This document shows positions 1 to 64,000 of a DNA stretch of 64,000 nucleotides, piece after piece. The first letter of the stretch is position 1. Every line of letters starts with the position of its first letter. This stretch comes from Roseibacillus sp. Its GTDB lineage: Bacteria; Verrucomicrobiota; Verrucomicrobiia; Verrucomicrobiales; Akkermansiaceae. The notes under the pieces were generated by a model, which ran no database searches, was not told the origin of the DNA, and worked only from the letters and a program-made list of their open reading frames with translations. Location of the stretch: contig CBDEUM010000029.1 in the NCBI GenBank assembly GCA_965242925.1, forward strand, positions 1 through 64,000, written 5' to 3'. The position numbers and the translations under genes were made by a program.

Positions 1-808
1 GCAACGATCCGCGCGGGTCGGAAGTGGAGGTCAGGATATCGAACCACCCGTCCTTGTTGAAATCCTCCACGACCACTCCGCCACAAAGGTCGAAGGTGTC
101 GACTCCCAGCTTGGGGGCGACATCGACAAATGGGTTGATGTCACTTCCCGCTTCGCCCGGTTCGAAATGCACCGGTGGAATGCGGAACGGCTCGGGGACC
201 GCATCGGGGTAGTGGCCGGTTGCCATCGTGGCCAGATTGAGGAGCCACTGCACCATTTCATCCCCCGGAGCCGATTTCAGGATCTCGCGCAAATCGGTGG
301 TGGCTGCTCTGGCTGGCGCGGCCACTTCGTGCAGCCCTCCGCCCGCCAGGGGGAAGATGCAGCACTGGGCGTTGTGGCGCTGGACGCAGTTCTCGATCTC
401 GGCCTCCCGCAAGGCAATCATGGCGCGCGCCTTTCGCAATTGGATCTTCTCCTGGGCCGAGAGTGCTTCCTCGTGTTGGAAGGCCGCATCGATGGCACGG
501 CGCGCCGCTTTACCCTCGCCTATCCGAACGTGATGAAACGCCAACTGGGCGAGGGACTTGCTCCGTTCCGCCGGAGCGAGGGTCCCCTGGTGCAGGGCGA
601 GGGTCAGCTCCGTGATCTGCTGGCGGCCGAAGTACCGGTTTTTCGAGTCCTCCAGTGCTTGGGCGTGGTGCAGGAATTCCCTTTCAATGTCGGAGGTCTC
701 CGGCTCCGGGCGCTCGGATGGTGGCTGATCTTCGCCTGAGCAACCGACGAAAAGAGCGAGGATTGCCGCGAGACCCACCGCGAAGGATGCTCGCAAGTTC
801 GACTGCAT
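1..808 (-). CDS. CRTAC1/FG-GAP (ASPIC-UnbV family) lipoprotein, 5' part; runs off the left edge and is absent from the ORF track
   Basis: Manual translation from ATG at 808 (RBS-like AGGAG upstream) gives MQSNLRASFAVGLAAILALFVGCSGEDQ (lipobox FVGC)...ENCVQRHNAQCCIFPLAGGGLH...WLLNLATMATGHYPDAVPEPFRIP...FVDVAPKLGVDTFDLCGGVVVEDFNKDGWFDILTS. The frame is open to base 2 and ends in an FG-GAP Ca-binding motif. Confidence 0.85.
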   Translation of the reverse strand, partial: MQSNLRASFAVGLAAILALFVGCSGEDQPPSERPEPETSDIEREFLHHAQALEDSKNRYFGRQQITELTLALHQGTLAPAERSKSLAQLAFHHVRIGEGKAARRAIDAAFQHEEALSAQEKIQLRKARAMIALREAEIENCVQRHNAQCCIFPLAGGGLHEVAAPARAATTDLREILKSAPGDEMVQWLLNLATMATGHYPDAVPEPFRIPPVHFEPGEAGSDINPFVDVAPKLGVDTFDLCGGVVVEDFNKDGWFDILTSTSDPRGSL

Positions 809-915
809 GGGCTCCTACCTTATTTCCGAGAGGATCCTGCTGTATAGTGCAATAAGGGGAATGGTCCGGATATTGGCTCGAAATTGGATTTTAGAATCGG
901 TATTCCCTCGAATGA

Positions 916-3900
916 ATGAGGGTTTTCAAGACAACACCGGCGCTTTTCACCGGGATTGTTCCAGCCGTCTTGTTCCTCATCCTCGTCGGTTGCAAACGTT
1001 CCGGGGAGGAAGAACTGCTCGAGACTGGGACGGAGGGCACGGCGGCCTTGATCCCACTGGCTGGGCGAGAGAAGGCGACGGCCCGGCTTCTCGATCCGGC
1101 AGAAGGTGGCTGGGAGATGGAGGTGTTCGCGGCTCAGGCCGAGGCGCAACTGGCTCGCCTGGCATCTTTGCTCTCCGGAGAGTCAAGTGCATGGAGCGAT
1201 CTTGGCGAACTGGTTGCAGAGGATGTCCTCACGGAGTTCGTGGATCCCGATGCCGGTGAGACCGTCTTCGAATCCGACGACGTTCGGGTGGCCCGCGGGG
1301 CTGAGAGTGCGACTGCCTCGCAAGCGAACTCTCGCAGCGGCCTTGCTTCCTGCGAAGACGCACTGAAGCGTCTGCAGGCCAATCTGCGCACGGAGCAGAA
1401 CAATCCGGTGGTCAAGGTTTCGTTGAAATTGATTGCAACAAATCCTCACGAAGATGGCACGGTCCGGACGACGATTCTCTATCATGCGAAGACTCGCTCC
1501 GCATCGGGACGCGACCAGATTCGAGCCCGCTGGAATTGCGATTGGTTGTGGGCGGAGGCATCGAGTCCACCGCTGATTCGACACTTCAAGGCAAGTGATT
1601 TCGAATCAGTTCAAAGTAAGAGCCCGCGTGTCTGGTTCTCCGATTGCACTCAAGCCGCCTTCGGGAAGAACCCTTCCTTCGGAAGTGAAATGGGGTTCGG
1701 AATGCACCATTGGCTCCAACGCGTTGGCCGGGTCCACGGGATGCTCTACTTTCAACGTCACGGAATCGCGGTAGGCGATGCCAATGGCGATGGGCTGGAT
1801 GACGTCTACGTCTGCCAGCCCGCAGGATTGCCCAACAAGCTCTTCCTTCATCAGCCGGACGGCTCGGCGCGTGATGCTTCCGCGGAGCTTGGGGTCGATT
1901 GGCTCGACAACACGGCGAGCGCGCTTTTTGTCGATCTGGACAACGACGGGGATCAGGATCTTGTCCTGGCCACCTTCGAAGGAACCCAGGTGCTGGAGAA
2001 TAACCCCGGAAGGGGTTTTCGTCCCGTTGCGAGGCTGGCTTCGGCGGACTACGATTTGCATGCGCTCTCTGCTGCGGACTACGACAACGACGGGGATCTT
2101 GATTTGTATGTCACAGTGGATTTTGCCCTGAACCCGAAGCGCCCCTTTCTCTATCACGATGCCAACGACGGCGGGCGCAATCAGCTCTTCCGCAACGACG
2201 GTGCCTGGAGATTCGTCGATGCAACCGAGGAGGCGGGACTTGGATTGAACAACGCGCGGCACAGCCTGGCGGCGGCCTGGGAGGACTACGACAACGATGG
2301 TGATCAGGACCTCTACATCGCAAACGACTATGGGAAGAACTGTCTCTACCGGAATGATGGCGGCAGGTTTTCCGAAATCGCAGAGAGAGCGGGAGCGGTC
2401 GATTACGGATCCGGCATGTCAGTGAGCTGGGCCGACTACGACCGGGACGGATGGATGGATCTCTATGTAGGCAATATGTTCTCCTCCGCGGGCAGTCGCA
2501 TCACGTCCCAGGAGAACTTCCTGACGAAAACCGGGCAGCCGGTCCGGTCGCTCTATCGCCGCTTTGTCCGCGGCAACAGCTGTTTTCGCAATGAGCAAGA
2601 TGGGACCTTTTCCGAAATGAGCGAAAAGAGCGGGGCCATGGTGGCGGGCTGGGCATGGAGTTCCGTTTTCACGGACCTCGATAACGATGGCTGGGAAGAT
2701 CTCTTTGTCGCCAACGGTTATATCACGACTCCGGATACCGGAGATTTGTGAAGTTTTTTCTGGCGACAGGTCGGGTCGTCAAGTGGGGTCTCGCTGGGAG
2801 GAGGTCTCGGAAGCGCAGCGGAGTCCTTTCTCGAGGTCGTCAAGCAGGGCCGCAGTTTCAGTGCGCGCGAAAGGCATCATTGCTTTCTCAATTTGCGGGA
2901 CGGATCGTTTTGCGATGTCTCGGCTGTTTCCGGACTGGATCTGCCCGACGACGGCCGCGGCGTTGCGCGGGCCGACTGGGATCGTGACGGGGATATCGAT
3001 TTCTTCGTTTCCAACCGCTCGGCGCCGCGGCTGCGGTTTTTCCGGAATGACCTCCCGGGGAGGAACGGCTTCATCGCCATCCGGCTCGAAGGAACGGTCG
3101 GCAATCGCGATGCGATCGGAGCCCGGGTCAACGTCCACCGGGGCGGGGAGGAGGATGTCCCCCTCGCCAAAACCCTTCGCGCCGGAGACGGATTCCTTTC
3201 CCAATCGTCCAAGTGGCTTCACTTCGGGCTGGGCGACCACCCCGGCCCGGTGACGGTGGAAGTGCGCTGGCCGGACGGATCCAGGGAGAGCTTTCCGGAT
3301 CTCGGCGGCAACGCATTCTATCGGCTCCGGGAGACAAGTGGCCGGGCCGAAGTCGTCCAGGTCGGGCGGGCCACACCCGCGAAACCTCTCTCGCCCGGTC
3401 CGGTCGTCCTGCCTGCTCCCTCCGGGTCTGCCAGGACTGTTTGTCTGAGCCGGATTCCACTCCCCGCCATCGATTCCCTGCCGCTCGACACCGGCAAACC
3501 GCTACTCGTGACCCTATGGGCGAGCTGGTGTGCGCCCTGTGTAACCGAACTGAAGGAGTTCGCAGAGAGGGAGGCCGAACTGCGCGCCACAGGTTGTGAC
3601 GTGATCGCCATTTCGGTCGACCCCATCACTCCGGGCGGGGACGAGGCGGCCGCTACACGGATTCTGCGCAAACTGGATTTCCCGTTTCGAAGGGGCTCCG
3701 CCAGCGAGGCAAGCATCGAAAAACTGCAGATGGTTCACGATCTCCAGTTCGATATTTTCACTGAGCTCCCTCTGCCCGCGAGTTTCCTGCTCGATCAGGA
3801 CGGCAAACTGGCCGTTTTCTACCGGGGCCGGCTTGAGGTTGCGACCCTTCTCCGCGATCTCCGGGAACTTGGTGCGGACGATGCGGCGCGCAGGAATTCC

Positions 3901-4476
3901 GCTGAGCTATTCGACGGGCAGTGGTTCGCGCCGCCGCGCCGCCTGAACTTTTTCCCGATCGGGTTGAAATTGTTGCAGCGTGGCTATGATCGGGAAGGGA
4001 TCGCCTACTACGAGCGTCACAAGTCATCATTTGCCGGACATCCGCAGTTCCAGAGGATGCTCGTTTTCCTGGGAGATGCCGCCAACCGCCTGGGCGACGG
4101 GAAGCGCGCTTTGATTGCTTATGAGGAGGCGATTGGCCGCTCGGCCGGCAAGGACAGCGCAGCCCTGCGGGGCGCGGCCTGGGTTCTGGCAGCCGATCCG
4201 AACTCGTCTCTTCGCGACGGCCACCGCGCAGTGGCCTATGCAGAGTCCGCCAGGAAACAAACGGGTGGAAAGGACGCAGCCGTCCTGGATGCCCTCGCCG
4301 CTGCATACGCCGAAATGGGAGACTTTTCTGCGGCAATCTCGAATGTAGAGGCCGCGCTCACGCTGCTGGGAGACAGAGGCGAGGCGCCTCGGGTGGAAAG
4401 CGTCAAGGCTCGCCGCAACCTCTATCTGAAGAAAAGGGCATTTCGGCGAGCCCCTCACGATGGCCACCTCGAATGA
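916..4476 (+). CDS. FG-GAP repeat / ASPIC-UnbV / TlpA-like redoxin / TPR lipoprotein with in-frame TGA at 2749-2751 (candidate selenoprotein, 1186 aa)
   Basis: ORFs 916-2751 and 2893-4476 are in the same frame and the 47 codons between them are open (SFFWRQV...GRSFSARERHHCFLN). Lipobox LVGC; repeated DxDxDGxxDL motifs; ASPIC/UnbV motif (NRDAIGARV...GDGFLSQS..LHFGLG); WASWCAPC redoxin motif; C-terminal TPR-like helices. Confidence 0.8.
2752..2788 (+). promoter_or_regulatory. Candidate bacterial SECIS element
   Basis: 9 nt after the TGA: stem TGGCGAC (2761-2767) / GTCGTCA (2775-2781), 7 bp with one G-U, and apical AGGTCGG. The E. coli fdhF SECIS apex is GCAGGUCUGC at a similar distance from its UGA. 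Confidence 0.65.
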
Positions 4477-4589
4477 GGGGGTCCGCCGAGGGGATTTTCA
4501 GGTCTCATGGATCGAGTGATCAGCTCCGTGCTTTACAGGGCGCAGGCGATTCCTCAGCGTGGCGATTGAACCAACCCGTTTCGCCTGCC

Positions 4590-5435
4590 ATGAATCTGAT
4601 TACCCGCCGCTCTGTCACCGCTCTGCTGCCGCTTTCTCTCCTCGCCGCCCTGGGCGTGGCAGTGAGTGCACCCGAGGCCTCGAAAACCGTCGCCAATGAC
4701 AGCAAGGAGGAGGGGGCGTCGCTCAAGGCGCTGCTGATCACCGGGGGATGTTGCCACGACTACAACCAGCAGAAGGTCATCATTCCCGGGGGCATCAGTC
4801 AGCGTGCCAAGGTGGACTGGACCATCGTCCACGAGGGGGGAACGTCCCGGGATCACAAGGTCAGCATCTATTCCAAGGAGGACTGGACCAGGGGATACGA
4901 CGTGATCGTGCACAACGAGTGCTTTGGTGGGGTGAAGGACGATGCTTTCGTGGAGGCTCTTGCCAAGGCGCACGAGACCACTCCGGCCGTGGTGCTGCAT
5001 TGCAGTATGCACAGTTACCGCGCGGCTCCAAAGGGGGCGGACGAGTGGCGCAGGTTCCTCGGGGTGACCTCGCGCAATCACGGGCGTCACGCCCCCATCA
5101 AGATGAAAAACCTCAAGCCCGATCATCCGGTCATGAAGGGCTTTCCCGCGGAGTGGACCACGCCCAAGGGCGAACTCTATCGGATTGAAAAGGTCTGGGA
5201 GACCGCCACCCCGCTGGTGGAGGGAACCTCCGGTCCAAAGGAGAATCACATCTGTGTATGGGTCAACGAATACGGGAAGAAGAAAAGCCGCGTGTTCGGG
5301 ACCACCATCGGCCATCACAATGAGACCATGCTGGAGCCCACCTATCTTGACCTCGTGACCCGCGGGTTGCTGTGGGCTACGGGGAAGCTGGGTGACGATG
5401 GCAAGCCGCTCCCGGGTTACGGGGTGAAGAACTGA
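4590..5435 (+). CDS. ThuA-like (class I glutamine amidotransferase-like) domain secreted protein
   Basis: Signal peptide from ATG 4590 (MNLITRRSVTALLPLSLLAALGVAVSA); motifs LLITGGCCHDY, HNECF, LHCSMHSYR, HPVMKG, ELY, VFGTTIGH. Confidence 0.8.
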   Translation: MNLITRRSVTALLPLSLLAALGVAVSAPEASKTVANDSKEEGASLKALLITGGCCHDYNQQKVIIPGGISQRAKVDWTIVHEGGTSRDHKVSIYSKEDWTRGYDVIVHNECFGGVKDDAFVEALAKAHETTPAVVLHCSMHSYRAAPKGADEWRRFLGVTSRNHGRHAPIKMKNLKPDHPVMKGFPAEWTTPKGELYRIEKVWETATPLVEGTSGPKENHICVWVNEYGKKKSRVFGTTIGHHNETMLEPTYLDLVTRGLLWATGKLGDDGKPLPGYGVKN

Positions 5436-5601
5436 ACCGGACAGGGAAGAAGGAGACGCTCTCCGCAGGTCGGAATTGGAGGTCTGGCGAGAGAGAGGTC
5501 GACAGAGGAAGGAGAGTCTGGTTTGTTGCGGAACTGCTGAACGGTGTCGCTGCCCCTTGGTGGTTGAAGCGAACGCCGGATAGTCGCCCCCCACAAAGAC
5601 C

Positions 5602-6588
5602 ATGAGAATGACGTCCTTTTCCCCGCTGGCTGGCTTCGCGCTGGGCGTGAGCTTGCTTGTCGCCCAGGAGGAAAGGCCCGAGGGAGAGCCCCCGTTTCCT
5701 GATCCCGTTCCGGTTCAGGTCGAGGTGGAAGTGCAGGGAGAGGGTCAGATTGAGATCGAGGTGGAAGTGCAGGGGGAGGGTCAGATTGAGATCGAGGTGG
5801 AAGTGCAGGGGGAGGGTCAGCTTGAGGGGAAACCCGGACTGAGGATTGAAATTCCCGCCCCACCGGCTGGTGGACCCAGAGCCCCCGGGTTTCTCGGGGT
5901 GAGTGCTGGTGAGCTGCCGGCCGCCCTCGCCGATCAACTCAAGCTGGACCATGGCGTGCGCCTGACGGAAGTGAATGCCGACAGCCCGGCGGGCAAGGCC
6001 GGCCTTGAAGTCGACGACATCATTCTCGGGGTGAACGGCAAGCAGGTGGGGAACATGCTGCAATTGCGTGACGCGATTACCGCTCACAAGCAGGGCGACG
6101 AAGTCACGCTCAAGCTGATCCAGAAAGGCAAGCAGGTGGAGAAGAAGGTCACCCTCGCGGCTCGTCCTGCTCTTCCGCAGATCGTGCTGCCTGCGGGGGT
6201 CTTCCAGGGTGGGGGCATCCAGATCGTCCCCAACGGGATCCAGCGGTTACAGCGTTTCGGCCTTGGAGAAAACGGTTTCAAGATGCGTGACAATGATGGC
6301 TCGGTGGAAGTGAGCGGAGAGGTTGAAGATCGCGAAGTCACGGTCTGGGACCTGTCCAACAAGATTATCTACGAGGGTCCCTGGGTCACCCCCCAGGACA
6401 AGGCCGCGCCTCCCCAGAAGATGCGCAGGCGCATTGAGCGGGTGGAAAAGACGTTCGCTCTCCGCCTTCAGCGTCAGCCCTTTGCCCTCCCTCAACGGGT
6501 GCCTAATCCGGCCCCGCGTCCCCAGGTCCGTCCCAAGGTTGAAGAGGATCCCAGGCCCAAGGAGAAGGACGGGGAGCCTGAGGAGTAG
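5602..6588 (+). CDS. Secreted PDZ domain-containing protein
   Basis: Signal peptide; PDZ signature FLGV...GVRLTEVNADSPAGKAGLEVDDIILGVNG; no protease domain seen. Confidence 0.8.
   Translation: MRMTSFSPLAGFALGVSLLVAQEERPEGEPPFPDPVPVQVEVEVQGEGQIEIEVEVQGEGQIEIEVEVQGEGQLEGKPGLRIEIPAPPAGGPRAPGFLGVSAGELPAALADQLKLDHGVRLTEVNADSPAGKAGLEVDDIILGVNGKQVGNMLQLRDAITAHKQGDEVTLKLIQKGKQVEKKVTLAARPALPQIVLPAGVFQGGGIQIVPNGIQRLQRFGLGENGFKMRDNDGSVEVSGEVEDREVTVWDLSNKIIYEGPWVTPQDKAAPPQKMRRRIERVEKTFALRLQRQPFALPQRVPNPAPRPQVRPKVEEDPRPKEKDGEPEE
5720..5826 (+). repeat. Intragenic 36-bp tandem repeat, ~3 copies, encoding (EVEVQGEGQIEI)n
   Basis: Unit TCGAGGTGGAAGTGCAGGGRGAGGGTCAGATTGAGA starts at 5720, 5756 and 5792; copies near-identical, no spacers. 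Confidence 0.95.
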
Positions 6589-6802
6589 ACATTGATTTCG
6601 ATGTTCACTGCGTCCGAATTCGTTTTTCAAGGGCAGACAGGGTTCCGGGCGAGAAACCTTGTGACGGGATCTGCGGTCCCCCCTGAACCGGGGGAGGAGA
6701 CTCTCTAATCACCCCAAGAGGTGGCAGGGAAGAGCAAGATTGGCAAGCGGTCTGGCATTGGATAGACCACTCGCAAGGGCCACCTGACTAACCGGATTTT
6801 CC

Positions 6803-9751
6803 ATGCGCTACGCCATCTTCTCAGACGTTCACGCCAACAGGCAGGCGTGGGAGGCCGTGCGGGAGGATATTATCAAACAGGAGGCTGACACCCTTGTGTG
6901 CCTCGGGGATGTGGTGGGCTATGGCCCGAGGCCTCTCGAAGTGCTGGCCGCGCTACGCGCTGTCACGGCCAACTTCGTTCTGGGAAACCACGATGCCGCT
7001 GCCTGCGGGCGTCTCGATCCGGCCATTTTCAACGAGCGGGCGCGCACCGTGATTGAGTGGACCCGCCAGCAACTTGATGAGGAAGCCCTGCAGTTTCTCA
7101 TGCAGGTTCCGCTCCAGATGGACGGGCAGGATTTGTGTTTCGTGCACGCCGAGATCGTGGAACCGGGTGAGTTCGGTTACGTCGAAGGGATCTCTGCGGC
7201 TGAAGTGAACCTGAAGGCAATGACGGGTTCACTGGGATTCATCGGCCACACCCACCTGCCTCTCGCTTACACCATGCCGGTGCGGGGCGGTCCGGTGAAG
7301 CAACTGCCTCCACACGATTTCCCGGTGGAGCGCGGACAGCGATATATCATCAACGTGGGCTCGGTGGGTGAACCCCGGACCACGGATGTGCGGGCCAGCT
7401 ATGTCATCTACGATGATGTGGCGGGCACGGTTTCCTACCGCAGGGTGGCCTTCGACGTGGAGGCCTACAAGGCGGACCTGGCCGAGAGCGATCTCGATAT
7501 CCTGCCTTATTTCGTGCAGGTGGTTGATGCCGGCAAGGTGGCGGGCGCGCCTCAGCCTGCGGCCGCGCCCCAGCTGGCTCTGGCCCAGCTTCCCAAGGTG
7601 GCCGAGGGGGTGGCCGGTGGTCACGGCCGCCTGGTGGTGGGAAGGCCTAACCCGGGAGCCCGCCCGCCCGGGGTTGCCCCGATAACGGTCTCGCGTTCAC
7701 GTTCCAGTGCGCCCTGGGTGATTGGAATCGCAGCCCTGGTGACCATCCTGCTCGTTGTCATTGCGATCGCGGTGATGCAGGATGGCCCTGGCAAGGCCGT
7801 CATATCCGCGTCAGTAGCGAGGACCACCGAGAACGAGAAGGGGCGTCGCAGCCCGGGCTCGCCCGGAGCAGCTGACCAGGCTGAGGCCGGGGGCCCCATT
7901 CGCGACCTGGTGGTTCGGCGGTTCGGGAAAAATTTCCAGAGCCTGGCCGAACTGCGTAGCGCAGGGGGCGAAGAGCATACCGAGGAAAAGGTTGGCGACG
8001 GCCTGCTCAATCTCGTGCATGGAGGACAGGAAGCCTGCGGACTGGTATGGGAGGGCTACCTGCGGGTTCCTGAGAAGGGCTTCTATGAATTCACGCTCCA
8101 AGCCTCCTCCGGTGCGGCCCTTGTGATCTACGAAGAGGAGCAGGTGCTCTCCGAGTCCGGGTCTCTTGCCTCGGCACGCGTCCTTTTGCGTCGTGGACAT
8201 GCGCCTGTCCGGGTGGAGTACTTCCAGCGGGAGGGAGAGTCCGGGCCTGCCCTGACCCTTCACTGGTCCGGTCCAGGGCTGGATGGAAAGCTCTCGCTGG
8301 TGAGGAGGGGTGTCAGCAAGGGCGTGGCGATTGCCAGGAACGATTCTCCGGCACCAGACCCGGTTGAGCCTGAGCCCGCCCCTGAGCCGGTGGCGGGGCG
8401 GGAAGCGCCGGAGAAGATCTCACAGGGGCTGTTCGCTTACTGGTCCTTTAACCGGCGGGAGCCCAAGGCGAATTCGCGATTCACCAGGACCAGTCGCGGA
8501 GTTGAGGAGAAGCTTATCATGAAAGGCCAGCCCCTGCGCTACCGCCGGCCGGCCGCTGATCCCGGGAGTCGCGGGTGGACCAGATCCGGGTTCGATGATT
8601 CGGTCGATTGGCTCGATGGGAAAAATGGGGTCGGCTACGAGGACGACGCTGGCGATTTCAAGGACCTTCTCCACACCAGGATCGAGACAGCCAAGGGGAA
8701 GCATCCGCACAGTCTCTACCTGCGGATCCCGTTCGAGGTGAAGAACCCCGACGACTATCAGGGGCTGGCACTCTTCATGCAGTACGACGATGGATTCGAG
8801 GTCTCCCTGAATGGATCAGTGGTGGGCAGCCGGAACGCACCCTTTCCCCTCCTATGGAACTCCGGGGCCGAAAAGAAGAGGAACGACGGGGACGCCGTCA
8901 AGCCCGAGGCCGTGAAGCTCGGGACCCGCCGGATCCAGTCGCTGGTCCCGGGCACCAACGTGCTGGCCGTCCATGCCCTCAATGACGGGGAGCAGAGCAA
9001 ACCCAATGCAACAAATACCGGCTGCACCAGCAGTGACATGCTGATCCTGGCTGAACTCGTTGGCCTGCGGAAAGATGGTGAGCTGCCCGGGGAGGATGGA
9101 CCCGGAAAACCGAACAGGCACGACCGCGTGATCGAGGAGGCCATGATCAAGGGCCAGGTGAGCGCGGCGCCCGGAAAATTTGGAGAGGCCTTCGATTTCC
9201 AGGGAGGCAGCCTGGACATCGGGAGCAAGGACGAGTTCGCAATTGCGGATCAGTCCTGCACCGTCAGCCTCTGGTTCACCCGCAATCCCGGTTCCGCCGA
9301 TGGCCAGGCCCGCCGGCTCATTTCGGCGGGGGCAGGCTCAGACCAGAAGGCCGGATGGGCAATATGGATCCAGAAGGATGGCAGTGGTCTCACCTTTCGG
9401 GTGGGTGATGGCAATACGGCTTCTGACCTTACGGCCAAGAAGGACAGCCTCGTGAACGGGGAGTGGCACCACGTGGCGGTTACGGTGGAACGTGAGAGCA
9501 GGCAGCTACACCTCTTCCTCGACGGGGTGCTCGCGGGCGAGGCCCTCAAGGTCGATCTCCTGGCAGGCGGGACCATCGGATCTCATTCAGGACTCTGCAT
9601 CGGGCGCAACTCCGACGACCAGCAGCACCATCCTGGCAAGATCGACGATGTGGCCCTGTGGCACCGGGCCCTGCTGCCTGAGGAGATAGAAAAGATCTTC
9701 CAGTCCGGGGAAGCAGCGGGCGATTTATTTGATGCCGAGCCGGCGGAGTAG
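6803..9751 (+). CDS. Metallophosphoesterase - TM - PA14 - jelly-roll - LamG multidomain membrane protein
   Basis: Calcineurin-like motifs SDVH, LGDVVGYG, GNHD, GHTH, NVGSVGEPR. One hydrophobic helix WVIGIAALVTILLVVIAIAVM. PA14-like WEGYLRVPEKGFYEF...VEYFQREG. LamG-like TVSLWF...WHHVAVT...LFLDG...IDDVALWHRAL. Confidence 0.85.
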   Translation: MRYAIFSDVHANRQAWEAVREDIIKQEADTLVCLGDVVGYGPRPLEVLAALRAVTANFVLGNHDAAACGRLDPAIFNERARTVIEWTRQQLDEEALQFLMQVPLQMDGQDLCFVHAEIVEPGEFGYVEGISAAEVNLKAMTGSLGFIGHTHLPLAYTMPVRGGPVKQLPPHDFPVERGQRYIINVGSVGEPRTTDVRASYVIYDDVAGTVSYRRVAFDVEAYKADLAESDLDILPYFVQVVDAGKVAGAPQPAAAPQLALAQLPKVAEGVAGGHGRLVVGRPNPGARPPGVAPITVSRSRSSAPWVIGIAALVTILLVVIAIAVMQDGPGKAVISASVARTTENEKGRRSPGSPGAADQAEAGGPIRDLVVRRFGKNFQSLAELRSAGGEEHTEEKVGDGLLNLVHGGQEACGLVWEGYLRVPEKGFYEFTLQASSGAALVIYEEEQVLSESGSLASARVLLRRGHAPVRVEYFQREGESGPALTLHWSGPGLDGKLSLVRRGVSKGVAIARNDSPAPDPVEPEPAPEPVAGREAPEKISQGLFAYWSFNRREPKANSRFTRTSRGVEEKLIMKGQPLRYRRPAADPGSRGWTRSGFDDSVDWLDGKNGVGYEDDAGDFKDLLHTRIETAKGKHPHSLYLRIPFEVKNPDDYQGLALFMQYDDGFEVSLNGSVVGSRNAPFPLLWNSGAEKKRNDGDAVKPEAVKLGTRRIQSLVPGTNVLAVHALNDGEQSKPNATNTGCTSSDMLILAELVGLRKDGELPGEDGPGKPNRHDRVIEEAMIKGQVSAAPGKFGEAFDFQGGSLDIGSKDEFAIADQSCTVSLWFTRNPGSADGQARRLISAGAGSDQKAGWAIWIQKDGSGLTFRVGDGNTASDLTAKKDSLVNGEWHHVAVTVERESRQLHLFLDGVLAGEALKVDLLAGGTIGSHSGLCIGRNSDDQQHHPGKIDDVALWHRALLPEEIEKIFQSGEAAGDLFDAEPAE

Positions 9752-9772
9752 TTCGCGGGGGGGCACCCCGCT

Positions 9773-11299
9773 TTACCGGGCCCGGTAGGCCCACAGGTGC
9801 CGCACGCCCCGCAGGTAGATCGTATTCCCATCCAGGGCAGGGGTGACGGAAGCCTCCTCGGGGAGTTGGAACCGGTGCACCAGTTCAAACGTTTCGCCAG
9901 CCTTGACCACCGAGAGGGTTCCCTCGTCGGAGAGGAGATAGAGATGACCGCCGGCAGCCACCGGTGAAGCACTGTACTGGCCGGTGCCCCCGAGCCGGCC
10001 GCGATAACTCAGTCCGCCCTTGTCCGGATCGACGGCGGCCAGGGTGCCGCCGTTGCGGACCATGTAGATCCGGTCCCGGTAAAAGAGCGGGGAGGGAATC
10101 TCAGGAACGCTGCGATTAAGCTCCCAGGCGATGTGCTCTCGGCCCAGTTCCCCACGTCCGCCGGGCTTGATGGCCATGAGGATGGGCTTCCCCGGCCGGT
10201 TGGAGATATGAGCGGCCAGTTCTTCCTCGGTCCAGAGATCGTCGCGGTTCTTGTCCGCCCAGCCGAAGATGCCCTGCTGGCGTTGTTGGCGACGCCCCGG
10301 ATCGGCGGGAAGGGGGATTCCCCAACCGGGGTGCCCGAGTGGCAGCTCCGGTCTGAGCGGCCAGGTGAATTGTTCGGTGATTTCGTCACGGCCGAACTTG
10401 CCGTCCCCGTTGCGGTCAAACTTGAGCATGGCCTTCCAGAAGGGCTTGGGATCAATCTCAGCATCAGAGACGCCCCCGAGTTGAGCCGAAGAGAGGTAGA
10501 CCTTTCCATTTCCCTGGACCGGGACCGCGATGGTTTCACGGGAGAATCCCTTCGCGAACCACTTCTCCCGGCCGTTGGCCGGGTCATAGCTGACCACCCG
10601 GCCATGGCCGAGGACGACGAGTTCGTCAGCCTCCTGGTGTCTCCAGATGGTCGGGGTCGACCAGCCACTGCGCAGAAAGGGGCGGGCCGTCTCCCACGCG
10701 GTTTCACCGGTCGCCCGCTTGAGGGCGACAATTCTCGATTTGCTCAGTCTGCTCTTCTGCAGGTTGGCATCGTCGTCAATGACCAGGATCAGGAGATCCT
10801 TGTAGGAGATGGGGGAGGTGGAAGGGCCATAGAGGCTTCGTGGTGTCGGGAGAGGTTTCTTCCAGACTTCCGTTCCATCGTGGCGGTAGGCGAGGAGCCC
10901 GTAGGATCCGAAGTAGACGTAGACATTCTCCGCATCAGCCAGAGCGGATGGTGAGGCCGGCGTGTTGGCCTTGTGGACCTTCTGGATGGGGGCCTCGGGA
11001 ACGGCCCGTCGCCAGAGCTCCCGGCCGTCCCGGCGGTCAATCGCGATGGTCAAGAGGCGGCGCTGTTCGACCGCGGTGAGAAAGAGGCGATCACCGGCGA
11101 GAACGGGAGAGGAGAGTCCGGGAGGGATGGGGGTCTTCCACACCAGGTTGGCGGGTCCGATCTCCACGGGTGGCTTGGAGTTCTCCGCCACCCCGGAACC
11201 TCCGGGCCCACGGAACTGGGTCCAGTTCGTCTCATCAGCAATAGTCAGGTCCGGGCCCAGGAAGAGTATGAGCACGACAGCGAGGGAAACACGCGTCAT
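9773..11299 (-). CDS. PQQ-like (BamB-type) beta-propeller protein with EF-hand-like insert
   Basis: Start moved to ATG 11299 (RBS GGAGG, signal peptide); NWTQFRGPGGSG, SSPVL, WSTPTI, ASPV; insert with DRNGDGKFGRDE and DKNRDDLWTEEE. Confidence 0.85.
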   Translation of the reverse strand: MTRVSLAVVLILFLGPDLTIADETNWTQFRGPGGSGVAENSKPPVEIGPANLVWKTPIPPGLSSPVLAGDRLFLTAVEQRRLLTIAIDRRDGRELWRRAVPEAPIQKVHKANTPASPSALADAENVYVYFGSYGLLAYRHDGTEVWKKPLPTPRSLYGPSTSPISYKDLLILVIDDDANLQKSRLSKSRIVALKRATGETAWETARPFLRSGWSTPTIWRHQEADELVVLGHGRVVSYDPANGREKWFAKGFSRETIAVPVQGNGKVYLSSAQLGGVSDAEIDPKPFWKAMLKFDRNGDGKFGRDEITEQFTWPLRPELPLGHPGWGIPLPADPGRRQQRQQGIFGWADKNRDDLWTEEELAAHISNRPGKPILMAIKPGGRGELGREHIAWELNRSVPEIPSPLFYRDRIYMVRNGGTLAAVDPDKGGLSYRGRLGGTGQYSASPVAAGGHLYLLSDEGTLSVVKAGETFELVHRFQLPEEASVTPALDGNTIYLRGVRHLWAYRAR

Positions 11300-11388
11300 C
11301 ACGACGAAATCTTCCCCTCCATGGGGGGGGAACCAAGCAGATTCTTGGAGTTCCTTCAGGGAAGTCCCGTCAGGAAGGTTTTTCCCGC

Positions 11389-12690
11389 TCAGTCCCGGCT
11401 GCGTATCCGTTGCTGTGCTTCCTCGGAGAGGCCACTGCCAGTCAGCCACTCCGCAGCAGCCTGATTTTGATGCCGGAAGTAGTGCCGTCCTGTCTTGATC
11501 AGGGCTTCTTCGCGGTGCCCCGGATCTGCGATGGCTTCGGCCCAGGAAATCGCGGTGACCGGATCTTCGTGCATGATGCGGGAAGCGAAGCCCCCCAGTG
11601 CCGAGTCCCGCTCCGGGGAGCGGGGCATGTCGTTGAGATAATTCCCGGCGGCCTCGGGATCACGACTGGCCCAGGAGCGGAAGGCGGAACCGAAGCCCTC
11701 TGTGCGTCCCTCGCTTGTAGGCAGCGACTCCAGCCACTGGATGGTGGCCTGGGGATCACGGTTGGCCCAGTCACGACTGACCTGATCAACCACCCGCTCT
11801 CCTCCTGGTTGTTCATTCAAGCCGGCGGCCCACTCTGCGGCGAACTCCGGATCGTCCTTTACGAACTTACCGGCGAGGTGTTCCCGGGAAAAGGCCCGGA
11901 GCCTGTCGTCAGCGATGGCCTCGACCCAGGCGGCGGCCTCGGCGGGAGGGCTGCCACGCAGAACCTCGCTGGTAACAACGTGGGTCATGCGCTTGAGAGT
12001 ATTCTTATCCTGCCCGCCCCGCCGCAGTACGAATTCCAGGGCGGTCCCGGGGTTGGCATGAGCGAGGCCGAACAGAGCGCCCCATTTGAGGCTGTTGTGA
12101 TCCAGGCCCTCCAGTTTCCTGGCGCCCTCGTACCAGGTCATCGCGGCCGTAGGATCGGCGCTGGCCCAGCCCGCAAAGGTGGCAGCCATGTCCTGCTCGG
12201 CAGTGTCCTTCCCGTGTAGCACGGCGGCCTCCCCTGCCAGGGCGCCCCAGGCGTAGTGGAACTCGCGGAACTCGGAACTGTTTTCCGAAAGGTGCTCAAT
12301 TTGAGCACGGATCAGGCGGCCGTTTTCAGAAGTCAAACCCTCCAGCAGTCGGGAGAAGGTAAGACGGCGCTCAATAGGGTTGCTGTTTGCCTTGAAGGCT
12401 TTCCCGAGAGCCAGGATCTCCTGGGCGGTAAGGGCTCCCACTGTATGGCGCAGGAGATTTCCCTTTTCCGGACCTGAGAGAGCAGAAGAGTTGCCATGGA
12501 GAGGCGTCTGCCCTGTGCCGGAGTTTCGCTCGCCCCGTAACGCGGTGCTCTTGGCAGAACCGCCGGAGGTGGAGGTGTTGGCTACGTCCCGCCGCCCCGT
12601 GATTGCACCCGGAAAGTAGTGGGACCCGAGGACGAAGGCAGCGATGGTCGCACATGTCCAGAATCCGTGAACCAGCGGGGTCTTTGGCAT
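11389..12690 (-). CDS. Hypothetical protein with N-terminal anchor and helical repeats (WAxxDPxAAxxW)
   Basis: Repeated WASADPTAAMTW, WANRDPQATIQW, WASRDPEAAGNY; promoter TTGAAG-17-TAGGGT ends 5 nt before the ATG. Confidence 0.75.
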   Translation of the reverse strand: MPKTPLVHGFWTCATIAAFVLGSHYFPGAITGRRDVANTSTSGGSAKSTALRGERNSGTGQTPLHGNSSALSGPEKGNLLRHTVGALTAQEILALGKAFKANSNPIERRLTFSRLLEGLTSENGRLIRAQIEHLSENSSEFREFHYAWGALAGEAAVLHGKDTAEQDMAATFAGWASADPTAAMTWYEGARKLEGLDHNSLKWGALFGLAHANPGTALEFVLRRGGQDKNTLKRMTHVVTSEVLRGSPPAEAAAWVEAIADDRLRAFSREHLAGKFVKDDPEFAAEWAAGLNEQPGGERVVDQVSRDWANRDPQATIQWLESLPTSEGRTEGFGSAFRSWASRDPEAAGNYLNDMPRSPERDSALGGFASRIMHEDPVTAISWAEAIADPGHREEALIKTGRHYFRHQNQAAAEWLTGSGLSEEAQQRIRSRD

Positions 12691-12695
12691 GCTTG

Positions 12696-12724
12696 ACCCT
12701 ACAACGGCAGGAGGGACTCTTCAA
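12696..12724 (-). promoter_or_regulatory. Sigma70-type promoter, probably leaderless
   Basis: On - strand TTGAAG (12724-12719), 17 nt, TAGGGT (12701-12696), 5 nt, ATG. Confidence 0.5.
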
Positions 12725-13257
12725 TGCTGTCTTGGGATTAACAGGAACAGTCTGCCAAATCCGGTCAGATTTGCAGGAAAGATGGTATCGGTTTCTCCGG
12801 AGAACAAGGTAGTGGCAGCATGCTGTTTCCTAACATCATTAATATTTGATGACTGGCGAGACAGATATGCGATTGGATCGCCGGGGGGGCAGGGCCACCT
12901 AACAGAATCTAACAGTTTCCTTTTCCGGGTCAGGCGCGGCAGGACCTCTCCGGGGGGAAATGATTGGCAGGGAGGGGAAAAGCGGTCCTGTTCACACCCG
13001 GGACCAGATCCCGCGGACATTCGTCGGCGGGTCTTTTGCGCGTCCTGACTGGATGGACAGGTCCGGGCAATGACCTGGACGTCCGTTGTTTTTGAGCGGC
13101 TAACGCCGCGTGGGAAGGTCCCCACACGGGCGGGTGGCCGGAGGATGACAGTTTTGTGGGGATTCCACTCGCCGAGGGACGTCATTATTTCAATGATTCC
13201 TTCAGGTCTCGGCGAAAGTCTGAGCACCCTGGCGCCGTATAAGTTGTCACTCTTTCC

Positions 13258-14787
13258 GTGAAAATGATGTCCTCTTTCCTCCCCGTTCTTGCATGTGGTT
13301 TTTTCTTTCTTTCATCACTCCAGAGCGGGGCGGTTCCCTGGCCCGAGTGGGGAGGTAGTCCGGACAAGAACATGGTCTCCGCTGAAAAGGGCCTGCTGGT
13401 CATGATCTCGGGCGGGGAGGAATTTGAGGACAGGGAGGGCGAGATCAATCCCGCCACCGCCGAGGGGTGTAAGTGGGTGGTCGCCCTCGGCACGGAGGCT
13501 TACGGGACGCCTACCATCGGCAATGGGCTGGTCCTGGTGGGAACCAATAACGAGAATCCGAGGAACCCATCAATTGTGGGTGACCGGGGGGTGGTCATGG
13601 CATTCCGTGAAAAGGACGGTGCGTTCGTGTGGCAATTGACCGTGCCCAAGCTGCCGGGAGGTGACGAGGTGGACTGGGAGTACCTTGGGATCTGCTCCTC
13701 CACTCTCATCGATGGTGACCGAGGTTATGTCATGACCAATCGTGGCGAGGTGACCTGTCTGGACCTGAAAGGGCTGGCAGATGGGAACCAGGGTTTTGGG
13801 GGCGAGGGCCAGTATATGGCCGGTCCGGGCAAGAAGCCCCATAAGCCGGGTCCGACTGATGCCGACATCCTGTGGACCTATGACATGATGAAGTCCCTGG
13901 GAGTGGTGCCGCACAATATCACCAGTAGTTCAGTGGCTCTGGCGAATGGCAGGATTATTTCCACCACGTCGAACGGCCTCGATGAAGAACACGAACACAA
14001 CTCGACCCCCGATGCTCCCTGTCTGATTTCCCTCGATGCCGTCACCGGCAAACTCAGGAACGTGGAGCAGGCTGGAATCGCAAAAGCGACCATGCATTGC
14101 AACTGGTCGTCGCCCTGTATCGGCCGGCACGGGGGACAACCCGCGGTTTTCTTCGGGGGCGGGGACGGCTTCCTGCATGCCTTTGATCTTGATGGGGAAC
14201 AAACGGCGAAGGGGCGCAGGACCCTCAAGGAGCTTTGGCGGATCGATGCCAACGCAGCTGACTACCGGGTCGACGAGAAGGGGAAGCCCCGCGAGTATCC
14301 CTCCTACAAGGGTCCCAGCGAGATCGTGGGGACGCCCGTTTATCACGAGGGCAAGGTCTATGTCACCATCGGACAGGACCCCGAGAACGGTGACGGGGTG
14401 GGCATGTTGAGTTGTGTCGATGCGGAGACCGGGAAGGCGGACTGGACCTACCGGAAGATCAATCGCTCACTCTCCACACCCTCGGTCAAGGACGGCCTGG
14501 TCTACGTGGCCGACTTCACCGGGCAGGTGCACTGCGTCGACACCAGGACCGGCAAGCCCGTCTGGGTTCACGATACCCTGAGCCGGATCTGGGGCTCCAC
14601 CCTGGTGGTTGACGGCAGGATCTATATCGGAACCGAGGATGGGGAGGTGGTCATCCTGAAGGAGGGGCGAAAACTTGAGGAGATCGGTATCGCTGAGTTC
14701 TCGGGGCCCATCTATTCCAGCCTGGTGGCCGCCAACAGCACTCTCTATGTCCAGACGCAGAATCACCTCTACGCCTTCGGGAAGTAG
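13258..14787 (+). CDS. PQQ-like beta-propeller protein
   Basis: Signal peptide; [48 protein letters not shown] repeats. Confidence 0.85.
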
Positions 14788-14805
14788 GAAAGGGGCCCCG
14801 GTGTA

Positions 14806-16092
14806 TTACCGGGCACGGATACCGTAGAGGGCCTTCTTGGTGCGCACGATGAGGAGATCACCCGCAACGGCCGGTGATCCCATGCATCCGGCTTCCAGTT
14901 CGTTGGAGGAGATCACCTTGAAGGTCCTTTCGGCGGCAATGACGGTTCCCCTGCCGTTTTCGTCGAAGAGGTAGATCCTGCCGTCAACCAGGATGGGGGA
15001 GGCCGAGAAGTTTCCGCCAATGCGTTCCTTCCAGATTTCCACGCCGGTTTTGGCATCCAGGCAGGCCGCAACTCCGCCATCGTCGATCATGAAGAGAAGA
15101 TCCCCGTGCAGGAGGATGGACGGTTTCTTGGGAGCGGCCTTGTTGTAGGTCCACGCGACGTGACTCTTGCTGACGTGGCCCTTTCCGTCGGGGCGCACGG
15201 CGAGGAGGAGGCCCTTGCTGAAGCCCATGGTGGCGTAGACCAGCCCGTGGCCGGTGACCGGACGACAGGAGGTGGAATGGGTGCCAATCGTTTCCACCCG
15301 CCAGAGTTCCTTCCCGGTCATGGGTTCGTAGCCGTAGAGGGCCATCGCTCCGGCGCTTACGAGCAGGTCCCTGCCCTCCGCGGTCTTCACGATGAGCGGG
15401 GTGCCGTAGGCCTTGCGCATGTCGCCGCCCCGCTTGGGCTTTCCGTTGGCGTCGAGATCGCGGTAGTCGACACTGCGGGACGTGTTCCAGATGGTTTTTC
15501 CGGTTTTTTTATCCATGGCCACCACGAACTGATGGTCCGCGCCGTCAAAGTTGAGAATGAGGAAATCCTTGTAGAGAATGGGCGAGGAGCCGGCACCGCG
15601 GAAGTGATCGCAGGTGAAGTCGGTGCGCTTCCAGATCACCTCGCCATCCGAAGCCTTGAGACAGGCCGTATAGGGAGACCCGAAGGTGAGATAGACGAGG
15701 CCGTTCTCAAGGACCGGGGTGGGAGAGGCGTACGAATTGAAGGCGTGGCAGAATTGGGGTTTCTCCACTTTCCAGAGGAGCTTGTCGTAGAGAACCTTTC
15801 CGTTGGACTTGTCGAGGCAGACCACCGAGAGCTCGGTTCCTTTTGGATTGGCGTTGGTTATCCAGATACGGTTTCCCCAGACCACTGGCGATGACCAGGC
15901 TTTGCCTTCGACGGGTGTTTTCCAGGCAACGTTCTCCTGTTCGCTCCACTCGGTGGGCAGGTTCCTGGCTTCTGCATTTCCCTGTGCCCCCGGACCGCGA
16001 AAGCCCGTCCAATTCTCGACTGCCAAGGCGCTCAATCCGGTGAGAAGGGAGAAAGTGAAAGTGAGAGTCGAGAAACGGACTTGCATGGGCAT
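14806..16092 (-). CDS. PQQ-like beta-propeller protein
   Basis: Signal peptide; NWTGFRGPGAQG, WSSPVV, NSYASPTP, GSSPIL, FSASPI. Confidence 0.85.
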   Translation of the reverse strand: MPMQVRFSTLTFTFSLLTGLSALAVENWTGFRGPGAQGNAEARNLPTEWSEQENVAWKTPVEGKAWSSPVVWGNRIWITNANPKGTELSVVCLDKSNGKVLYDKLLWKVEKPQFCHAFNSYASPTPVLENGLVYLTFGSPYTACLKASDGEVIWKRTDFTCDHFRGAGSSPILYKDFLILNFDGADHQFVVAMDKKTGKTIWNTSRSVDYRDLDANGKPKRGGDMRKAYGTPLIVKTAEGRDLLVSAGAMALYGYEPMTGKELWRVETIGTHSTSCRPVTGHGLVYATMGFSKGLLLAVRPDGKGHVSKSHVAWTYNKAAPKKPSILLHGDLLFMIDDGGVAACLDAKTGVEIWKERIGGNFSASPILVDGRIYLFDENGRGTVIAAERTFKVISSNELEAGCMGSPAVAGDLLIVRTKKALYGIRAR

Positions 16093-16311
16093 GCTGCGAT
16101 CCTTGCCCGTCCCTAACTTTCGGTCAAAGGAGAAAACGAGAGTATGGCCAGGGATTGAACAGGGCTCATTCGACCCGCTCCGGGTGGCAGGCGCACGGTC
16201 CAGGATTGCTCAATCCCTTGGGTTCTCTTCGGTGTTCGACTTTGAAGATCGGCCTCGCTACCATTTGGACGACTTCAGTTTGGGCACTTTTTTGCTGAAC
16301 CCAGATCGATC

Positions 16312-18144
16312 ATGAACCCCCTCCCTCTCGTGATGCGGGCCACCGTGGCCCTCCTCTCGACGTCCTCCGCGGACGAGGGTGGACACTGGGCCTTCCAACC
16401 GCTCCGCGCCGAAAGCGGATCGAGTATCGACAGGCTCGTCATGCGTGATCTGTCCACCCACAGGTTGAGCCCCGCACCGCGCGCCGCGCCCGATCGCCTT
16501 CTCCGGCGGGTCCATCTTCTCCTCACCGGATTGCCCCCGAGCCCGGCCGAGCTCTCCACCTTTCGAGCGGATTCTTCACCGGAGCGCTACGCCTCGGTGG
16601 TGGATGACCTGCTCGCACGTCCGGGATTTGGTGAACGATGGGCTCGCCACTGGTTGGACCTTGCCCGCTACGCCGATAGCAGCGGGCTGCACCAGGACAC
16701 TCATCGGCCCCACGCCTGGCGCTATCGTGACTACGTGATCGCGAGCTTCAACCAGGACAAACCATACGGCCGCTTTATCCGCGAGCAGATTGCGGGGGAT
16801 CTTCTTGCGCCCCGGGACGCGAACGCATGGATCGCGACCGGGTTTTGCCGCACCGGGCCGTCCAACGAAGCCAACATCGGTGCGGCGGAGTTGAAGGCCT
16901 ATCGTCTTGATCAGCTCGACGGGATTCTCTCGACTGTCTCCAGCGTGTTTCTCGGACAAACGATCGGGTGCGCCCGGTGCCACGACCACAAGACCGATCC
17001 CTTCACCGCCGGGGACTATTACTCGTTGCTCTCGGTCTTCAACAACACCGCCGATGCCTTCGTCTCCCTCGAGGGAGACGCACTGGGAGCTCCGAAATTG
17101 TTTCCACCCAGGGCCCGGAAGGCGCCCAAGATTCCCAAGGGCTCCGGCATCCGCGCCCTCGGCACTCTTCCCGAGTCGCAGCGCAAGGTCACCCGGATCC
17201 TGGAGCGCGGAGATGTGAACAGTCCCGGCGAAGCGGTTGTGGCGGGTGTCCCCGTCGTGCTTCGCGGGATCCCCGCAAAGTTTTCGCGGACCGAGTTGAG
17301 CGCTCGTCTTGCCTTGGCGGACTGGATTGCGTCTACGGAAAACCCGCTCACCTGGCGAGTGATGGCGAACCGTATCTGGCAGCATCTCTTCGGGCGGGGT
17401 CTGGTGGGCACCCCGAGCAATCTTGGGGTGAGCGGCAGTCCGCCCACTCACCCCGCCCTGCTCGATCATCTCGCGATCGTGCTGCGTGACTCGGACGAGC
17501 GGATCAAACCGTTGATCCGCGAGATTTGCCTCTCGCACGCGTTTCAGCAGGACAGCGCGTATCGCAAATCGGCCCACGCCAGCGACCCTGCTAATCAGCT
17601 TTACTGGCGATTTCCCAAACACCGGCTCGAAGCGGAAGTCATTCGTGATTCGATCCTCTCCAGCAGCGGAAAGCTGAACCGAAAGATGGGCGGGTCGGGT
17701 ATCAAGCCGCGCATCCCCTCCGAGATCATCACGCAGAGCATGCGTAACCAGTGGCCCAGGGTGAAAACGGAAACCGCAACGCATTGGCGGCGAAGCGTCT
17801 ATATTTACCTGAAGCGGCAGCTTCCCATGCCCCTGATGGAATTGCTCGATGCGCCCGATTCCTCGGAAAGCTGTGCCCTGCGCTTCGAGAGCACCACCCC
17901 TACGCAGGCCCTGGCGCTGCTCAACGATGCCTTCGTCAACGAGCAGGCTGGCCACGCGGTGGAGCGTGCCCGGCGGGAAAAGCCGGATGCTCCCGCCCAG
18001 CGCTTGATGGAACTCACCTGGGCCCGTGCGCCCAGTGCTGCCGAGCTGGCCAAGGCCCGGGCATTCCTCAAGAAACCGGAGATCTCCCTCGTCGATCTCG
18101 GCGTGGTTCTCTTCAACAGCAGCCCCTTTGTCTATGTGGACTAG
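16312..18144 (+). CDS. DUF1549 + DUF1553 (PSD1) domain protein
   Basis: HWAFQP, LLRRVHLLLTGLPP, GERWARHWLDLARYADS, CARCHDHK heme-type motif, RVMANRIWQHLFGRGLV, PTHPALLD, RRSVY, QALALLN. Confidence 0.9.
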   Translation: MNPLPLVMRATVALLSTSSADEGGHWAFQPLRAESGSSIDRLVMRDLSTHRLSPAPRAAPDRLLRRVHLLLTGLPPSPAELSTFRADSSPERYASVVDDLLARPGFGERWARHWLDLARYADSSGLHQDTHRPHAWRYRDYVIASFNQDKPYGRFIREQIAGDLLAPRDANAWIATGFCRTGPSNEANIGAAELKAYRLDQLDGILSTVSSVFLGQTIGCARCHDHKTDPFTAGDYYSLLSVFNNTADAFVSLEGDALGAPKLFPPRARKAPKIPKGSGIRALGTLPESQRKVTRILERGDVNSPGEAVVAGVPVVLRGIPAKFSRTELSARLALADWIASTENPLTWRVMANRIWQHLFGRGLVGTPSNLGVSGSPPTHPALLDHLAIVLRDSDERIKPLIREICLSHAFQQDSAYRKSAHASDPANQLYWRFPKHRLEAEVIRDSILSSSGKLNRKMGGSGIKPRIPSEIITQSMRNQWPRVKTETATHWRRSVYIYLKRQLPMPLMELLDAPDSSESCALRFESTTPTQALALLNDAFVNEQAGHAVERARREKPDAPAQRLMELTWARAPSAAELAKARAFLKKPEISLVDLGVVLFNSSPFVYVD

Positions 18145-19516
18145 CCGACGCAGGTTTCTTCAATCCGTGGGCGCGGGATTCGGCTCGCTCGCCTTGACCG
18201 ATCTGCTTGCGGCGGACGGTGGTTCCGCTCCTCACCACCCTGCCAGGGTCGACTCCGTCATCTTCCTCTTCATGTACGGTGGGCCCAGCCAGGTGGATAC
18301 CTTCGACCCGAAGCCGGCGCTCAATGAGTGGGCGGGCAAGCCGATTCCGGCATACCGCAAAGAGGACAGCTTCTTCACCAACGAAACCAAGCCCACCGCC
18401 TTTCCCTCGCCGTATTCCTTCCAGCAATACGGCCAGTCCGGAATGTGGATCTCGGAAAAGTATCCGCACCTTTCCAAGCACGCTGGCAAACTCTGCGTGA
18501 TTCGGGGCATGCACGCGGACAGCAACAACCATGGCCCCGCCCTGACCCAGATGAACTCCGGGTTCATCCTCCAGGGGTATCCCTCCATGGGGTCGTGGCT
18601 CAATTACGGCCTGGGAACCGCCACGCGGAATCTTCCGGGCTATGTAGTTCTGTTAGACAAGAGGGGCGCTCCCGTGAACGGCAATCTCAACTGGTCGAAT
18701 GGGTTCATGCCGGCCGCTTACCAGGGCGTTCCTTTCCGGCCCACCGGAGTTCCTATCGTGAATCTTGCAAATCCCGATGGGGTCTCCGATTTCCAACAGC
18801 GTGCCCGGCTTGAGATGATCCGCGAGTTCAATGAAGACTACGCCAGGGCGGACCCGGCGGAGAGCGCACTCGAGGCCCGCATTGCTTCCTATGAACTGGC
18901 AGCTCGCATGCAGACCCATGCCCCGGAAGTGTCCGACCTCTCCTCGGAGCCTGCATTCATCAAGCAGGCCTACGGCCTCGAGCAGGCTACCACCGCGGAC
19001 TTTGGTCGGAACTGTCTTCTCGCCCGCCGTCTCGTGGAACGCGGAGTGCGCATGGTCCAACTTTACAGCGGTGGAAATCGCGGTCCTGAGGAGGCTTGGG
19101 ATGCTCACAAGAATCTGGTAGAGAACCACGACCGACAATGTGCCCAGACGGATCAGCCCATCGCGGCTCTCCTGCAGGATCTCGAGCAGCGCGGATTGCT
19201 CGATCGCACGCTGGTCGTTTGGGGCGGGGAATTCGGGCGCATGCCCACCCAGCAGGGAAGTGCCGGACGGGACCACAATCCCTTCGGTTTCACAATGTGG
19301 CTGGCGGGCGGGGGGGTGCGGCCGGGTATTACTTACGGCGAGACCGACGAGTTCGGCTACCGGGCCGCGGAGAACAAAACTCACGTGCACGATCTGCACG
19401 CGACCATCCTCCATCTCCTCGGCTTCGATCACGAGCGTCTCACCTTCCGCCACAACAGTCGCGAGTTCCGCCTCACCGACGTCTACGGTGAAGTGGTAAA
19501 GCAGATCATCTCCTGA
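18134..19516 (+). CDS. DUF1501 domain protein (Tat-exported)
   Basis: Start at ATG 18134 overlapping the upstream gene end; SRRRFL Tat motif; FLFMYGGPSQVDTFDPKP, CLLARRLVERGVR, GEFGRMP, GRDHNP, HVHDLHATILHLLG. Confidence 0.9.
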   Translation: MWTSRRRFLQSVGAGFGSLALTDLLAADGGSAPHHPARVDSVIFLFMYGGPSQVDTFDPKPALNEWAGKPIPAYRKEDSFFTNETKPTAFPSPYSFQQYGQSGMWISEKYPHLSKHAGKLCVIRGMHADSNNHGPALTQMNSGFILQGYPSMGSWLNYGLGTATRNLPGYVVLLDKRGAPVNGNLNWSNGFMPAAYQGVPFRPTGVPIVNLANPDGVSDFQQRARLEMIREFNEDYARADPAESALEARIASYELAARMQTHAPEVSDLSSEPAFIKQAYGLEQATTADFGRNCLLARRLVERGVRMVQLYSGGNRGPEEAWDAHKNLVENHDRQCAQTDQPIAALLQDLEQRGLLDRTLVVWGGEFGRMPTQQGSAGRDHNPFGFTMWLAGGGVRPGITYGETDEFGYRAAENKTHVHDLHATILHLLGFDHERLTFRHNSREFRLTDVYGEVVKQIIS

Positions 19517-19553
19517 GGTACTTCGTCCCGCAGTGGCGGGATGGCGAAGGAGA

Positions 19554-19763
19554 TCAGGGGCTTGTCCAGCCTCGGGAGAGAGAGTGCGCGGTCTTCTCCT
19601 GATATAACTTCAACCTCTCACGGTGCCGGGCCCGTTCAGTCGTTGATCCACGCTTTTCGAGAATGTTGATCACCCGCCTGATGGTGTTTATCGCCCCGAG
19701 GAACTTTCCAGCGGCGGCAGAGGTGGCTGCGCGGGCAGCAAGCAGGTTGGGGTTCTCCGACAC
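19554..19763 (-). pseudogene. Probable remnant of the C-terminal TPR-like tail of a larger protein
   Basis: NPNLLAARAATSAAAGKFLGAI...RERLKLYQ resembles the tail type LAAAYAxxGxFxxAI...RLxLY also present at the end of 916-4476; in-frame TAG just upstream. Confidence 0.45.
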
Positions 19764-19825
19764 GCCCGGGGCCTTGAGCTACCCGTTTCCACCGCCTGTC
19801 AGACCACCCGGCCAGGGGGGTGATG

Positions 19826-22800
19826 CTACGGAACCACCGTCACGGTGATGCGCCCGAATCGCGGTGTGCCATGGCTGGCCACCACATTGTCCCGGATGGT
19901 GACGGTCTCTGTGCCGTCACCGTTGTCCACCGGCGTGCCTGTCAGCGTATTGGTGGTGGTCCAATCGGAGAGATTACTGGAGACTTCTACGAGGTAGGTG
20001 AGGTCGAGGGAGTTTTTCTGGCGCCTGAAAGTCATCGCCAGGTAGTCTGTTCCGCCGTCGGTCACGATCGATGCGCGGTAACTCTCTGCTGCGTCACTGG
20101 CCCGCGGGTTGCGGCCAAATCCGTATTCCAGGACGGTTCCGAGGGTGTCGGAATCCAGATCAAGAGAGTCGCCTGTGACGAGGGGATCGGAAATCTCGTT
20201 TTCGGTGAAGTGCTGGTACTTCCAGAAGGTGTAGGTCATCGAGGTGCCGGTGGATTCTGTCCCGGGATCACCACCTTCCGTAAGGCTGACACCCCAGTTT
20301 TCCGGGCCATCGAAATCGGTAACCGGCGTGGTGGCTGGATCGAGCAGGACGAGCGAGTAGCCGTCATCGTCGGTGGGATCATGCCAGACGTCGTTGTAGG
20401 AGAACTCAAGGATGTTCTCCCCCAGGGCGTCAAGGATCTGTAACTGCTCGCCGTCGTTGTCGAGTTTGCCGGTGTATTCCCCGGCGATATTGAGGCCACT
20501 CGGATGACGCAGGGTGAAGGCCGCCAGGTTGGCTACCACCAGGAGGTGGTCGCCCGGGTTCAGGATGGAGGCATCGGGGAAGGTGAAGGAGATGCCCTCC
20601 ACAAACTGTGCCCCGCTGATGTCGAGAGGCGAGGGGCCGATGTTGGTCAATTCCACAAACTCAAATTCAGATCCGTTGAGGGTCGCGATACTCGCCAGTT
20701 CCGCGGCGGTGGGTGCCGCCGGAGCATAGAGGATCTCGCTCACCCGCAGGAAATCCTGCCCGGGAGTGGGGCTTCCGGTGTAGCTATTGCTGTCGATCAG
20801 GTTGCCGGCATCGTCAGTGAGGGTGATGGTTTCTCCGCGGGCTGAGAGTTGTCCGTCATAGCCGCTGATCAGGTAGCGTTTCTCGTTGGCCTTCGGACTG
20901 ATGCTGCGGGCACGAAATCCCGCCGCCTCACGTGCCACGTAAAGGCGTCCCCTTGCTGGAATAACCGTGCCGGCCGGGAGGGTGTGCGAAATCCCGCCTG
21001 AAATCACCCAGTCGGAACAATCGACTGCAGATCTGTTCGGGTTGACGAGGATGAAGTATTCTCCTCTCTGGTCCGGAGAGGCCCCACTGGCGGCCGGGTT
21101 GTAGTCAATGCTGCTGATGCGGATGGGGGGCGCAACCGGCTGGGCGGGGGGGATTTCACTCAGACCGTAAAGTTGGGCTCGTCGTGAGGGAACGTGATCA
21201 AGCTTGATCCGGTCCGCCGCTGGCCGCATGGCGTTGCGATTCCCCCACGATCCCCACTTCAGGTAGTCGAGATCGGCGTCGTCAGAGCCCCTGCGCAGGC
21301 CGTTGTCGCGGGGATCAATCAGGGCCACGAGTTCGTCGACGCGGTTTACGAGGTAGTTGACCGGAGAAGCGGGAGGGCCGATCTGTTTGTCCATCAGGGA
21401 GCGCATGCGGCGCAGGTACATCTGGTTGAGGATCGAGTCACTGAAGATGAACGTCTTCAGGCGGTTGGATGGTCCGGCCCGCAGGTTGTTGTTGGTGAAG
21501 CTGTCGTCAAAGTAGGCGGGACCGCTCACCCAGTTGCGTCCGAGGCACAGGTCGATGTCCCAGACCAGCGGTCGCCACTCCCGGCTGCCGTTGGTATCCC
21601 GGTAGAGATAGTAGTTCTTGTGACCGTGGTCGCGGTTGTTGGTCAGGTCGAGAGCAGCCAGGTAGTTGATCGTGCCGGGAATGTCGACATTGTCGTAGCC
21701 GTATTGCAGCCGGGCATCCCCCGATTGGCCCAATCCGCTGACGAGGGCCTGCAGGTCGCGGTTGTTCTCGTTCTTGCGCGTCTTCTTGTTTACTCCGCTG
21801 CTTGAGGAATCGAGACGGTTGTACATCTTGTAGAGTGCTCCCTCGCCATCAAGGCCGACACGTTCGAGGTAGCGATCGTCACCATCCTCCACCATGTCCG
21901 CGGTGCTGAAGAAGGCGGCATTCTGCTGGATGCGGACCGGGAAGGCGAAGTGCGCTGGTTCGCCCGCTCTGGTCACGATTTCATATCCAAGTGTGTTCCG
22001 CGTCTTTGACTTGTCGGCCCAGTTGGTTAGCATGTTGATGTCCTTTACCCGGGCTTCGCCTTCCTGGTAGCGGAAGCGGTCGCCCTTGTTGAAATCGAAG
22101 TCGTAGCTTTTCTTGGGGAACCCGCCTGTGGACTGGCCGTGCCGGTCAGCCTGGATGTTGTCGTAGAACTGTCCGAGAAAATAGACGGATCCGCGGGAGC
22201 CGTTGGAGGTAGTCGCACCCCCGGGACTGGAGGTAAACCAGTGGAAGACCGGAAGGTTGGACCTCGCAACGGAGGGATCTTCCGCGATCGTCCCGAAGTA
22301 TTCGGGAGAGTCGAAGGGATCGGGGAACTGAGGCTGGCGGGAACTTCCGCCGGCCGTATCGGTCGCGGTCACCTTCCAGCGGATCATCTCTCCGTTGGAC
22401 AGGGTGCTGGTTGAAATGGTGGCGGTGTAGATGCCATCCCCGGGGTCGGCATCGTTTCCGCTCCCATCGTCAACCATCGTGACGGTGTTTTCCGCCCCAT
22501 ACATCACACGCCACGTGAGAGTGACGGCATTGATCGGGTGCATGGTGGGAAGAGCCTCCGCCTCTATCACGAGCGGGTTGGCGTTATTGGAGAGGGGAGG
22601 GAGATTCCTGGTAACACTCCGGATCAGGGGTCCCGGTGTGACCCCCCCGCCTGTGTTGGGTGCATTCGGGGTCGGCGTGGTGAAGTAGGAGGGCGTGCCC
22701 GTGTCCGTCACGCTGGTCGCTTCCAATTCGGGCAGGATCAGGAAATCCGAGCTTCCAGTGGAGGTATTGAGGCCGTGGATACAGAGAACGTTGGAGCCCA

Positions 22801-23743
22801 CCGTGAGGAGGGAGGTGGAGAGAGAGTAGTTGTCATAGATCAATGCCTGACTGTCACTATGGGAGGCCGTGGCACTGGACTGGTAGTCGAGTTGATCGGG
22901 AGAAGGGGCATTCTCTTCCGCAACCGGGAGAGGATCCCCGTTGAGGTAGACCACGAATCCGTCATCCCATTTCATTTTCAGGTTAAGCCCGGAGATCGTG
23001 GAAGGGTCCGTGACCGTAAAAGGAATACGGATGTAGATGGATGAGCGCTGGGTCCACATCAGGGTCTGGACGTCGGTCTCGATCAGCGGATCGTAGTCAT
23101 CCGGGCTTGTGGTGGCGTAGCCGACTCCCGTAGTGCCGCTGGTCCAGGAACTGTCCGGGAATTCCGTTCCGATCCATGAGTTCGGGTTAGTTCCTTCATT
23201 GACGTCGTCGTCGTCGTTGACAGGCACTTTGTACTTTATCGCCACTCCGGGGGAGATGAGGGGCGAACTCGAGGTGGATTGCTGGAGGCCGTAGGAAACA
23301 TCCTGAACCTGGAGGGGAAAGGTTGGGGCGTAGTGATGCTCAACGGTGGAGCCGTCGGGGCGGACCAGGGCGAGGTACTCACCTTGGCTGGTCAGCTTGA
23401 AATTGGTGTGAAGTTCGCTTGCCGGATCGTTGCGGTTCTTACTGGAAGCGAAGACGAGGAGTTGGTCGCCGGGATTGAGGATGATGCCGGGGAAGGCCCA
23501 CTTGTTGAGGATAGCCGCGTCATCCGTGAGGAACCAGCCGTCCAGATTTATCGCTGCTCCACCCGGGTTGAGGATCTCGATCCAGTCCTCATTGTCGCCA
23601 TCTTCGTCGTTGATCGTATCCTGATTGGATGCCATGAACTCCTGGATGACCAGGGACTGAGCACGCAGGGGAACGTGGGGGATCGTTGTGCAGGCGAGGG
23701 CAAGATAAAGCGCCGCCGCTGGATAGCGGGTAATGGGTCTCAT
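19826..23743 (-). CDS. Lamin-tail-domain / CotH kinase family secreted protein
   Basis: Start moved to ATG 23743 (signal peptide). LTD motifs VIQEFMASN...DWIEILN and VSEILY...EFVELTN; CotH motifs HGQST..FPKKSY, KNYYLY, WRPLVWDIDL; C-terminal tail LEYGFGRNP...YLVEVSSNLSDW. Confidence 0.85.
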   Translation of the reverse strand: MRPITRYPAAALYLALACTTIPHVPLRAQSLVIQEFMASNQDTINDEDGDNEDWIEILNPGGAAINLDGWFLTDDAAILNKWAFPGIILNPGDQLLVFASSKNRNDPASELHTNFKLTSQGEYLALVRPDGSTVEHHYAPTFPLQVQDVSYGLQQSTSSSPLISPGVAIKYKVPVNDDDDVNEGTNPNSWIGTEFPDSSWTSGTTGVGYATTSPDDYDPLIETDVQTLMWTQRSSIYIRIPFTVTDPSTISGLNLKMKWDDGFVVYLNGDPLPVAEENAPSPDQLDYQSSATASHSDSQALIYDNYSLSTSLLTVGSNVLCIHGLNTSTGSSDFLILPELEATSVTDTGTPSYFTTPTPNAPNTGGGVTPGPLIRSVTRNLPPLSNNANPLVIEAEALPTMHPINAVTLTWRVMYGAENTVTMVDDGSGNDADPGDGIYTATISTSTLSNGEMIRWKVTATDTAGGSSRQPQFPDPFDSPEYFGTIAEDPSVARSNLPVFHWFTSSPGGATTSNGSRGSVYFLGQFYDNIQADRHGQSTGGFPKKSYDFDFNKGDRFRYQEGEARVKDINMLTNWADKSKTRNTLGYEIVTRAGEPAHFAFPVRIQQNAAFFSTADMVEDGDDRYLERVGLDGEGALYKMYNRLDSSSSGVNKKTRKNENNRDLQALVSGLGQSGDARLQYGYDNVDIPGTINYLAALDLTNNRDHGHKNYYLYRDTNGSREWRPLVWDIDLCLGRNWVSGPAYFDDSFTNNNLRAGPSNRLKTFIFSDSILNQMYLRRMRSLMDKQIGPPASPVNYLVNRVDELVALIDPRDNGLRRGSDDADLDYLKWGSWGNRNAMRPAADRIKLDHVPSRRAQLYGLSEIPPAQPVAPPIRISSIDYNPAASGASPDQRGEYFILVNPNRSAVDCSDWVISGGISHTLPAGTVIPARGRLYVAREAAGFRARSISPKANEKRYLISGYDGQLSARGETITLTDDAGNLIDSNSYTGSPTPGQDFLRVSEILYAPAAPTAAELASIATLNGSEFEFVELTNIGPSPLDISGAQFVEGISFTFPDASILNPGDHLLVVANLAAFTLRHPSGLNIAGEYTGKLDNDGEQLQILDALGENILEFSYNDVWHDPTDDDGYSLVLLDPATTPVTDFDGPENWGVSLTEGGDPGTESTGTSMTYTFWKYQHFTENEISDPLVTGDSLDLDSDTLGTVLEYGFGRNPRASDAAESYRASIVTDGGTDYLAMTFRRQKNSLDLTYLVEVSSNLSDWTTTNTLTGTPVDNGDGTETVTIRDNVVASHGTPRFGRITVTVVP

Positions 23744-24205
23744 GTGCTGTGGGCCCGGGGGATTTTGTAGGCCGGAGGATAATTCCCGGATGGAATTACC
23801 GCAGGGAGGTTCGCCCGGGACGTCTGGAAAGGCAATGACAGAAAGGAGTCGGCAGGGTGCCGGCCCCCTGTAGAACAGATATTTGTACCTCGATTGGGCG
23901 GGCAGGGATCGAGTTCCAGAAACCGGTAGTAACGGGGCGAAGCGGGAGCATGCAAGATCGTCACTTCTGTCATCCATCCCGCGGCAGCGGGGAGGGGTGC
24001 TCCGATATTGTCGCGGAGTGGTTCGGATTGAGAGGCGGTCTCAAGGCGAGGTTGTTCCTCCACTGACTATTGCTGCCAGAAATCAGGAGACAAAACGAGA
24101 TGGCGATGAAGTGGCCGGGCGCAGGAAACGATAATTGAGTTTGTGGAAACAAGATCGGAACCGCGGTTCCTGTGTTGGCACGCAGGTTCCGTCGTCAGCA
24201 GCTCC

Positions 24206-24922
24206 CTAGTGCCACTCGTTGCGGGGGAACATGACGATCCTCTTGAAGATGCTGTGATCCGGTTGAGCGAGCAGGTAGCACACGAGGTCCACGATTTCAC
24301 CGGGTTGCATCGCTTTACTGATGTCCCCGGGATAAGGATTTTTCTCCGGATCCCACAGCGGCGTGTCGATTGCCCCCGGACAGATGGTGGCCACCTGGAT
24401 ATTGTGCGGAATCAATTCCTGGGTGAGGGCATCGGCAAATCCCACCATCCCGTGTTTGGAGGCACAGTAGCTCGCCTGTCCGGGGATTCCCCTTACCCCC
24501 GCCACGGAGGAGATGTTCACGATCCGTCCCGCCTTGCGGGGGATCATGTGCTGCAGCACCGCGTGGGTGCAGTACATCGTTCCCTTCAGGTTACTGTCCA
24601 CGATCGCATCGATCCGCTCCAGGGACTGCTCCGCAAAAGGGATATTCTGAACCACTGCGGCATTGTTGACCAGAACCTCGGTCGGCCCGTCGTCGACCTC
24701 CAGTGCGTTCACGCATTCGGTCACTGCCGCCGCCTCCCGCACATCCACGGCACGGGGAATGATCATTCCGGGCAGCTCCTCCGCCCGTGCCCGCTCGGCC
24801 AGCGCCTCCAGCTTCTCCCCACTTCGCGCCAGAGCCGCTACCTTCCGGCCCTCGCCTGCCAGTTTCCAGGCGAGCTCCGCGCCGACCCCGCGGCTGGCTC
24901 CGGTGATGAGAGTGATGGACAT
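24206..24922 (-). CDS. SDR family oxidoreductase
   Basis: TGASRGVG, LVNNAA, NISSVAG, YCASK; start moved to ATG 24922. Confidence 0.9.
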   Translation of the reverse strand: MSITLITGASRGVGAELAWKLAGEGRKVAALARSGEKLEALAERARAEELPGMIIPRAVDVREAAAVTECVNALEVDDGPTEVLVNNAAVVQNIPFAEQSLERIDAIVDSNLKGTMYCTHAVLQHMIPRKAGRIVNISSVAGVRGIPGQASYCASKHGMVGFADALTQELIPHNIQVATICPGAIDTPLWDPEKNPYPGDISKAMQPGEIVDLVCYLLAQPDHSIFKRIVMFPRNEWH

Positions 24923-25076
24923 CTGACTGGTTTGGGAGAACGCCTGTTCGCGGATTTGCCGGGCTTTCCTGCGAACGCCAGTGCTGTGGATTTGTCTGTC
25001 GCCCAAGAACACGTGTCCAGAATAATTTGCCCGGGAGATTTCCGCGTGGAATTTGGGATGCGGGGGGGTGGTTGAG

Positions 25077-26021
25077 ATGCTATGGACACAGGAGATGACT
25101 CGGGACGAACTGTTGGAGCGCTACGTAGCGGACACGCTCGACGAAGAGGCTCTGGCCGAGTTGGCGGGACTCCGGGAAGAGGATGCGGAGTTCGCCGCCC
25201 GGTTCGATGCGGACCTGGTGGCGACAGGAAAGTTCCGGGAAGCCGGGGGTAGAGTGGAACGGATCGAGAAAGGAAATGAGGGAGCGACAGATACAAAAGT
25301 TCCCAAGGTTGATGAGGACGGGGTTGAAGACTCTTACCAGAAGGAGGAGGGGGAAGATGATGGAAACAAGCCCGGGGCGGATTCCTCTGCCCCGAAGCGG
25401 CCCAGGTTGATCACGGAGGTAGACGCGGACGCGGTGTCTGCTGCACCCAAGCTGATCATGGGAACTTCCGCGGAGATGCCGAAAGCGTTGCAGTTTCTGG
25501 GCGTTGGTGAGGAACCGCCCGCGGGGTTTTATGACGAGCTTGCGGCGGAAGCCACGTCCGCACCAGAAGTGGTGGTGGAGGTTGCTCCCGGAGGACAGGA
25601 GGGCCTGCCGGTGCCGGTGGCGCAGATGGAACCGGTCAGCCCCGTGGAGCCGCCCCCTCCGCCGGAAGTTATGGCCGCGGAGGAGGCTCCGCCGCCGGTC
25701 GCAGAGATCTTCGGGGGAGAGACTCTCGAAAAAGCTGTTGGGGGTGGTGCGGAATCAGAGATCCAGAACGGATTGGAGGCGGTCGCGGAAGAGGGATCCT
25801 TCCAGGGAGAGGTCGAGGATGCCGCGGAGGACGAAGTGATCGCACAGGAGGCCATCCAGGAGGAAATGGCGGAGGAGACCGGATTTCACGGAAGGGGGGG
25901 GCAGGATTCCACCGAAGAGCTCCGTGAGAAAGACGGAGAGGAGCGTGGGATCGGATCCGGAGAGATCGTGGAAGAGCCGGTTGCGGGGGATGAGGAGGCA
26001 GAGGAGGCGGAGTATGAATAA
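25077..26021 (+). CDS. Acidic N-terminal part of a FecR-type anti-sigma-like protein; stops within a GAGTAT repeat
   Basis: DELLERYVADTLDEEALAELAGLREEDAEFAARF resembles the N-terminal helices of PVC FecR/anti-sigma proteins, followed by a long Glu-rich region; start could be 25095. Confidence 0.55.
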   Translation: MLWTQEMTRDELLERYVADTLDEEALAELAGLREEDAEFAARFDADLVATGKFREAGGRVERIEKGNEGATDTKVPKVDEDGVEDSYQKEEGEDDGNKPGADSSAPKRPRLITEVDADAVSAAPKLIMGTSAEMPKALQFLGVGEEPPAGFYDELAAEATSAPEVVVEVAPGGQEGLPVPVAQMEPVSPVEPPPPPEVMAAEEAPPPVAEIFGGETLEKAVGGGAESEIQNGLEAVAEEGSFQGEVEDAAEDEVIAQEAIQEEMAEETGFHGRGGQDSTEELREKDGEERGIGSGEIVEEPVAGDEEAEEAEYE

Positions 26022-26046
26022 GTATGAGTATGAGTATGAGTATGAG
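26010..26046 (+). repeat. (GAGTAT)n hexamer repeat, ~6 units, one unit lacking 2 nt
   Basis: GAGTAT GAATA AGTAT GAGTAT GAGTAT GAGTAT GAG; encodes EYEYEY. Confidence 0.85.
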
Positions 26047-27603
26047 GTGATCGAGGAAGAGGTCGTCGAAATGGAGAATGAGGCTCCGGTGCAGGTTCCC
26101 CGGGCGGCAGTTCCGCCCCCTCCGCCCAAGTCGCCCCCCCCGCCCCCGTCGAGGTCGGAGCCTCCTTCCCCGGTTGCCACAATCGCGCTGCAGGACAGTC
26201 GCCAGCCGCAGGGGGGACAGGCGCGGCCGCTTCAAGCGCAGCTATTGCCTCCGGAGCCTTATGACCAGAGCTACGGGGATGGCGGCCTGACCAATCCATA
26301 TGGACAGGGAGCCGGTCCCGTCCAGGGATACGGCTATGCTGATCCACGTCCCGAGACTCTTCCGGGCCATTCCCCTCCGAAAAGGCTTCGCTCTGCGAGC
26401 AAGAGCAATCCGACTGTGTTTATCGCGTTAGCGGTAATACTGATGATCGGAATCGTGGGAGCGCTCTTTTTCGGTTTGACCCGCAAGACGCCCGGGCCAC
26501 CGGAGGGAGACGGCGTGATCGCCAAGGTCGACTCGGTGGACGGGGAGGGGGTCATCACCCGGGAGCTTGGCAGGCAGAGCGATTTGCGGAGCGGGTTCGA
26601 ACTCAGGGAAGGGGACGTGATTACCGTGCGCGAGGGGTCTGCGCGAGTGGCTTACGTGGAAGAGGAAACGTATCTGCATATCCGGTCGGGAAGTGAGGTC
26701 ACATTGGAAAAACAGAAGGACGGCAAGCAGCTTCGACTGGGGTTGGGGAAACTGACGGTGGAAGCGGCCGCGCAGCCGGTGGGCAAGCCGATGGTGATTC
26801 GCAGCATGAATGCCAGGATCACGCTGAAGGGCACGAGGGTGACCGTGAGCAGCCGGGCGAAGGAGACCCTGGTGGAAGTGGCAGAGGGCTCGGTGCAGGT
26901 TGACCGACCGAAGGACGGAGCGATGGTGCAGGTGCGGGCGGGCGGATGGACCCGGGTGGGAGAGCAGGCGCTGCCCCAGGCCTGGGAGTTCATGGCCGGG
27001 GTGAATCTCAATGGTGGGGAGGTGGCGGTGGACGGAGGCACCTGGATGTCTCATGCCCAGGCCCAGGCGGCGGGGCTCAAGGTAGATGTGGCGGGCAAGG
27101 ACGCGCCTGCGCAGGCGGCGACCTCGCTACAGCAACCCCTCGGGTATGTTGCAGGACCGGGATTGCGAGGCATGCTGATGAGCAAGGTGTCGGTGAACAA
27201 TGCGAAGCTTTCGATCAAGTGGCCCCAGGAGAACGGGCGCTACCAGGTCTTTATGTGGATGATGGAGGACGGGGGCAACTCGGTGCGGTCGCTGCGTTTG
27301 AACGTGATGGGAAAACCGGTCGCCAAAGAGCTGGGCAAGGAGCAGACGCTGGGAGCCTGGAATCGTTTCGGCCCTTACGTGGCGGACATAAAGGATGGCA
27401 GTCTGGATCTCCTTCTCAGCCCGGATTCGAAGTTTCAGAACAAGGAACCCCATCTATCCGGGTTTGCAATCTACCGGCTGGCGGGTACGGGGCCACCGGT
27501 GCAGCCGCAGAAGGCCGGGGGCGTCGGCGTGCCTGAAGCTGACTCCTCTGTGCCCGGGGAGCGCGGGAGACCGCCGGCAGTAGTGCCCACGGTTCCCGAT
27601 TGA
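26014..27603 (+). CDS. FecR domain-containing membrane protein
   Basis: Pro-rich linker, TM helix VFIALAVILMIGIVGALFFGL, FecR-like core (LREGDVITV...LRLGLGKLTVE...ARITLKGT...VEVAEGSVQV), C-terminal beta domain; possible ATG 26014 with GAGGAGG upstream. Confidence 0.75.
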   Translation: MNKYEYEYEYEVIEEEVVEMENEAPVQVPRAAVPPPPPKSPPPPPSRSEPPSPVATIALQDSRQPQGGQARPLQAQLLPPEPYDQSYGDGGLTNPYGQGAGPVQGYGYADPRPETLPGHSPPKRLRSASKSNPTVFIALAVILMIGIVGALFFGLTRKTPGPPEGDGVIAKVDSVDGEGVITRELGRQSDLRSGFELREGDVITVREGSARVAYVEEETYLHIRSGSEVTLEKQKDGKQLRLGLGKLTVEAAAQPVGKPMVIRSMNARITLKGTRVTVSSRAKETLVEVAEGSVQVDRPKDGAMVQVRAGGWTRVGEQALPQAWEFMAGVNLNGGEVAVDGGTWMSHAQAQAAGLKVDVAGKDAPAQAATSLQQPLGYVAGPGLRGMLMSKVSVNNAKLSIKWPQENGRYQVFMWMMEDGGNSVRSLRLNVMGKPVAKELGKEQTLGAWNRFGPYVADIKDGSLDLLLSPDSKFQNKEPHLSGFAIYRLAGTGPPVQPQKAGGVGVPEADSSVPGERGRPPAVVPTVPD

Positions 27604-27649
27604 TTCCAGCCGGTGGGCGTCGGGCCGTCCGGGAGGAGAGTCCCGGCCC

Positions 27650-28525
27650 TTATCTTGAGTGCTGCAGTGGGATCAGCCTGGTGACGAAGGCTGTCCCGAG
27701 GAGGGCCACGGCCATCCCGAGGATCATGCGGTCGGTGACTTCCTCCTGGAGGAAGAGGGCGCCCCAGAGGATGCCGAAGGCCGGGATGATGAAGGTCACG
27801 GTGGTCGCGGCGGTGGCTCCGTTGCGCTTGAGGAGGCCGAAGAAGAGGATAAAGGCCACCGCGGTGCAGAGGAGGGCGAGGGCGAGGGCGCTGGCAAGCG
27901 CCCCCTTACCGGGCAGGGCGGGGGGAGGGAAGAGCAGGACGAGGGGTAGCAGGATGAGGGTGGCGGCGAGGAGGCTCCCGGCCGAGACCGCGAGCGGGGA
28001 GAGGTGGGCGAGCCTGGTTCGGGCGTAGTGCCCGGCGAAGCCGTAACAGGCGGTGGCCCCGATAACAGCGAGGATGGGCCATCCCGTTCCGTCCTGCCGG
28101 AAGTCGAGCTGATCCCCGGTGAGGATTGCGATGCCGGCAAGACCGATGATCAGGCCGAGGGACTGGAACCTGGTGAGCGGGATGCGAAGCCACCAGAACC
28201 CGATGAGGGCGGCACAGATGGGGGTGGTGGCATTGAGCAGGGAGGTGAAGCCGGCTTCAAGGTGGAGGGTCGCCCAGCACAGGAGGGAGAAGGGGAGGGC
28301 GGAGCTGAAGAGGCCCAGGATGAGGAGGGGGACCTTGCAGTCGCAGAGGGCGCGGCGGTGCTCGGGGCGTAGGAGGAAGGGGAGGAGAACGAGGGCGGCC
28401 CCGCCGATGCGGGCGAAGGTGGTGGGGAAGGGGCCGAGTTCCGGGACGGCAATGCGCATGAACAGGAAGGAGGCTCCCCAGATGGCGGAGAGGAGTAGCA
28501 ACCGGATGGTATCGGAAAGACTCAC
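27650..28525 (-). CDS. DMT/EamA family transporter
   Basis: LLLLSAIWGASFLFMR, SLLNATTP, ~10 hydrophobic segments, two EamA repeats. Confidence 0.9.
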   Translation of the reverse strand: MSLSDTIRLLLLSAIWGASFLFMRIAVPELGPFPTTFARIGGAALVLLPFLLRPEHRRALCDCKVPLLILGLFSSALPFSLLCWATLHLEAGFTSLLNATTPICAALIGFWWLRIPLTRFQSLGLIIGLAGIAILTGDQLDFRQDGTGWPILAVIGATACYGFAGHYARTRLAHLSPLAVSAGSLLAATLILLPLVLLFPPPALPGKGALASALALALLCTAVAFILFFGLLKRNGATAATTVTFIIPAFGILWGALFLQEEVTDRMILGMAVALLGTAFVTRLIPLQHSR

Positions 28526-28621
28526 CTTGGTCTGGCGGGGAGCCTGGGGCGCCCGGGAAATGGGACAGACGCCCGCATGGAGCGCCGGGTTCCTGTTGCA
28601 GTTTCCGGAGGGGGAGCCGGG

Positions 28622-29971
28622 CTAGGCGAGTTGGAGCGGTCCGTCCTTGCTCAGCTCCCGGTTGCCGAAGGCTTTCACCTGGTGGCCGAAGGAGTGGGCC
28701 AGTGACATCAGGAGGCGGTTGTGGGGCTGGCCGCCGTAGTCGTGGGACTGCCCCATCTTGAAACCGGCCCCTCCGCCGAGAAGGAGGAAGGGGATGTTGG
28801 CGTGGGTGTGGGAGCTGCCCTCCCCGAGCTCGTTGGTCCACATGATGGTGGTGTGGTCGAGCATGGAGCCCTCCGCCCCGGGCTCGGGAATCTCGTCGAG
28901 CTTCCGGGCGAGGTAGGCGATTTCCCCGGCGAACCACTGGTTGATGCGCAGGAGCTTGTCCTGGGATTTCTTGTCCTTGATCGGCTTGTGGGAAAGCTGG
29001 TGATGGCCCTCCTCAACGTCCAGCCAGCGCATACGGGCCCCGCCCACCGACCGCATGTACTGCAGGGTGCCCACGCGGCACATGTCATTGGCGAGGGAGT
29101 TGACGAGGAGGTCGATCTGCATGCGGCTGACCTGCGGAGTGTTGTCGTTGACCAGTTCGATGTTGGGATCGAGTTCCGGCTCGGGGTGGACCAGTTCGTC
29201 CGTTTCCCCGTTCCGGGTGAGTTCACTCTCCATGGAGCGGACGAGCTCGAGGTGGTCCCTGAGGCGCTGCCGGTCTTCCGCACTGATCTTCGAGGACACC
29301 TTGCGGAGGTCTTCCCGGACATCGTCGAGGAGCCCCGCGAGGGTGGCCTGGTCCTTGCGCTGCCCGTAGAGCTTGTTGAGCATCTGGTAGGGATCGTCGA
29401 TCGGGGCTACCGGTTTGTTGGTCCCGGTGTAAACCATCCGGGTCCAGTTGTCGGCCCGGTCGGGCACCGCGACCCCGAACTCGAGGGAACCGAAACGCGT
29501 GCGGGTGGCAGGATTGTTTTGCAGGAAATTCCTGATCTCCTGGTCGATGGAGATGCCATCGGCCCATCCGGCGGGAGTGTGGGAGCCGCCCTGGATGTTC
29601 CCGGGAAGGAGTTCAACCCCGGTGAGGAGGCAGCTGATCCCGCGCTGGTGCTGGTCGCCGTCACCCCGGATCCGGTTGTGCAGCCCCTTGAGCATGAGCA
29701 TGCGGTCCTTGAACCCGGCGAGGGGTTCGAGAATGGCCTTGAGGTCGCCGAGGGGGCCGGGCTTGTCCTGCCAGAAGTGCGGAGGGAGGGTGCCATTCGG
29801 CGAGAACACGACGATGAGACGCTGCCGGCGGGCAACCGCGTCGGCGGCCTGCAGGCTGGGGAGCCCGGCCACGAAGGGAAGGGCGGCAGCGGAAAGGCCG
29901 AGGTCGCGGAGAAAGTCGCGGCGGTTTGTTATCGTCATTGGTCCCGGTCGGGGGGTTGAACTTCTGGTCAT
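28622..29971 (-). CDS. DUF1552 (HXXSHH) domain protein, Tat-exported
   Basis: NRRDFL Tat motif; FSPNG, SIDQ, SLEFGV, GHHQLSH, GSMLDHT, HTHANIP. Confidence 0.9.
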
Positions 29972-32256
29972 TGGGCGGCGAGGGGCTTGTCCCGAGCCTG
30001 ATGGCTTGCCGCGAGGACGGTTAATTCTACGACCAAACCCCGGATATTGTAACCAGATTTTGTGAACTTTGTATGCAGGGATTCGAGGGTCCCGGGCCCG
30101 TAGGCGTCGATGGACTGCTTGGTGAAGTGGTGAAAGAGGTGCGTGATGAAGGACTCGTGGGCGGTCCTGCTCCCGGCCGCGAGGTTGGCGAGGTCGCGGG
30201 CACTTGAGATGCGCACCTTCTCGTCCTTGGCATTGGTGTAGTCACTCACGGTGTTGACGGGCTTCTCGTTGTCCTGGGAACGGTGGCGTCCGACCGCGTC
30301 GAAGTTTTCGAGGCTGAACCCGACGGGATTGATCACCCGGTGGCACTCCATGCAGGAGGTTTCCCTGGTCAGTGCGGTCACCTTCTCGCGCATGGTGAGG
30401 GAGGGATCGAATTCCTCGTTCTTGAAGGCGACAGCCTCAGGGGGGGGATTGAGGAGACGGCCGAGGACGTGGCGGCTCAGGAAGACTCCCCGGTGAATGG
30501 GGGAGGTGTTGTCATGATAGGAATTGAGGGAGAGGAGGAAAGGGTGGGTGAAGATGCCGGAGCGCTGGTCTGCGGGGAGGGCGACCTTCTGGAATCCACT
30601 GCCGGGCGCGGCGTCGGCCTGGTAGTAGCTGGCGAGGCGCTGGTTGAGAAAGAGGTGCTTGTCGAGCAGGAGCTGACGGTAGTCGGAGGCTTCGCTCCAG
30701 ACCACGTCGTCGACGAAGCGTTCGAGGGAGCGGCGGAGGTCGGTGACGAGGCGATCATCAAAGCCGGGGTAGAGCTTGGGGTCCTTGCGGAGTTCCTCGT
30801 GCTCATCGATGGCCAGCCAGTGACGGAAAAAGCCCTGCATCTTCTGCCGCGTCCTGCGGTCGGGGAGCATGCGCCGGACCTGGGCGGAGATCTGTTCGGG
30901 CGTGCGCAGCTTGTCCTGCTTCGCGGCCTGCAGGAGCTGTTTGTCGGGCAGTCCGTCCCAGAGGGTGAGCGCGAGCCGGGAAGCCACGGTGTAGCTGTCG
31001 GGGCGGCCCTTGTTCTCCGCCAGGCCGGGGTAGAGGAAGCGGGGGGAGGTCAGGACCAGGAGCATCGAGTGGCGCAGGGCGAGGTGGGGATCGGACTGCT
31101 GGTCGAAACGGGAGTCTACAAAGGTCCTTCGCTGTTCCGGGGTGAGGGGCCGCCGGAAGGCCCGGGCGGCGAACTCGTGGGCATAGCGGCGGAGGGCGGC
31201 AGGATCCTTGCGCTCCTTTTCATTAAGCCCGGAAACAATGTTGAGATAGGTGATGAGATGGTTGACGAGGTCGACCGCGGCGTAGGTGGTGGCCTCCTGC
31301 CATTCCTTGGAAATGCCCGCGCCGCGTTCGTAGCCGAGACTGCGGTCGTCGGGCGGGAACGGGGCGTCCACCACCGTGACGGTATCAATCACCTCGGGCA
31401 TCAGGTGCTCATTCGGGATGGTTTCCCAGACCCCGTGGGGCGGTTTCCACTCCAGGCGCAGGGAGGCGACCTTTTCCTGGTAGGTGAAGTAGCGGAGGTA
31501 GAGGGGGTAACCGCGTCCGCCGAGGAGGAACTTCCGGCCCGTCTTCTCGTGCAGTTCATTCCTGCTGTTCACGTAGGCGTCGATGAAGGCGCTCTTTTCG
31601 TCATCCCCGCGGAAGGAGTTGAGAAGAAAGAGAGCGCTGTTGTGAGTCCTGATCCGGAACTGGTAGAGCCCGGTGTGAGGGGCGAGAAGGGATCCGGACC
31701 AGCGGATGGAGAAACCCTTCTGGTTGATCTTTTCGGCCGGAACCCCTGTTCCCCAGTCGAAGTCGATGGCCGGATCAATCCGTTCGAGGACGTGCTCCTT
31801 TTCCTTATTCATCTTCTCGACGTTGAAATAGCGGCCCCGCAGGCCGCGTTCGGCCTTGATGGTCTGTGGCCGCTTGAAGGACTCGATGAGATCTGCCGCT
31901 GACTGCCGGTACTGGTTGTTGGTCAGGCGGAGGAGTTCGATCCGGGGGGGACGGTTCCGGGCCTGGGCGGCGGGGCTGTAGAACGCGTCGTAGATGTAGC
32001 GGGCTACTGCGCGGGCGTCCTCGTTGACGACGGTGTCCTCCTTGTCCTCGGGCATGGACTTGTGAATGTAGCGCGCGAGGGCGTCGACCGATTTCTTGCC
32101 CCAGAGGGGTTCCTCGTGCTCTTCCTCCACTCCCTGCCCCTTGTCGCCATGACAGGAGGCGCAATGGGAGGCATAGATCTTCCTTCCATCAGGCTGTCCG
32201 AGGGATGTGCACGGCGTGAGGAAGGCCGTCATGAGGAGGATGGAGGAGGATCGCAT
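29968..32256 (-). CDS. Cytochrome c + PA14 + DUF1592/DUF1588 (PSD) family protein
   Basis: CASCH and CMECH heme motifs; RLTNNQY; PA14 ([13 protein letters not shown]); [39 protein letters not shown]; 4-nt overlap with the DUF1552 gene. Confidence 0.9.
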
Positions 32257-32427
32257 TCGCGAGGTCTGATACGTGAGGAAGGGAACGATGTTTCGCCTGG
32301 ACTTGAACGGAGTATACTCCCGAAGGAGCGTGATTGAACTCAGTTCTTGGGGGATCCAACCCCTGTGAAACAGGGGAATCCGTCATTGGCAGGGTGAGCG
32401 AACGGTGACGGGCAGGGCTGGATCGCC

Positions 32428-33969
32428 TCACTCGTAGAGCCCGAGCGGGTAGCGCTTGTTGTTGCTGCGATCAGCCAGAAAGGCCTTTTCCAGCCGCATC
32501 AGAACGTCGGGATGCTTTTTGGCCAGGTTGCTGGATTCCGTGTGGTCCTTGTCCAGATCGTAGAGTTCCCAGGCGTCCGGTTGCTTGGTGCGGACCTTCT
32601 GGCGGACGGCCTTCCATTTGCCGTCCATGACGGCGAGCTGTCCCCGGTAGCCGTGGAATTCCCAGATCAGCGGTTTGCGACGTTGGAAGGATTCCTGTGA
32701 TTTCTTTTCCGGTTGGAAGAGGGGCACGAGCGTGTCGCCATCGAGGTCAGCGGGCGCTTTCGTCCCGGCGATATCACAGAGCGTGGGAAACCAGTCGGGG
32801 AAGTAGGAGGGGACCTCCGTGGCGGTGGCCGCGGGGGTGACACCCGGCCAGCGCACGATACAGGGCACCCGGATTCCACCTTCGTAGACGCTGCCCTTGA
32901 AGCCCCGTAACCCGGCAGTGGAATTGAAGAAGTCAGCGTCGACTCCTCCCACTCCAAACTTCGGATCGCGGGAGCGATGGGTGGTTCCATTGTCGGAGGT
33001 AAAGATGACGATGGTGTTCTCGACCAACCCGTGCTTCTCGATCCGTTTCAGGATGGCTCCGACATGTTCGTCGAGGTCGGAGATCATGGCGGCGTAACCT
33101 GCCCGGGGCCGGGGATGGGGGAGGTAGCCGTTCTGTCCGCGATAGGCCCCCTTTTCCTCGTCCCATTTCTCGGGGTAGCGATCGACCCACTCGCGGGGCG
33201 GGTGCATGGCGACGTGTGGCTCGACAAAGGGACAGTAGAGGAAGAAGGGGCCGTTCCTGTTGGCATCGAGAAACTCCAGGGCCTCGGCGAGGATGCGGTC
33301 TGGGGCGTAGGTCTTGGACCGGTAGTCATCGGCCACAATCGTCCCCTTCGGTTTGCGCTGGTGCCCGGGAATGGCCTTCTCGTTGATGGTTTCGATCCCT
33401 TCGTCGTCATCGAGAAAGGGTGGGAAGAAGGAGTGGGCGTTACGCTGGCAGTTGTAGCCGTAGAAGCGGTCGAAGCCCTGTCGGATAGGTGAGCCGGTGC
33501 TGTCGGTGGGTCCGAGGCCCCATTTGCCGAACCCACCGGTGGCGTAGCCGGCGTTCTTGAGTGCTTCCGCGATGGTGACCGCCCCGGCGGTGATGGGCCA
33601 CTGGCCGGGGAATTTGCGTCCGTTCTTGGAGTCCCCGTTGTTGCGGATCTCGGCGTGGCCGAGATGGCGCCCGGTCATGAGGACGCAGCGGGCCGGGGCG
33701 CAGACCGGGGCCCCGGTGTAGTGGCGCAGGAAGCGCAGGCCTTCACCAGCCAGGCGATCGAGGTTGGGAGTTTTGATTTTCTGCTGGCCGTAGCAGCCGA
33801 CCTCGCCCCAACCGAGGTCGTCGGCCATGATGAAAACGATATTGGGTCTCGGTGGGGCCGGCCCGGAGGAGGAGTCCGGTTTGGCGGCGGAAGCGGGAAC
33901 AGCGGTAGCGCAGAGAAGGGCGGTGGCCCAGGTGCAGGCAGGAATCTTCATGGGGGTAATGGTCGTCAT
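32428..33969 (-). CDS. Arylsulfatase (formylglycine-dependent)
   Basis: PNIVFIMADDLG, CAPARCVLMTG, GKWGLG, FTSDNG, YEGGIRVP; start 33969 or 33951. Confidence 0.92.
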   Translation of the reverse strand: MTTITPMKIPACTWATALLCATAVPASAAKPDSSSGPAPPRPNIVFIMADDLGWGEVGCYGQQKIKTPNLDRLAGEGLRFLRHYTGAPVCAPARCVLMTGRHLGHAEIRNNGDSKNGRKFPGQWPITAGAVTIAEALKNAGYATGGFGKWGLGPTDSTGSPIRQGFDRFYGYNCQRNAHSFFPPFLDDDEGIETINEKAIPGHQRKPKGTIVADDYRSKTYAPDRILAEALEFLDANRNGPFFLYCPFVEPHVAMHPPREWVDRYPEKWDEEKGAYRGQNGYLPHPRPRAGYAAMISDLDEHVGAILKRIEKHGLVENTIVIFTSDNGTTHRSRDPKFGVGGVDADFFNSTAGLRGFKGSVYEGGIRVPCIVRWPGVTPAATATEVPSYFPDWFPTLCDIAGTKAPADLDGDTLVPLFQPEKKSQESFQRRKPLIWEFHGYRGQLAVMDGKWKAVRQKVRTKQPDAWELYDLDKDHTESSNLAKKHPDVLMRLEKAFLADRSNNKRYPLGLYE

Positions 33970-34039
33970 TTCCACGCGATGGTATTGGGGTGAGAAGGCG
34001 ACAGCATCAGCAGGGCATGGCAAGTCCGAAGTGCGGAGT

Positions 34040-35504
34040 TCACCGGTTCTTCCGCTTCGGGCTCTTCTGTTGCCGTTTCTGGAAACCTGCCTTCCGGGTG
34101 TGAGCAATCTCCTCAGTAGCGGTACCCTTGTCGCCCTGTGATTTCATCCAAGTGTCCAGTTGTTTTGAGAGGTCGGTCCGGATGGCGGCGAGCTTGGAAT
34201 CTCCAATGAGATTCACCAGGCAATGGGGGTCCTCCCGGACGTCGTAAAGTTCCTCAGCCGGGCGCTTCTGGTATTTGGCGATCATCGCTTTGGCGTGGGC
34301 GTCTCCCTCCTCGGCCTTCCGGTGCCAACTGGCCCAGAAATTCGCTTTTCCGTCGCCCTCCTTCCGGGTCACCGCATTGGTGAAGACCGTTTCGGGATGG
34401 AGATTGCGGATGTAGCGGTGGCGCTTCGTTCCGCAGCTGCGAATGCCGAAGGCCTCACTGCCGTTAATAATGCCGCGGGTGGTGTGCAGGCCATAGGTGT
34501 AGGTCTTGTGGCCGTGTGGACTTTCCGAGGAGAATGGGCAGGAAGGATTTGCCATCAAGGTCCTGCGGGGCTGCGCCTGCGGCCTCCAGGAAGGTCGGGG
34601 TGAGGTCGACATATTCGACGAGGGCATCGGTTTTCGTGTCGGGCTTCACCCTGCCCGGCCAGCGCGCAATCATTCCGGAGGCGAGGCCGAGTTCAAAACA
34701 GGTCCATTTGGCGAATGGAAAGCCCGAGCCCTGTTCGGAAACGACAACGACGAGAGTATTGTCCCGCAGCCCAAAGTCATCGAGGAGGGAGAGAAGGGCT
34801 CCGCACTGCCAGTCGTAGTAGGTGATTTCGGCAAGGTACTTTGAGTAGGAATCGCGCGTCGCCGGGGTGTCTACCCACGACGGGGGAAGCTTGAGCGATT
34901 CGGGCGGATAGGCGGATGGGTCTCCCTTGGTGTAGGGCGAGTGCGGCTCGTTCGAGCAGGCAAAGAGGCAGAAGGGAGTATCCGAGGACCGGCACTGGGT
35001 GATGAACTTCTTGAGATTCGGGAAGAGTGGCTTGGTTGCGGGTCCGTTGTTGCGGAAGTCGCCGGAATACTCGAAGGGGAAGGACTCCCTGGGTGCAATG
35101 TGGGTCTTGCCGCTCAGGGCCACCCGGTATCCGGCGTCCTTGAGGTAGTGGGCGACCGATTTGGTGCCCGGATAGACACAGGTGTGATTCGGCCAGGCGC
35201 CGGATTTCACCGGGTAGAGGCCGGTGTAGATGTTGTGCCGGGTGGGTGAGCACATCGGGGCGGTCTGGAAACAGCGTGTGAACTTCAGCCCCTCCTTGGC
35301 CAGTTTGTTGAGATTCGGAGTCCGGGCCTGCCCGCCATAGACCTCCATGTCGAGATAGGTGCAGTCGTCCGCTATCATGAAGACGAGGTTGGGGCGACCT
35401 GCGGCGGCGGATTGACCTGTGGTTGCCAGGGCGGCGATCGCGAGGAGGATGGTGGAGCAGAACGCCGGGAGAAGAAGGGGAGGGCAGAGCGGGTGGAGCT
35501 TCAC
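34040..35504 (-). pseudogene. Sulfatase split by a 1-nt frameshift near 34514 (pseudogene or sequence error)
   Basis: N part PNLVFMIADD, CSPTRHNIYTG, LDGKSFLPIL; C part in the next frame HKTYTYGLHTTRG...YIRN...EELYDVREDP. Junction TCC ACA C GGC CAC; 487 aa if joined. Confidence 0.8.
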
Positions 35505-35568
35505 CCGGGCATGCTAGGGGGGGCAGGAAGCTTGTCGATGGAGAACCTCCGCAGGAAAGGGGCGCCTC

Positions 35569-35979
35569 CTAGGGAATGGTGGACCACGATTTCCCCAGGT
35601 GCTCAAGTGATTCCAGGAGGCTCCCTTCATCAAGTGATCTGGCCCTGGTGGTGGCCGAACTGATGCGTCCAAGGACCTTCGCCCGGCGCTTGAAAAATTT
35701 CTTTGCAAGATCTTGCGCCACTTCCGGAGTGGGTTTTCCCACCGCATCGGAGCGCTCGGCGATCTCGTCGAACTCCTCCACCAGTTCCTCGATTTCGCGA
35801 GCGGCCTGCCGGGCACTTTCATTGTCGCTGGCCTGTTCAAGAGCGGTGGCGAACTGCTCCATCAGTTCCAGGGTGTCGCCCATGATCTTTTCGTGAGTAT
35901 CCTTCTGGCCGCAGGAGGGTAGGACGAGACAAAGGCCGACTGCCGCTAGAGTAGCGATATTGCGGGACAGGCCAGACAC
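35569..35979 (-). CDS. Hypothetical helical lipoprotein
   Basis: Signal peptide with lipobox LPSC, then amphipathic helices. Confidence 0.7.
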   Translation of the reverse strand: MSGLSRNIATLAAVGLCLVLPSCGQKDTHEKIMGDTLELMEQFATALEQASDNESARQAAREIEELVEEFDEIAERSDAVGKPTPEVAQDLAKKFFKRRAKVLGRISSATTRARSLDEGSLLESLEHLGKSWSTIP

Positions 35980-36027
35980 GCCCCAGCCTCTGCAGTCGTT
36001 CCTCTTCCGTCGAGCAGAATCGGGCTC

Positions 36028-36450
36028 TCACCTGGTAACCGGCACGAAGCGCACGACGTCGATGATGACGTGCCAGTCGGTTTCCCTGCTGCTGATGGTG
36101 AGGGAGGCCCTGCCAGCGAGCTTATGTCTGCCGAATCCGTGAAAGGAGCCCTGTGCGGAACTCTATTTCTGGTTGAACGTAAAGATCCGGTCACCGGACC
36201 CGCCCGAGGTGGTAAGGAGGGCCGGGACCTTGGTAGCGCGGTTGGAATGGGCCACCCAGGTCACTGGAGGAGAGTCCACCCAGATGTGTGTCAGGACAGA
36301 CGATGACAACCGACTTACCCATGCGTTTGGCCTGCACCGCGGACATGACTCCCGCAAAGATTCCGCCGTAGACCACCACGTCGTGAATCTTGCCGGTAAG
36401 AGCGGGATCCACAGTCAGAAGAGTGACGGTCAGGAGAAGACGGGTGACAT
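36028..36450 (-). pseudogene. Internally deleted FAD-dependent oxidoreductase (xanthan-lyase-associated/golvesin-C type) remnant
   Basis: N-terminal HDVVVYGGIFAGVMSAVQAKRMGKSVVIVCPDTHLGGLSS abuts, out of frame, AHSNRATKVP...FNQK*...LTISSRETDWHVIIDVVRFVPV*. ATG at 36450 is out of frame with the signal peptide; internal TAG at 36163-36165. Confidence 0.75.
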
Positions 36451-36610
36451 GAGGAAAGTCTCGATCTTCCTGTTCCAGTTTTCAAGTTACGCTTTCCGGC
36501 GACGGGCGATGCTTCAGTTTTACGGCGATTGTTCCTCAGCAGGTCATCATCTGGGCCTGCGATCCGGGCCGCGGGCGAATAGGCAATCCCTTACGCCAGG
36601 ATACCCTGCG

Positions 36611-37966
36611 CTACCTGGCCGCTTTCCGCAGTTCCTGCCAACGCCTGCGCATTTTGGCGAGGGTCTCCCGGTGGGAGGGATCACCCGCAAGGTTGTTGCT
36701 CTCGAGGGGATCCTTGGCGAGGTCGTAGAGTTCCTCCACCCCGGGCTTGGGGGCCAGCCAGTGGATGTATTTCCAACGCTGGCCGCGAACGGCCTCGGAT
36801 TCGGGAATGCGATCGGGGATAAAGTGATGTTCGTAGAAGAAGTCACTCCGCCAGTCCTTGGCGGATTTCGCAAGGAGCGGGGTGAGGGAGCGACCCTGCA
36901 TGCTCTCCGGGGCAGGAATCCCGGCGTAGGAGAGAATGGTGGGGGCAAAATCGATGTTGAGGACCAGTTCGGTAAGCGGTTGCGTGCGTTTCTCCCGCTG
37001 GCGGGGGTCGTGAATGATGAGGGGGATCCGGATGGATTCCTCATGGGCGAACCACTTCCCGGCCAAGCCCCGTTCCCCGAGGTAGAATCCGTGGTCAGAG
37101 GTGAAGATGATCACGGTATTGTCGGCCACCCCCAGCTTCTTCAGTTCCTCGCGCATGCGTCCGAGCTCCCGGTCCACGCCGAAGAGGAGACGGTAGTAGT
37201 CCTTCACGGTGTTCTGGAAGAGTTTGGGAGAAAAGCGGATTTCCCAGCGCCGGCGCGACTCGGAGGTCTTGAGGGGCTCGTGGAGGGATTGGAAGATCGC
37301 AGGATCGGAAAGCGGAGCTGGTGGGATGATGATGTTGTCAAAGATCTTCTCGTCGCGCTTGTCGGGGGGGAACTGGCGCTTGGCTCCGTCCTGGCAGTGC
37401 ACGGCCTTGAAGCTCACCGAGAGACACCACGGTTTGTCCTTGGGAGCGGTGCGCAGGAACTCGAGGGACTGGTCCCCCTGCAGGGCGGTGAGGTGCTGGT
37501 TGTCCTTGCGCTTGGGATCGAGGAAGCGCCCCTGTCCCGCGAAGCCGCGCCAGAAGTCGAAGGTCTTGCGTGCTTCCGTCATCTTGTTGCCCACGCCATA
37601 TTTCCCCACGAAGCCGGTGTGGTAACCTGCCTTCTTCAGGAGTCCCGGGTAGGCCTTGTCCCACGCATCCGCGGTGAATTCGTTGCGAAAACCGTGGATC
37701 TGGTGGCGGGCTTCGTACTGGCCGGTGAAGATGCTGGCGCGGCTCACCATGCAGATGGCGGTGGTGACAAAGGCGCTCTCGAAGACGTGGCTCTCCCTGG
37801 CGAGGACGTCAAGGTGGGGTGTCCGGCAGATCTTGTGTCCGGCAAAGCCGAAGGTGTCGTGACGCAGGTCGTCGACAAGGAGGAAGAGGATGTTTGGCCT
37901 GGGGGCGGCGGGGGAGGCGGAAGGGAGGCACAGGAGAAGCGACAGGATGGCCAGGAGAACTCTCAT
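36611..37966 (-). CDS. Sulfatase (formylglycine-dependent)
   Basis: Signal peptide; PNILFLLVDDLR, CMVSRASIFTG, FTSDHG, HEESIRIPL, EELYDLAKDP. Confidence 0.92.
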   Translation of the reverse strand: MRVLLAILSLLLCLPSASPAAPRPNILFLLVDDLRHDTFGFAGHKICRTPHLDVLARESHVFESAFVTTAICMVSRASIFTGQYEARHQIHGFRNEFTADAWDKAYPGLLKKAGYHTGFVGKYGVGNKMTEARKTFDFWRGFAGQGRFLDPKRKDNQHLTALQGDQSLEFLRTAPKDKPWCLSVSFKAVHCQDGAKRQFPPDKRDEKIFDNIIIPPAPLSDPAIFQSLHEPLKTSESRRRWEIRFSPKLFQNTVKDYYRLLFGVDRELGRMREELKKLGVADNTVIIFTSDHGFYLGERGLAGKWFAHEESIRIPLIIHDPRQREKRTQPLTELVLNIDFAPTILSYAGIPAPESMQGRSLTPLLAKSAKDWRSDFFYEHHFIPDRIPESEAVRGQRWKYIHWLAPKPGVEELYDLAKDPLESNNLAGDPSHRETLAKMRRRWQELRKAAR

Positions 37967-38033
37967 GCCGGGTTGTTATGAGCTGTGACCTTGGAGGGCG
38001 ACAAAAAAGGTCATTTGCCTTCCCCGGGAGGCG

Positions 38034-38501
38034 TTAGCCCGGATGCCTGCTGAGCAGGCGCCCGGCGAGGTTCGGGAGGGGGAGCATCTCCCTGCGATTC
38101 AGGGTGCTACCGGTCGCGTCCACGTATGTGGTGGTGCGCACCCGCTGGGTTCCATCACGCTTGGTGAACCGGATGGTGTCCACCGTGGGGCAGCCGCCTT
38201 CCGTCTTCCCGGCGTAGAAGACAAAGAGGCGATCCAGGCGGATGCGCTCCTCGTCGGTGAGTCGGTGGGTTCCGAGTTTGCGGGGTGTGCCAATCTTCCC
38301 CGGGGTGTCGAGGGCGTAGATCACGACTTCATGGGCGGTGAAGACGAAGCGGTAGGAATAGTGGTGGGAGCATCCTATCGACTTGTAGCGGATGGTGAGG
38401 CTTTGACCGGATTTAAGGTTCAGGAGGGAGAACTCGCGGGGAGCGGGTGCGTGGTCGCGGAACGCGCCTGCGATCATGGTGGAGAGGACCGGTGAATACA
38501 T
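38034..38501 (-). CDS. Hypothetical protein
   Basis: 155-aa ORF co-oriented with neighbours; GCSH and GCPT motifs; no family recognised. Confidence 0.55.
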   Translation of the reverse strand: MYSPVLSTMIAGAFRDHAPAPREFSLLNLKSGQSLTIRYKSIGCSHHYSYRFVFTAHEVVIYALDTPGKIGTPRKLGTHRLTDEERIRLDRLFVFYAGKTEGGCPTVDTIRFTKRDGTQRVRTTTYVDATGSTLNRREMLPLPNLAGRLLSRHPG

Positions 38502-38625
38502 GGGATTCAGGATGCTGGTTCAGTTATCATCCAGACTAGGGGCCAGCCCCGGCAGGACAATGAACCGTTAGGGTTATCCCGGACTGGAATTTAACCCGGT
38601 TGAGGCAGGGAAAGAGTCGTTGCTC

Positions 38626-39051
38626 CTACGGGCACTCGTTCTCGGCGAGCCAGTCGTTGAGAATCTCGAGGGCGGCGACCTGGTCGATAAGGTCTTTCTG
38701 CGCGCGGGCAGACTTGCCGGCTTCGCGCAGTTTCCCGGCGGCGCTGGTGGTGGTGAGACGTTCGTCGCTGTATTGGATGGGAATCGCGGGAATCTTCCCG
38801 GCGAGTTCGGTGCCGAAGGCGCGCACGCGGTGGGCCGCTTCGCCTTCCCTGCCATCGAGGCGCAGGGGAAGGCCGAGAAGGATCAGCCTGATCCTGCGCT
38901 CTTCCACGATTTGGGCGATGCGCGGGAGGGGGTCGACCCGGCGCGTGTGAATGGTTTCCACCGGATGAGACGCAATTCCCAGCTCATCGGTGGCGGCGAG
39001 ACCGATGCGAGCCTGGCCGTGATCGATGGCGAGAATGGGGTGGTGGCCCAT
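38626..39051 (-). CDS. ruvX: YqgF/RuvX pre-16S rRNA nuclease
   Basis: LAIDHGQARIGLA, GLPL, DERLTT, IDQVAALEIL. Confidence 0.93.
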   Translation of the reverse strand: MGHHPILAIDHGQARIGLAATDELGIASHPVETIHTRRVDPLPRIAQIVEERRIRLILLGLPLRLDGREGEAAHRVRAFGTELAGKIPAIPIQYSDERLTTTSAAGKLREAGKSARAQKDLIDQVAALEILNDWLAENECP

Positions 39052-39075
39052 GGGGAATGCGGGATTTGAAATCTC

Positions 39076-40146
39076 CTACAGCAACTCGTCGGGGAGTTCC
39101 TGGACGATCTTCCTGATCTCATCGGCCCGGTGGCGGTTGGCGACCAGGATGGCGTCGTCGGTTTGCACCACGATGAGGTCCTCCACGCCGAGGAGGGCGA
39201 TGCGACGGTTCTGTTCGCTGAAGACGATGTTGTTGCTGCTGTCCACCACCGTGACCGGGGTGTTGCACTGGTTGGAATCGGACACGGTTTCGAGGTGTCT
39301 GGCAACCGAGATCCAGGAACCCACGTCGTCCCAGTCGAAGGAGGCCTCGATGTTGAGGACGCGGGAGGCCTTTTCCATGAGGGCGTAGTCGATGGAGATG
39401 GGAGCGAGTTCGGGGAAGCGGGTCGCCACCGTGCCGGCCGCGTCGCTGCTGTCGCGAATTTCCTCCACGAAGCTCCCCAGCTCGGGCGCGTGGTTGTGAA
39501 GCTCGTTGAGGACGGTGGGGATCGCCCAGATGAACATCCCGGCATTCCAGGCGAAATTCCCGCTGGCAAGAAACTCTTCGGCCTGCTCCGGAGCGGGCTT
39601 CTCGCGGAAACGCACCACCTCGTGAGGCCGATGGGCGAGCTTCAGGCCCCCCAGATCGGCTGCTCCTCCCCGCTCGACGTAGCCGTAGGAAGGACAGGCC
39701 CAGGTGGGTTTGATTCCCACCGTGATCAGTCCCTCGCTTTCCGAGGCGGCAGCGAGGGCGTCGCTCATGACGGATTGAAAGGCGGTGGTGTCCTGGATCA
39801 GTTGATCGGAGGGCAGGATCAGCATGGAGGCCTCCGGGTCCCGTGCCGCTACCAGACCGATCCCGAGGGCAACCGCCGGTCCGGTATCGCGCCTGGCGGG
39901 TTCCGCGAAGATATTCTCGGGGGGCAGGGAAGAAGCCAGTTGGCGCACGGCGTCTTCCTGGAGGGAGTTGGTGAGGATGAGAATGTTCTCGCGGGGGATC
40001 AGCCCCTCAAGGCGGGCGAGGGTCTGGCTGAGCAGGGTACCGGCACCGAAGAGATTGAGGAGCTGTTTGGGTTTTGCGTTTCGGCTGAGGGGCCAGAAGC
40101 GGGTGCCGCTGCCGCCCGCCAGGATCATGGCATATGAACTCGACAT
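39076..40146 (-). CDS. manC: Mannose-1-phosphate guanylyltransferase
   Basis: ILAGGSGTRFWPLSR..PKQ, EPARRDTGP, YGYV, FREKP, WNAGMF, SIDYALME, WDDVGSW; no PMI cupin domain. Confidence 0.93.
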   Translation of the reverse strand: MSSSYAMILAGGSGTRFWPLSRNAKPKQLLNLFGAGTLLSQTLARLEGLIPRENILILTNSLQEDAVRQLASSLPPENIFAEPARRDTGPAVALGIGLVAARDPEASMLILPSDQLIQDTTAFQSVMSDALAAASESEGLITVGIKPTWACPSYGYVERGGAADLGGLKLAHRPHEVVRFREKPAPEQAEEFLASGNFAWNAGMFIWAIPTVLNELHNHAPELGSFVEEIRDSSDAAGTVATRFPELAPISIDYALMEKASRVLNIEASFDWDDVGSWISVARHLETVSDSNQCNTPVTVVDSSNNIVFSEQNRRIALLGVEDLIVVQTDDAILVANRHRADEIRKIVQELPDELL

Positions 40147-40243
40147 GCTGCGGCGATAGTGCCGGAACATTGGGGATGGTTAAAAGCAGCGATGTGAGGA
40201 ATTTCTTGTTTTTCCCCGGCAGAGTGTAAGTTAAGTTCAGTTC

Positions 40244-40570
40244 GTGAATGATAAACCGCAGGATCCTGGAAGAACGCTGGTGGAAGCCAGCATCGAGTGT
40301 GGGCCGGTTGCGCTCGGGGTAGCGGCCGGGATCTTTCTGGGTGACATGATGCACCGCAGCGCCCGACGTCCGGTGGCCTTTGCTCTGGGAGTGCTCGGAA
40401 TCGCAGCCATCGCTCCGGTAGTTGTCGACACCGTGTGCGACAAGGTGGCGGGACCGAACACGCGTCGCGGAACGCAGCGTACTCTCCGGAGTATTCGGGA
40501 AGGGGCGGGGGCCCCGGCCCGTGATATTAACTTCGTGGAGGAGGAACTGGGCGAGATGTACGTGGGCTAG
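40244..40570 (+). CDS. Small membrane protein, hypothetical
   Basis: Two hydrophobic segments; fills the gap between manC and rfbB. Confidence 0.7.
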   Translation: MNDKPQDPGRTLVEASIECGPVALGVAAGIFLGDMMHRSARRPVAFALGVLGIAAIAPVVVDTVCDKVAGPNTRRGTQRTLRSIREGAGAPARDINFVEEELGEMYVG

Positions 40571-40646
40571 GGGAATCGGGGACTTGTCATGCCCGGGGAC
40601 TCTGCTGCTTGCGGCGGTCCGGACCGTTCCATGCCGGGGCGGGCTT

Positions 40647-41645
40647 TCAAGCCGCTCCCTGGCGGTGCAAATTGGCGGCTATCTCCCGGACCACCAGGGG
40701 AAAGCTGGCGCGGAAGCGGTGTTGCGGACGCCAGCTCAGACCCGCCACGGCCTTGCTGAAGTCCACCGCGTAACGTCGGTCATTGCCCGGACGATCGGCC
40801 ACATGGGTGATAAGGGAGGATGGTTTGGCCAGGATCTCGAGGACGCTGCGGGCGATGCCCAGATTGGTGCGTTCGCACTGCCCCCCGAGGAGATAGACGG
40901 CTCCGGCATGGCCCCTGAGGAAGGCTGTAATCATTCCGCGGCAGTGGTCATCCACATGCATCCAGTCACGGATCTGCATGCCGTCGCCGTGGATGGGAAC
41001 CGGCTGGTCATGAAAAGCGGCGTGCACGAGGGAGGGGATCAGTTTTTCGGTGTGCTGGCGGGGCCCGTAGTTGTTGCTGGAACGCGTGATGACGATGTCC
41101 TGTTCGTGGGAGCGTGTGGCAGCGAGGCAGAAGAAATCGGCAGCGGCCTTGGAAGCGGCGTAGGGGGTGGTGGGGTTGAGCGGCCTGATTTCCACGAAGC
41201 GCTCAGGGGGTGAGACCGAGCCGTAGACCTCGTCGGTGGAGCACTGCAGGAGGGGGACCGCAGCGGCCCGGCACGTTTCCACGAGATGGGAAGTTCCGAT
41301 CACATTGCTGTGCAGAAAGGTGGAGGTGGAATCCAGGGACCGTTCGACATGCGACTCGGCGGCCAGATTGAACACCCCCGTGATGCGATGCTCGTGCAGG
41401 AGGCTGGCGGTGAGTTCGCGGTCGGCGATGTCCCCTTCCACAAAGCCAAAGCGAGGATCCTGATCGGGTCCGATGAGGTTGCCGCGGTTCCCCGCGTAGG
41501 TGAGTTTATCGAGCACGATGAGGCGCTCCAGCCCTTCCGCCCGGAGGAGGTGGCGGACAAGGGTGGATCCGATGAATCCGGCGCCCCCGGTGAGGAGGAT
41601 GGAGCGGAGTTGGCGCACGCGGGAGAATAGGCAGGATTGCGGCAA
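40647..41645 (-). CDS. rfbB: dTDP-glucose 4,6-dehydratase
   Basis: TGGAGFIGS, DKLTYAGN, AAESHV, STDEVYG, YAASK, SNNYGP, RDWMHVDDH, DRPGNDRRY; start uncertain. Confidence 0.92.
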   Translation of the reverse strand: MPQSCLFSRVRQLRSILLTGGAGFIGSTLVRHLLRAEGLERLIVLDKLTYAGNRGNLIGPDQDPRFGFVEGDIADRELTASLLHEHRITGVFNLAAESHVERSLDSTSTFLHSNVIGTSHLVETCRAAAVPLLQCSTDEVYGSVSPPERFVEIRPLNPTTPYAASKAAADFFCLAATRSHEQDIVITRSSNNYGPRQHTEKLIPSLVHAAFHDQPVPIHGDGMQIRDWMHVDDHCRGMITAFLRGHAGAVYLLGGQCERTNLGIARSVLEILAKPSSLITHVADRPGNDRRYAVDFSKAVAGLSWRPQHRFRASFPLVVREIAANLHRQGAA

Positions 41646-41712
41646 AGGGAAATGGCTCTTTTTTGATGACGGCGCATTGCAGGGGATTCTGGGGACCTGC
41701 TAGGATCGCTCC

Positions 41713-42582
41713 ATGGAAATCGTGGTGACCGGTTGCACGGGACGACTCGGGCGCGCTTTGATCCGTGAGTGGCAGGGGGAGCACGTAGTGCATGGCCTGG
41801 GCCGGGAGGATCTTGATTTTGGTGTGCCCGCTGGGCTGGAGCGGAAGCTCGAGGGGCTGCACTTTGATGCTCTTGTGAACTGTGCGGCCATGGCGGACGT
41901 CGAGAGCTGTGAAAGCCAGTTGCGGCAGGCGCATCTGGTCAACGCCGAATCTCCCCGCGTGCTGGCGCGTGTGTGTGCCCGACGCGGCGCACGCCTCATC
42001 CACTTCAGCACGGACTACGTGCTTGATGGCGCCAGCGAGGGCCTCAAGGGCGAAGAAGCTGTGGTGTGGCCCCTCAATCACTACGCGCGAACCAAGCGGG
42101 CGGGGGAGGAAAGCGTCCTCGAAGAGAATCCGTCTGCGATTGTGGGGCGGGTCAGCTGGGTTTTTGGATCCGGGTCAGAAGGTATTGTCGAGTCCGTGTT
42201 CAGGAGGGCCCGTGGCGGCAAGGAGCTTCGGGCGGTGGACGACAAGTTTTCCAAGCCGACTTCGGTGCGGGAAATCGGCCGGATGGTAACGGCCCTCCTG
42301 GGCAGGCCGGATCTGGCGGGACTCTTTCACCTGACCCACTCCGGTGAGCCGGAGAGTTGGTGGTCGGTTGCGACCAAGGTCGTGCGCCTGGGGCATGAAG
42401 CGGGACTCCTGGAAAGTTGTCCGGAAGTTCAACCGGAAGCAATGGAGCGGATGGAGCGAATGAGAGTGGTGCGACCGGTTCATACCGCAATGGATCCTGC
42501 GCGGCTGCGCACCGATTTGCACTGGCGGGGGGTGAGCTGGGAGGAGGAGGCCCGGATAAGCCTGGAGGCTCTGTCGGGGTAG
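41713..42582 (+). CDS. rfbD: dTDP-4-dehydrorhamnose reductase
   Basis: TGCTGRLG, NCAAMADVESCE, HFSTDYV, YARTK, PT motif. Confidence 0.88.
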   Translation: MEIVVTGCTGRLGRALIREWQGEHVVHGLGREDLDFGVPAGLERKLEGLHFDALVNCAAMADVESCESQLRQAHLVNAESPRVLARVCARRGARLIHFSTDYVLDGASEGLKGEEAVVWPLNHYARTKRAGEESVLEENPSAIVGRVSWVFGSGSEGIVESVFRRARGGKELRAVDDKFSKPTSVREIGRMVTALLGRPDLAGLFHLTHSGEPESWWSVATKVVRLGHEAGLLESCPEVQPEAMERMERMRVVRPVHTAMDPARLRTDLHWRGVSWEEEARISLEALSG

Positions 42583-42674
42583 GGGTTCGGAATGCGGTTC
42601 TTGGTCACCGAAAAGGCTCTTTTGGCGGTCGGAAATCCCATTGACCCACCGCAGGTCTGGTACACACTCCCATC

Positions 42675-43214
42675 ATGAAACGTGTAATCCAACCATTTCT
42701 GCTGGGGACGATGGGCGCACTGATCTCCTCCTGTGGGGGGTTGGCACTCTCGCGGGATTATGATTCCTCGAATAACCCACTGGACTCTCCTGGCAGTCAG
42801 GCCGATGCGATCAATGGCGGCCCACGCTACGCCCCGGGGAGCTATGTGGAAGTAACCGATGCCAATGCCGGTCTCTACCGGCGCTTTCCGAAAGGAGATA
42901 TGCAACCGTCCGCCAAGCTGGTTCCCGGTACGCAGCTCAAGGTGCTCAGTGAGAAAGGATCCTACGTGAAGGTTGAGACGGAGTCCGGGCAGATTGGGTA
43001 TGTTCCTGCCATCATGGTGAGTGACCGGGTGTCGGATTCAACCCTGGTTCCGCTGGAGGGGACCGCTGTTCCCCTGGCGCCAGTGGATCCCGCCGATCCG
43101 GAAAGTCTTCAGCCTCTGCCTCCTGCGGACGCCTCCTCATTCGTAGCGCCGGAACCGGAAGTGCCGCCGATCTCCGTGGAAAGGTCTGAGGCTCCGGTGC
43201 CGCCTGATGAGTAG
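42675..43214 (+). CDS. SH3-like domain lipoprotein
   Basis: Lipobox ISSC; GTQLKVLSEKGSYVKVETESGQIGYVP; Pro-rich tail. Confidence 0.75.
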   Translation: MKRVIQPFLLGTMGALISSCGGLALSRDYDSSNNPLDSPGSQADAINGGPRYAPGSYVEVTDANAGLYRRFPKGDMQPSAKLVPGTQLKVLSEKGSYVKVETESGQIGYVPAIMVSDRVSDSTLVPLEGTAVPLAPVDPADPESLQPLPPADASSFVAPEPEVPPISVERSEAPVPPDE

Positions 43215-43222
43215 CTCGTTTT

Positions 43223-43714
43223 TTAGAGATTTCGAAGGACCTCCTTGATGGCCTCGAAATTGGGCTGATCGGCCGGGTTGTCATTGACCTCGGCGTATTG
43301 GACCACACCTTCGCCATCGATCACGAAGGCAGAGCGCTTGGGCACTCCCCCCATGGGCAGGTTCTTGTCGGGCAGGAAGCTGTCGTAGGCCACACCCCAG
43401 GCCTTGGTCGCCTCGTGTTCGTAGTCGCTGAGAAGGGTGATGGCGATGCCCTCTTTTTCTGCCCAGGCAGCCTGCGCAAAGGGATTGTCACCACTTACGC
43501 AAAGAACCTGCACGCCCAGCTCTTCGTATTCGCTGATTCCCGCCGTAAGGCTGCATAATTCCGTCGTGCAGCCTCCGGTAAAGGCCATCGGGACAAAGAG
43601 CAGGAGCGTTGTCTTGCCCTTGGCCTGTTGGGAGAGGGTCACCAGCTCGGGGCCGTCGGAGCCGAGGGTCGTTAGGGTGAAATCGGGTGCGGAGTCGCCT
43701 GTCGTGATTGCCAT
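43223..43714 (-). CDS. Peroxiredoxin (AhpC/TSA family)
   Basis: GDSAPDFTL, PMAFTGGCTTELC (PxxxTxxC), LLSD, RSAFVID. Confidence 0.92.
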   Translation of the reverse strand: MAITTGDSAPDFTLTTLGSDGPELVTLSQQAKGKTTLLLFVPMAFTGGCTTELCSLTAGISEYEELGVQVLCVSGDNPFAQAAWAEKEGIAITLLSDYEHEATKAWGVAYDSFLPDKNLPMGGVPKRSAFVIDGEGVVQYAEVNDNPADQPNFEAIKEVLRNL

Positions 43715-43721
43715 GGGTCGA

Positions 43722-43749
43722 ATTCTAGTAATGAGCGGCGCGGCGTCAA
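43722..43749 (-). promoter_or_regulatory. Sigma70-type promoter of the peroxiredoxin gene, probably leaderless
   Basis: TTGACG-16 nt-TAGAAT, then 7 nt to ATG. Confidence 0.6.
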
Positions 43750-44021
43750 TTCCTCCTCTTGCAGGCGGCGAAATAGGGGGATGAAGGGGATTTCACTGGA
43801 TCGTGGTGGGAAAAGGGTGAAATAATAAGAATTATTAGCAAATTCACAACATACTTAAAATAAGTGTATTACAAGATACTAAGCAGGAAAAGTGTGAAAT
43901 TTTATTAAAAAGTTATAGCAAATTTACACAAACGTTGATAATCTTTGTCCGTCAATCAGGCAGGCCTTAGTCAGTCTGTCGGCCTCCACGGCCAACGCAC
44001 GACCACCCTTACCTCACCACC

Positions 44022-44471
44022 ATGAAAGGATTCGTCCTTAGCCTCACCCTGGCGTCTTTTGTCAGCGCCTCCCTACCTGCGGCCCTTCCTGTGGCTGCCT
44101 CTACCACTACCTCCTCCGTCGCTCCCCGCCCGGTCGCTACCAAGGCCGTGATTTCCGGATTGGAGGGCAAGGTCTTCGAGACCCTCCCGCCGGTTCTGGT
44201 CGAACTGAGCAACCTTCCCGCCGGCGCGGCGGTGTGGGTTGAGGTCAAGCGCGGGGCTCCCACCGACGATCGTCTTGCGGGGAAACCCGTTGAGTCGAAG
44301 TTCTACCTCCGCAAGGATCGAGTGGGCGTTCTCAGCGTGCCCGGCATCCACAAGGCCTGCCGCGCCGAAGGAACCTGGACGGTCAGTGTGCTTATGAGCG
44401 ATGCTCACGGCACGACCACCCTGAGCCGTGCCGCCTTCGTGCTGCAGTCCAAGCGCAAGCGCTATGCCTAG
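44022..44471 (+). CDS. Hypothetical secreted protein
   Basis: Signal peptide MKGFVLSLTLASFVSASLPA; beta-rich remainder. Confidence 0.7.
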   Translation: MKGFVLSLTLASFVSASLPAALPVAASTTTSSVAPRPVATKAVISGLEGKVFETLPPVLVELSNLPAGAAVWVEVKRGAPTDDRLAGKPVESKFYLRKDRVGVLSVPGIHKACRAEGTWTVSVLMSDAHGTTTLSRAAFVLQSKRKRYA

Positions 44472-44633
44472 GAGGCCAAGATGAACCGGGTCGCCCGCTG
44501 CCTGCCACCACTGCCCCCTGCCTGCCTGTCAAGTTTGTCGTAATCGCTCTGCCCGAAGCCCTGCCTTGCCGTGATTTTCAAATCCTGCGAAGACTGAACC
44601 ACAGCCCAGCACAGTTTTCGCTCTATCAATAGG

Positions 44634-44670
44634 AGAGAGACCCAGGTTCTGCCCGGGTCTCTCTTTTTTT
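44634..44670 (+). terminator. Rho-independent terminator
   Basis: AGAGAGACCC (44634-44643) / GGGTCTCTCT (44655-44664), followed by a T run. Confidence 0.85.
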
Positions 44671-44737
44671 GCAGTGATGGAGTATTGTGGTGGTGGACTG
44701 TCCCACGGTGGTTTAGAGCGGATGGAGTTCATTTATC

Positions 44738-46009
44738 ATGCCGTGGGAGCTGTCAGAATTTGGCCAGGGGCTGTGCACCGGAAGCGGGATCGGTGAGTTA
44801 ATGGAAGATCTTGGAGCGGCTCTGACGGTGGGCGGGGAGCGCATCCGCATGCTCGGTGGGGGACAACCGGCACATATCCCGGAGATTGATGCCGTCTGGC
44901 GCCAGCGCATGAAGGAAATCATGGTGTCGGAGGGGGAGCTGGAGCGCATGCTGGGCGACTACGAGGGACCGGCTGGCAACCGTGGATTCCGGGCCGCCCT
45001 CGCGGGCCTCTTCAGCCGGGAATTCGGCTGGGAGCTGGGACCGGAGAACGTAGCGGTCACCGCGGGCGGTCAGACGGCCTTCTTCTTTCTCTTCAATTCG
45101 CTGGCTGGCCGCTTCGCCGATGGGCGGCGCAAGAAGATCCTTCTTCCACTCGTGCCGGAATACATTGGTTATGCCAGCCAGTCGGCCGGGGGAGAGCTTT
45201 TTCGTGGGGCAAAGCCCAGGCTCGAGATGATCGGCAATCACGAGTTCAAGTACCGGGTGGACTTCGATTCCCTGGAGATCGATGAAGAAGTGGCGGCCAT
45301 CTGCGTCTCGCGACCGACCAATCCGACCGGAAACGTGCTGACCGATAATGAGATCGGCCATCTTTCGGAATTGGCGGCGGAGCATGCGATTCCGTTGATC
45401 ATCGACAATGCCTATGGTGCGCCCTTTCCGAACATCATCTTCAGCGAGGCCACCCCGGTCTGGAATGAGAACATCATCCTCACCCAGAGTCTTTCCAAGA
45501 CAGGCCTGCCAGGCACCCGCACAGGAATCGTGATTGCGCGGGAGGAAGTGATCCGCTGGGTCACATCAATGACTTCCATTGTCGGTCTTTCCAACACCAA
45601 TGCAGGGCAGGCCATCATGCAGCCTCTGCTGGAGAACGGAGAGATTCTGCGGTTGAGCGACGAGGTGATACAGCCCTTCTACCGGATCAAGTCGGATCGG
45701 GCCCGGTCCCTGGTGGAGGAACACTTCGATCCCTCGCTTCCCTGGCGCGTTCACAAGCGGGAGGGCGCCCTTTTTCTCTGGCTCTGGTTTGAGGATCTGC
45801 CCATCACATCCCTCGAACTTTACGAACGCCTCAAGGCTCGTGATGTATTGGTGGTGCCGGGCAACTACTTCTTTTACGGTCTTGAAGATGGGCACTGGCC
45901 TCACCGGAACGAGTGCCTGCGCATCTCCTTCACCATGTCCGAGGAAGTGGTGGGGGAGGGGTTCCGCGTCATCGGCGAGGAAGTGAAGAAGGCCTACGAG
46001 GGCCGATAG
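44738..46009 (+). CDS. avtA: Valine-pyruvate aminotransferase
   Basis: SEFG...SGIGELMEDL, MLGGGQPAHIP, QTAFFFLFN, PEYIGY, SRPTNPTGNV, IDNAYGAPFP, SLSKTGLPGTRTG. Confidence 0.92.
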   Translation: MPWELSEFGQGLCTGSGIGELMEDLGAALTVGGERIRMLGGGQPAHIPEIDAVWRQRMKEIMVSEGELERMLGDYEGPAGNRGFRAALAGLFSREFGWELGPENVAVTAGGQTAFFFLFNSLAGRFADGRRKKILLPLVPEYIGYASQSAGGELFRGAKPRLEMIGNHEFKYRVDFDSLEIDEEVAAICVSRPTNPTGNVLTDNEIGHLSELAAEHAIPLIIDNAYGAPFPNIIFSEATPVWNENIILTQSLSKTGLPGTRTGIVIAREEVIRWVTSMTSIVGLSNTNAGQAIMQPLLENGEILRLSDEVIQPFYRIKSDRARSLVEEHFDPSLPWRVHKREGALFLWLWFEDLPITSLELYERLKARDVLVVPGNYFFYGLEDGHWPHRNECLRISFTMSEEVVGEGFRVIGEEVKKAYEGR

Positions 46010-46046
46010 GCCAGGAGCAGGGCTTCCAACAAGGCGCGCCGCCCCA

Positions 46047-46928
46047 CTACATGCAATACTCCATGGCTCGCAGCTGCGGTTGTGGGCTGCTGCAAGCTGC
46101 GGGGGAGACGAGGGGCCCCCGGCGTGTCCTGTCGGCGTCCAGACGCTTCAGGAGATCCACGTGAAGTTTTTTTTCCCAGAGCAGGGCGGAATGGATGGGG
46201 GACCAGAAATGGACGTTGTCGCCCTGCTGCCACCTGGGGCTCTTGAGAGGGAGCATGACTACGTCGAGCGGACTGCGGTAGGAGGTGGTGGGAACCTCAA
46301 AGTCTTCATAGATGTGGCCACTCTTCTGCAGGGTTTCAAGGAAGGGGCTCTCCGGTCGCATTTGCCTGGCACCCCGGCCAGGATAGAGGTAGGCCAGATA
46401 GGTGCCGTTGTGTGGAGTGGCGATGGTGTAAAGTCCCTGGCAGCGTCTGGCACCATCCAACTCCTGCAGGTAATAGCGGGAGATCAGCCCTCCCATGCTG
46501 AAGGCCACGATGGAGAACTCGGCGTTCTGGCCCCACTCCGCCTCAATGAGATCGCGGAGTTGTCGTGCCATGGGCTCGAGGCCCTTGCGACCGTCCACCG
46601 GCTTGAGGGAGGGCTCGAGACATTCGTAACCGGCGGCCACAATGGCCTTGCGGAGTGGTTGCATGCCGATGCGGGTGTCAAAAATACCGTGCAGGAGAAC
46701 GACCTTACCCTTGGACACCGGGCTCGATTTGGTGGCGAGATGGTGCTCCGACTTGAAGGTGGCTCTGCTGCAGGAAATCATGAGGATCGCCAAGGTGAGG
46801 AGAAAGATGGGGAGGATGGGCTGCAGGGGTGTTCGCCTGCGACTGGCGGAGCGCCAGGGTGGTGTTTTCGGGTGGCCCTTTTTCGAGGAGGGTGCGCCGG
46901 GGAACGGGCTGGGGGAGAAGATCAGCAT
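46047..46928 (-). CDS. Alpha/beta hydrolase (lipase/esterase-like), probable lipoprotein
   Basis: VLLHGI, AFSMGG nucleophile elbow, TPHNGT; lipobox-like MISC; true start probably downstream of 46928. Confidence 0.8.
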   Translation of the reverse strand: MLIFSPSPFPGAPSSKKGHPKTPPWRSASRRRTPLQPILPIFLLTLAILMISCSRATFKSEHHLATKSSPVSKGKVVLLHGIFDTRIGMQPLRKAIVAAGYECLEPSLKPVDGRKGLEPMARQLRDLIEAEWGQNAEFSIVAFSMGGLISRYYLQELDGARRCQGLYTIATPHNGTYLAYLYPGRGARQMRPESPFLETLQKSGHIYEDFEVPTTSYRSPLDVVMLPLKSPRWQQGDNVHFWSPIHSALLWEKKLHVDLLKRLDADRTRRGPLVSPAACSSPQPQLRAMEYCM

Positions 46929-47232
46929 GTCGGAAAGGCCGGAGGCCTCATAATAACGGAAGAACTTGTCGAACCATTCCCCCCTGTTGCGCGCCGGGTC
47001 CTGTCAGTGGTATCCGTGCGCAGTAGATGACGGGATCGAATTCGATGACCACGTGATCCTACCGGATTTATGGTTGCGGAGGGTATCGATAGTCTCAATC
47101 TGGACATCGAGGCAGTCGATCTACCAGGAATTCGGTATCCCGGGTGGAAATGGGTTTCCAGGGCGGTATTTTGCTGGACTGGACCCTAATCGTTGGCCCA
47201 GCGTCGCCCTTTCGATAACCATCACGTTCCCA

Positions 47233-47901
47233 ATGAAATCCTTGATTACCACTACCCTGATTGGCGCCTGCATTTCCGTCTCCGCTGCGGGGACTACCGG
47301 CAAGCAGACTGATTTCGAAGCAGCCAGGGAGCTGACCTTCGAGGAGAAGAAGGGCCTCCTCCTCGACCTCACCGGATCGAATCGGAAGCAGGGCTTCCTG
47401 CACGATGGCCCTGGGAGGGTGCCATTTTTCCTGGTTGCCCAGGATGAAGGCGAGGAACCGGAGAAGGAGAAGATCGCGGAAGAGGCGGGGAAGAAGGGCA
47501 AAGGCCCTGATGAGGGCGCTGCCAGGAAGGCTCTGGCCAGGACGCGGAAGGAACTTGAGACCGTGCAGAAAAAGATTGAGGGGGATCACGCCCTCTGGAC
47601 CCGTTCCGAGGAGCAGATGAAAGTGTCCCGGGAACGCCTGGCGCAACTGGAAGCTTCGGTCGCGAAGGAGCGCCTGCAGCTTGACAAGCTGCGCCAGTCA
47701 ATCGCGCGCATCGAACGGGAACATAACGACGATCACGACCGCGAAGAAGCGCTGGCTGCCGAGTTGGCCGGGCGCGAAAAGGCCCTCGCTGAATTCGAGG
47801 GCAAGCAGGACGAAATCACCAAGCTTGAAAAGAAGGCGGCCGAGTTGCGCCGACAAGCTGGGGAACTGCGCAAACGGGCCGAGGAACTTCGCGAGAAGTA
47901 G
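47233..47901 (+). CDS. Secreted coiled-coil protein with thioredoxin-like N-terminal remnant
   Basis: Signal peptide from ATG 47233; [21 protein letters not shown], then a long E/K/R-rich coiled coil. Confidence 0.6.
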
Positions 47902-48044
47902 GGATCTGCCATCAGCGGGATCCGATTCCCTGTGCGGCCCCCGGTCCGGGCCGTTGCCGGTTGTTGCGGAGGTGGTGTTCAGCGATCCGGTCCGGGAACC
48001 CTGGATCCCTTATTACAGGGGCTGGACCAGTCCAAACGAACAAG

Positions 48045-48058
48045 TGTTCACCAGAACA
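48045..48058. promoter_or_regulatory. LexA (SOS) box, Verrucomicrobia type TGTTC-N4-GAACA
   Basis: TGTTC ACCA GAACA, perfect palindrome just upstream of the recA promoter. Confidence 0.9.
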
Positions 48059-48067
48059 TATTTCTTC

Positions 48068-48096
48068 TTGCCACCGTTCCAGATGCCCGCTAATCT
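48068..48096 (+). promoter_or_regulatory. recA promoter
   Basis: TTGCCA (48068-48073)-17 nt-TAATCT (48091-48096). Confidence 0.6.
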
Positions 48097-48121
48097 ATCG
48101 GCATACCAAATCGAAATTGTC

Positions 48122-49258
48122 ATGAGTACTGTTACTGCTAAACCTAAGCCAATGGCCAACCAGAAAGCCTCCTCCTCCAAAGAGCAGATTTCGCCCTCCA
48201 AGTCGGCCGCCTCTCCCGCCTCTTCTTCTTCACCTGTCCGGGACAAGGCCGCCGAAAAAATGGCGGAAGCTCGTAAGAAGAATCTCGATCTTGCCATTTC
48301 CGCGATCCAGAAGGAATTCGGTGAGACCGCTATCATGCGGATGGGCGATAAGAATTGCATGGATGTCGCCGTCATCCCCACCGGAAACCTCCTCATCGAC
48401 CGCGCCCTCGGAGTGGGAGGGCTGCCCCGGGGTCGGATCGTCGAGATCTACGGACCGGAATCCTCCGGGAAGACCACCCTTACCCTGACCGCCATCGCCC
48501 AGGCTCAGCGCCGGGGCGGACTAGCCGCCTTCATCGACGTTGAACACGCGTTAGATCCGCAGTATGCCCGCAAACTAGGCGTGAACATTGATGACCTTCT
48601 GGTTTCGCAACCTTCTTCCGGGGAAGAGGCCCTGCAGATCTGTGAAGCACTGGTGCGTTCTAACGCCATTGATGTGGTGGTCCTCGATTCGGTGGCCGCC
48701 CTGGTCACCAAGCAGGAACTTGAAGGTGAGATCGGCGACGCCACGGTAGGCACCCAGGCCCGCCTCATGAGCGCGGCCATGCGGAAGTTGACAGCCCTGA
48801 TCTCGAAGGCACAGACGGTCTGCATCTTCACGAACCAGATTCGCGAAAAGATCGGGGTGATGTTCGGCAATCCGGAAACCACTCCCGGGGGCCGGGCCCT
48901 GAAATTTTTCTCCTCCATTCGCCTCGACATCCGCCGAATCGGCCAGATCAAGGCCACCGACGGTACGGTGCAGGGCAATCGCACCCGTATCAAAGTGGTG
49001 AAGAACAAAGTCGCGCCTCCCTTCACCGAGGCCGAATTCGATATCATGTATGATGAGGGAATTTCCTCGGTGGGTTCGCTCCTCGATCTGGCCCTCGAGT
49101 ACAATCTCATCCAGAAACGAGGAAGCTGGTTCAGCTACGACGGGGAACAACTGGCCCAGGGCCGGGATGGGGCAAAAGAAGCCCTCCGGGCCGATGAGAA
49201 GCTTTATGCAGAAATCGAAGAGAAGGTGAAGGAGCAGCTCAACGTCTCCACCAAATAG
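48122..49258 (+). CDS. recA: Recombinase RecA
   Basis: [65 protein letters not shown]; start 48122 or 48152. Confidence 0.98.
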
Positions 49259-49333
49259 GGGACTGGAGAAGAGGAGGAGGCCCCTCCAATCACCGGCTCG
49301 TAAGATACCGCCGACCAACCCAGTGCCGCCACC

Positions 49334-50272
49334 CTACTCCACGAAGATCCTGCTCGCCCGCCGACAGCAGTGGCGCCCTCCCGGGAGATTGATCTTGGAA
49401 GGGGAGGACCGATCCAAAAGAGTGAGGCAGCGGTCGATCAGATCGCGGGACAGGTCGGGAACCTCCGAGTCCAGCAGGTAGAGAAAGAGGGCTCGACGCT
49501 GCAAGGGGCCGGGAAGCATGCGCAACTTGGGCAGGAAGAGCCGTTCCTGGGGATCCACGAGGTCGAGAACCCCGAGAAGATCATCAAGCGCCTCCTGATC
49601 CTCTCGACTCGCCCGAGCGGCCCGGACGATCGCGGGCACTACATCGCGCCCCATGAGATCCTGAAGAAGCGGTAGCGCCTCGGCCCGGAGTCTGTTGCGC
49701 GCGGTAAAGGGATCTTTGTTACTCGCATCCTCCCGGTAGAGAATGCGGCCCTCCTCCAGGTAGGCATCAATCTCTCGGCGCCGGACCTCGAGGAGAGGAC
49801 GAAGCAAAGAGAGTTTTTTCCGATCCACCGTGAGATCGGATTGATATTTCATGCCCTTCAGTCCGGCCGAACCTCGCAGGAGGTTGAGGAGCACTGTCTC
49901 GGCATTGTCGTCCGCATGATGGGCGAGGAGCACGGTTGGACACCGGTGTTTGCGGGCACATTCCACAAAAAACTCGTGGCGGGCACGGCGGGCAGCCACC
50001 TCGATGGAGATCTTTTCTTCCTCGGCGCGACGCTGGACGTTTGCCCGGGCAATCTCAAAGGGTAATTCATGGAGTTCAGCCAACTCGCGGACAAAAGCTG
50101 CATCGTGGACGGAGAAAAGCCCGCGCAACTGGTGATTGAGATGACAGAGGACGAGCTTGTCGGCTCCTGCCTCGAGGAGGGCATGAAGCAGGGCCACCGA
50201 ATCGCGGCCCCCCGAGATTCCGAGCAAATAGCGACGGCGGGGCGCGAAGCGCGAATCGAGAGGCAACGGCAT
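49334..50272 (-). CDS. tilS: tRNA(Ile)-lysidine synthetase
   Basis: SGGRDS, HLNHQLRG, EVAARRAR, LAHHADDNAET, RPLL, DASN, RNRLR. Confidence 0.93.
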   Translation of the reverse strand: MPLPLDSRFAPRRRYLLGISGGRDSVALLHALLEAGADKLVLCHLNHQLRGLFSVHDAAFVRELAELHELPFEIARANVQRRAEEEKISIEVAARRARHEFFVECARKHRCPTVLLAHHADDNAETVLLNLLRGSAGLKGMKYQSDLTVDRKKLSLLRPLLEVRRREIDAYLEEGRILYREDASNKDPFTARNRLRAEALPLLQDLMGRDVVPAIVRAARASREDQEALDDLLGVLDLVDPQERLFLPKLRMLPGPLQRRALFLYLLDSEVPDLSRDLIDRCLTLLDRSSPSKINLPGGRHCCRRASRIFVE

Positions 50273-50434
50273 CTTTTGCGGGTCCCAGCATAGGATGTTC
50301 CCGGCCCGCTTAGCAAGAAGGCAGGCAGAGGTGGCGGGAAGACAGCATATGCGTGGGCAGCGGGCTGATAACGAACGGTTTCACCATCAGGGCAGGGTTC
50401 ATTGTGCCCCGCGACCTGTGCCGGCACCGTTCTC

Positions 50435-51703
50435 CTATTCGATTTTATCGGCGCCGAAGTAGGGAACCAGCGGTTCCGGGATCGTAATTGAGCCGTCGGC
50501 CTCCTGGTACTGCTCAAGAAGGGCTACATAGAGTCGTGGGAGAGCGGTTCCGGATCCGTTCAGGGTGTGGCAGAGCCGGTTCTGTCCCTCCTGGTCCTTG
50601 AAGCGAAGTTTCATGCGGCGGGCCTGATAGTCTGTGAAATTGGAGCAGCTGGAGACCTCGAGATACTTTCCGTGCCCCGGTGCCCACACCTCGATGTCAT
50701 AGGTCCGGGCCGCGCCGAACCCGATGTCGCCGCCACAGAGTTCGATCACCCGGTAATGAAGGTTCAGCGATTGCAGGATTTTCTCGGCATGCCCGGTGAG
50801 CTCCTCAAGGGCCTTGAAGGATTCGTCGGGGCGGACAATCTGCACCAATTCCACCTTGTCGAACTGGTGGACCCGGATAATTCCGCGGGTGTCGCGTCCC
50901 GCACTGCCCGCTTCCCGTCGCCAACAGGGGGTGTGGCTGGCCATTTTTATGGGGAGATCACTCTCCTGCAGGAGAGTCTCGCGGTAGAGGTTAGTGACCG
51001 GAACTTCGGCGGTCGGAATGAGGAACAGTTCGTCGTTCTCGGTGGGGTAGATCTCCTCCGCAAATTTCGGTAGCTGGCCGGTGCCGGTTCCGCACTCGCG
51101 CTTGACGACGTAGGGTACGCCCACTTCCTCGTAGCCGTGTTCACGGGTCTGGATGTCCAGCAGGTACTGCACCAGGGCCCGTTGCAGGCGGGCTCCGGTT
51201 CCCCGGTAAACCGGAAAGCCACTCCCCGCGATCCGTACACCATCCTCGAAAGAAATCAGTCCGTGATGTTCTGCCAGGGCGACGTGATCCCTGGGATCGG
51301 CGATCGCAGGCTTTTCGCCCCAGGTGCGCAACTCGGGATTGTCTTCCTCGCTCGTGCCTTGCGGGATTCCCTCGTGGGGCAGGTTGGGGATGTTGAGAAG
51401 CAACTCCGTCTGACGTGCCTCGGCTGCCGAACGTTCTTCATCCAGCCCCTTGATCTGCTCGGCGATTTTCTTCACCTGCGCCTCGATGGTGGAGCTATCC
51501 TCACCCTTCGAGCGCAAGGTGCCGATCTCCTTGGAGGTCTTTTTGCGCTCGGCCTGCAGTTGCTGTTTCCCGGTTTCGGCCTTGCGGCGTTTTTCGTCGC
51601 AGCTCAGAACCTCGTCGATCAAATCCGCCGAATCGTCGTGGCGGGAGGACAGGCGCTGCCTGATGGCATCTGGATCTTCGCGGATGGCGCGGATGTCGAT
51701 CAT
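50435..51703 (-). CDS. serS: Serine-tRNA ligase
   Basis: N-terminal coiled coil, IPNLPH, LIPTAEVP, RREAGSAGRDTRG, HQFDKVE, EVSSCSN, TLNGSG. Confidence 0.97.
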   Translation of the reverse strand: MIDIRAIREDPDAIRQRLSSRHDDSADLIDEVLSCDEKRRKAETGKQQLQAERKKTSKEIGTLRSKGEDSSTIEAQVKKIAEQIKGLDEERSAAEARQTELLLNIPNLPHEGIPQGTSEEDNPELRTWGEKPAIADPRDHVALAEHHGLISFEDGVRIAGSGFPVYRGTGARLQRALVQYLLDIQTREHGYEEVGVPYVVKRECGTGTGQLPKFAEEIYPTENDELFLIPTAEVPVTNLYRETLLQESDLPIKMASHTPCWRREAGSAGRDTRGIIRVHQFDKVELVQIVRPDESFKALEELTGHAEKILQSLNLHYRVIELCGGDIGFGAARTYDIEVWAPGHGKYLEVSSCSNFTDYQARRMKLRFKDQEGQNRLCHTLNGSGTALPRLYVALLEQYQEADGSITIPEPLVPYFGADKIE

Positions 51704-51778
51704 GGGAATGCGGGCGGGATAAGAACAGTGAAGTTGCGTGAGTTCACGCGAAAACTTTGAAAAGACTAAACGGCGATC

Positions 51779-53521
51779 TTACGCTGGGTCCTCCTTCTGC
51801 TCGGCGAGGAAGGCCTGCCGCGAGAGTTCAGCGTAAAGTCCATCAGCTTCCATTAACTGGTCGTGGGTGCCCTGTTCCACAAGGGCTCCGTCGTCCAGCA
51901 CGTAGATGCGGTCCGCGTTTCGGATCGTTGACAGACGGTGTGCGATGACGAAGGCGCTGCGGTTGGCCATGAGGGCCTCCAGGGCTTCCTGGATGAGGCG
52001 TTCAGTTTCCGAATCAACCGAGGCGGTTGCCTCATCCAGCAGGAGGATGGGGGGATCCTTGAGCAGCGCGCGTGCGATCGAGAGCCGTTGTTTCTCCCCG
52101 CCGGACAATTTCACCCCTCGTTCGCCGACGTTGGTATCCAGCCCTTCCGGGAGGACCCTCACGAATCCTTCGGCCCGGGCGGATCGCAGGGCGGCCCAGA
52201 GATCGTCTTCATCGGCATCCCGTTTTGCCAGACAGAGGTTCTCGCGGACCGTGCCGTTAAAGAGAAAGGCCTCCTGGGTCACATAGCCGAGGGCCGAGCG
52301 CAACGAGGATTTGCGTGTTTTGCTCAGTTCCTGACCGTCGATGGTGATGGATCCATTTCCGTACTCGTAGAAGCGACAGAGTAAATTCACCACCGTCGAC
52401 TTGCCCGCGCCGGTGGGCCCGACCAGGGCGATGGTTTCACCCGGCCTGGCTTCGAGGGTGACCTCGTGCAGAGTCGGTTGTTTTCCGTAGGAGAAGGACA
52501 CCTTGCGGAAGCGCACGTGTCCGCGCACCGGGTCGGGGAGCGGTTCACCGTTCTCGGAGTGGGGTTCATCCTCCGCATCGAGGATCTCGAAGACGCGGTC
52601 GGCGGCGGCCCGGGAGGAAAGCGCCATCTGGTTGAGTTGATGCAACTTGCCCACCGGTTCGTAGAAGAGGGAGAGCAGGAGGAAGAAGAGGACCAGCTCG
52701 CCGAGTTCCATCCGGCCGTTCATCACCGCCAGACCCCCGAAGCCGAGAACGAGGACGTAGCCCACCATTCCGACAAAGGACATTCCCGGCGAGTAGAAGG
52801 CCCACCATCGCATGATACGCAGACTGGCCTGCCGCAGCTTGTCGGAGAATAAGTTGAAGCGTTCGTGCTCCTTCTCTTCCGCGGTGTAGGACTTGATCTG
52901 GCGAATGCCCGAGACATTGTCGTGCAGAAGGGCATTCATGTCGCTTGAGGCCTCGCGTTGCTCCCGGTAGCGATCCCGCGCGTCCTTGGTGTAAATCCAT
53001 GCCCCGAGCATCAGGAAGGGGACCGGCAGGGTGGCCCACAGGGCCACGGTGACATCGGTGTAGTACATCACGCACCCCACCGCCAGGAGCTGGATGAAGG
53101 CCACCAGGCCCAGTTCGATTCCATCGATGAGGACCCGTTCCATGGCCGCCACGTCTTCGACCACCCGCGTCATGATGTCGCCCGTGCGTCGGCCATCGAA
53201 CCAGCGAAGGGGGAGTCGCTGGAGCTTTTGGTAGAGATCTGAGCGGATGTCGAAAATGACTCGCTGCTCAAAGTGGTTATTCAGAATGATGCGCCCACAG
53301 TTCAGAACGTCCTTCAGGAAAAACCCCCCTAATCCAAGGCAAACCCAGAAGATCAGCTGCCCGTGGTGCTCGGGTCGCGGAATCACTTCGTCCACCACGT
53401 GGCCCGCCACAGAGGGGAATACAATGACACTGAGAGCCATAAGAGTGGCACAGAGCAACTGGGCGCTACCCAGTAAGGGGTAACGCCGCAGATAGCTGAG
53501 AACCCGGAGGATTGTCTTCAT
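51779..53521 (-). CDS. ABC exporter, fused permease/ATPase (MsbA/MdlB-like)
   Basis: TM domain; Walker A GPTGAGKS, LSGGEKQR, LLLDEAT, IAHRLST; start moved to ATG 53521. Confidence 0.93.
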   Translation of the reverse strand: MKTILRVLSYLRRYPLLGSAQLLCATLMALSVIVFPSVAGHVVDEVIPRPEHHGQLIFWVCLGLGGFFLKDVLNCGRIILNNHFEQRVIFDIRSDLYQKLQRLPLRWFDGRRTGDIMTRVVEDVAAMERVLIDGIELGLVAFIQLLAVGCVMYYTDVTVALWATLPVPFLMLGAWIYTKDARDRYREQREASSDMNALLHDNVSGIRQIKSYTAEEKEHERFNLFSDKLRQASLRIMRWWAFYSPGMSFVGMVGYVLVLGFGGLAVMNGRMELGELVLFFLLLSLFYEPVGKLHQLNQMALSSRAAADRVFEILDAEDEPHSENGEPLPDPVRGHVRFRKVSFSYGKQPTLHEVTLEARPGETIALVGPTGAGKSTVVNLLCRFYEYGNGSITIDGQELSKTRKSSLRSALGYVTQEAFLFNGTVRENLCLAKRDADEDDLWAALRSARAEGFVRVLPEGLDTNVGERGVKLSGGEKQRLSIARALLKDPPILLLDEATASVDSETERLIQEALEALMANRSAFVIAHRLSTIRNADRIYVLDDGALVEQGTHDQLMEADGLYAELSRQAFLAEQKEDPA

Positions 53522-53709
53522 GGGCACGGCGGAAATAGCGTGGAGGCAAGCATTTTGTAAAGAAACTGAAGGTTTTTCCGGGAATTTTAGGGTTGTGACG
53601 GTGGAAAGCTGGTCGTTACTGTGCATCCACACCTGCCCGCTGTCCAAGATCGCCCATCGATCCACACGACACCTGCATCTGACCCGAGACCCAACCGCAC
53701 TAAATAATC

Positions 53710-54621
53710 ATGGCAAACATATTTGCGATTCTGACGGCAATCGTCCTCGCCCTCTCTGCCTTCGTCGCCTTCAAGAACAAGGGAATAGATGAAGAGGGGA
53801 ACGGTCATCAAGGATGGATCTTGAAGCGAGGGAACGAGCAAGCGGCGCTCAAGCGCAAGCAGGACCATCTGGCTGACGTGGAGGCAGAGCTGGCGGAGAC
53901 CGAAGGGACCCTTACGAAGTTCAATGCGGACAACGAAGTCAAAACGAAGGAGAACGCCGACCAGGAGGAGAAGAACGAAACCCTGAAGGCTGAAGTGGCT
54001 GCAATGCAGGCGTCAGCCAAGGCCAAGGCCGCGGAGGTCGCCGAGAAGGAGGACAGCATCAAGGAGTTCGGTGATGTTGATCAGGTTCTCGCCGAGTTGA
54101 CCCAACTTCAGAGCGACCTTCGCCAGATTGCTCTGGATATTACCCAGGGGGAAGCCAACCGCGCCGACCTCGAAGCACAACGCACCGGGGTGGAAGCCTC
54201 GCTGGCCGATGTGCGCGAGCGCATCAGTTGGCGCGTTTCGGGCGAGAGCAACCCGGAGGCCGAGACCCGGATTCGCAGCGTCTACGCCACGCTCGGGTTC
54301 GTGACCTTGGCCGGAGGTGATAATCTCGGGATCGTGAAGAACTCCACTCTGGAAGTCCTGCGGGACGAGGAAGTCATCGCCAAGCTCAAGGTCACCACCG
54401 TGGAATCAAAAAGTGCCGCGGCGGATATCATTCCCGACTCGGTCGTTGATGGCGAGAGCGTGCAGGTTGGCGACACCGTGCGGGCCGCCCAGAAAGCCGC
54501 CCCGGAGCCTGATCCGGCAGCAGCCCCCGCCCCCAGCCCCGATCCGCTCGATGCCGATCCACTCGGTGATCCCGAGCCCGAGCCCGAGCCCAAACCCGAT
54601 GAGGCGGATCCCTTCGGTTAA
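53710..54621 (+). CDS. Membrane-anchored coiled-coil protein with C-terminal beta domain
   Basis: N-terminal TM, long heptad region, LGFVTLAGGDNLGIVKNSTLEVLRDEEVIAKLKV...VQVGDTV, acidic Pro tail. Confidence 0.8.
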   Translation: MANIFAILTAIVLALSAFVAFKNKGIDEEGNGHQGWILKRGNEQAALKRKQDHLADVEAELAETEGTLTKFNADNEVKTKENADQEEKNETLKAEVAAMQASAKAKAAEVAEKEDSIKEFGDVDQVLAELTQLQSDLRQIALDITQGEANRADLEAQRTGVEASLADVRERISWRVSGESNPEAETRIRSVYATLGFVTLAGGDNLGIVKNSTLEVLRDEEVIAKLKVTTVESKSAAADIIPDSVVDGESVQVGDTVRAAQKAAPEPDPAAAPAPSPDPLDADPLGDPEPEPEPKPDEADPFG

Positions 54622-54642
54622 ACCCCTTACTTTTACCCTAAA

Positions 54643-55452
54643 ATGAAGACTATTTTTTACATTCTTTCCGTCCTCGTCATCGGGGCCGCAGCTTACTTCA
54701 GCTGGGACAACTCCAATAAGGTCCAAGCTGAGATCGATCTTTTTGAGAGCACTCGTGCAGTAAAAACGACGACTGAAGACTCCATTGATAAGCAGGAAGG
54801 GATTCTTAAGAACACCAAGCAGGAACTGGATACAGCCCAGAATCTCAACGCCGAGCTCATCGCCGAGATGGAGAACATGAGGAGCCGGGAAGTTTCCTAC
54901 AACAAGTCCAAGGAAGCTGAACAGGTCAAGATTGACGAAGCCGACGCCCGGCTGGGGCAACTGGCTGAGATCAAGGCCAAGATCGACAAGGCGCTCGAGG
55001 GGGTTGATATCGCCTGGCCCCAGATTCCATCGGAGATCAAGCGCCTCCAGGAACTGCGCAAGAAGAAGGGTGACGATCTTGATCTTCTCAATGCGCACAT
55101 CGCCAAGCTCACCAAGGATGTTGCCGACAAGCGTGCGTCCAATGCCCGGGAGAGCGATCGTCTGTCCAAGATCCGGACCAAGATCGCCCGCAACGCCAAG
55201 GTTGGCGCCATCACCTCGGTCAATTCGACCTGGGGCTTCGTGATCGTCAACCTCGGGACCAACAACTCGAATGTGACGGCTCAGTCCAAGTTGCTGGTCA
55301 CTCGCAACGGCCGGCTGCTGGGACGACTTACGCCGAACTCGGTGGAAGCCAGCCAGACCGTCTGTGACCTGAATGCCCGCGACGTCAATCCCGGTGTGCG
55401 CATCCAGCCCGGCGACCAGGTGACTCTCGCGGATTCCTCCGCTGGACCGTAA
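54643..55452 (+). CDS. Membrane-anchored coiled-coil protein, paralogue of 53710-54621
   Basis: N-terminal TM, coiled coil, WGFVIVNLG...LLVTRNGRLLGRL...IQPGDQV. Confidence 0.8.
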   Translation: MKTIFYILSVLVIGAAAYFSWDNSNKVQAEIDLFESTRAVKTTTEDSIDKQEGILKNTKQELDTAQNLNAELIAEMENMRSREVSYNKSKEAEQVKIDEADARLGQLAEIKAKIDKALEGVDIAWPQIPSEIKRLQELRKKKGDDLDLLNAHIAKLTKDVADKRASNARESDRLSKIRTKIARNAKVGAITSVNSTWGFVIVNLGTNNSNVTAQSKLLVTRNGRLLGRLTPNSVEASQTVCDLNARDVNPGVRIQPGDQVTLADSSAGP

Positions 55453-55483
55453 CCCGCCAGGAGCGCCCAACTCAGTGCCTTTC

Positions 55484-55516
55484 AGACCGGTGGAGTGTGA
55501 TTCCACCGGTCTTTTT
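55484..55516 (+). terminator. Rho-independent terminator
   Basis: AGACCGGTGGAG / TTCCACCGGTCT 12-bp stem, then TTTT. Confidence 0.85.
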
Positions 55517-55650
55517 CGTGATCGGGACCGAGCAGGGATGGAGTCGGCAAACGTGCCGTCATAAATCCGCGATTGTCGACCACTGGCGGCCGGTGACTGC
55601 CAACTGATTCCCACGCTTGCCAGCAGGTGGCGATCTGCTACTTTTTCCGC

Positions 55651-55830
55651 ATGAGAAAGAGCCTCCTCCTCCTGCTCCTGCTTCCCGCGGGCTGCCTTCT
55701 CTGCAGTTGCGCCGTCGATGATGGGCCCAGACCCGCGGGCCCCCCGGGGAGCGATGTGAGCGCCATGCCGTGGAACACGCCCCAACCCGGCGAGGGGCAG
55801 GGTATGCTTGGGCATATGCTCAATCGCTAG
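55651..55830 (+). CDS. Small lipoprotein (59 aa)
   Basis: MRKSLLLLLLLPAGCLLCSC lipobox; SAMPWNTP..GEG motif; promoter TTGCCA-16 nt-TACTTT (TG extension) ends 6 nt before the ATG. Confidence 0.7.
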   Translation: MRKSLLLLLLLPAGCLLCSCAVDDGPRPAGPPGSDVSAMPWNTPQPGEGQGMLGHMLNR

Positions 55831-55958
55831 CACCGCTTTCCCTGGGCGATAATCTCGGGGGCGGGCAGATACCGGCGGTTTGCGGGAGGGTCAACGCTTC
55901 CGCCATGGGCGTGGGGGGCATTTCCCCATGAGCTCCCCCGGCAGGCCCATAGGGCCGA

Positions 55959-56393
55959 TCATGCCCGGTGATAGGGTTCCCCACGCTTGATGGTGAACAC
56001 GCGGTAGAGCTGTTCCAGCAGGACCACGAGAGCGAGTTCATGCTGCATCGTCATCCTCGAAAGCGACCAGATCTCGTCGCAGCGCTCACGCAGTTCCGGT
56101 GGATGACCGTCTGCTCCCCCGATCAGAAAAGTGATCTTCTTGAGTTCTGTCCGGTTTTCCAGCTGCGTGATCCTTTCACTGAAGGACACAGTGTCCAGCT
56201 GGCGTCCCCGTTCGTCCAGGGCGATGCGATAGCTCCCTTCACTTCCTGCCAGCAGGGCTGAGGATTCGTCGCGGCCCTTGAGGTATTCAAGAGTGACCGG
56301 TGCATAGTGTCGAAGCCGCCTGCAGTATTCCTGCACCCCCTCCGCGGCATAGGACAGCTTTGGTTTTCCGATGGCAAGCACGAGGATCTTCAC
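55959..56393 (-). CDS. rlmH: 23S rRNA pseudouridine-1915 N3-methyltransferase
   Basis: IALDERG, FLIGGADG, SLSRMTMQHEL, EQLYR, GEPYH. Confidence 0.95.
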   Translation of the reverse strand: MKILVLAIGKPKLSYAAEGVQEYCRRLRHYAPVTLEYLKGRDESSALLAGSEGSYRIALDERGRQLDTVSFSERITQLENRTELKKITFLIGGADGHPPELRERCDEIWSLSRMTMQHELALVVLLEQLYRVFTIKRGEPYHRA

Positions 56394-56491
56394 GGGAACA
56401 GTCTAACGGGAGGATACGGGTGCCGGCTCGTTGTTTCCCTGGAAAAGGTGGAAGCCACGCGCTACTGGGCATCCATCTGCCCCGCGGGGGG

Positions 56492-58066
56492 TTACTGGAT
56501 CTCGTCGAGAAGTCGCGGGAGAAGGTCGCTGATGGCGATCCGTTCCTGCTTCATGGAGTCACGATGACGGAGAGTGACCGTGTCCTTCAGTTCGGGATTC
56601 TCCTCGCCCAGGGTTTCAAAGTCCACGGTAATGCAGAAGGGAGTTCCCACTTCGTCCTGTCGGCGGTAGCGCCTGCCCACCGCACCGGTTTGATCGTAGA
56701 AGACATTCATGAAGCGCTCGAGGCTGCGCTGGATCTCCCTGCCGATTCGCACCTGTTCCTCGTTCTTCTTGAGCAACGGGAAGATGGCCGCCTTGATGGG
56801 TGCCATCCTCGGATGGAGCCGCATCACGGTACGAACCTCGGCCTTGCCCTTGGAGTCGGTCACCTCTTCTTCCTCGAAAGCCTCACACAGCAGCGCCAGC
56901 ACGGTGCGATCGCAGCCGGCCGAGGGCTCCACCACGTGGGGGATGAACTTTTCCTTGGTGGCTTCGTCGAAGTACTCGATGGGCCTGCCGGAGTGCTCCT
57001 GGTGCTTGGAAAGGTCGTAATCCGTCCGGTAGGCCACACCCTCCAGTTCCTGGCAGCCAAAGGGGAAATCGAACTCGATGTCGTAGGTTTTCTTCGAGTA
57101 GTGCGCGCGCTCTCCATCGGGGACATCGAGCACATGCAGCTTCTCACGAGGCAGGCCGATATCGTTGTAGAAGGTCAGGCGGTTCTCCAGCCATTCGTCG
57201 GTCAGTCGCAGGCCGTCCTCCGGACGACAGAAGTATTCGATCTCCATCTGCTCAAACTCCCGGGAGCGGAATGTGAAATTGCGCGGATTGATTTCATTGC
57301 GGAAGGCCTTGCCGATCTGAGCGATACCGAAGGGCACTTTCTGGCGGGAGGTATCCAGGACGTTCTTGAACTGGGTGAAGATTGATTGTGCGGTTTCGGG
57401 GCGCAGGTATGCCACGGCGTTGGGGTCTTCCTCGCTCGAAGAGGCACCCATCTGGGTCTTGAACATGAGATTGAACTCCCGTGCCTCCGTGAGCAGTGAT
57501 CCGTTCTCGGGATTGTAACGGGTGGTGTTCTTCTCCTCGGTGGTGGATTCCCCCACCAGCCCAAGGGCCTTCGGGGAAAGTGACTTGTTGGGATGAAACT
57601 GGGCATAGAACTGTCTGGCAGTCTTGCGGGCTCTGTTTTCGTTCTCGCCCTCCCGGAGGAGAACGGCGAAATCGCGTGCCACACTCCACTCACTCTCCTT
57701 GGCACCGGTGTAGTGGTAGGCCGTTCCACTCTGTGGTTCGATCTGATCGGCACGCAGGCGTGCCTTGCTGAGGAGGCAGTCGCACATGGGGTCGGAGAAT
57801 CCTCCCACGTGGCCCGAGGCGGTGAGGACGGACTGGTGGGTCAGGATCGAGCCATCGAGGCCGACGATATCCTCCCGTTCCTGCACGTTCCGGCGCCACC
57901 AGTATTCCTTGAGATTGCGCTTCACCTCCACGCCAAGCGGGCCGTAGTCCCAGCATCCATTGAGGCCGCCGTAGAGTTCGGCAGATTGATAGATGAAGCC
58001 CCGTCGCTTGCAGAGCGACACGATCTTCTCCATGCGCTCCGGATCAGTGTATTCTTTGTCAGCCAT
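56492..58066 (-). CDS. glyQS: Glycine-tRNA ligase (alpha2 type)
   Basis: KRRGF, DYGPLG, ASGH, YLRPETAQ, QIGKAFRNEI, REFEQME, VVEPSAG, GRRYRRQDEVGTP; start at ATG 58066. Confidence 0.96.
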   Translation of the reverse strand: MADKEYTDPERMEKIVSLCKRRGFIYQSAELYGGLNGCWDYGPLGVEVKRNLKEYWWRRNVQEREDIVGLDGSILTHQSVLTASGHVGGFSDPMCDCLLSKARLRADQIEPQSGTAYHYTGAKESEWSVARDFAVLLREGENENRARKTARQFYAQFHPNKSLSPKALGLVGESTTEEKNTTRYNPENGSLLTEAREFNLMFKTQMGASSSEEDPNAVAYLRPETAQSIFTQFKNVLDTSRQKVPFGIAQIGKAFRNEINPRNFTFRSREFEQMEIEYFCRPEDGLRLTDEWLENRLTFYNDIGLPREKLHVLDVPDGERAHYSKKTYDIEFDFPFGCQELEGVAYRTDYDLSKHQEHSGRPIEYFDEATKEKFIPHVVEPSAGCDRTVLALLCEAFEEEEVTDSKGKAEVRTVMRLHPRMAPIKAAIFPLLKKNEEQVRIGREIQRSLERFMNVFYDQTGAVGRRYRRQDEVGTPFCITVDFETLGEENPELKDTVTLRHRDSMKQERIAISDLLPRLLDEIQ

Positions 58067-58276
58067 GGTCTCGCTGGATGTGGTGGGCCGCGATGGAAAC
58101 GTCCAGCAGGCGGTTTGGCAAGGAATTGGGGAGCCCGGCAGGAGATGGGGGGCGGAATGAAGGGGAACCACGAGAACTCAGCTCCCGGCTCTGGGGAGCC
58201 GGCGATGGTTGGGCCATGAGTGGTGATCAGTGAATTTCGCCTCCATATTCGGCGGTTCGTATTCTAACCTGCCTCC

Positions 58277-59653
58277 ATGCGCATGCGTGAGCAGGGGGAG
58301 CAGTACCGGCGGGGAGACGACGGGGCGATGTCGGTGAGCAGGCTGGTACGTCGCATGAAGAACGTCCTGGAGATCGAGATTGGGGATGTGTGGGTGGAAG
58401 GAGAGGTGTCCAACCTGCGCAAACAGGGAAACGGACATTACTATTTTTCGCTGAAGGACGAGCAGGCGCAGTTGGGCTGTGCGGCGTTCAGTGCCGAGCG
58501 GAGGTGTTCCGGGCATGAAGCGCTGCAGGATGGGGCGAAGGTGCGGATGCTCGGGGAAGTGACGGTTTACGAGGCCCGCGGACAGGCCCAGTTGATTGTG
58601 AAGCGGGTGGTGCCGATGGGGTTGGGCGAGCTCCAGGCCCGGTTCGAACAGTTGAAGAATAAGCTTCACGATGAGGGTCTCTTTGCCGGGGAACTGAAGA
58701 TCCCCCTGCCCGCCTTTCCACGCGTGATCGGGCTGGTGACTTCGGCCAGCGGGGCCGCGCTGCAGGATATCGTGAGTGTGCTCTCCCGGCGCGCGCCCTG
58801 GGTGCAGGCGGTTCTTTTCCCGGTGGCGGTGCAGGGACAGGGGGCAGAACGCGGAATCGTGCGGGCTATTGGCATGATGGGAGACCCGGAACACCATGAT
58901 CTCCCGCGGTGCGATGTGATCATCATGGGTCGCGGGGGAGGCTCGCTGGAAGATCTCTGGAACTTCAACGAAGAGAGTGTGGCGCGGGCGATCGCGAACT
59001 GTTCCATTCCGATTGTTTCCGCGGTGGGACACGAGATTGATTTCACGATTGCGGACTTCGTCGCGGATGTGCGGGCCCCGACACCAAGTGCCGCCGCTGA
59101 GTTGGTTGTTCCGGATGGGGAAGAACTGAGGGCAAGGCTGCAGCGCCTGCACGATGGTCTGCGGAGGCCGGTGCGGGAAAAACTCCGCTCCGCCCAGGAT
59201 CTCATCCGCTTCGCACGGCGCGGAGTGCTGGCGCACGATGTGGAACGGGTCCTGCGGGAGCCGACGCTGCGTCTGGACGAAGTCCATGCTGCCATGAAGC
59301 GAACGGCGAAAGAGCAGCTCAACCGCGGGGGCTTGAGGCTGGCGGACCGGCAGGCCGCATGGAAGGCGCGGCACCCGCGCCTGGTGGTGGAGCAGCGTCT
59401 GGAGAGCCTGCGTCAATTCAGGGCGCGCTATGTCCAGAAAGCCCGGCACTGCCTGCAGGTCGTGTCGCAGCGGCTGGAGCGGGCAAGACGTCTTCTGAAG
59501 ACCCTGGGACCGGAATCGGCCTTTGAGCGGGGATTTTCCATTACGCTGACTGCGAGCGGAGACCTCGTGACGGATCCGGCACAGGTCGGGGCCGGAGATC
59601 GTCTCGCGACCCGGGTGGCTGGGGGCACGATTGAAAGCGAGGTGAGGGAGTGA
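58277..59653 (+). CDS. xseA: Exodeoxyribonuclease VII large subunit
   Basis: VWVEGEVSN, GHYYFSLKD, VTSASGAALQD, RGGGSLEDLWNFN, SAVGHEID, APTPSAAAE. Confidence 0.96.
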   Translation: MRMREQGEQYRRGDDGAMSVSRLVRRMKNVLEIEIGDVWVEGEVSNLRKQGNGHYYFSLKDEQAQLGCAAFSAERRCSGHEALQDGAKVRMLGEVTVYEARGQAQLIVKRVVPMGLGELQARFEQLKNKLHDEGLFAGELKIPLPAFPRVIGLVTSASGAALQDIVSVLSRRAPWVQAVLFPVAVQGQGAERGIVRAIGMMGDPEHHDLPRCDVIIMGRGGGSLEDLWNFNEESVARAIANCSIPIVSAVGHEIDFTIADFVADVRAPTPSAAAELVVPDGEELRARLQRLHDGLRRPVREKLRSAQDLIRFARRGVLAHDVERVLREPTLRLDEVHAAMKRTAKEQLNRGGLRLADRQAAWKARHPRLVVEQRLESLRQFRARYVQKARHCLQVVSQRLERARRLLKTLGPESAFERGFSITLTASGDLVTDPAQVGAGDRLATRVAGGTIESEVRE

Positions 59654-59764
59654 GGGTCGGGAGGCAGATGGCCCCGGACGCCGTTGATCATGTGATCGAC
59701 AGGTCGGCCTCCTGCAGCCTTGACCGCGAGAAGGGGGATGCGTAGGTTCCGCGCCGCCCGCCTC

Positions 59765-60946
59765 ATGAATATCCACGAGTACCAGGCTAAGATTCTCTTT
59801 GATCAGTTTTCGGTTCCAAGCCCCCGGGGAATGGTGGCCGGCACGTCGGAGGAGGCTGCTGCCGCTGCGGCGGAGCTGGGAGGAGACCGGGTGGTGGTGA
59901 AGGCCCAGATCCACGCGGGAGGTCGGGGCAAGGGGACGTTCAAGAACGGCTTTCAGGGGGGGGTGCATCTCGTCTCTCCGGGAGAAGTGGCCGGGATCGC
60001 GGGCAGGATGATCGGCGAGGTTCTGGTGACCAAGCAGACCGGGGAGGAGGGCAAACTCGTTCGCAAGGTGATGGTGGGAGAGGCTGTTGATGTCAGGCAC
60101 GAGTACTATCTGGCAATCCTGATGGATCGGGCCGCCTGCTGCCCGGTTATTGTCGCCTCCACCGAGGGAGGAATGGATATCGAAGAGGTGGCGGAGAAGA
60201 ATCCGGGAAAGATTCTGCGGGAGCACGTGCATCCCCTGATGGGGCTTCAGCCGTATGAAGTTCGCAAGGTCACCGTTGGTCTCGGATTCAAGGGTGATGA
60301 GGCCAGGCAGTTCGGTAAGCTCCTCGGCAATCTATATCGCCTTTTTCTTGAGTGCGACTGCTCGATGGTGGAAATCAATCCCCTGGTCGGGACCACCGAT
60401 GGGCGCATCCTGGCCCTGGATGCCAAGTTCAACTTCGACGACAACGCGCTTTATCGCCATCCGGAGATCGTGGAGTTCCGGGATGTGGAGGAGGAGGATC
60501 CGCTGGAAGTGGAGGCTTCCAGGCACTCCCTGAACTACATCGGCCTGGACGGCAACATCGCTTGCCTGGTGAACGGTGCGGGATTGGCCATGGCGACCAT
60601 GGATATCATCAAGCACCATGGTGGCGAGCCTGCCAACTTCCTCGATGTGGGTGGAGGGGCTTCGCAGGAGCAGGTGGCGGCGGCCTTCAAGATCATCCTT
60701 TCCGACAAAGCGGTGAAGGGCATTCTGGTCAATATCTTTGGAGGGATCATGGATTGCGATGTCATCGCTAATGGGGTGGTGGCGGCCTGCAAGGAGGTAG
60801 GGCTGCCCATTCCTCTGGTGGTCCGGCTCGAGGGCAACAACGTGGCAGCGGGAAAAGCCACTCTGACGGCCAGCGGACTCAATATTATCGCGGCTGACGA
60901 CCTGGCGGATGCGGCTGAGAAGGCGGTGGCTGCCATCACTGACTGA
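59765..60946 (+). CDS. sucC: Succinyl-CoA synthetase beta subunit
   Basis: [50 protein letters not shown]. Confidence 0.97.
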
Positions 60947-61042
60947 TTGGCAGTAACGGAACGGGATCGCGCTTCATGAAAGGACTCCACATAATCAGAC
61001 CTGCAGGGAACCGTTCTGCAGAGACTTAACCGATCTACCCGA

Positions 61043-61951
61043 ATGGCAATTCTAGTCGAAGAAGACACGAAGGTCCTGGTGCAGGGCATTACGGGAAGTT
61101 TTGGCGGCCGACACGCGGAGTTGAGCCTCGACTACGGGACGCAGATTGTGGCGGGCGTGACCCCCGGCAAGGGCGGACAGACTTTCGAGCACGGGGAACA
61201 CAAGGTCCCGGTGTTTGATACGGTGGAGCAGGCGGTGAGGGAGACCGGAGCCACGGTTTCGGCAGTGTTCGTTCCGCCGGCCTTTGCAGGTGATGCCATT
61301 CTTGAGAGTGCTGATGTCGGAGTGGATCTGGTGGTGGCCATTACGGAAGGGATTCCAGTTCGTGACATGATGAAGGTCAGGGCGGCCATGACCGGCAGTG
61401 GGGTGCGTCTGGTGGGCCCCAACTGCCCGGGAATCGTGACGCCCGGTCGGAGCGAAGGCTCGCAGGGTGGTTGTCGCATTGGGATCGCGCCAGGCTACAT
61501 TCACAAGCGGGGCCGGGTGGGGATCGTCTCGCGCTCGGGTACGCTCACCTACGAAGCCGTCTGGCAGACCACTCAGCGCGGGTATGGGCAGAGTACCTGC
61601 GTGGGCATCGGGGGTGATCCCATCAATGGCACGACCCACCTCGACGCGCTGCGACTTTTCAACGATGACGAGGAAACCGAGGCCATCATCATGATCGGTG
61701 AGATCGGAGGCGCGGCCGAGGAGGAAGCGGCTGCCTGGGCCAGTGAACACTGTAATAAGCCTGTTGCGGCCTTTATCGCGGGTGCCACCGCACCACCCGG
61801 ACGGCGCATGGGACACGCGGGAGCGATCATTTCGGGCGGCAAGGGCACGGCTCAGGCCAAGAAGGAGGCTCTGCGTGCCGCGGGAATCACGGTGGCGGAG
61901 ACCCCGGCCCAGATCGGGTCGGCTCTGATGGAGGCGACCGGCTGGGAGTAG
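61043..61951 (+). CDS. sucD: Succinyl-CoA synthetase alpha subunit
   Basis: [47 protein letters not shown]. Confidence 0.97.
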
Positions 61952-61962
61952 GTGGCGGGCTT

Positions 61963-62436
61963 TTACGAATCTGCCGAGGCCACCGCCATCGCTGCGATTC
62001 CTTCTCCACGCCCCACGAAGCCCATTTGCTCATTGGTGGTGGCCTTGATCCCGATCAAGTGCGTCCCAAGCCCGAGTGCTGCTCCGATTTTCTCCCGCAT
62101 GGCTTCACGGAAAGGAAGGACCCTTGGAGCTTCAGCAATAAGCGTGCTGTCGATATTGACGATGGTTGCGCCCTCCTCCTCCGCCAGCGACCGGCACCGG
62201 GCGAGGATTTTCAGGCTGGAAATCCCCTCGATGGATGCGTCGCTGGGGGGGAAATAGTGTCCGATATCGGGGAGTCCCAGAGCTCCCAAAATGGCATCCG
62301 CGATGGCATGGGAGAGCACATCGGCATCGGAGTGTCCCTGCAGGCCGCGTGAGTGGGGAATTTCGACGCCGCCGAGGATAAGCGGACGATTCTCGGCATA
62401 CTGGTGGACATCGTATCCAATTCCAACGCGGGTCAT
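61963..62436 (-). CDS. ispF: 2-C-methyl-D-erythritol 2,4-cyclodiphosphate synthase
   Basis: GIGYDVH, GHSDADV, DAILGA, DIGHYFP, KATTNE, GRGEG. Confidence 0.96.
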   Translation of the reverse strand: MTRVGIGYDVHQYAENRPLILGGVEIPHSRGLQGHSDADVLSHAIADAILGALGLPDIGHYFPPSDASIEGISSLKILARCRSLAEEEGATIVNIDSTLIAEAPRVLPFREAMREKIGAALGLGTHLIGIKATTNEQMGFVGRGEGIAAMAVASADS

Positions 62437-62644
62437 TGTCGGGGGGCGTTAGGTGGTGGTGGTTGACCGCGGCTGCGGGGTTAACGTGTTCAGTGCACCT
62501 TAGACCTCATCGCGGGGCAAGGTGGAAAGGAAGTTGCGGCTTTCTTTTGGGAAGTAGAGTCGGTGGTGGGTGCAATGCGGCACGCTTTCGGATTCCGTGC
62601 CATCGGATGGTCGAGGTGTGCCGCCGGAATGCTTTCCTGTCAGA

Positions 62645-63400
62645 TCAGAGGATCTCTTCTATCGGGATCTTTCCATTGGTGGCCACCACCGACCAGACAT
62701 CCGGGATGGTGGGATGCGGGGTCAGGTCGACTTTTCCCCCTCCGGACTCCACCAGCAGGATGCCGGCTGCCACGTCCCAGAGAGAAATGCGGGACTCAAT
62801 GTAGGCGTCCAACCGTCCGGCCGCGATGTAGGCCATTCCAAGGGCGGCGGATCCCATCATGCGCATTTTGCGGGCACGGGTGGAGGCGCGTTCAAATCTC
62901 TCAAGGCCGGTTGCCATCGATTCCTCGTCCTTGCCGCATCCCACGAAGAGGATTGATTCTTCGAGCGCAGTGCGTTTCGAGCAGGCAATCGGTTTCCCGT
63001 TCAGGAATGGTGGGCCGCCTTTTTCTACGGTCCAGAGTTCATCAAGCATGGGATCGTAAATGAGTCCCATCACGATTTCCTCCTGGTTCCGTTCGCGCAG
63101 GGCAATCGAAATGCAGAAGTGCGGAATGCTGTAGAGGTAGTTCACGGTTCCGTCGATGGGATCCACAATCCACTGCAGCGGAGCGTCCTGGTTGCCGGCT
63201 ATGCCTTCTTCTCCGTAGAGGGCATAGTCGGGGAAGGCATCCAGAAGGACCTTGGTGATGAGATCCTGCGATTCCCGGTCAAGAGCCAGTTTGACGTCGT
63301 GGTGGTGGGCCTCGTCGATGTCCTTGCTGCGGTGGAAGTTCTCCCGGAGGAGGGCGCCCGCCTGATGCGCGGCCTGCTCGGCGGCCTGAAGGGGTGTCAT
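62645..63400 (-). CDS. suhB: Inositol monophosphatase family protein
   Basis: GEEG, WIVDPIDGTVNY, GSAAL, WDVAAG...ESGG. Confidence 0.88.
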   Translation of the reverse strand: MTPLQAAEQAAHQAGALLRENFHRSKDIDEAHHHDVKLALDRESQDLITKVLLDAFPDYALYGEEGIAGNQDAPLQWIVDPIDGTVNYLYSIPHFCISIALRERNQEEIVMGLIYDPMLDELWTVEKGGPPFLNGKPIACSKRTALEESILFVGCGKDEESMATGLERFERASTRARKMRMMGSAALGMAYIAAGRLDAYIESRISLWDVAAGILLVESGGGKVDLTPHPTIPDVWSVVATNGKIPIEEIL

Positions 63401-63477
63401 CGGGCGATAAAACCGCAGAAGGACGTCGATTGATACTGCTATTTTCCGGAAGGCGCCAGCGAGACGTCCTCTGGGGG

Positions 63478-64000
63478 CTAGCCCTTCCGAATCCGTAATT
63501 CCTGGACGGCCTGCAAGATGAGGTGGGCAAGGTGCTCCTTGGTCTCCACAGGCAGGGGTTCGGTCCGGTCGGGGTAGATGAGGAGCACTTCGTTGTGATC
63601 GGAGTCGAAGCCGATGCCGCTCCGGGAGACGTCGTTTGCCACCACCAGATCGCAGCCCTTGCGATGCAGTTTTTCCCGCGCGTGATCTTCGAGGTTCTCG
63701 GTCTCGGCGGCGAATCCGACCAGCACGCCTTCGTAGTGAAACTCGGAACGCGCTGATCCCAGGATGTCGGCATTGCGGACGAGTTCAATGGTGAGACGGT
63801 CCTCGGATTTCCTGATCTTGTTTTTCGCGAAGGTGGCCGGGCGGTAGTCCGCCACGGCAGCCGAGAAGATGGCGGCGTCCGCCCTGGCGAGGTGCATACT
63901 TGTGGCCTCGAACATCTCCTGGGCCGTTTCAACCGGGACGTAGTCCACATTGATGGGGATATCAAGGTTGGTGGGGCCTGAGATCAGGGTGATGCGGTGT
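63478..64000 (-). CDS. Phosphopantothenate-cysteine ligase domain (CoaB or C-terminus of CoaBC); 5' end outside window
   Basis: Frame open to the window edge (HRITLISGPTNLDIP...); AAVADYRP, KIRK, VGFAAET, KLHRKGCDLVVANDV. Confidence 0.9.
   Translation of the reverse strand, partial: HRITLISGPTNLDIPINVDYVPVETAQEMFEATSMHLARADAAIFSAAVADYRPATFAKNKIRKSEDRLTIELVRNADILGSARSEFHYEGVLVGFAAETENLEDHAREKLHRKGCDLVVANDVSRSGIGFDSDHNEVLLIYPDRTEPLPVETKEHLAHLILQAVQELRIRKG

Follow-up and report, generated by a model that had tools for sequence, protein, structure and literature searches.

A probable selenocysteine codon joins two open reading frames into one CRTAC1-like lipoprotein gene of Roseibacillus sp.

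Introduction

Bacterial selenoprotein genes decoded through SelB and a SECIS element, with E. coli fdhF as the archetype, carry an in-frame UGA with a SECIS inside the ORF. The locus described here is built likewise: its UGA is followed 16-17 nt on by a small apical loop that begins G-G-U, on a short, G+C-rich stem; the apical loop of E. coli fdhF is also GGUC. Its hairpin, however, is minimal (6-7 bp) and has no Rfam match, and its protein is neither a formate dehydrogenase nor a member of a catalogued family.

Two further systems share parts of the protein. CRTAC1 (9etn_A) has the same FG-GAP propeller and UnbV_ASPIC domain, which in our protein score above the Pfam gathering scores; the bacterial protein is a predicted lipoprotein that additionally has thioredoxin-fold and TPR parts as well as a probable selenocysteine (Sec). 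Animal CRTAC1 carries a C-terminal EGF-like domain; our Pfam scan found no EGF-like domain, and the thioredoxin-fold and TPR parts stand in its place. To our knowledge, no biochemical function has been described for the CRTAC1/ASPIC fold. TlpA, ResA and DsbE share the thioredoxin fold, the W-C-x-P-C motif and the extracytoplasmic location. The ResA-like selenoproteins of NCBIfam NF041054 have Sec within WAxxUGC, whereas here both Cys are kept and Sec belongs to another domain, about 260 residues upstream.

The nearest precedent is Table S9 of Kim et al. 2016 (PLoS One 11:e0151883, PMC4807772), which lists four ASPIC/UnbV FG-GAP selenoprotein candidates. Compared by description only, these have the same domain make-up, each being annotated as a pair of neighbouring genes that an in-frame UGA separates; a SECIS was detected by bSECISearch in three of the four, and the closest non-Sec match, which is acidobacterial, has G at the site, in agreement with the variable column reported below (PMC4807772). 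The candidates stand in the supplement, and the main-text section concerned does not discuss them (PMC4807772). A first-pass annotation of our locus had not recognised it as a characterised selenoprotein family, which holds for characterisation but not for candidacy, given those four genes. New beyond Kim et al. are the conservation across four phyla, the expansion into paralogues, the hairpin covariation, the place of Sec in the fold and the link to CxxC or U-x-C.

Literature searches did not find selenoprotein together with FG-GAP, or selenocysteine together with ASPIC, in a relevant sense. FG-GAP, VCBS and ASPIC do not appear in the main texts of PMC13188914, PMC12013277, PMC13326102, PMC9312934, PMC2398784 and PMC5029168, nor does CRTAC1 in the four newer of these, and all four terms were absent from four supplements of PMC12013277. 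The family was also absent from the selenoprotein catalogues searched.

One reading frame across the UGA

The window is the whole stretch of 64,000 nucleotides that was analysed (contig CBDEUM010000029.1, positions 1 to 64,000). Its features at this locus are as follows.

916..4476, plus strand: single coding sequence of 1186 codons and a stop, which ORF logic splits into 916-2751 and 2893-4476
916..993, plus strand: signal peptide and lipobox (L-V-G-C26) of a predicted exported lipoprotein, from the translation
1753..3105, plus strand: FG-GAP beta-propeller, CRTAC1-like, in which two helices inserted between blades hold the probable Sec
2749..2751, plus strand: UGA probably read as selenocysteine (U612), motif D-L-U-S-F-F-W-R-Q-V
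2761..2781, plus strand: SECIS-like hairpin, 7-bp stem 2761-2767 / 2775-2781, loop A-G-G-U-C-G-G at 2768-2774
3112..3315, plus strand: UnbV_ASPIC domain (Pfam PF07593, 2.6e-16, residues 733-800)
3490..3813, plus strand: TlpA/ResA-like thioredoxin-fold domain (Pfam AhpC-TSA 1e-11, Redoxin 2.6e-08, residues 859-966)
3529..3540, plus strand: C-A-P-C (C872, C875), CxxC site of the thioredoxin-fold domain, 259 residues behind Sec
4051..4341, plus strand: weak TPR-like C-terminal region (Pfam TPR_8 0.0049, TPR_15 0.0099, residues 1046-1142)
4474..4476, plus strand: true stop TGA; the next ORF (4473-5435) begins with an ATG that overlaps it

The plus-strand ORF at 916..2751 (611 aa, ATG start) is in frame with that at 2893..4476 (527 aa, TTG start). 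The first ends at the TGA of 2749-2751, immediately 3' of GGA GAT TTG (G-D-L), and 47 codons (2752-2892) separate this TGA from the TTG. When 916-4476 was translated with TGA as U, a single frame resulted in which U612 was the sole internal TGA, and the residues add up (611 + 1 + 574 = 1186), as the first-pass annotation had it in joining both ORFs into a 1186-aa protein. Contigs from two further DNA runs cover 2749-2751 with no alternative letter listed there, and since they agree, the TGA is not an assembly error.

The domain order proposed from the letters, FG-GAP, ASPIC-UnbV, redoxin and TPR, was borne out by Pfam. The propeller matched FG-GAP_3 at 7e-43 and FG-GAP at 7.4e-22, and the thioredoxin-fold domain exceeded the cut-offs of AhpC-TSA (45.3 bits against 26) and Redoxin (34.2 bits against 26.6). 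The TPR part was weak, both matches lying under the gathering scores; TPR scores are strong in paralogues. Lipobox-like ends (...G/A/S-C) were also seen in those own-genome paralogues whose N-terminus was listed. Judged from the sequence, ORFs 916-2751 and 2893-4476 are almost certainly one gene whose internal TGA is a selenocysteine codon.

A SECIS-like hairpin behind the UGA

Bacterial SECIS elements have been modelled with a 3-9 nt loop that has G within its first two positions, a spacing of 16-37 nt and a free energy of -7.5 kcal/mol or lower, as given in PMC13188914. The hairpin of the window (-8.0 kcal/mol, 16 nt from the UGA to the loop, a 7-nt loop with G at position 2) agrees with this model on all four counts. 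Across the family the hairpin has 6-7 bp and a GGUC loop and begins 9-11 nt past the UGA. The model was passed by 27 of 56 unique Sec members versus 2 of 23 sense-codon relatives, and 19 further Sec members have the same 6-bp hairpin at -7.3/-7.4 kcal/mol (read from the listing).

We compared silent sites among members with the peptide x-x-x-W-R-Q-V-V (38 Sec, 11 sense-codon). The first Val of W-R-Q-V-V is GTC in 36/38 Sec versus 3/11 sense-codon members, and the second is GTG in 36/38 versus 7/11. The codon after this peptide has G as its last base in 37/38 Sec members; the one after that begins with C in 36/38 despite a varying residue, and with A in 9/11 sense-codon members. In the stem, 86.8% of the aligned cells are paired, compared with 20-64% in slid controls, and one stem pair occurs as GU (22 members), AU (10), GC (3), UA (2) and CG (1). 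Covariation exceeded the shuffle controls moderately (5/500 and 9/500). It comes mostly from one pair, and the stem doubles as code for a conserved peptide. We conclude from these patterns that the SECIS-like hairpin is evidently maintained through synonymous and compensatory changes.

The selD gene of the same genome, which has its own in-frame UGA, likewise carries a hairpin top GCA-GGUC-UGC, 32 nt behind its UGA. An Rfam scan of 2600-3000 (E <= 10) gave two chance-level matches and no SECIS family. A 91-nt stretch folded whole was no more stable than shuffles (z 0.78), suggesting that only the small hairpin matters. When the whole genome was scanned for UGAs that have a GGUC hairpin and are flanked by 100 open codons on each side, the scan matched 23 of 2221 TGA sites, against 4 of 719 TAG and 1 of 557 TAA control sites. 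Eleven of the 23 matches lay at family loci, and at the window's own site a different hairpin was reported; because the TGA rate minus the family equals the TAG rate, the scan is too noisy for counting the selenoproteome.

Fold and position of Sec612

An AlphaFold model of residues 280-830 (model numbering is protein residue minus 279) gave one continuous fold across the TGA, with a pLDDT of 92.4 and a pTM of 0.93. Modelled helices 333-343 and 351-364 (model numbering) form a two-helix insertion between blades. U612, model residue 333, opens helix 333-343 directly after strand 328-331, so that in the model Sec612 stands at the N-terminal end of a helix belonging to an insertion of the CRTAC1-like propeller. 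It had been assigned to a propeller insertion loop: the site does appear to lie outside the thioredoxin fold, but as the first residue of a modelled alpha-helix rather than in a plain loop. The N-terminus of a helix behind a strand is a typical place for a redox-active Cys or Sec.

The top structural match was murine CRTAC1 (9etn_A; E 5.9e-25, TM 0.70, 17% identity), which was also matched by sequence (E 1.4e-10), and the PDB sequence matches included TlpA (1jfu_A, 9.8e-07). NCBIfam models of the TlpA/ResA type scored 34.9, 33.1 and 18.7 bits against cut-offs of 230, 170 and 300 (TlpA 34.9 against 230, ResA 33.1 against 170); since these scores are far under the cut-offs, the thioredoxin-fold part is a related domain and not a TlpA or ResA orthologue. 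The propeller also has many calcium sites of the Dx[DN]xDG type, a motif class named in PMC3123361.

Sec and partner cysteines

A CxxC lies 250-290 residues behind Sec in 48 of 49 long Sec forms, none of which has U-x-C, whereas U-S/T-C is found in 4 of 5 complete short Sec forms that lack a thioredoxin-fold domain. Tabulated over 154 long forms, 47 have Sec and CxxC, 1 has Sec without it, 20 have CxxC without Sec and 86 have neither. The outliers are one long Sec form with CxxS and one short form (L039) without either U-x-C or the domain. The Cys forms are divided, 4 of the 8 having CxxC. Independent Sec-CxxC contrasts on supported branches number 2 (Sec) or 5 (Sec or Cys), with p 0.25-0.5, so few that the association may reflect shared descent. 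As a separate candidate we considered a fixed partner Cys near 655/656, present in 76% of Sec and 87% of Cys forms versus 22% of the others; it was dropped as a strict partner because several Sec members lack it and several non-Sec members have it.

The co-occurrence of Sec with CxxC in long forms or U-x-C in short forms points to a redox relay between selenol and thiol groups in a predicted exported lipoprotein. Such a relay is a possible function of Sec612 that we rate at slightly under an even chance. The decoding itself is strongly supported: the UGA at 2749-2751 is almost certainly read as Sec by the ordinary bacterial route, in which the hairpin at 2761-2781 recruits SelB with Sec-tRNA(Sec). 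The product is predicted to be an exported lipoprotein of 1186 residues, with a CRTAC1-like propeller, UnbV/ASPIC, a TlpA-like CAPC domain and a TPR tail. Sec612, at the helix N-terminus between propeller blades, may then act as a redox-active nucleophile outside the cytoplasm, and after turnover the CxxC of the fused thioredoxin-fold domain would restore the selenol; in short members without that domain, the Cys two residues on (U-x-C) could do so. The first-pass annotation had suggested that the WCAPC domain could recycle Sec, and the co-occurrence supports this as a possibility. At similar odds, the family may be an unrecognised class of extracytoplasmic selenoenzymes, with Sec612 as the nucleophile on a propeller helix tip, recycled by the TlpA-like CxxC or by a vicinal Cys, and expanded presumably for different substrates.

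Alternatively, Sec could be inserted and yet have no relay with the thioredoxin-fold domain, serving as a metal or cofactor ligand or tying full-length synthesis to the selenium supply, with a 611-residue product otherwise. We consider this unlikely, though it has several points in its favour: the column is non-Cys in most Sec-less homologues, the association with CxxC may come from descent, the propeller is rich in calcium sites and L039 lacks both partners. Against it stand the excess of CxxC in long Sec forms over non-Sec forms (20/106), the U-x-C of most short forms without the domain and the modelled place of Sec at a helix N-terminus behind a strand, where redox residues typically sit.

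Selenocysteine machinery

The genome contains a tRNA-SeC, the anticodon-TCA tRNA named in the filtered aragorn output, a selB (287.5 bits, over the cut-off) and a selD (366.6 bits) that itself contains Sec. Of the sel genes sought, selA was not found by two models in this assembly, which is 89.87% complete. Elsewhere in the genus 18 of 19 genomes have it, as do 5 of 5 genomes behind the named TGA loci listed below. In a cross-tabulation, selA was found in 28 of the 30 genomes carrying the family; apart from two incomplete assemblies, only selA-positive genomes have the TGA form, and none of the 23 selA-negative genomes without the family contradicts the link. Sense-codon forms also occur in selA-positive genomes (3/5).

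These data bear on whether a near-cognate or suppressor tRNA might instead put an ordinary amino acid (Trp, Cys, Gly or Arg) at the UGA, with a hairpin that does no more than slow the ribosome or release factor 2. The missing selA would suit such read-through, as would a column tolerant enough to include W, G and R, each one base from TGA. We nevertheless regard it as very improbable: tRNA-Sec and selB are present, the TGA form keeps to selA-positive genomes save the two incomplete assemblies, the hairpin fits the SECIS model and shares its top with the genome's Sec-containing selD, and a sense codon would serve cost-free, yet TGA is retained in 57 unique family members.

Conservation of the UGA

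TGA occupies the identical column in 13 of 13 loci of this genome, some of them paralogues merely 30-35% identical, and in all 42 family members of a set comprising this genome and loci L012-L040 from relatives; 8 other HSPs in that set lack the motif and are not among the 42. Among 61 related genomes, 30 gave 244 matches; among the matches listed (about 150), all but one have exactly one TGA ('1 TGA'), and the exception covers just the region behind the TGA site. The 19 named public TGA loci (including L069) come from Verrucomicrobiota (10), Planctomycetota (5), Acidobacteriota (3) and Gemmatimonadota (1). With the same column TGA in every family member examined, its conservation is far beyond chance. 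Relative to orthologues, dN/dS is 0-0.26 over the first 47 codons after the TGA and 0.15-0.35 over the entire downstream part, which indicates that purifying selection acts on the codons behind the TGA and that these are translated.

Cys stands at the aligned column in 9 of 120 unsplit homologues, the nearest ones among them, and the predicted interchange of a conserved TGA with Cys was thus seen. The pairing of Sec with Cys is partial, as the residue at this column varies (S/N/D/A/E/G/H/Q) among most Sec-less homologues. Such variability is unusual for a catalytic residue. Together with the SECIS-like hairpin and the presence of tRNA-Sec, selB and selD, the conserved TGA column upholds the assignment of residue 612 as a probable Sec.

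ORF callers and public databases treat the locus as two genes, a propeller protein ending at the TGA and an independently started downstream protein. That pipelines would do so had been foreseen: in databases, the 120 best matches of the N-terminal ORF uniformly stop at the same D-L/D-F, under names such as 'VCBS repeat-containing protein' and 'hypothetical protein'. As a biological reading, two real genes are highly improbable, for the 47 codons hold no start codon, contain the family's most conserved peptide and evolve under purifying selection, the frame is unbroken in every case, and the TGA falls within one confidently modelled propeller domain. The segment DLxSFFWRQV...SFSxRER, given in the first-pass annotation as contiguous in unsplit homologues, is so in their alignments.

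A pseudogene, a recent nonsense mutation or a sequencing error would leave the TGA as the end of a broken gene. TGC or TGT becomes TGA in a single step, the nearest unsplit homologues have Cys, and one own-genome copy (C37) stops 53 codons behind the site; even so, this reading is refuted by the conservation of the same codon in every family member across four phyla, and purifying selection behind the TGA, the same base in other assemblies and the uniform ends of those 120 matches also speak against it, so that we give it almost no credence. A reassigned code, in which the organism reads every TGA as an amino acid, has the open frame and nothing further in its favour and is refuted as well, because complete family genes truly end at TGA, TAG and TAA with exactly one internal TGA apiece, gene 916-4476 itself ends at TGA, as expected if TGA is an ordinary stop elsewhere, and the anticodon-TCA tRNA named by aragorn is tRNA-SeC.

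Occurrence and family size

A widespread bacterial family has been systematically cut into two genes by databases. As selenoproteins go, the design would be unusual: Sec would stand in an exported propeller, away from the thioredoxin fold, and be linked to a CxxC domain in the same chain. It offers a testable clue to the role of CRTAC1-like proteins and, if the proposal of a Sec-based relay is true, a first biochemical way into the CRTAC1/ASPIC fold.

Seawater and marine metagenome runs from at least 11 studies contain half or more of the stretch's words, and RNA runs contain small shares of them. An RNA-library contig from a relative (16 differences) bridges the TGA, which is no proof of transcription. 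This genome has 13 loci of the family, and relatives have up to 20 matches each among the matches listed; with such numbers, selenium use by marine Verrucomicrobiota and Planctomycetota is probably undercounted. On the proposed reading as a selenoenzyme class, the expansion in these two groups would run to a dozen or more paralogues in each genome and, if that reading is true, would give them some of the largest single-family selenoproteomes known.

An open frame across the in-frame TGA

The gene at 916-4476 (+) encodes a CRTAC1-like FG-GAP lipoprotein and had been read, in the first-pass annotation, as two ORFs joined by a single in-frame UGA for selenocysteine (Sec). This observation was exact: both ORFs lie in one frame of 1186 residues that holds one internal TGA, at residue 612 (U612). 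The features are as follows.

916-2751, + strand: ORF, 611 aa, terminus ...G-D-L-TGA
2749-2751, + strand: in-frame TGA (U612), the sole internal TGA when translated as U
2893-4476, + strand: ORF in the same frame, 527 aa, TTG start
4474-4476, + strand: real stop TGA, end of the 1186-residue frame
N-terminus: lipobox L-V-G-C26, read from the translation
Residues 733-800: UnbV_ASPIC (Pfam)
Residues 859-966: AhpC-TSA/Redoxin (Pfam)
Joined protein: FG-GAP repeats and weak TPR matches (Pfam scan)

Readings of the TGA as a pseudogene lesion, an error or the boundary between two genes were rejected because the frame behind it is under low dN/dS, is contiguous in unsplit homologues and belongs to one modelled fold. 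Against orthologues, dN/dS was 0.15-0.35 for the whole downstream part, 0-0.26 for the 47 codons from the TGA to the first possible start, and 0.04-0.23 for the 400 codons upstream. S-F-F-W-R-Q-V-V, the family's best conserved peptide, lies within the 47-codon stretch, and this region, described earlier as contiguous in unsplit homologues, is indeed unbroken there. An AlphaFold model of residues 280-830 gave one confident fold spanning the U612 site (pLDDT 92.4, pTM 0.93). Contigs from two other DNA runs cover 2749-2751, with no difference listed there.

A ThuA-like ORF (4473-5435) begins with an ATG that overlaps the real TGA stop of the gene (ATGA), an overlap suggestive of translational coupling or an operon. 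Further ORFs nearby in the window encode a PDZ protein, a metallophosphoesterase/PA14/LamG protein and a PQQ-type propeller; none of the neighbours, the ThuA-like ORF included, is informative. The second of these (ORF 6803-9751, 982 aa) combines a metallophosphoesterase domain with PA14 and a LamG/pentraxin-like domain, and it probably encodes a hydrolase that is secreted and has carbohydrate-binding regions.

Conservation of the TGA in the family

A six-frame search with residues 451-800 found family matches in 30 of 61 related genomes. Among the roughly 150 of 244 matches listed, all but one had exactly one TGA, the sole exception being a match that covers only the part behind the TGA site. 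By tblastn, the source genome holds 13 loci with TGA at the exact U612 column, within the motif D-L-U-S-x-x-W-R-x-V, including paralogues of only 30-35% identity. Codons at this column, where a conserved TGA was to support Sec, were TGA in 42 of 42 motif-bearing HSPs from the source genome and loci L012-L040; the remaining 8 HSPs were distant FG-GAP proteins without the motif. A pattern scan with one genome per species yielded 77 named loci, with 18 TGA versus 17 sense codons (N, S, A, G, E, D) at the column. Correction of an alignment offset made L069 the nineteenth named TGA locus, giving, by record title and taxonomic rank, 10 in Verrucomicrobiota, 5 in Planctomycetota, 3 in Acidobacteriota and 1 in Gemmatimonadota.

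Because complete family genes terminate at TGA, TAG or TAA, the genetic code is not reassigned, and the earlier statement that TGA is an ordinary stop elsewhere holds for the family and for the gene's own terminus. In DNA, orthologous paralogues of the source genome share about 75% identity with Roseibacillus MAG loci, so the genome probably belongs to a marine verrucomicrobium close to that genus. At least half of the sequence words of the stretch occur in marine and seawater metagenome runs of at least 11 studies.

A SECIS-like hairpin behind the UGA

The hairpin has a 7-bp stem (2761-2767 paired to 2775-2781) that starts nine bases behind the UGA and carries the loop A-G-G-U-C-G-G, with a UGA-to-loop spacing of 16 nt and an energy of -8.0 kcal/mol. 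It agrees on all four criteria with the model for bacterial SECIS elements set out in section 5 of PMC13188914, where the energy threshold is -7.5. Most paralogues have a 6-bp version with the loop G-G-U-C-G, 17 nt behind the UGA. The threshold was passed by 27 of 56 unique Sec members (those with TGA at the U612 column) versus 2 of 23 sense-codon relatives; 19 further Sec members had the same hairpin at -7.3/-7.4 (read from the printed list), falling short because of a G-U pair. No Rfam family matched the hairpin.

Since the stem overlaps conserved codons, silent sites were compared among members with the peptide x-x-x-W-R-Q-V-V. Over the whole window gene, GTG makes up only 15 of 73 Val codons.

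Silent-site comparison of Sec members (n=38) and sense-codon members (n=11)
Site; Sec members; sense-codon members
First Val = GTC; 36/38; 3/11
Second Val = GTG; 36/38; 7/11
Next codon with terminal G; 37/38; 5/11 (from the printed codon table)
Following codon, first base; C in 36/38 (amino acid R, Q, H, P, S, L); A in 9/11

When 44 Sec members were aligned without gaps, 86.8% of the alignment cells were paired, versus 20-64% when the partners were slid. One stem pair occurred as GU 22, AU 10, GC 3, UA 2 and CG 1 times, and shuffled controls reached the observed values in 5 and 9 of 500. The covariation seen in this alignment is thus real, if modest in extent.

In two seawater metagenome runs, contig depth was at its maximum at 2742-2775 (53.9 and 21.1, versus about 10 and 3-4 nearby), and many otherwise unlike metagenome contigs match the window only over the UGA and the hairpin (about 2737-2778). 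Position 2766, the third base of an Arg codon and a stem position, shows A/G variation in metagenome contigs. Outside the window, source-genome contig C22 has an in-frame TGA near 63567 (+) in the context N-C-S-R-A-*-H-A-P, with 100 open codons on either side and, 18 nt further on, a hairpin with a GGUC loop; it may mark a further selenoprotein or be noise from the scan.

Selenocysteine machinery

The sel genes expected in the source genome (42 contigs, 89.87% complete) were found in the case of selB (above its cut-off), selD and tRNA-SeC, but selA was not found there with Pfam and NCBIfam models. As selA is present in 18 of the 19 other congeneric genomes, we consider its absence probably an assembly gap. 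The selenophosphate synthetase of the source genome is itself a selenoprotein: its selD has an in-frame UGA at L001:1531-1533 (contig C14; context S-S-C-A-G-U-A-S-K-L), and a hairpin 32 nt behind it has the same GCA-GGUC-UGC top as the family hairpin.

The proposed restriction of the TGA form to genomes with sel genes stood for 28 of the 30 related genomes with the family, in which selA was found, and for all 5 genomes that were checked behind named TGA loci; in the other two with the family, both incomplete assemblies (the source genome and one 70% complete), selA was not found. Among the 31 genomes without the family, selA was found in 8 and not in 23. It was also present in 3 of 5 genomes behind named sense-codon loci, so Sec-capable bacteria can also hold sense-codon forms. 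We regard canonical recoding of the UGA as very likely, and as well supported as sequence analysis allows short of protein chemistry.

Annotation of the family

Pipelines do annotate two genes, as had been anticipated: the top 120 database hits for the N-terminal ORF, 336-1070 aa long, end at D-L in 119 cases and D-F in 1, all 120 lack the downstream motif, and they are named 'VCBS repeat-containing', 'FG-GAP-like repeat-containing' or 'hypothetical'. No NCBIfam model covers the family. Table S9 of Kim et al. 2016 (PMC4807772) lists four selenoprotein candidates of this domain make-up. IMG carries each as a pair of genes; the closest match has G at the aligned position, and bSECISearch gave a SECIS in 3 of the 4. 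The selenoprotein section of the main text does not discuss them. Names of the family are absent from the main texts of two reviews, deep-Sep, BSepDB, the GOS survey and a 2016 comparative study, and from the deep-Sep supplements searched. The family is barely documented rather than unknown. On the sequences compared here it is real, large, predicted to be exported, and mis-annotated.

Fold and candidate resolving thiols

Murine CRTAC1 (9etn_A) was the best solved match to the model (E 5.9e-25, TM 0.70), followed by integrin and lectin propellers (about 1e-8); a sequence search also retrieved 9etn_A (1.4e-10) and TlpA/ResA proteins. The first-pass annotation had placed Sec in a propeller insertion loop. 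The insertion was borne out, but the model has two helices instead of a plain loop, because U612 (model residue 333) opens helix 333-343, immediately behind strand 328-331, and a second helix, 351-364, precedes the next blade. The N-terminus of a helix is a typical place for reactive Cys or Sec in redox enzymes.

We examined 57 unique Sec members, taking those with 300 or more residues behind Sec as long forms. A CxxC lies 250-290 residues behind Sec, in a thioredoxin-fold domain, in 48 of 49 long forms; one has CxxS instead, and none of the 49 has Cys at +2. Four of five complete short forms, which end after UnbV_ASPIC, have U-S-C or U-T-C; a sixth short locus, on contig C37, is a truncated copy outside this count. 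Only 4 of 8 Cys forms have CxxC. This pattern suggests that the selenol would require a resolving thiol, either in cis at +2 or from the fused thioredoxin-fold domain. Cys at about 655/656 is enriched in Sec forms, yet not strictly, and was rejected as a strict partner.

Sec and CxxC in 154 long family rows
Form; CxxC present; CxxC absent
Sec; 47; 1
Non-Sec; 20; 86

When descent was considered, 2 and 5 contrasts on supported branches all pointed in the same direction (p 0.25-0.5); at these numbers the association may reflect shared descent. A redox-relay function is a reasoned possibility that falls slightly short of an even chance.

Evolution of the Sec column and paralogues

A FastTree of 162 family members (residues 451-800) contained a clade of 66 rows without Sec, mostly Terriglobia-type Acidobacteriota, a mixed clade of 89 rows (45 Sec, 7 Cys, 37 other) and a divergent basal group of 7 rows, all Sec once the L069 alignment was corrected. 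The tree required 11 Sec changes, only 2 of them forced by well-supported branches. Among the residues of rows that neighbour Sec forms in the tree are C, S, W, R and G, all a single base away from TGA. We infer that Sec probably arose early in the family, with repeated later losses after which the column drifted.

A Pfam scan of ten other family loci of the source genome found AhpC-TSA in four; of the rest, three show CxxC on visual inspection, one has CxxS instead, and two end after UnbV_ASPIC. Two pairs of copies are near-identical: L123 (C37:732-2789) with L120 (C28:2600-6451), and L122 (C12:49681-52248) with L128 (C17:48941-50974). The C37 copy shares its N-terminus with the C28 copy and ends 53 codons after the Sec codon. 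These pairs may be recent duplicates, a decaying copy or assembly duplication.

In a sister group of FG-GAP proteins from Acidobacteriota (L080, L103, L109, L114, L091), the corresponding position holds the motif x-[ST]-C-x-W-K-G-x-P-V-x-C, with Cys at +2 and +11 and no TGA. These two Cys may pair in a disulfide at the site that the helix occupies in the Sec family.

Follow-up and report, generated by a model that had tools for sequence, protein, structure and literature searches.

The window, a stretch of 64,000 nucleotides of Roseibacillus sp. DNA, carries close to its start a gene that a plain list of open reading frames cuts in two (916-2751 and 2893-4476, in the same frame). Read through the internal TGA, the frame terminates at an ordinary TGA stop, 4474-4476 (Table 1). 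A domain search with the full product revealed FG-GAP repeats (FG-GAP_3, 7e-43) followed by UnbV_ASPIC (2.6e-16), the arrangement that defines the CRTAC1-like FG-GAP/UnbV_ASPIC family, together with an AhpC/TSA-type thioredoxin-like domain (AhpC-TSA, 1e-11) and TPR. The N-terminus, with LILVGC at residues 21-26, reads as a lipoprotein signal when the translation is inspected by eye. The genome contains 13 TGA-bearing copies of this family.

Table 1. Features of the TGA-containing gene and of the hairpin behind the TGA. Coordinates are those of the window; offsets are counted from the U of the UGA.
Feature	Position	Strand	Basis
One gene, 1186 codons, single internal TGA	916..4476	+	Translation and domain search
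UGA, predicted to be read as selenocysteine (residue 612)	2749..2751	+	TGA conservation in homologues; machinery in the genome
Spacer AGUUUUUUC, 9 nt in the window's clade	2752..2760	+	Direct sequence
5' arm UGGCGAC (Trp and Arg codons, first base of the Gln codon)	2761..2767	+	Sequence, folding
Apical loop AGGUCGG, GGUC at 2769-2772	2768..2774	+	Sequence, loop comparison
3' arm GUCGUCA (last base of the Gly codon, Ser codons UCG and UCA)	2775..2781	+	Sequence, folding
17-nt core equivalent to the family element GCGRCA-GGUCG-UGUCGC, offsets 14-30	2763..2779	+	Comparisons of 105 and 129 sequences
CAPC (Cys872-Cys875) of the fused thioredoxin-like domain	3529..3540	+	Translation, domain search, homologue comparison

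The UGA codon and the selenocysteine machinery

Among the matches listed, each one spanning the site contained exactly one TGA, and such matches came from 35 of 61 related genomes. A metagenome search whose pattern permitted TGA, TGC or TGT found TGA at the selenocysteine (Sec) site in 79 of 80 loci. The genes for tRNA-Sec, SelB and SelD were all found in the same genome. SelB scored 287.5 bits and has the winged-helix domains SelB-wing_2 and SelB-wing_3, and SelD scored 366.6 bits, its own gene carrying one TGA. For SelA, neither TIGR00474 nor PF03841 gave a match in this assembly, which is 89.9% complete; SelA was found in 18 of 19 congeners.

Structure and folding of the hairpin

The coding region forms a stem-loop directly downstream of the in-frame UGA, the arrangement by which a bacterial SECIS element is recognised. 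The first-pass annotation had described it as UGA, 9 nt and UGGCGAC-AGGUCGG-GUCGUCA, with the loop 16 nt after the UGA, and this agrees with the sequence at 2749-2781. The seven stem pairs in the window are U-A, G-C, G.U, C-G, G-C, A-U and C-G. Most of the family has the peptide W-R-Q-V-V-S, a 6-bp stem and a 5-nt loop, and the distance from the UGA to the apical loop is 17 nt there and 16 nt in the window. The hairpin of the window is a clade variant of this form: Gly replaces Val, which opens one pair, and the stem has two additional basal pairs. The spacer to the stem shared by the family is 11 nt long (2752-2762), and gaps between the UGA and the stem were absent in the 105 aligned sequences.

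When 2740-2810 was folded, the minimum free energy (MFE) structure was another fold, and the hairpin was the centroid, at -9 kcal/mol. The stability of this segment was not significant (z = 0.34; 115 of 200 dinucleotide shuffles folded at least as well), so folding energy alone is insufficient for a SECIS claim. The 27-nt segment had an energy of -9.0, compared with -5.6 +/- 1.8 in 300 synonymous recodings, 3.3% of which folded as well. It is the comparison of homologues, and not folding energy, that shows the predicted hairpin to be beyond chance. An Rfam scan of 2400-3100 with E up to 10 gave no SECIS family and two chance-level matches elsewhere.

Conservation and covariation in TGA-bearing homologues

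The set of TGA-bearing homologues comprised 129 distinct sequences from relatives, metagenomes and Acidobacteriota. The 6-bp stem (offsets 14-19/25-30) was complete in 106 of them and reached 5 bp or more in 120. The loop was GGUCG in 115, and an MFE of -8 kcal/mol or lower was reached by 119. The codon-degenerate pattern used for the metagenome search ended at offset 25; thus, offsets 26-30 were free, and the 3' arm was not selected by the search.

In the alignment of 105 sequences, 93.8% of the cells were paired, compared with 91.2 +/- 0.3 in shuffles, and slid stem registers reached at most 65% pairing. The covariation score was 0.145 against 0.092 +/- 0.007 and was matched by 0 of 500 shuffles, a count that is not a probability because the sequences are related. 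Pair 17-27 occurred in all six standard types (G.U 55, A-U 48, C-G 13, U.G 3, G-C 3 and U-A 2). In TGA-bearing genes only, the third base of the Arg codon followed the first base of the opposite Ser, Ala, Pro or Thr codon: CGR stood opposite Ser UCG, CGC or CGU opposite Ala GCN in 16 of 18 cases, CGG opposite Pro CCG (3/3) and CGU opposite Thr ACG (2/2).

Synonymous variation is nearly abolished in precisely the hairpin codons. Normalised codon entropy had a median of 0.85 over the 101 degenerate columns that were conserved among 34 relatives; codons +6 to +9 had values of 0, 0.10, 0 and 0.08, and just one other column was below 0.15.

As a control, 37 sense-codon homologues retaining the SFFWRQVV peptide were used. 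The stem was complete in only 2 of them and had at least 5 pairs in 5, and 55.4% of the cells were paired, as against the much higher proportion in the TGA-bearing alignment. These sequences showed no covariation, their score being matched by 206 of 500 shuffles. An energy of -8 kcal/mol or better in the hairpin segment was reached by 7 of the 37, and the first Val codon was GUC in 10 of the 37 and in 119 of the 129 TGA-bearing sequences. Position +9 was Ser (UCG) in 101 of 129 TGA-bearing genes, and the following codon began with C in 101 of 129; in sense-codon orthologues, these two codons were mostly Ala or Gly, then Lys or Asn. The hairpin decays where the UGA is replaced by a sense codon. 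The first-pass annotation had named conservation among TGA-bearing homologues, covariation and suppressed synonymous variation as signs of a functional element, and equal presence in sense-codon homologues as a sign against it; all four comparisons came out in favour of the element.

Ser at +1 was considered as a Sec-specific context and rejected, since the codon there was AGY in both groups (127 of the 129 TGA-bearing sequences and 36 of the 37 with a sense codon).

The hairpin is built from codon choices within the peptide S-F-F-W-R-Q-V-V/G-S, which is itself conserved at the protein level, and thus RNA and protein constraints overlap. It had been proposed that the codons for W-R-Q-V-G-S-S double as an RNA element. 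Conservation and covariation bear out the overlap, but the G-S-S part belongs to the window's clade only.

Comparison with known SECIS elements

In E. coli, the GU of the loop and the bulged U of the fdhF SECIS are contacts of SelB. The fdhF sequence as quoted in the first-pass annotation (UGA, 11 nt, GGUUGC-AGGUCU-GCACC) was confirmed on NC_000913.3. The core stem of the family likewise starts after 11 nt, and both cores are 17 nt long and occupy offsets 14-30, whereas the stem of the window is 2 bp longer and begins after 9 nt. The motif CAGGUCNUG is common to fdhF and the window hairpin, with GGUC in the apical loop; GGUC begins at offset 21 in fdhF, compared with 20 in the window, which places the GU 1 nt nearer the UGA here. 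The loop is AGGUCU in fdhF, GGUCG (5 nt) in the family and AGGUCGG (7 nt) in the window's clade. The fdhF stem has a bulged U (GGUUGC/GCACC), whereas the stem of the window and the consensus stem of the family are perfect, and a lower helix incorporating the UGA was not seen here. The description of the hairpin as fdhF-like is thus apt for its geometry, which agrees within 1 nt, but not for the bulged U, which has no counterpart in the window or the family. The distance of 16-17 nt from UGA to loop falls at the lower edge of the range of 16-37 nt given in the available text of PMC10778597.

Two other genes of the same genome have hairpins of this kind. In an fdhA-like gene, the UGA is followed by GUCGCC-GGUCU-GGCGGC, whose GGUC lies at offset 21, and in selD by CGCGCA-GGUCC-UGCGCG, whose GGUC lies at offset 35. 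Both resemble the window hairpin in having a GGUCN loop behind an in-frame UGA, and each has a perfect, G+C-rich 6-bp stem; their stem sequences are unrelated to that of the window, and the selD hairpin is 15 nt farther from its UGA. The genome scan for a stop codon followed by a GGUC-loop hairpin was noisy (47 TGA, 15 TAG and 5 TAA matches) and served solely to identify the fdhA-like gene and family members.

CRTAC1-like FG-GAP/UnbV_ASPIC proteins without Sec, such as the Terriglobales orthologues, have the same architecture and conserve DLxSFFWRQVV. They carry S, A, N, Q or G, and rarely C, at the Sec position, and they have no hairpin. A subfamily with the peptide W-R-T-V-V-R retains a hairpin with GGUC at offset 20.

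Interpretation of the hairpin and alternative explanations

The direct results are the hairpin itself, the constant spacing that separates it from the UGA, its conservation and covariation, and its decay at replaced UGA codons. On these grounds we interpret it with high confidence as a bacterial SECIS element that would bind SelB and direct Sec insertion. It is very probably a bacterial SECIS of the ordinary kind, and the selenoprotein family to which it belongs is barely documented. While the UGA at 2749-2751 occupies the ribosomal A site, RNA lying about 11 nt or more downstream of it would be free to fold. The GGUC-containing apical loop could then be bound by the SelB-GTP-Sec-tRNA(Sec) complex through the C-terminal winged-helix domain of SelB, and this complex would compete with release factor 2 to deliver selenocysteine at the UGA.

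The hairpin might instead have been selected for a role that does not involve SelB, such as ribosome pausing, hindrance of release factor 2 or mRNA stability. The comparative data leave room for this, as they reveal selection on pairing and loop and not the binding partner. Nevertheless, such a role appears improbable, considering that the 11-nt spacing and the GGUC loop are common to E. coli fdhF and two unrelated selenoprotein genes of the same genome, that the hairpin decays upon UGA replacement and that the SelB found here has winged-helix domains.

Even less probable is a functional alternative fold in which RCAGGUC is base-paired with GAYUUGU (the Asp-Leu codons and the U of the UGA), so that the loop is masked, for example as a regulatory switch. 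RNAalifold did not yield the hairpin from the 105 sequences, and its consensus was this pairing of the Asp-Leu codons with AGGUC. It is weak, however, at -3.4 kcal/mol, and its variation is all one-sided, whereas the hairpin evaluated on the same alignment gave -7.9 kcal/mol. When sequences were folded singly over 48 nt, 6 nt of them upstream of the UGA, the MFE structure contained the hairpin in 54 of 105 and lacked it in 51; when folding was restricted to the RNA downstream of the UGA, it appeared in 93 of 105. From general knowledge of the ribosome footprint, the upstream arm would be inside the ribosome during decoding of the UGA. In 82 of the 118 TGA-bearing cases with Leu ahead of the UGA, its codon was UUG, whereas sense-codon homologues mostly had CUG or CUC, but this difference is confounded with taxon. 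Moreover, the alternative fold is absent from the W-R-T-V-V-R subfamily, where a GGUC hairpin persists.

That the nucleotide conservation reflects merely a conserved peptide and codon bias, without RNA function, is scarcely credible. SFFWRQVV is conserved in the sense-codon homologues too, and part of the sequence is therefore fixed by the protein. Yet these homologues, with the same peptide, vary freely at synonymous sites and pair in only 55.4% of the cells, other conserved codons of the TGA-bearing genes vary as well, and only in TGA-bearing genes does the third base of the Arg codon change together with the codon facing it. Equally hard to credit, despite the two frames of the plain list, is a true stop, a recent pseudogene break or a genome-wide reassignment of TGA, since a single TGA, flanked by open frames, occupies the same column in all of the listed matches that span the site and in the 79 metagenome loci, the gene's own terminator is TGA and a dedicated Sec machinery is present.

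Scope and significance of the family

The gene with the hairpin belongs to a family of exported bacterial proteins that is large and poorly catalogued. The hairpin is the evidence by which an apparently split gene is recognised as coding for a selenoprotein: once it is considered, the 13 loci of this genome and, among the matches listed, most of the homologues that related genomes contain each count as one selenoprotein gene, roughly 800-1500 codons long, where gene callers report two.

Candidates from the same domain family were listed in 2016 in Table S9 of PMC4807772, each annotated as two genes split at a TGA, and bSECISearch gave a SECIS in 3 of the 4 rows. These are candidates in a supplementary table only, presented without conservation, covariation or a sense-codon control, and the available main text of that paper is silent on them. 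In the main texts of the literature searched, nothing relevant was found that linked selenoproteins or selenocysteine to UnbV, FG-GAP or CRTAC1.

Homologues with Cys are very few. The metagenome search that permitted TGA, TGC or TGT gave no true Cys homologue beside its 79 TGA loci, and the collection of species genomes held only 9 Cys loci. According to the available text of PMC1088965, the Sargasso Sea selenoproteome search demanded at least two Cys-containing homologues per candidate, and searches based on Sec/Cys pairs would therefore be expected to miss this family.

The CAPC motif and the Sec codon were retained or lost jointly among homologues: the CxxC of the thioredoxin-like domain was gone in 86 of the 88 S/A/N/Q/G homologues with a thioredoxin match. 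A broader reading, to which we give about even chances as a whole, is that the SECIS also dictates amino acids and is the mark of exported selenoproteins that have multiplied into a very large set of paralogues, in which Sec would act together with the CxxC of the thioredoxin-like domain fused to them and Cys would almost never be an acceptable substitute, so that CxxC and hairpin leave together with Sec.

The 17-nt element, which hardly varies and keeps a constant distance from the UGA, offers a simple handle for finding these genes and annotating them correctly. It is also a clean example from nature of RNA and protein constraints that overlap, and decayed versions are at hand for comparison.

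The gene, its internal TGA codon and probable selenocysteine decoding

The gene at 916-4476 (+) is a 1186-codon frame whose sole internal stop is TGA 2749-2751, and its terminator is an ordinary TGA. The domains found in its product are listed in the table; no NCBIfam model matched the product at cut-off.

Features of the gene product and of the hairpin behind the internal TGA codon
Feature	Location	Strand	Source
FG-GAP repeats	product of 916-4476	+	domain search
UnbV_ASPIC domain	residues 733-800	+	domain search
AhpC/TSA-type thioredoxin-like domain with CAPC motif	residues 859-966	+	domain search
TPR repeats	product of 916-4476	+	domain search
Spacer	9 nt after TGA 2749-2751	+	sequence
5' arm UGGCGAC	2761-2767	+	sequence
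Apical loop AGGUCGG	2768-2774	+	sequence
3' arm GUCGUCA	2775-2781	+	sequence

The 281-residue stretch around the site had matches in 35 of 61 related genomes, the window's own included. Among the matches listed, each one spanning the site contained exactly one TGA, and the only two without TGA were fragments starting after the site. The 13 TGA sites of the window's genome and 28 more in loci fetched from relatives all fell at the aligned column. A codon-degenerate metagenome pattern, D-L-[TGA/TGC/TGT]-S-x-x-W-R-Q-V-[V/G], retrieved at least 121 stretches, and among the 80 loci listed, 79 had a TGA flanked by open frames. The lone TGC locus among these 80 was not a homologue. A mirror scan with DLCSx[FYL]WR[QTH]V, one genome per species, yielded only 9 Cys homologues.

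Within the window's genome, the 281-codon frame of a paralogue near a contig end (G000:C37:896, -) is interrupted by three stops, so that this copy may be a pseudogene or the result of faulty assembly. The copies on contigs C12 (G000:C12:51079) and C17 (C17:49805) were identical across the 63 nt compared, as would follow from a recent duplication or from redundancy in the assembly.

The window's genome probably decodes Sec. It encodes tRNA-Sec (59 bits; SeC with anticodon tca in ARAGORN), SelB (287.5 bits against a cut-off of 242.25, with GTP_EFTU, SelB beta-barrel, SelB-wing_2 and SelB-wing_3 domains) and SelD (366.6 bits), whose own gene has one TGA. SelA was not found in this assembly, which is 89.9% complete, and was above cut-off in 18 of 19 same-genus genomes.

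Conservation of the hairpin in TGA-bearing homologues

The first-pass annotation had proposed an fdhF-like SECIS hairpin directly behind the UGA, and the spacer, arms and loop that it read matched exactly at 2752-2781. When 2740-2810 was folded, the MFE was a different fold and the hairpin was the centroid (-9 kcal/mol); z was 0.34, with 115 of 200 shuffles equally or more stable. In the 27-nt segment, the hairpin was the MFE, and 3.3% of 300 synonymous recodings that left the peptide unchanged folded as well. Without comparison, the window hairpin was thus weakly above chance. Rfam gave no match to it.

Comparison was made on 129 distinct TGA-bearing sequences, of which relatives supplied 35, metagenomes 74 and Acidobacteriota 20. 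The majority of the family reads UGA-AGY-UUY-UWY-UGG-CGR-CAG-GUC-GUG-UCG-C, in which GCGRCA / GGUCG / UGUCGC forms a 6-bp stem at offsets 14-19/25-30 (counted from the U of UGA), beginning 11 nt past the UGA. The stem was intact in 106 of the 129, at least 5 pairs were kept in 120, the MFE was -8 kcal/mol or lower in 119, and the loop was GGUCG in 115. Because the metagenome pattern ended at offset 25, the search placed no constraint on offsets 26-30 of the 3' arm.

In the 105-sequence alignment, 93.8% of cells were paired (91.2 +/- 0.3 in shuffles), slid registers reached at most 65%, and the covariation score was 0.145 versus 0.092 +/- 0.007, matched by none of 500 shuffles. The stem covariation expected of such an element was therefore present. 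The informative pair, 17-27, sets the Arg codon's third position against the first position of codon +9 (numbered from the UGA) and occurred in all six standard types (G.U 55, A-U 48, C-G 13, U.G 3, G-C 3, U-A 2); 3 of its 5 non-pairs belonged to a shifted-register subfamily. Arg codon choice tracks the amino acid at the opposed codon: CGR opposite Ser UCG, CGC or CGU opposite Ala GCN (16/18), CGG opposite Pro CCG (3/3) and CGU opposite Thr ACG (2/2). In one member, both sides of pair 15-29 were altered (AGU opposite GCU). Divergent subfamilies present other solutions to the one problem of forming a hairpin: GCGCAC-GGUC-GUGCGC in W-R-T-V-V-R, CGGCAG-GUC-CUGCCG in W-R-Q-V-L-P, and a 7-bp stem with a GUN triloop in W-R-H-V-V-A.

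In the window clade, Gly replaces Val at +8 (GUG to GGG), which opens pair 19-25 and turns the loop into AGGUCGG. The window and its closest orthologues have two added basal pairs, U12-A32 and G13-C31, with G.U at 14-30; two other Gly-bearing members form 5 bp only (-7.2 and -7.6 kcal/mol). A second stem-loop at 2784-2809, directly behind the hairpin (GGGGUCUCG ... AGGUCUCGG-like, 9 bp in the fold), was seen only in the window and its closest orthologues.

Sense-codon homologues and synonymous variation

Full-length homologues in the protein database keep the DLxSFFWRQVV peptide, with S 35, A 26, N 18, Q 15, G 9 and C 4 at the Sec position among 119 aligned (P0002-P0121). Since it is kept without Sec, the peptide is conserved for protein reasons. 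In 37 distinct sense-codon DNA sequences (9 Cys, 24 Terriglobales orthologues and 4 others), the stem was intact in 2, at least 5 pairs were present in 5, and the MFE was -8 kcal/mol or lower in 7; 55.4% of cells were paired, and 206 of 500 shuffles reached the covariation score. The hairpin is thus far from equally present in the two sets. Their first Val codon was GUG 16, GUC 10, GUU 7 and GUA 3, and AGR Arg codons numbered 4 in the 37 versus 0 in the 129 TGA-bearing sequences. The median share of synonymous recodings folding as well or better was 0.087 for 32 Sec sequences versus 0.6 for the 9 Cys sequences. Three sense-codon genes, L064/L194 (Cys TGC), L209 (Glu GAG) and L201 (Ser TCG), have the hairpin intact or nearly so and are probably recent UGA replacements.

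Among 34 relatives at no more than 90% DNA identity, normalised codon entropy over 101 conserved degenerate columns had a median of 0.85, whereas codons +6 to +9 gave 0, 0.10, 0 and 0.08. In 77 distinct metagenome sequences, Gln was CAG in 76, the two Val codons were GUC and GUG in 74 each, and Ser was UCG in 66 of 67 cases; free variation was seen at the neighbouring Asp and Phe codons and at Ser +11. Suppressed synonymous variation in the hairpin codons was accordingly found, and the proposal that these codons also serve an RNA element held: the peptide is kept without Sec, and the hairpin and codon choice are largely lost where TGA is absent. The value of the case lies in how unusually cleanly it shows RNA and protein constraints acting on the same codons.

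The sole further column below 0.15 was Ala at -18 (V-A-N-G; window about 2695-2697), GCC in 24 of 24 relatives and the only conserved non-hairpin codon with near-zero synonymous variation.

An alternative fold

A competing structure, in which GAYUU of the Asp-Leu codons (2743-2749) pairs with AGGUC (2766-2772) and shuts out the hairpin, was RNAalifold's own consensus, albeit a weak one (-3.4 kcal/mol); on the same alignment the hairpin scored -7.9 kcal/mol. With 6 nt upstream included, single-sequence MFE gave the hairpin in just 54 of 105, but with downstream RNA only in 93 of 105. During UGA decoding, the upstream arm of the competing fold lies within the ribosome, and this fold is therefore considered improbable.

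In the column of the Leu codon before the UGA (2746-2748), 118 TGA-bearing Leu cases included UUG 82, UUA 11 and CUG only 3, and sense-codon homologues had CUG in 17 of 33 and CUC in 10 of 33. Another conserved Leu (-21) of the same genes was exclusively CUN. The UUG bias, confounded with taxon, may be a Sec-decoding context effect or may stem from the alternative fold, whose upstream arm it would form.

Relation to known SECIS elements

Two other selenoprotein genes of the window's genome are an fdhA-like gene (…DNCSRA-U-HAPTVAGL…; G000:C22:63568, +), with GUCGCC-GGUCU-GGCGGC behind the UGA and GGUC at offset 21, and selD (L017:1531, +), with CGCGCA-GGUCC-UGCGCG and GGUC at offset 35. Therefore, together with the family hairpin, three unrelated genes have, behind the UGA, a perfect stem rich in G+C that is topped by a GGUCN loop. 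In E. coli fdhF (NC_000913.3), the UGA is followed by 11 nt and then GGUUGCAGGUCUGCACC; CAGGUCNUG is common to fdhF, the family hairpin and the selD hairpin. GGUC starts at offset 21 in fdhF versus 20 in the window, bearing out the earlier comparison, whereas the bulged U of fdhF has no counterpart in the family hairpin. The family hairpin is very probably a standard bacterial SECIS that would be bound by SelB.

Candidates of this family appear in supplementary Table S9 of Kim et al. (PMC4807772) and are absent from the available main text of that paper. A literature search of main texts for selenoproteins or selenocysteine with UnbV, FG-GAP or CRTAC1 returned nothing relevant. The selenoprotein family is poorly catalogued; the kind of SECIS is already known.

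The Sec position and the CxxC motif

All 45 TGA-bearing loci of other genomes with a Trx hit have the CxxC of the thioredoxin-like domain (window 3529-3540), as do 9 of 10 paralogue loci of the window's genome; of the 88 S/A/N/Q/G homologues that gave a Trx hit, 86 lack it. This joint keeping or loss points to a putative Sec-CxxC redox relay.

The Ser locus L201 has kept CxxC as well. Among close Terriglobales orthologues (L235-L257), G, A, S and N interchange at the Sec position, which looks unconstrained where Sec is gone. Three Bryobacterales genomes contain TGA-bearing and Cys paralogues together.
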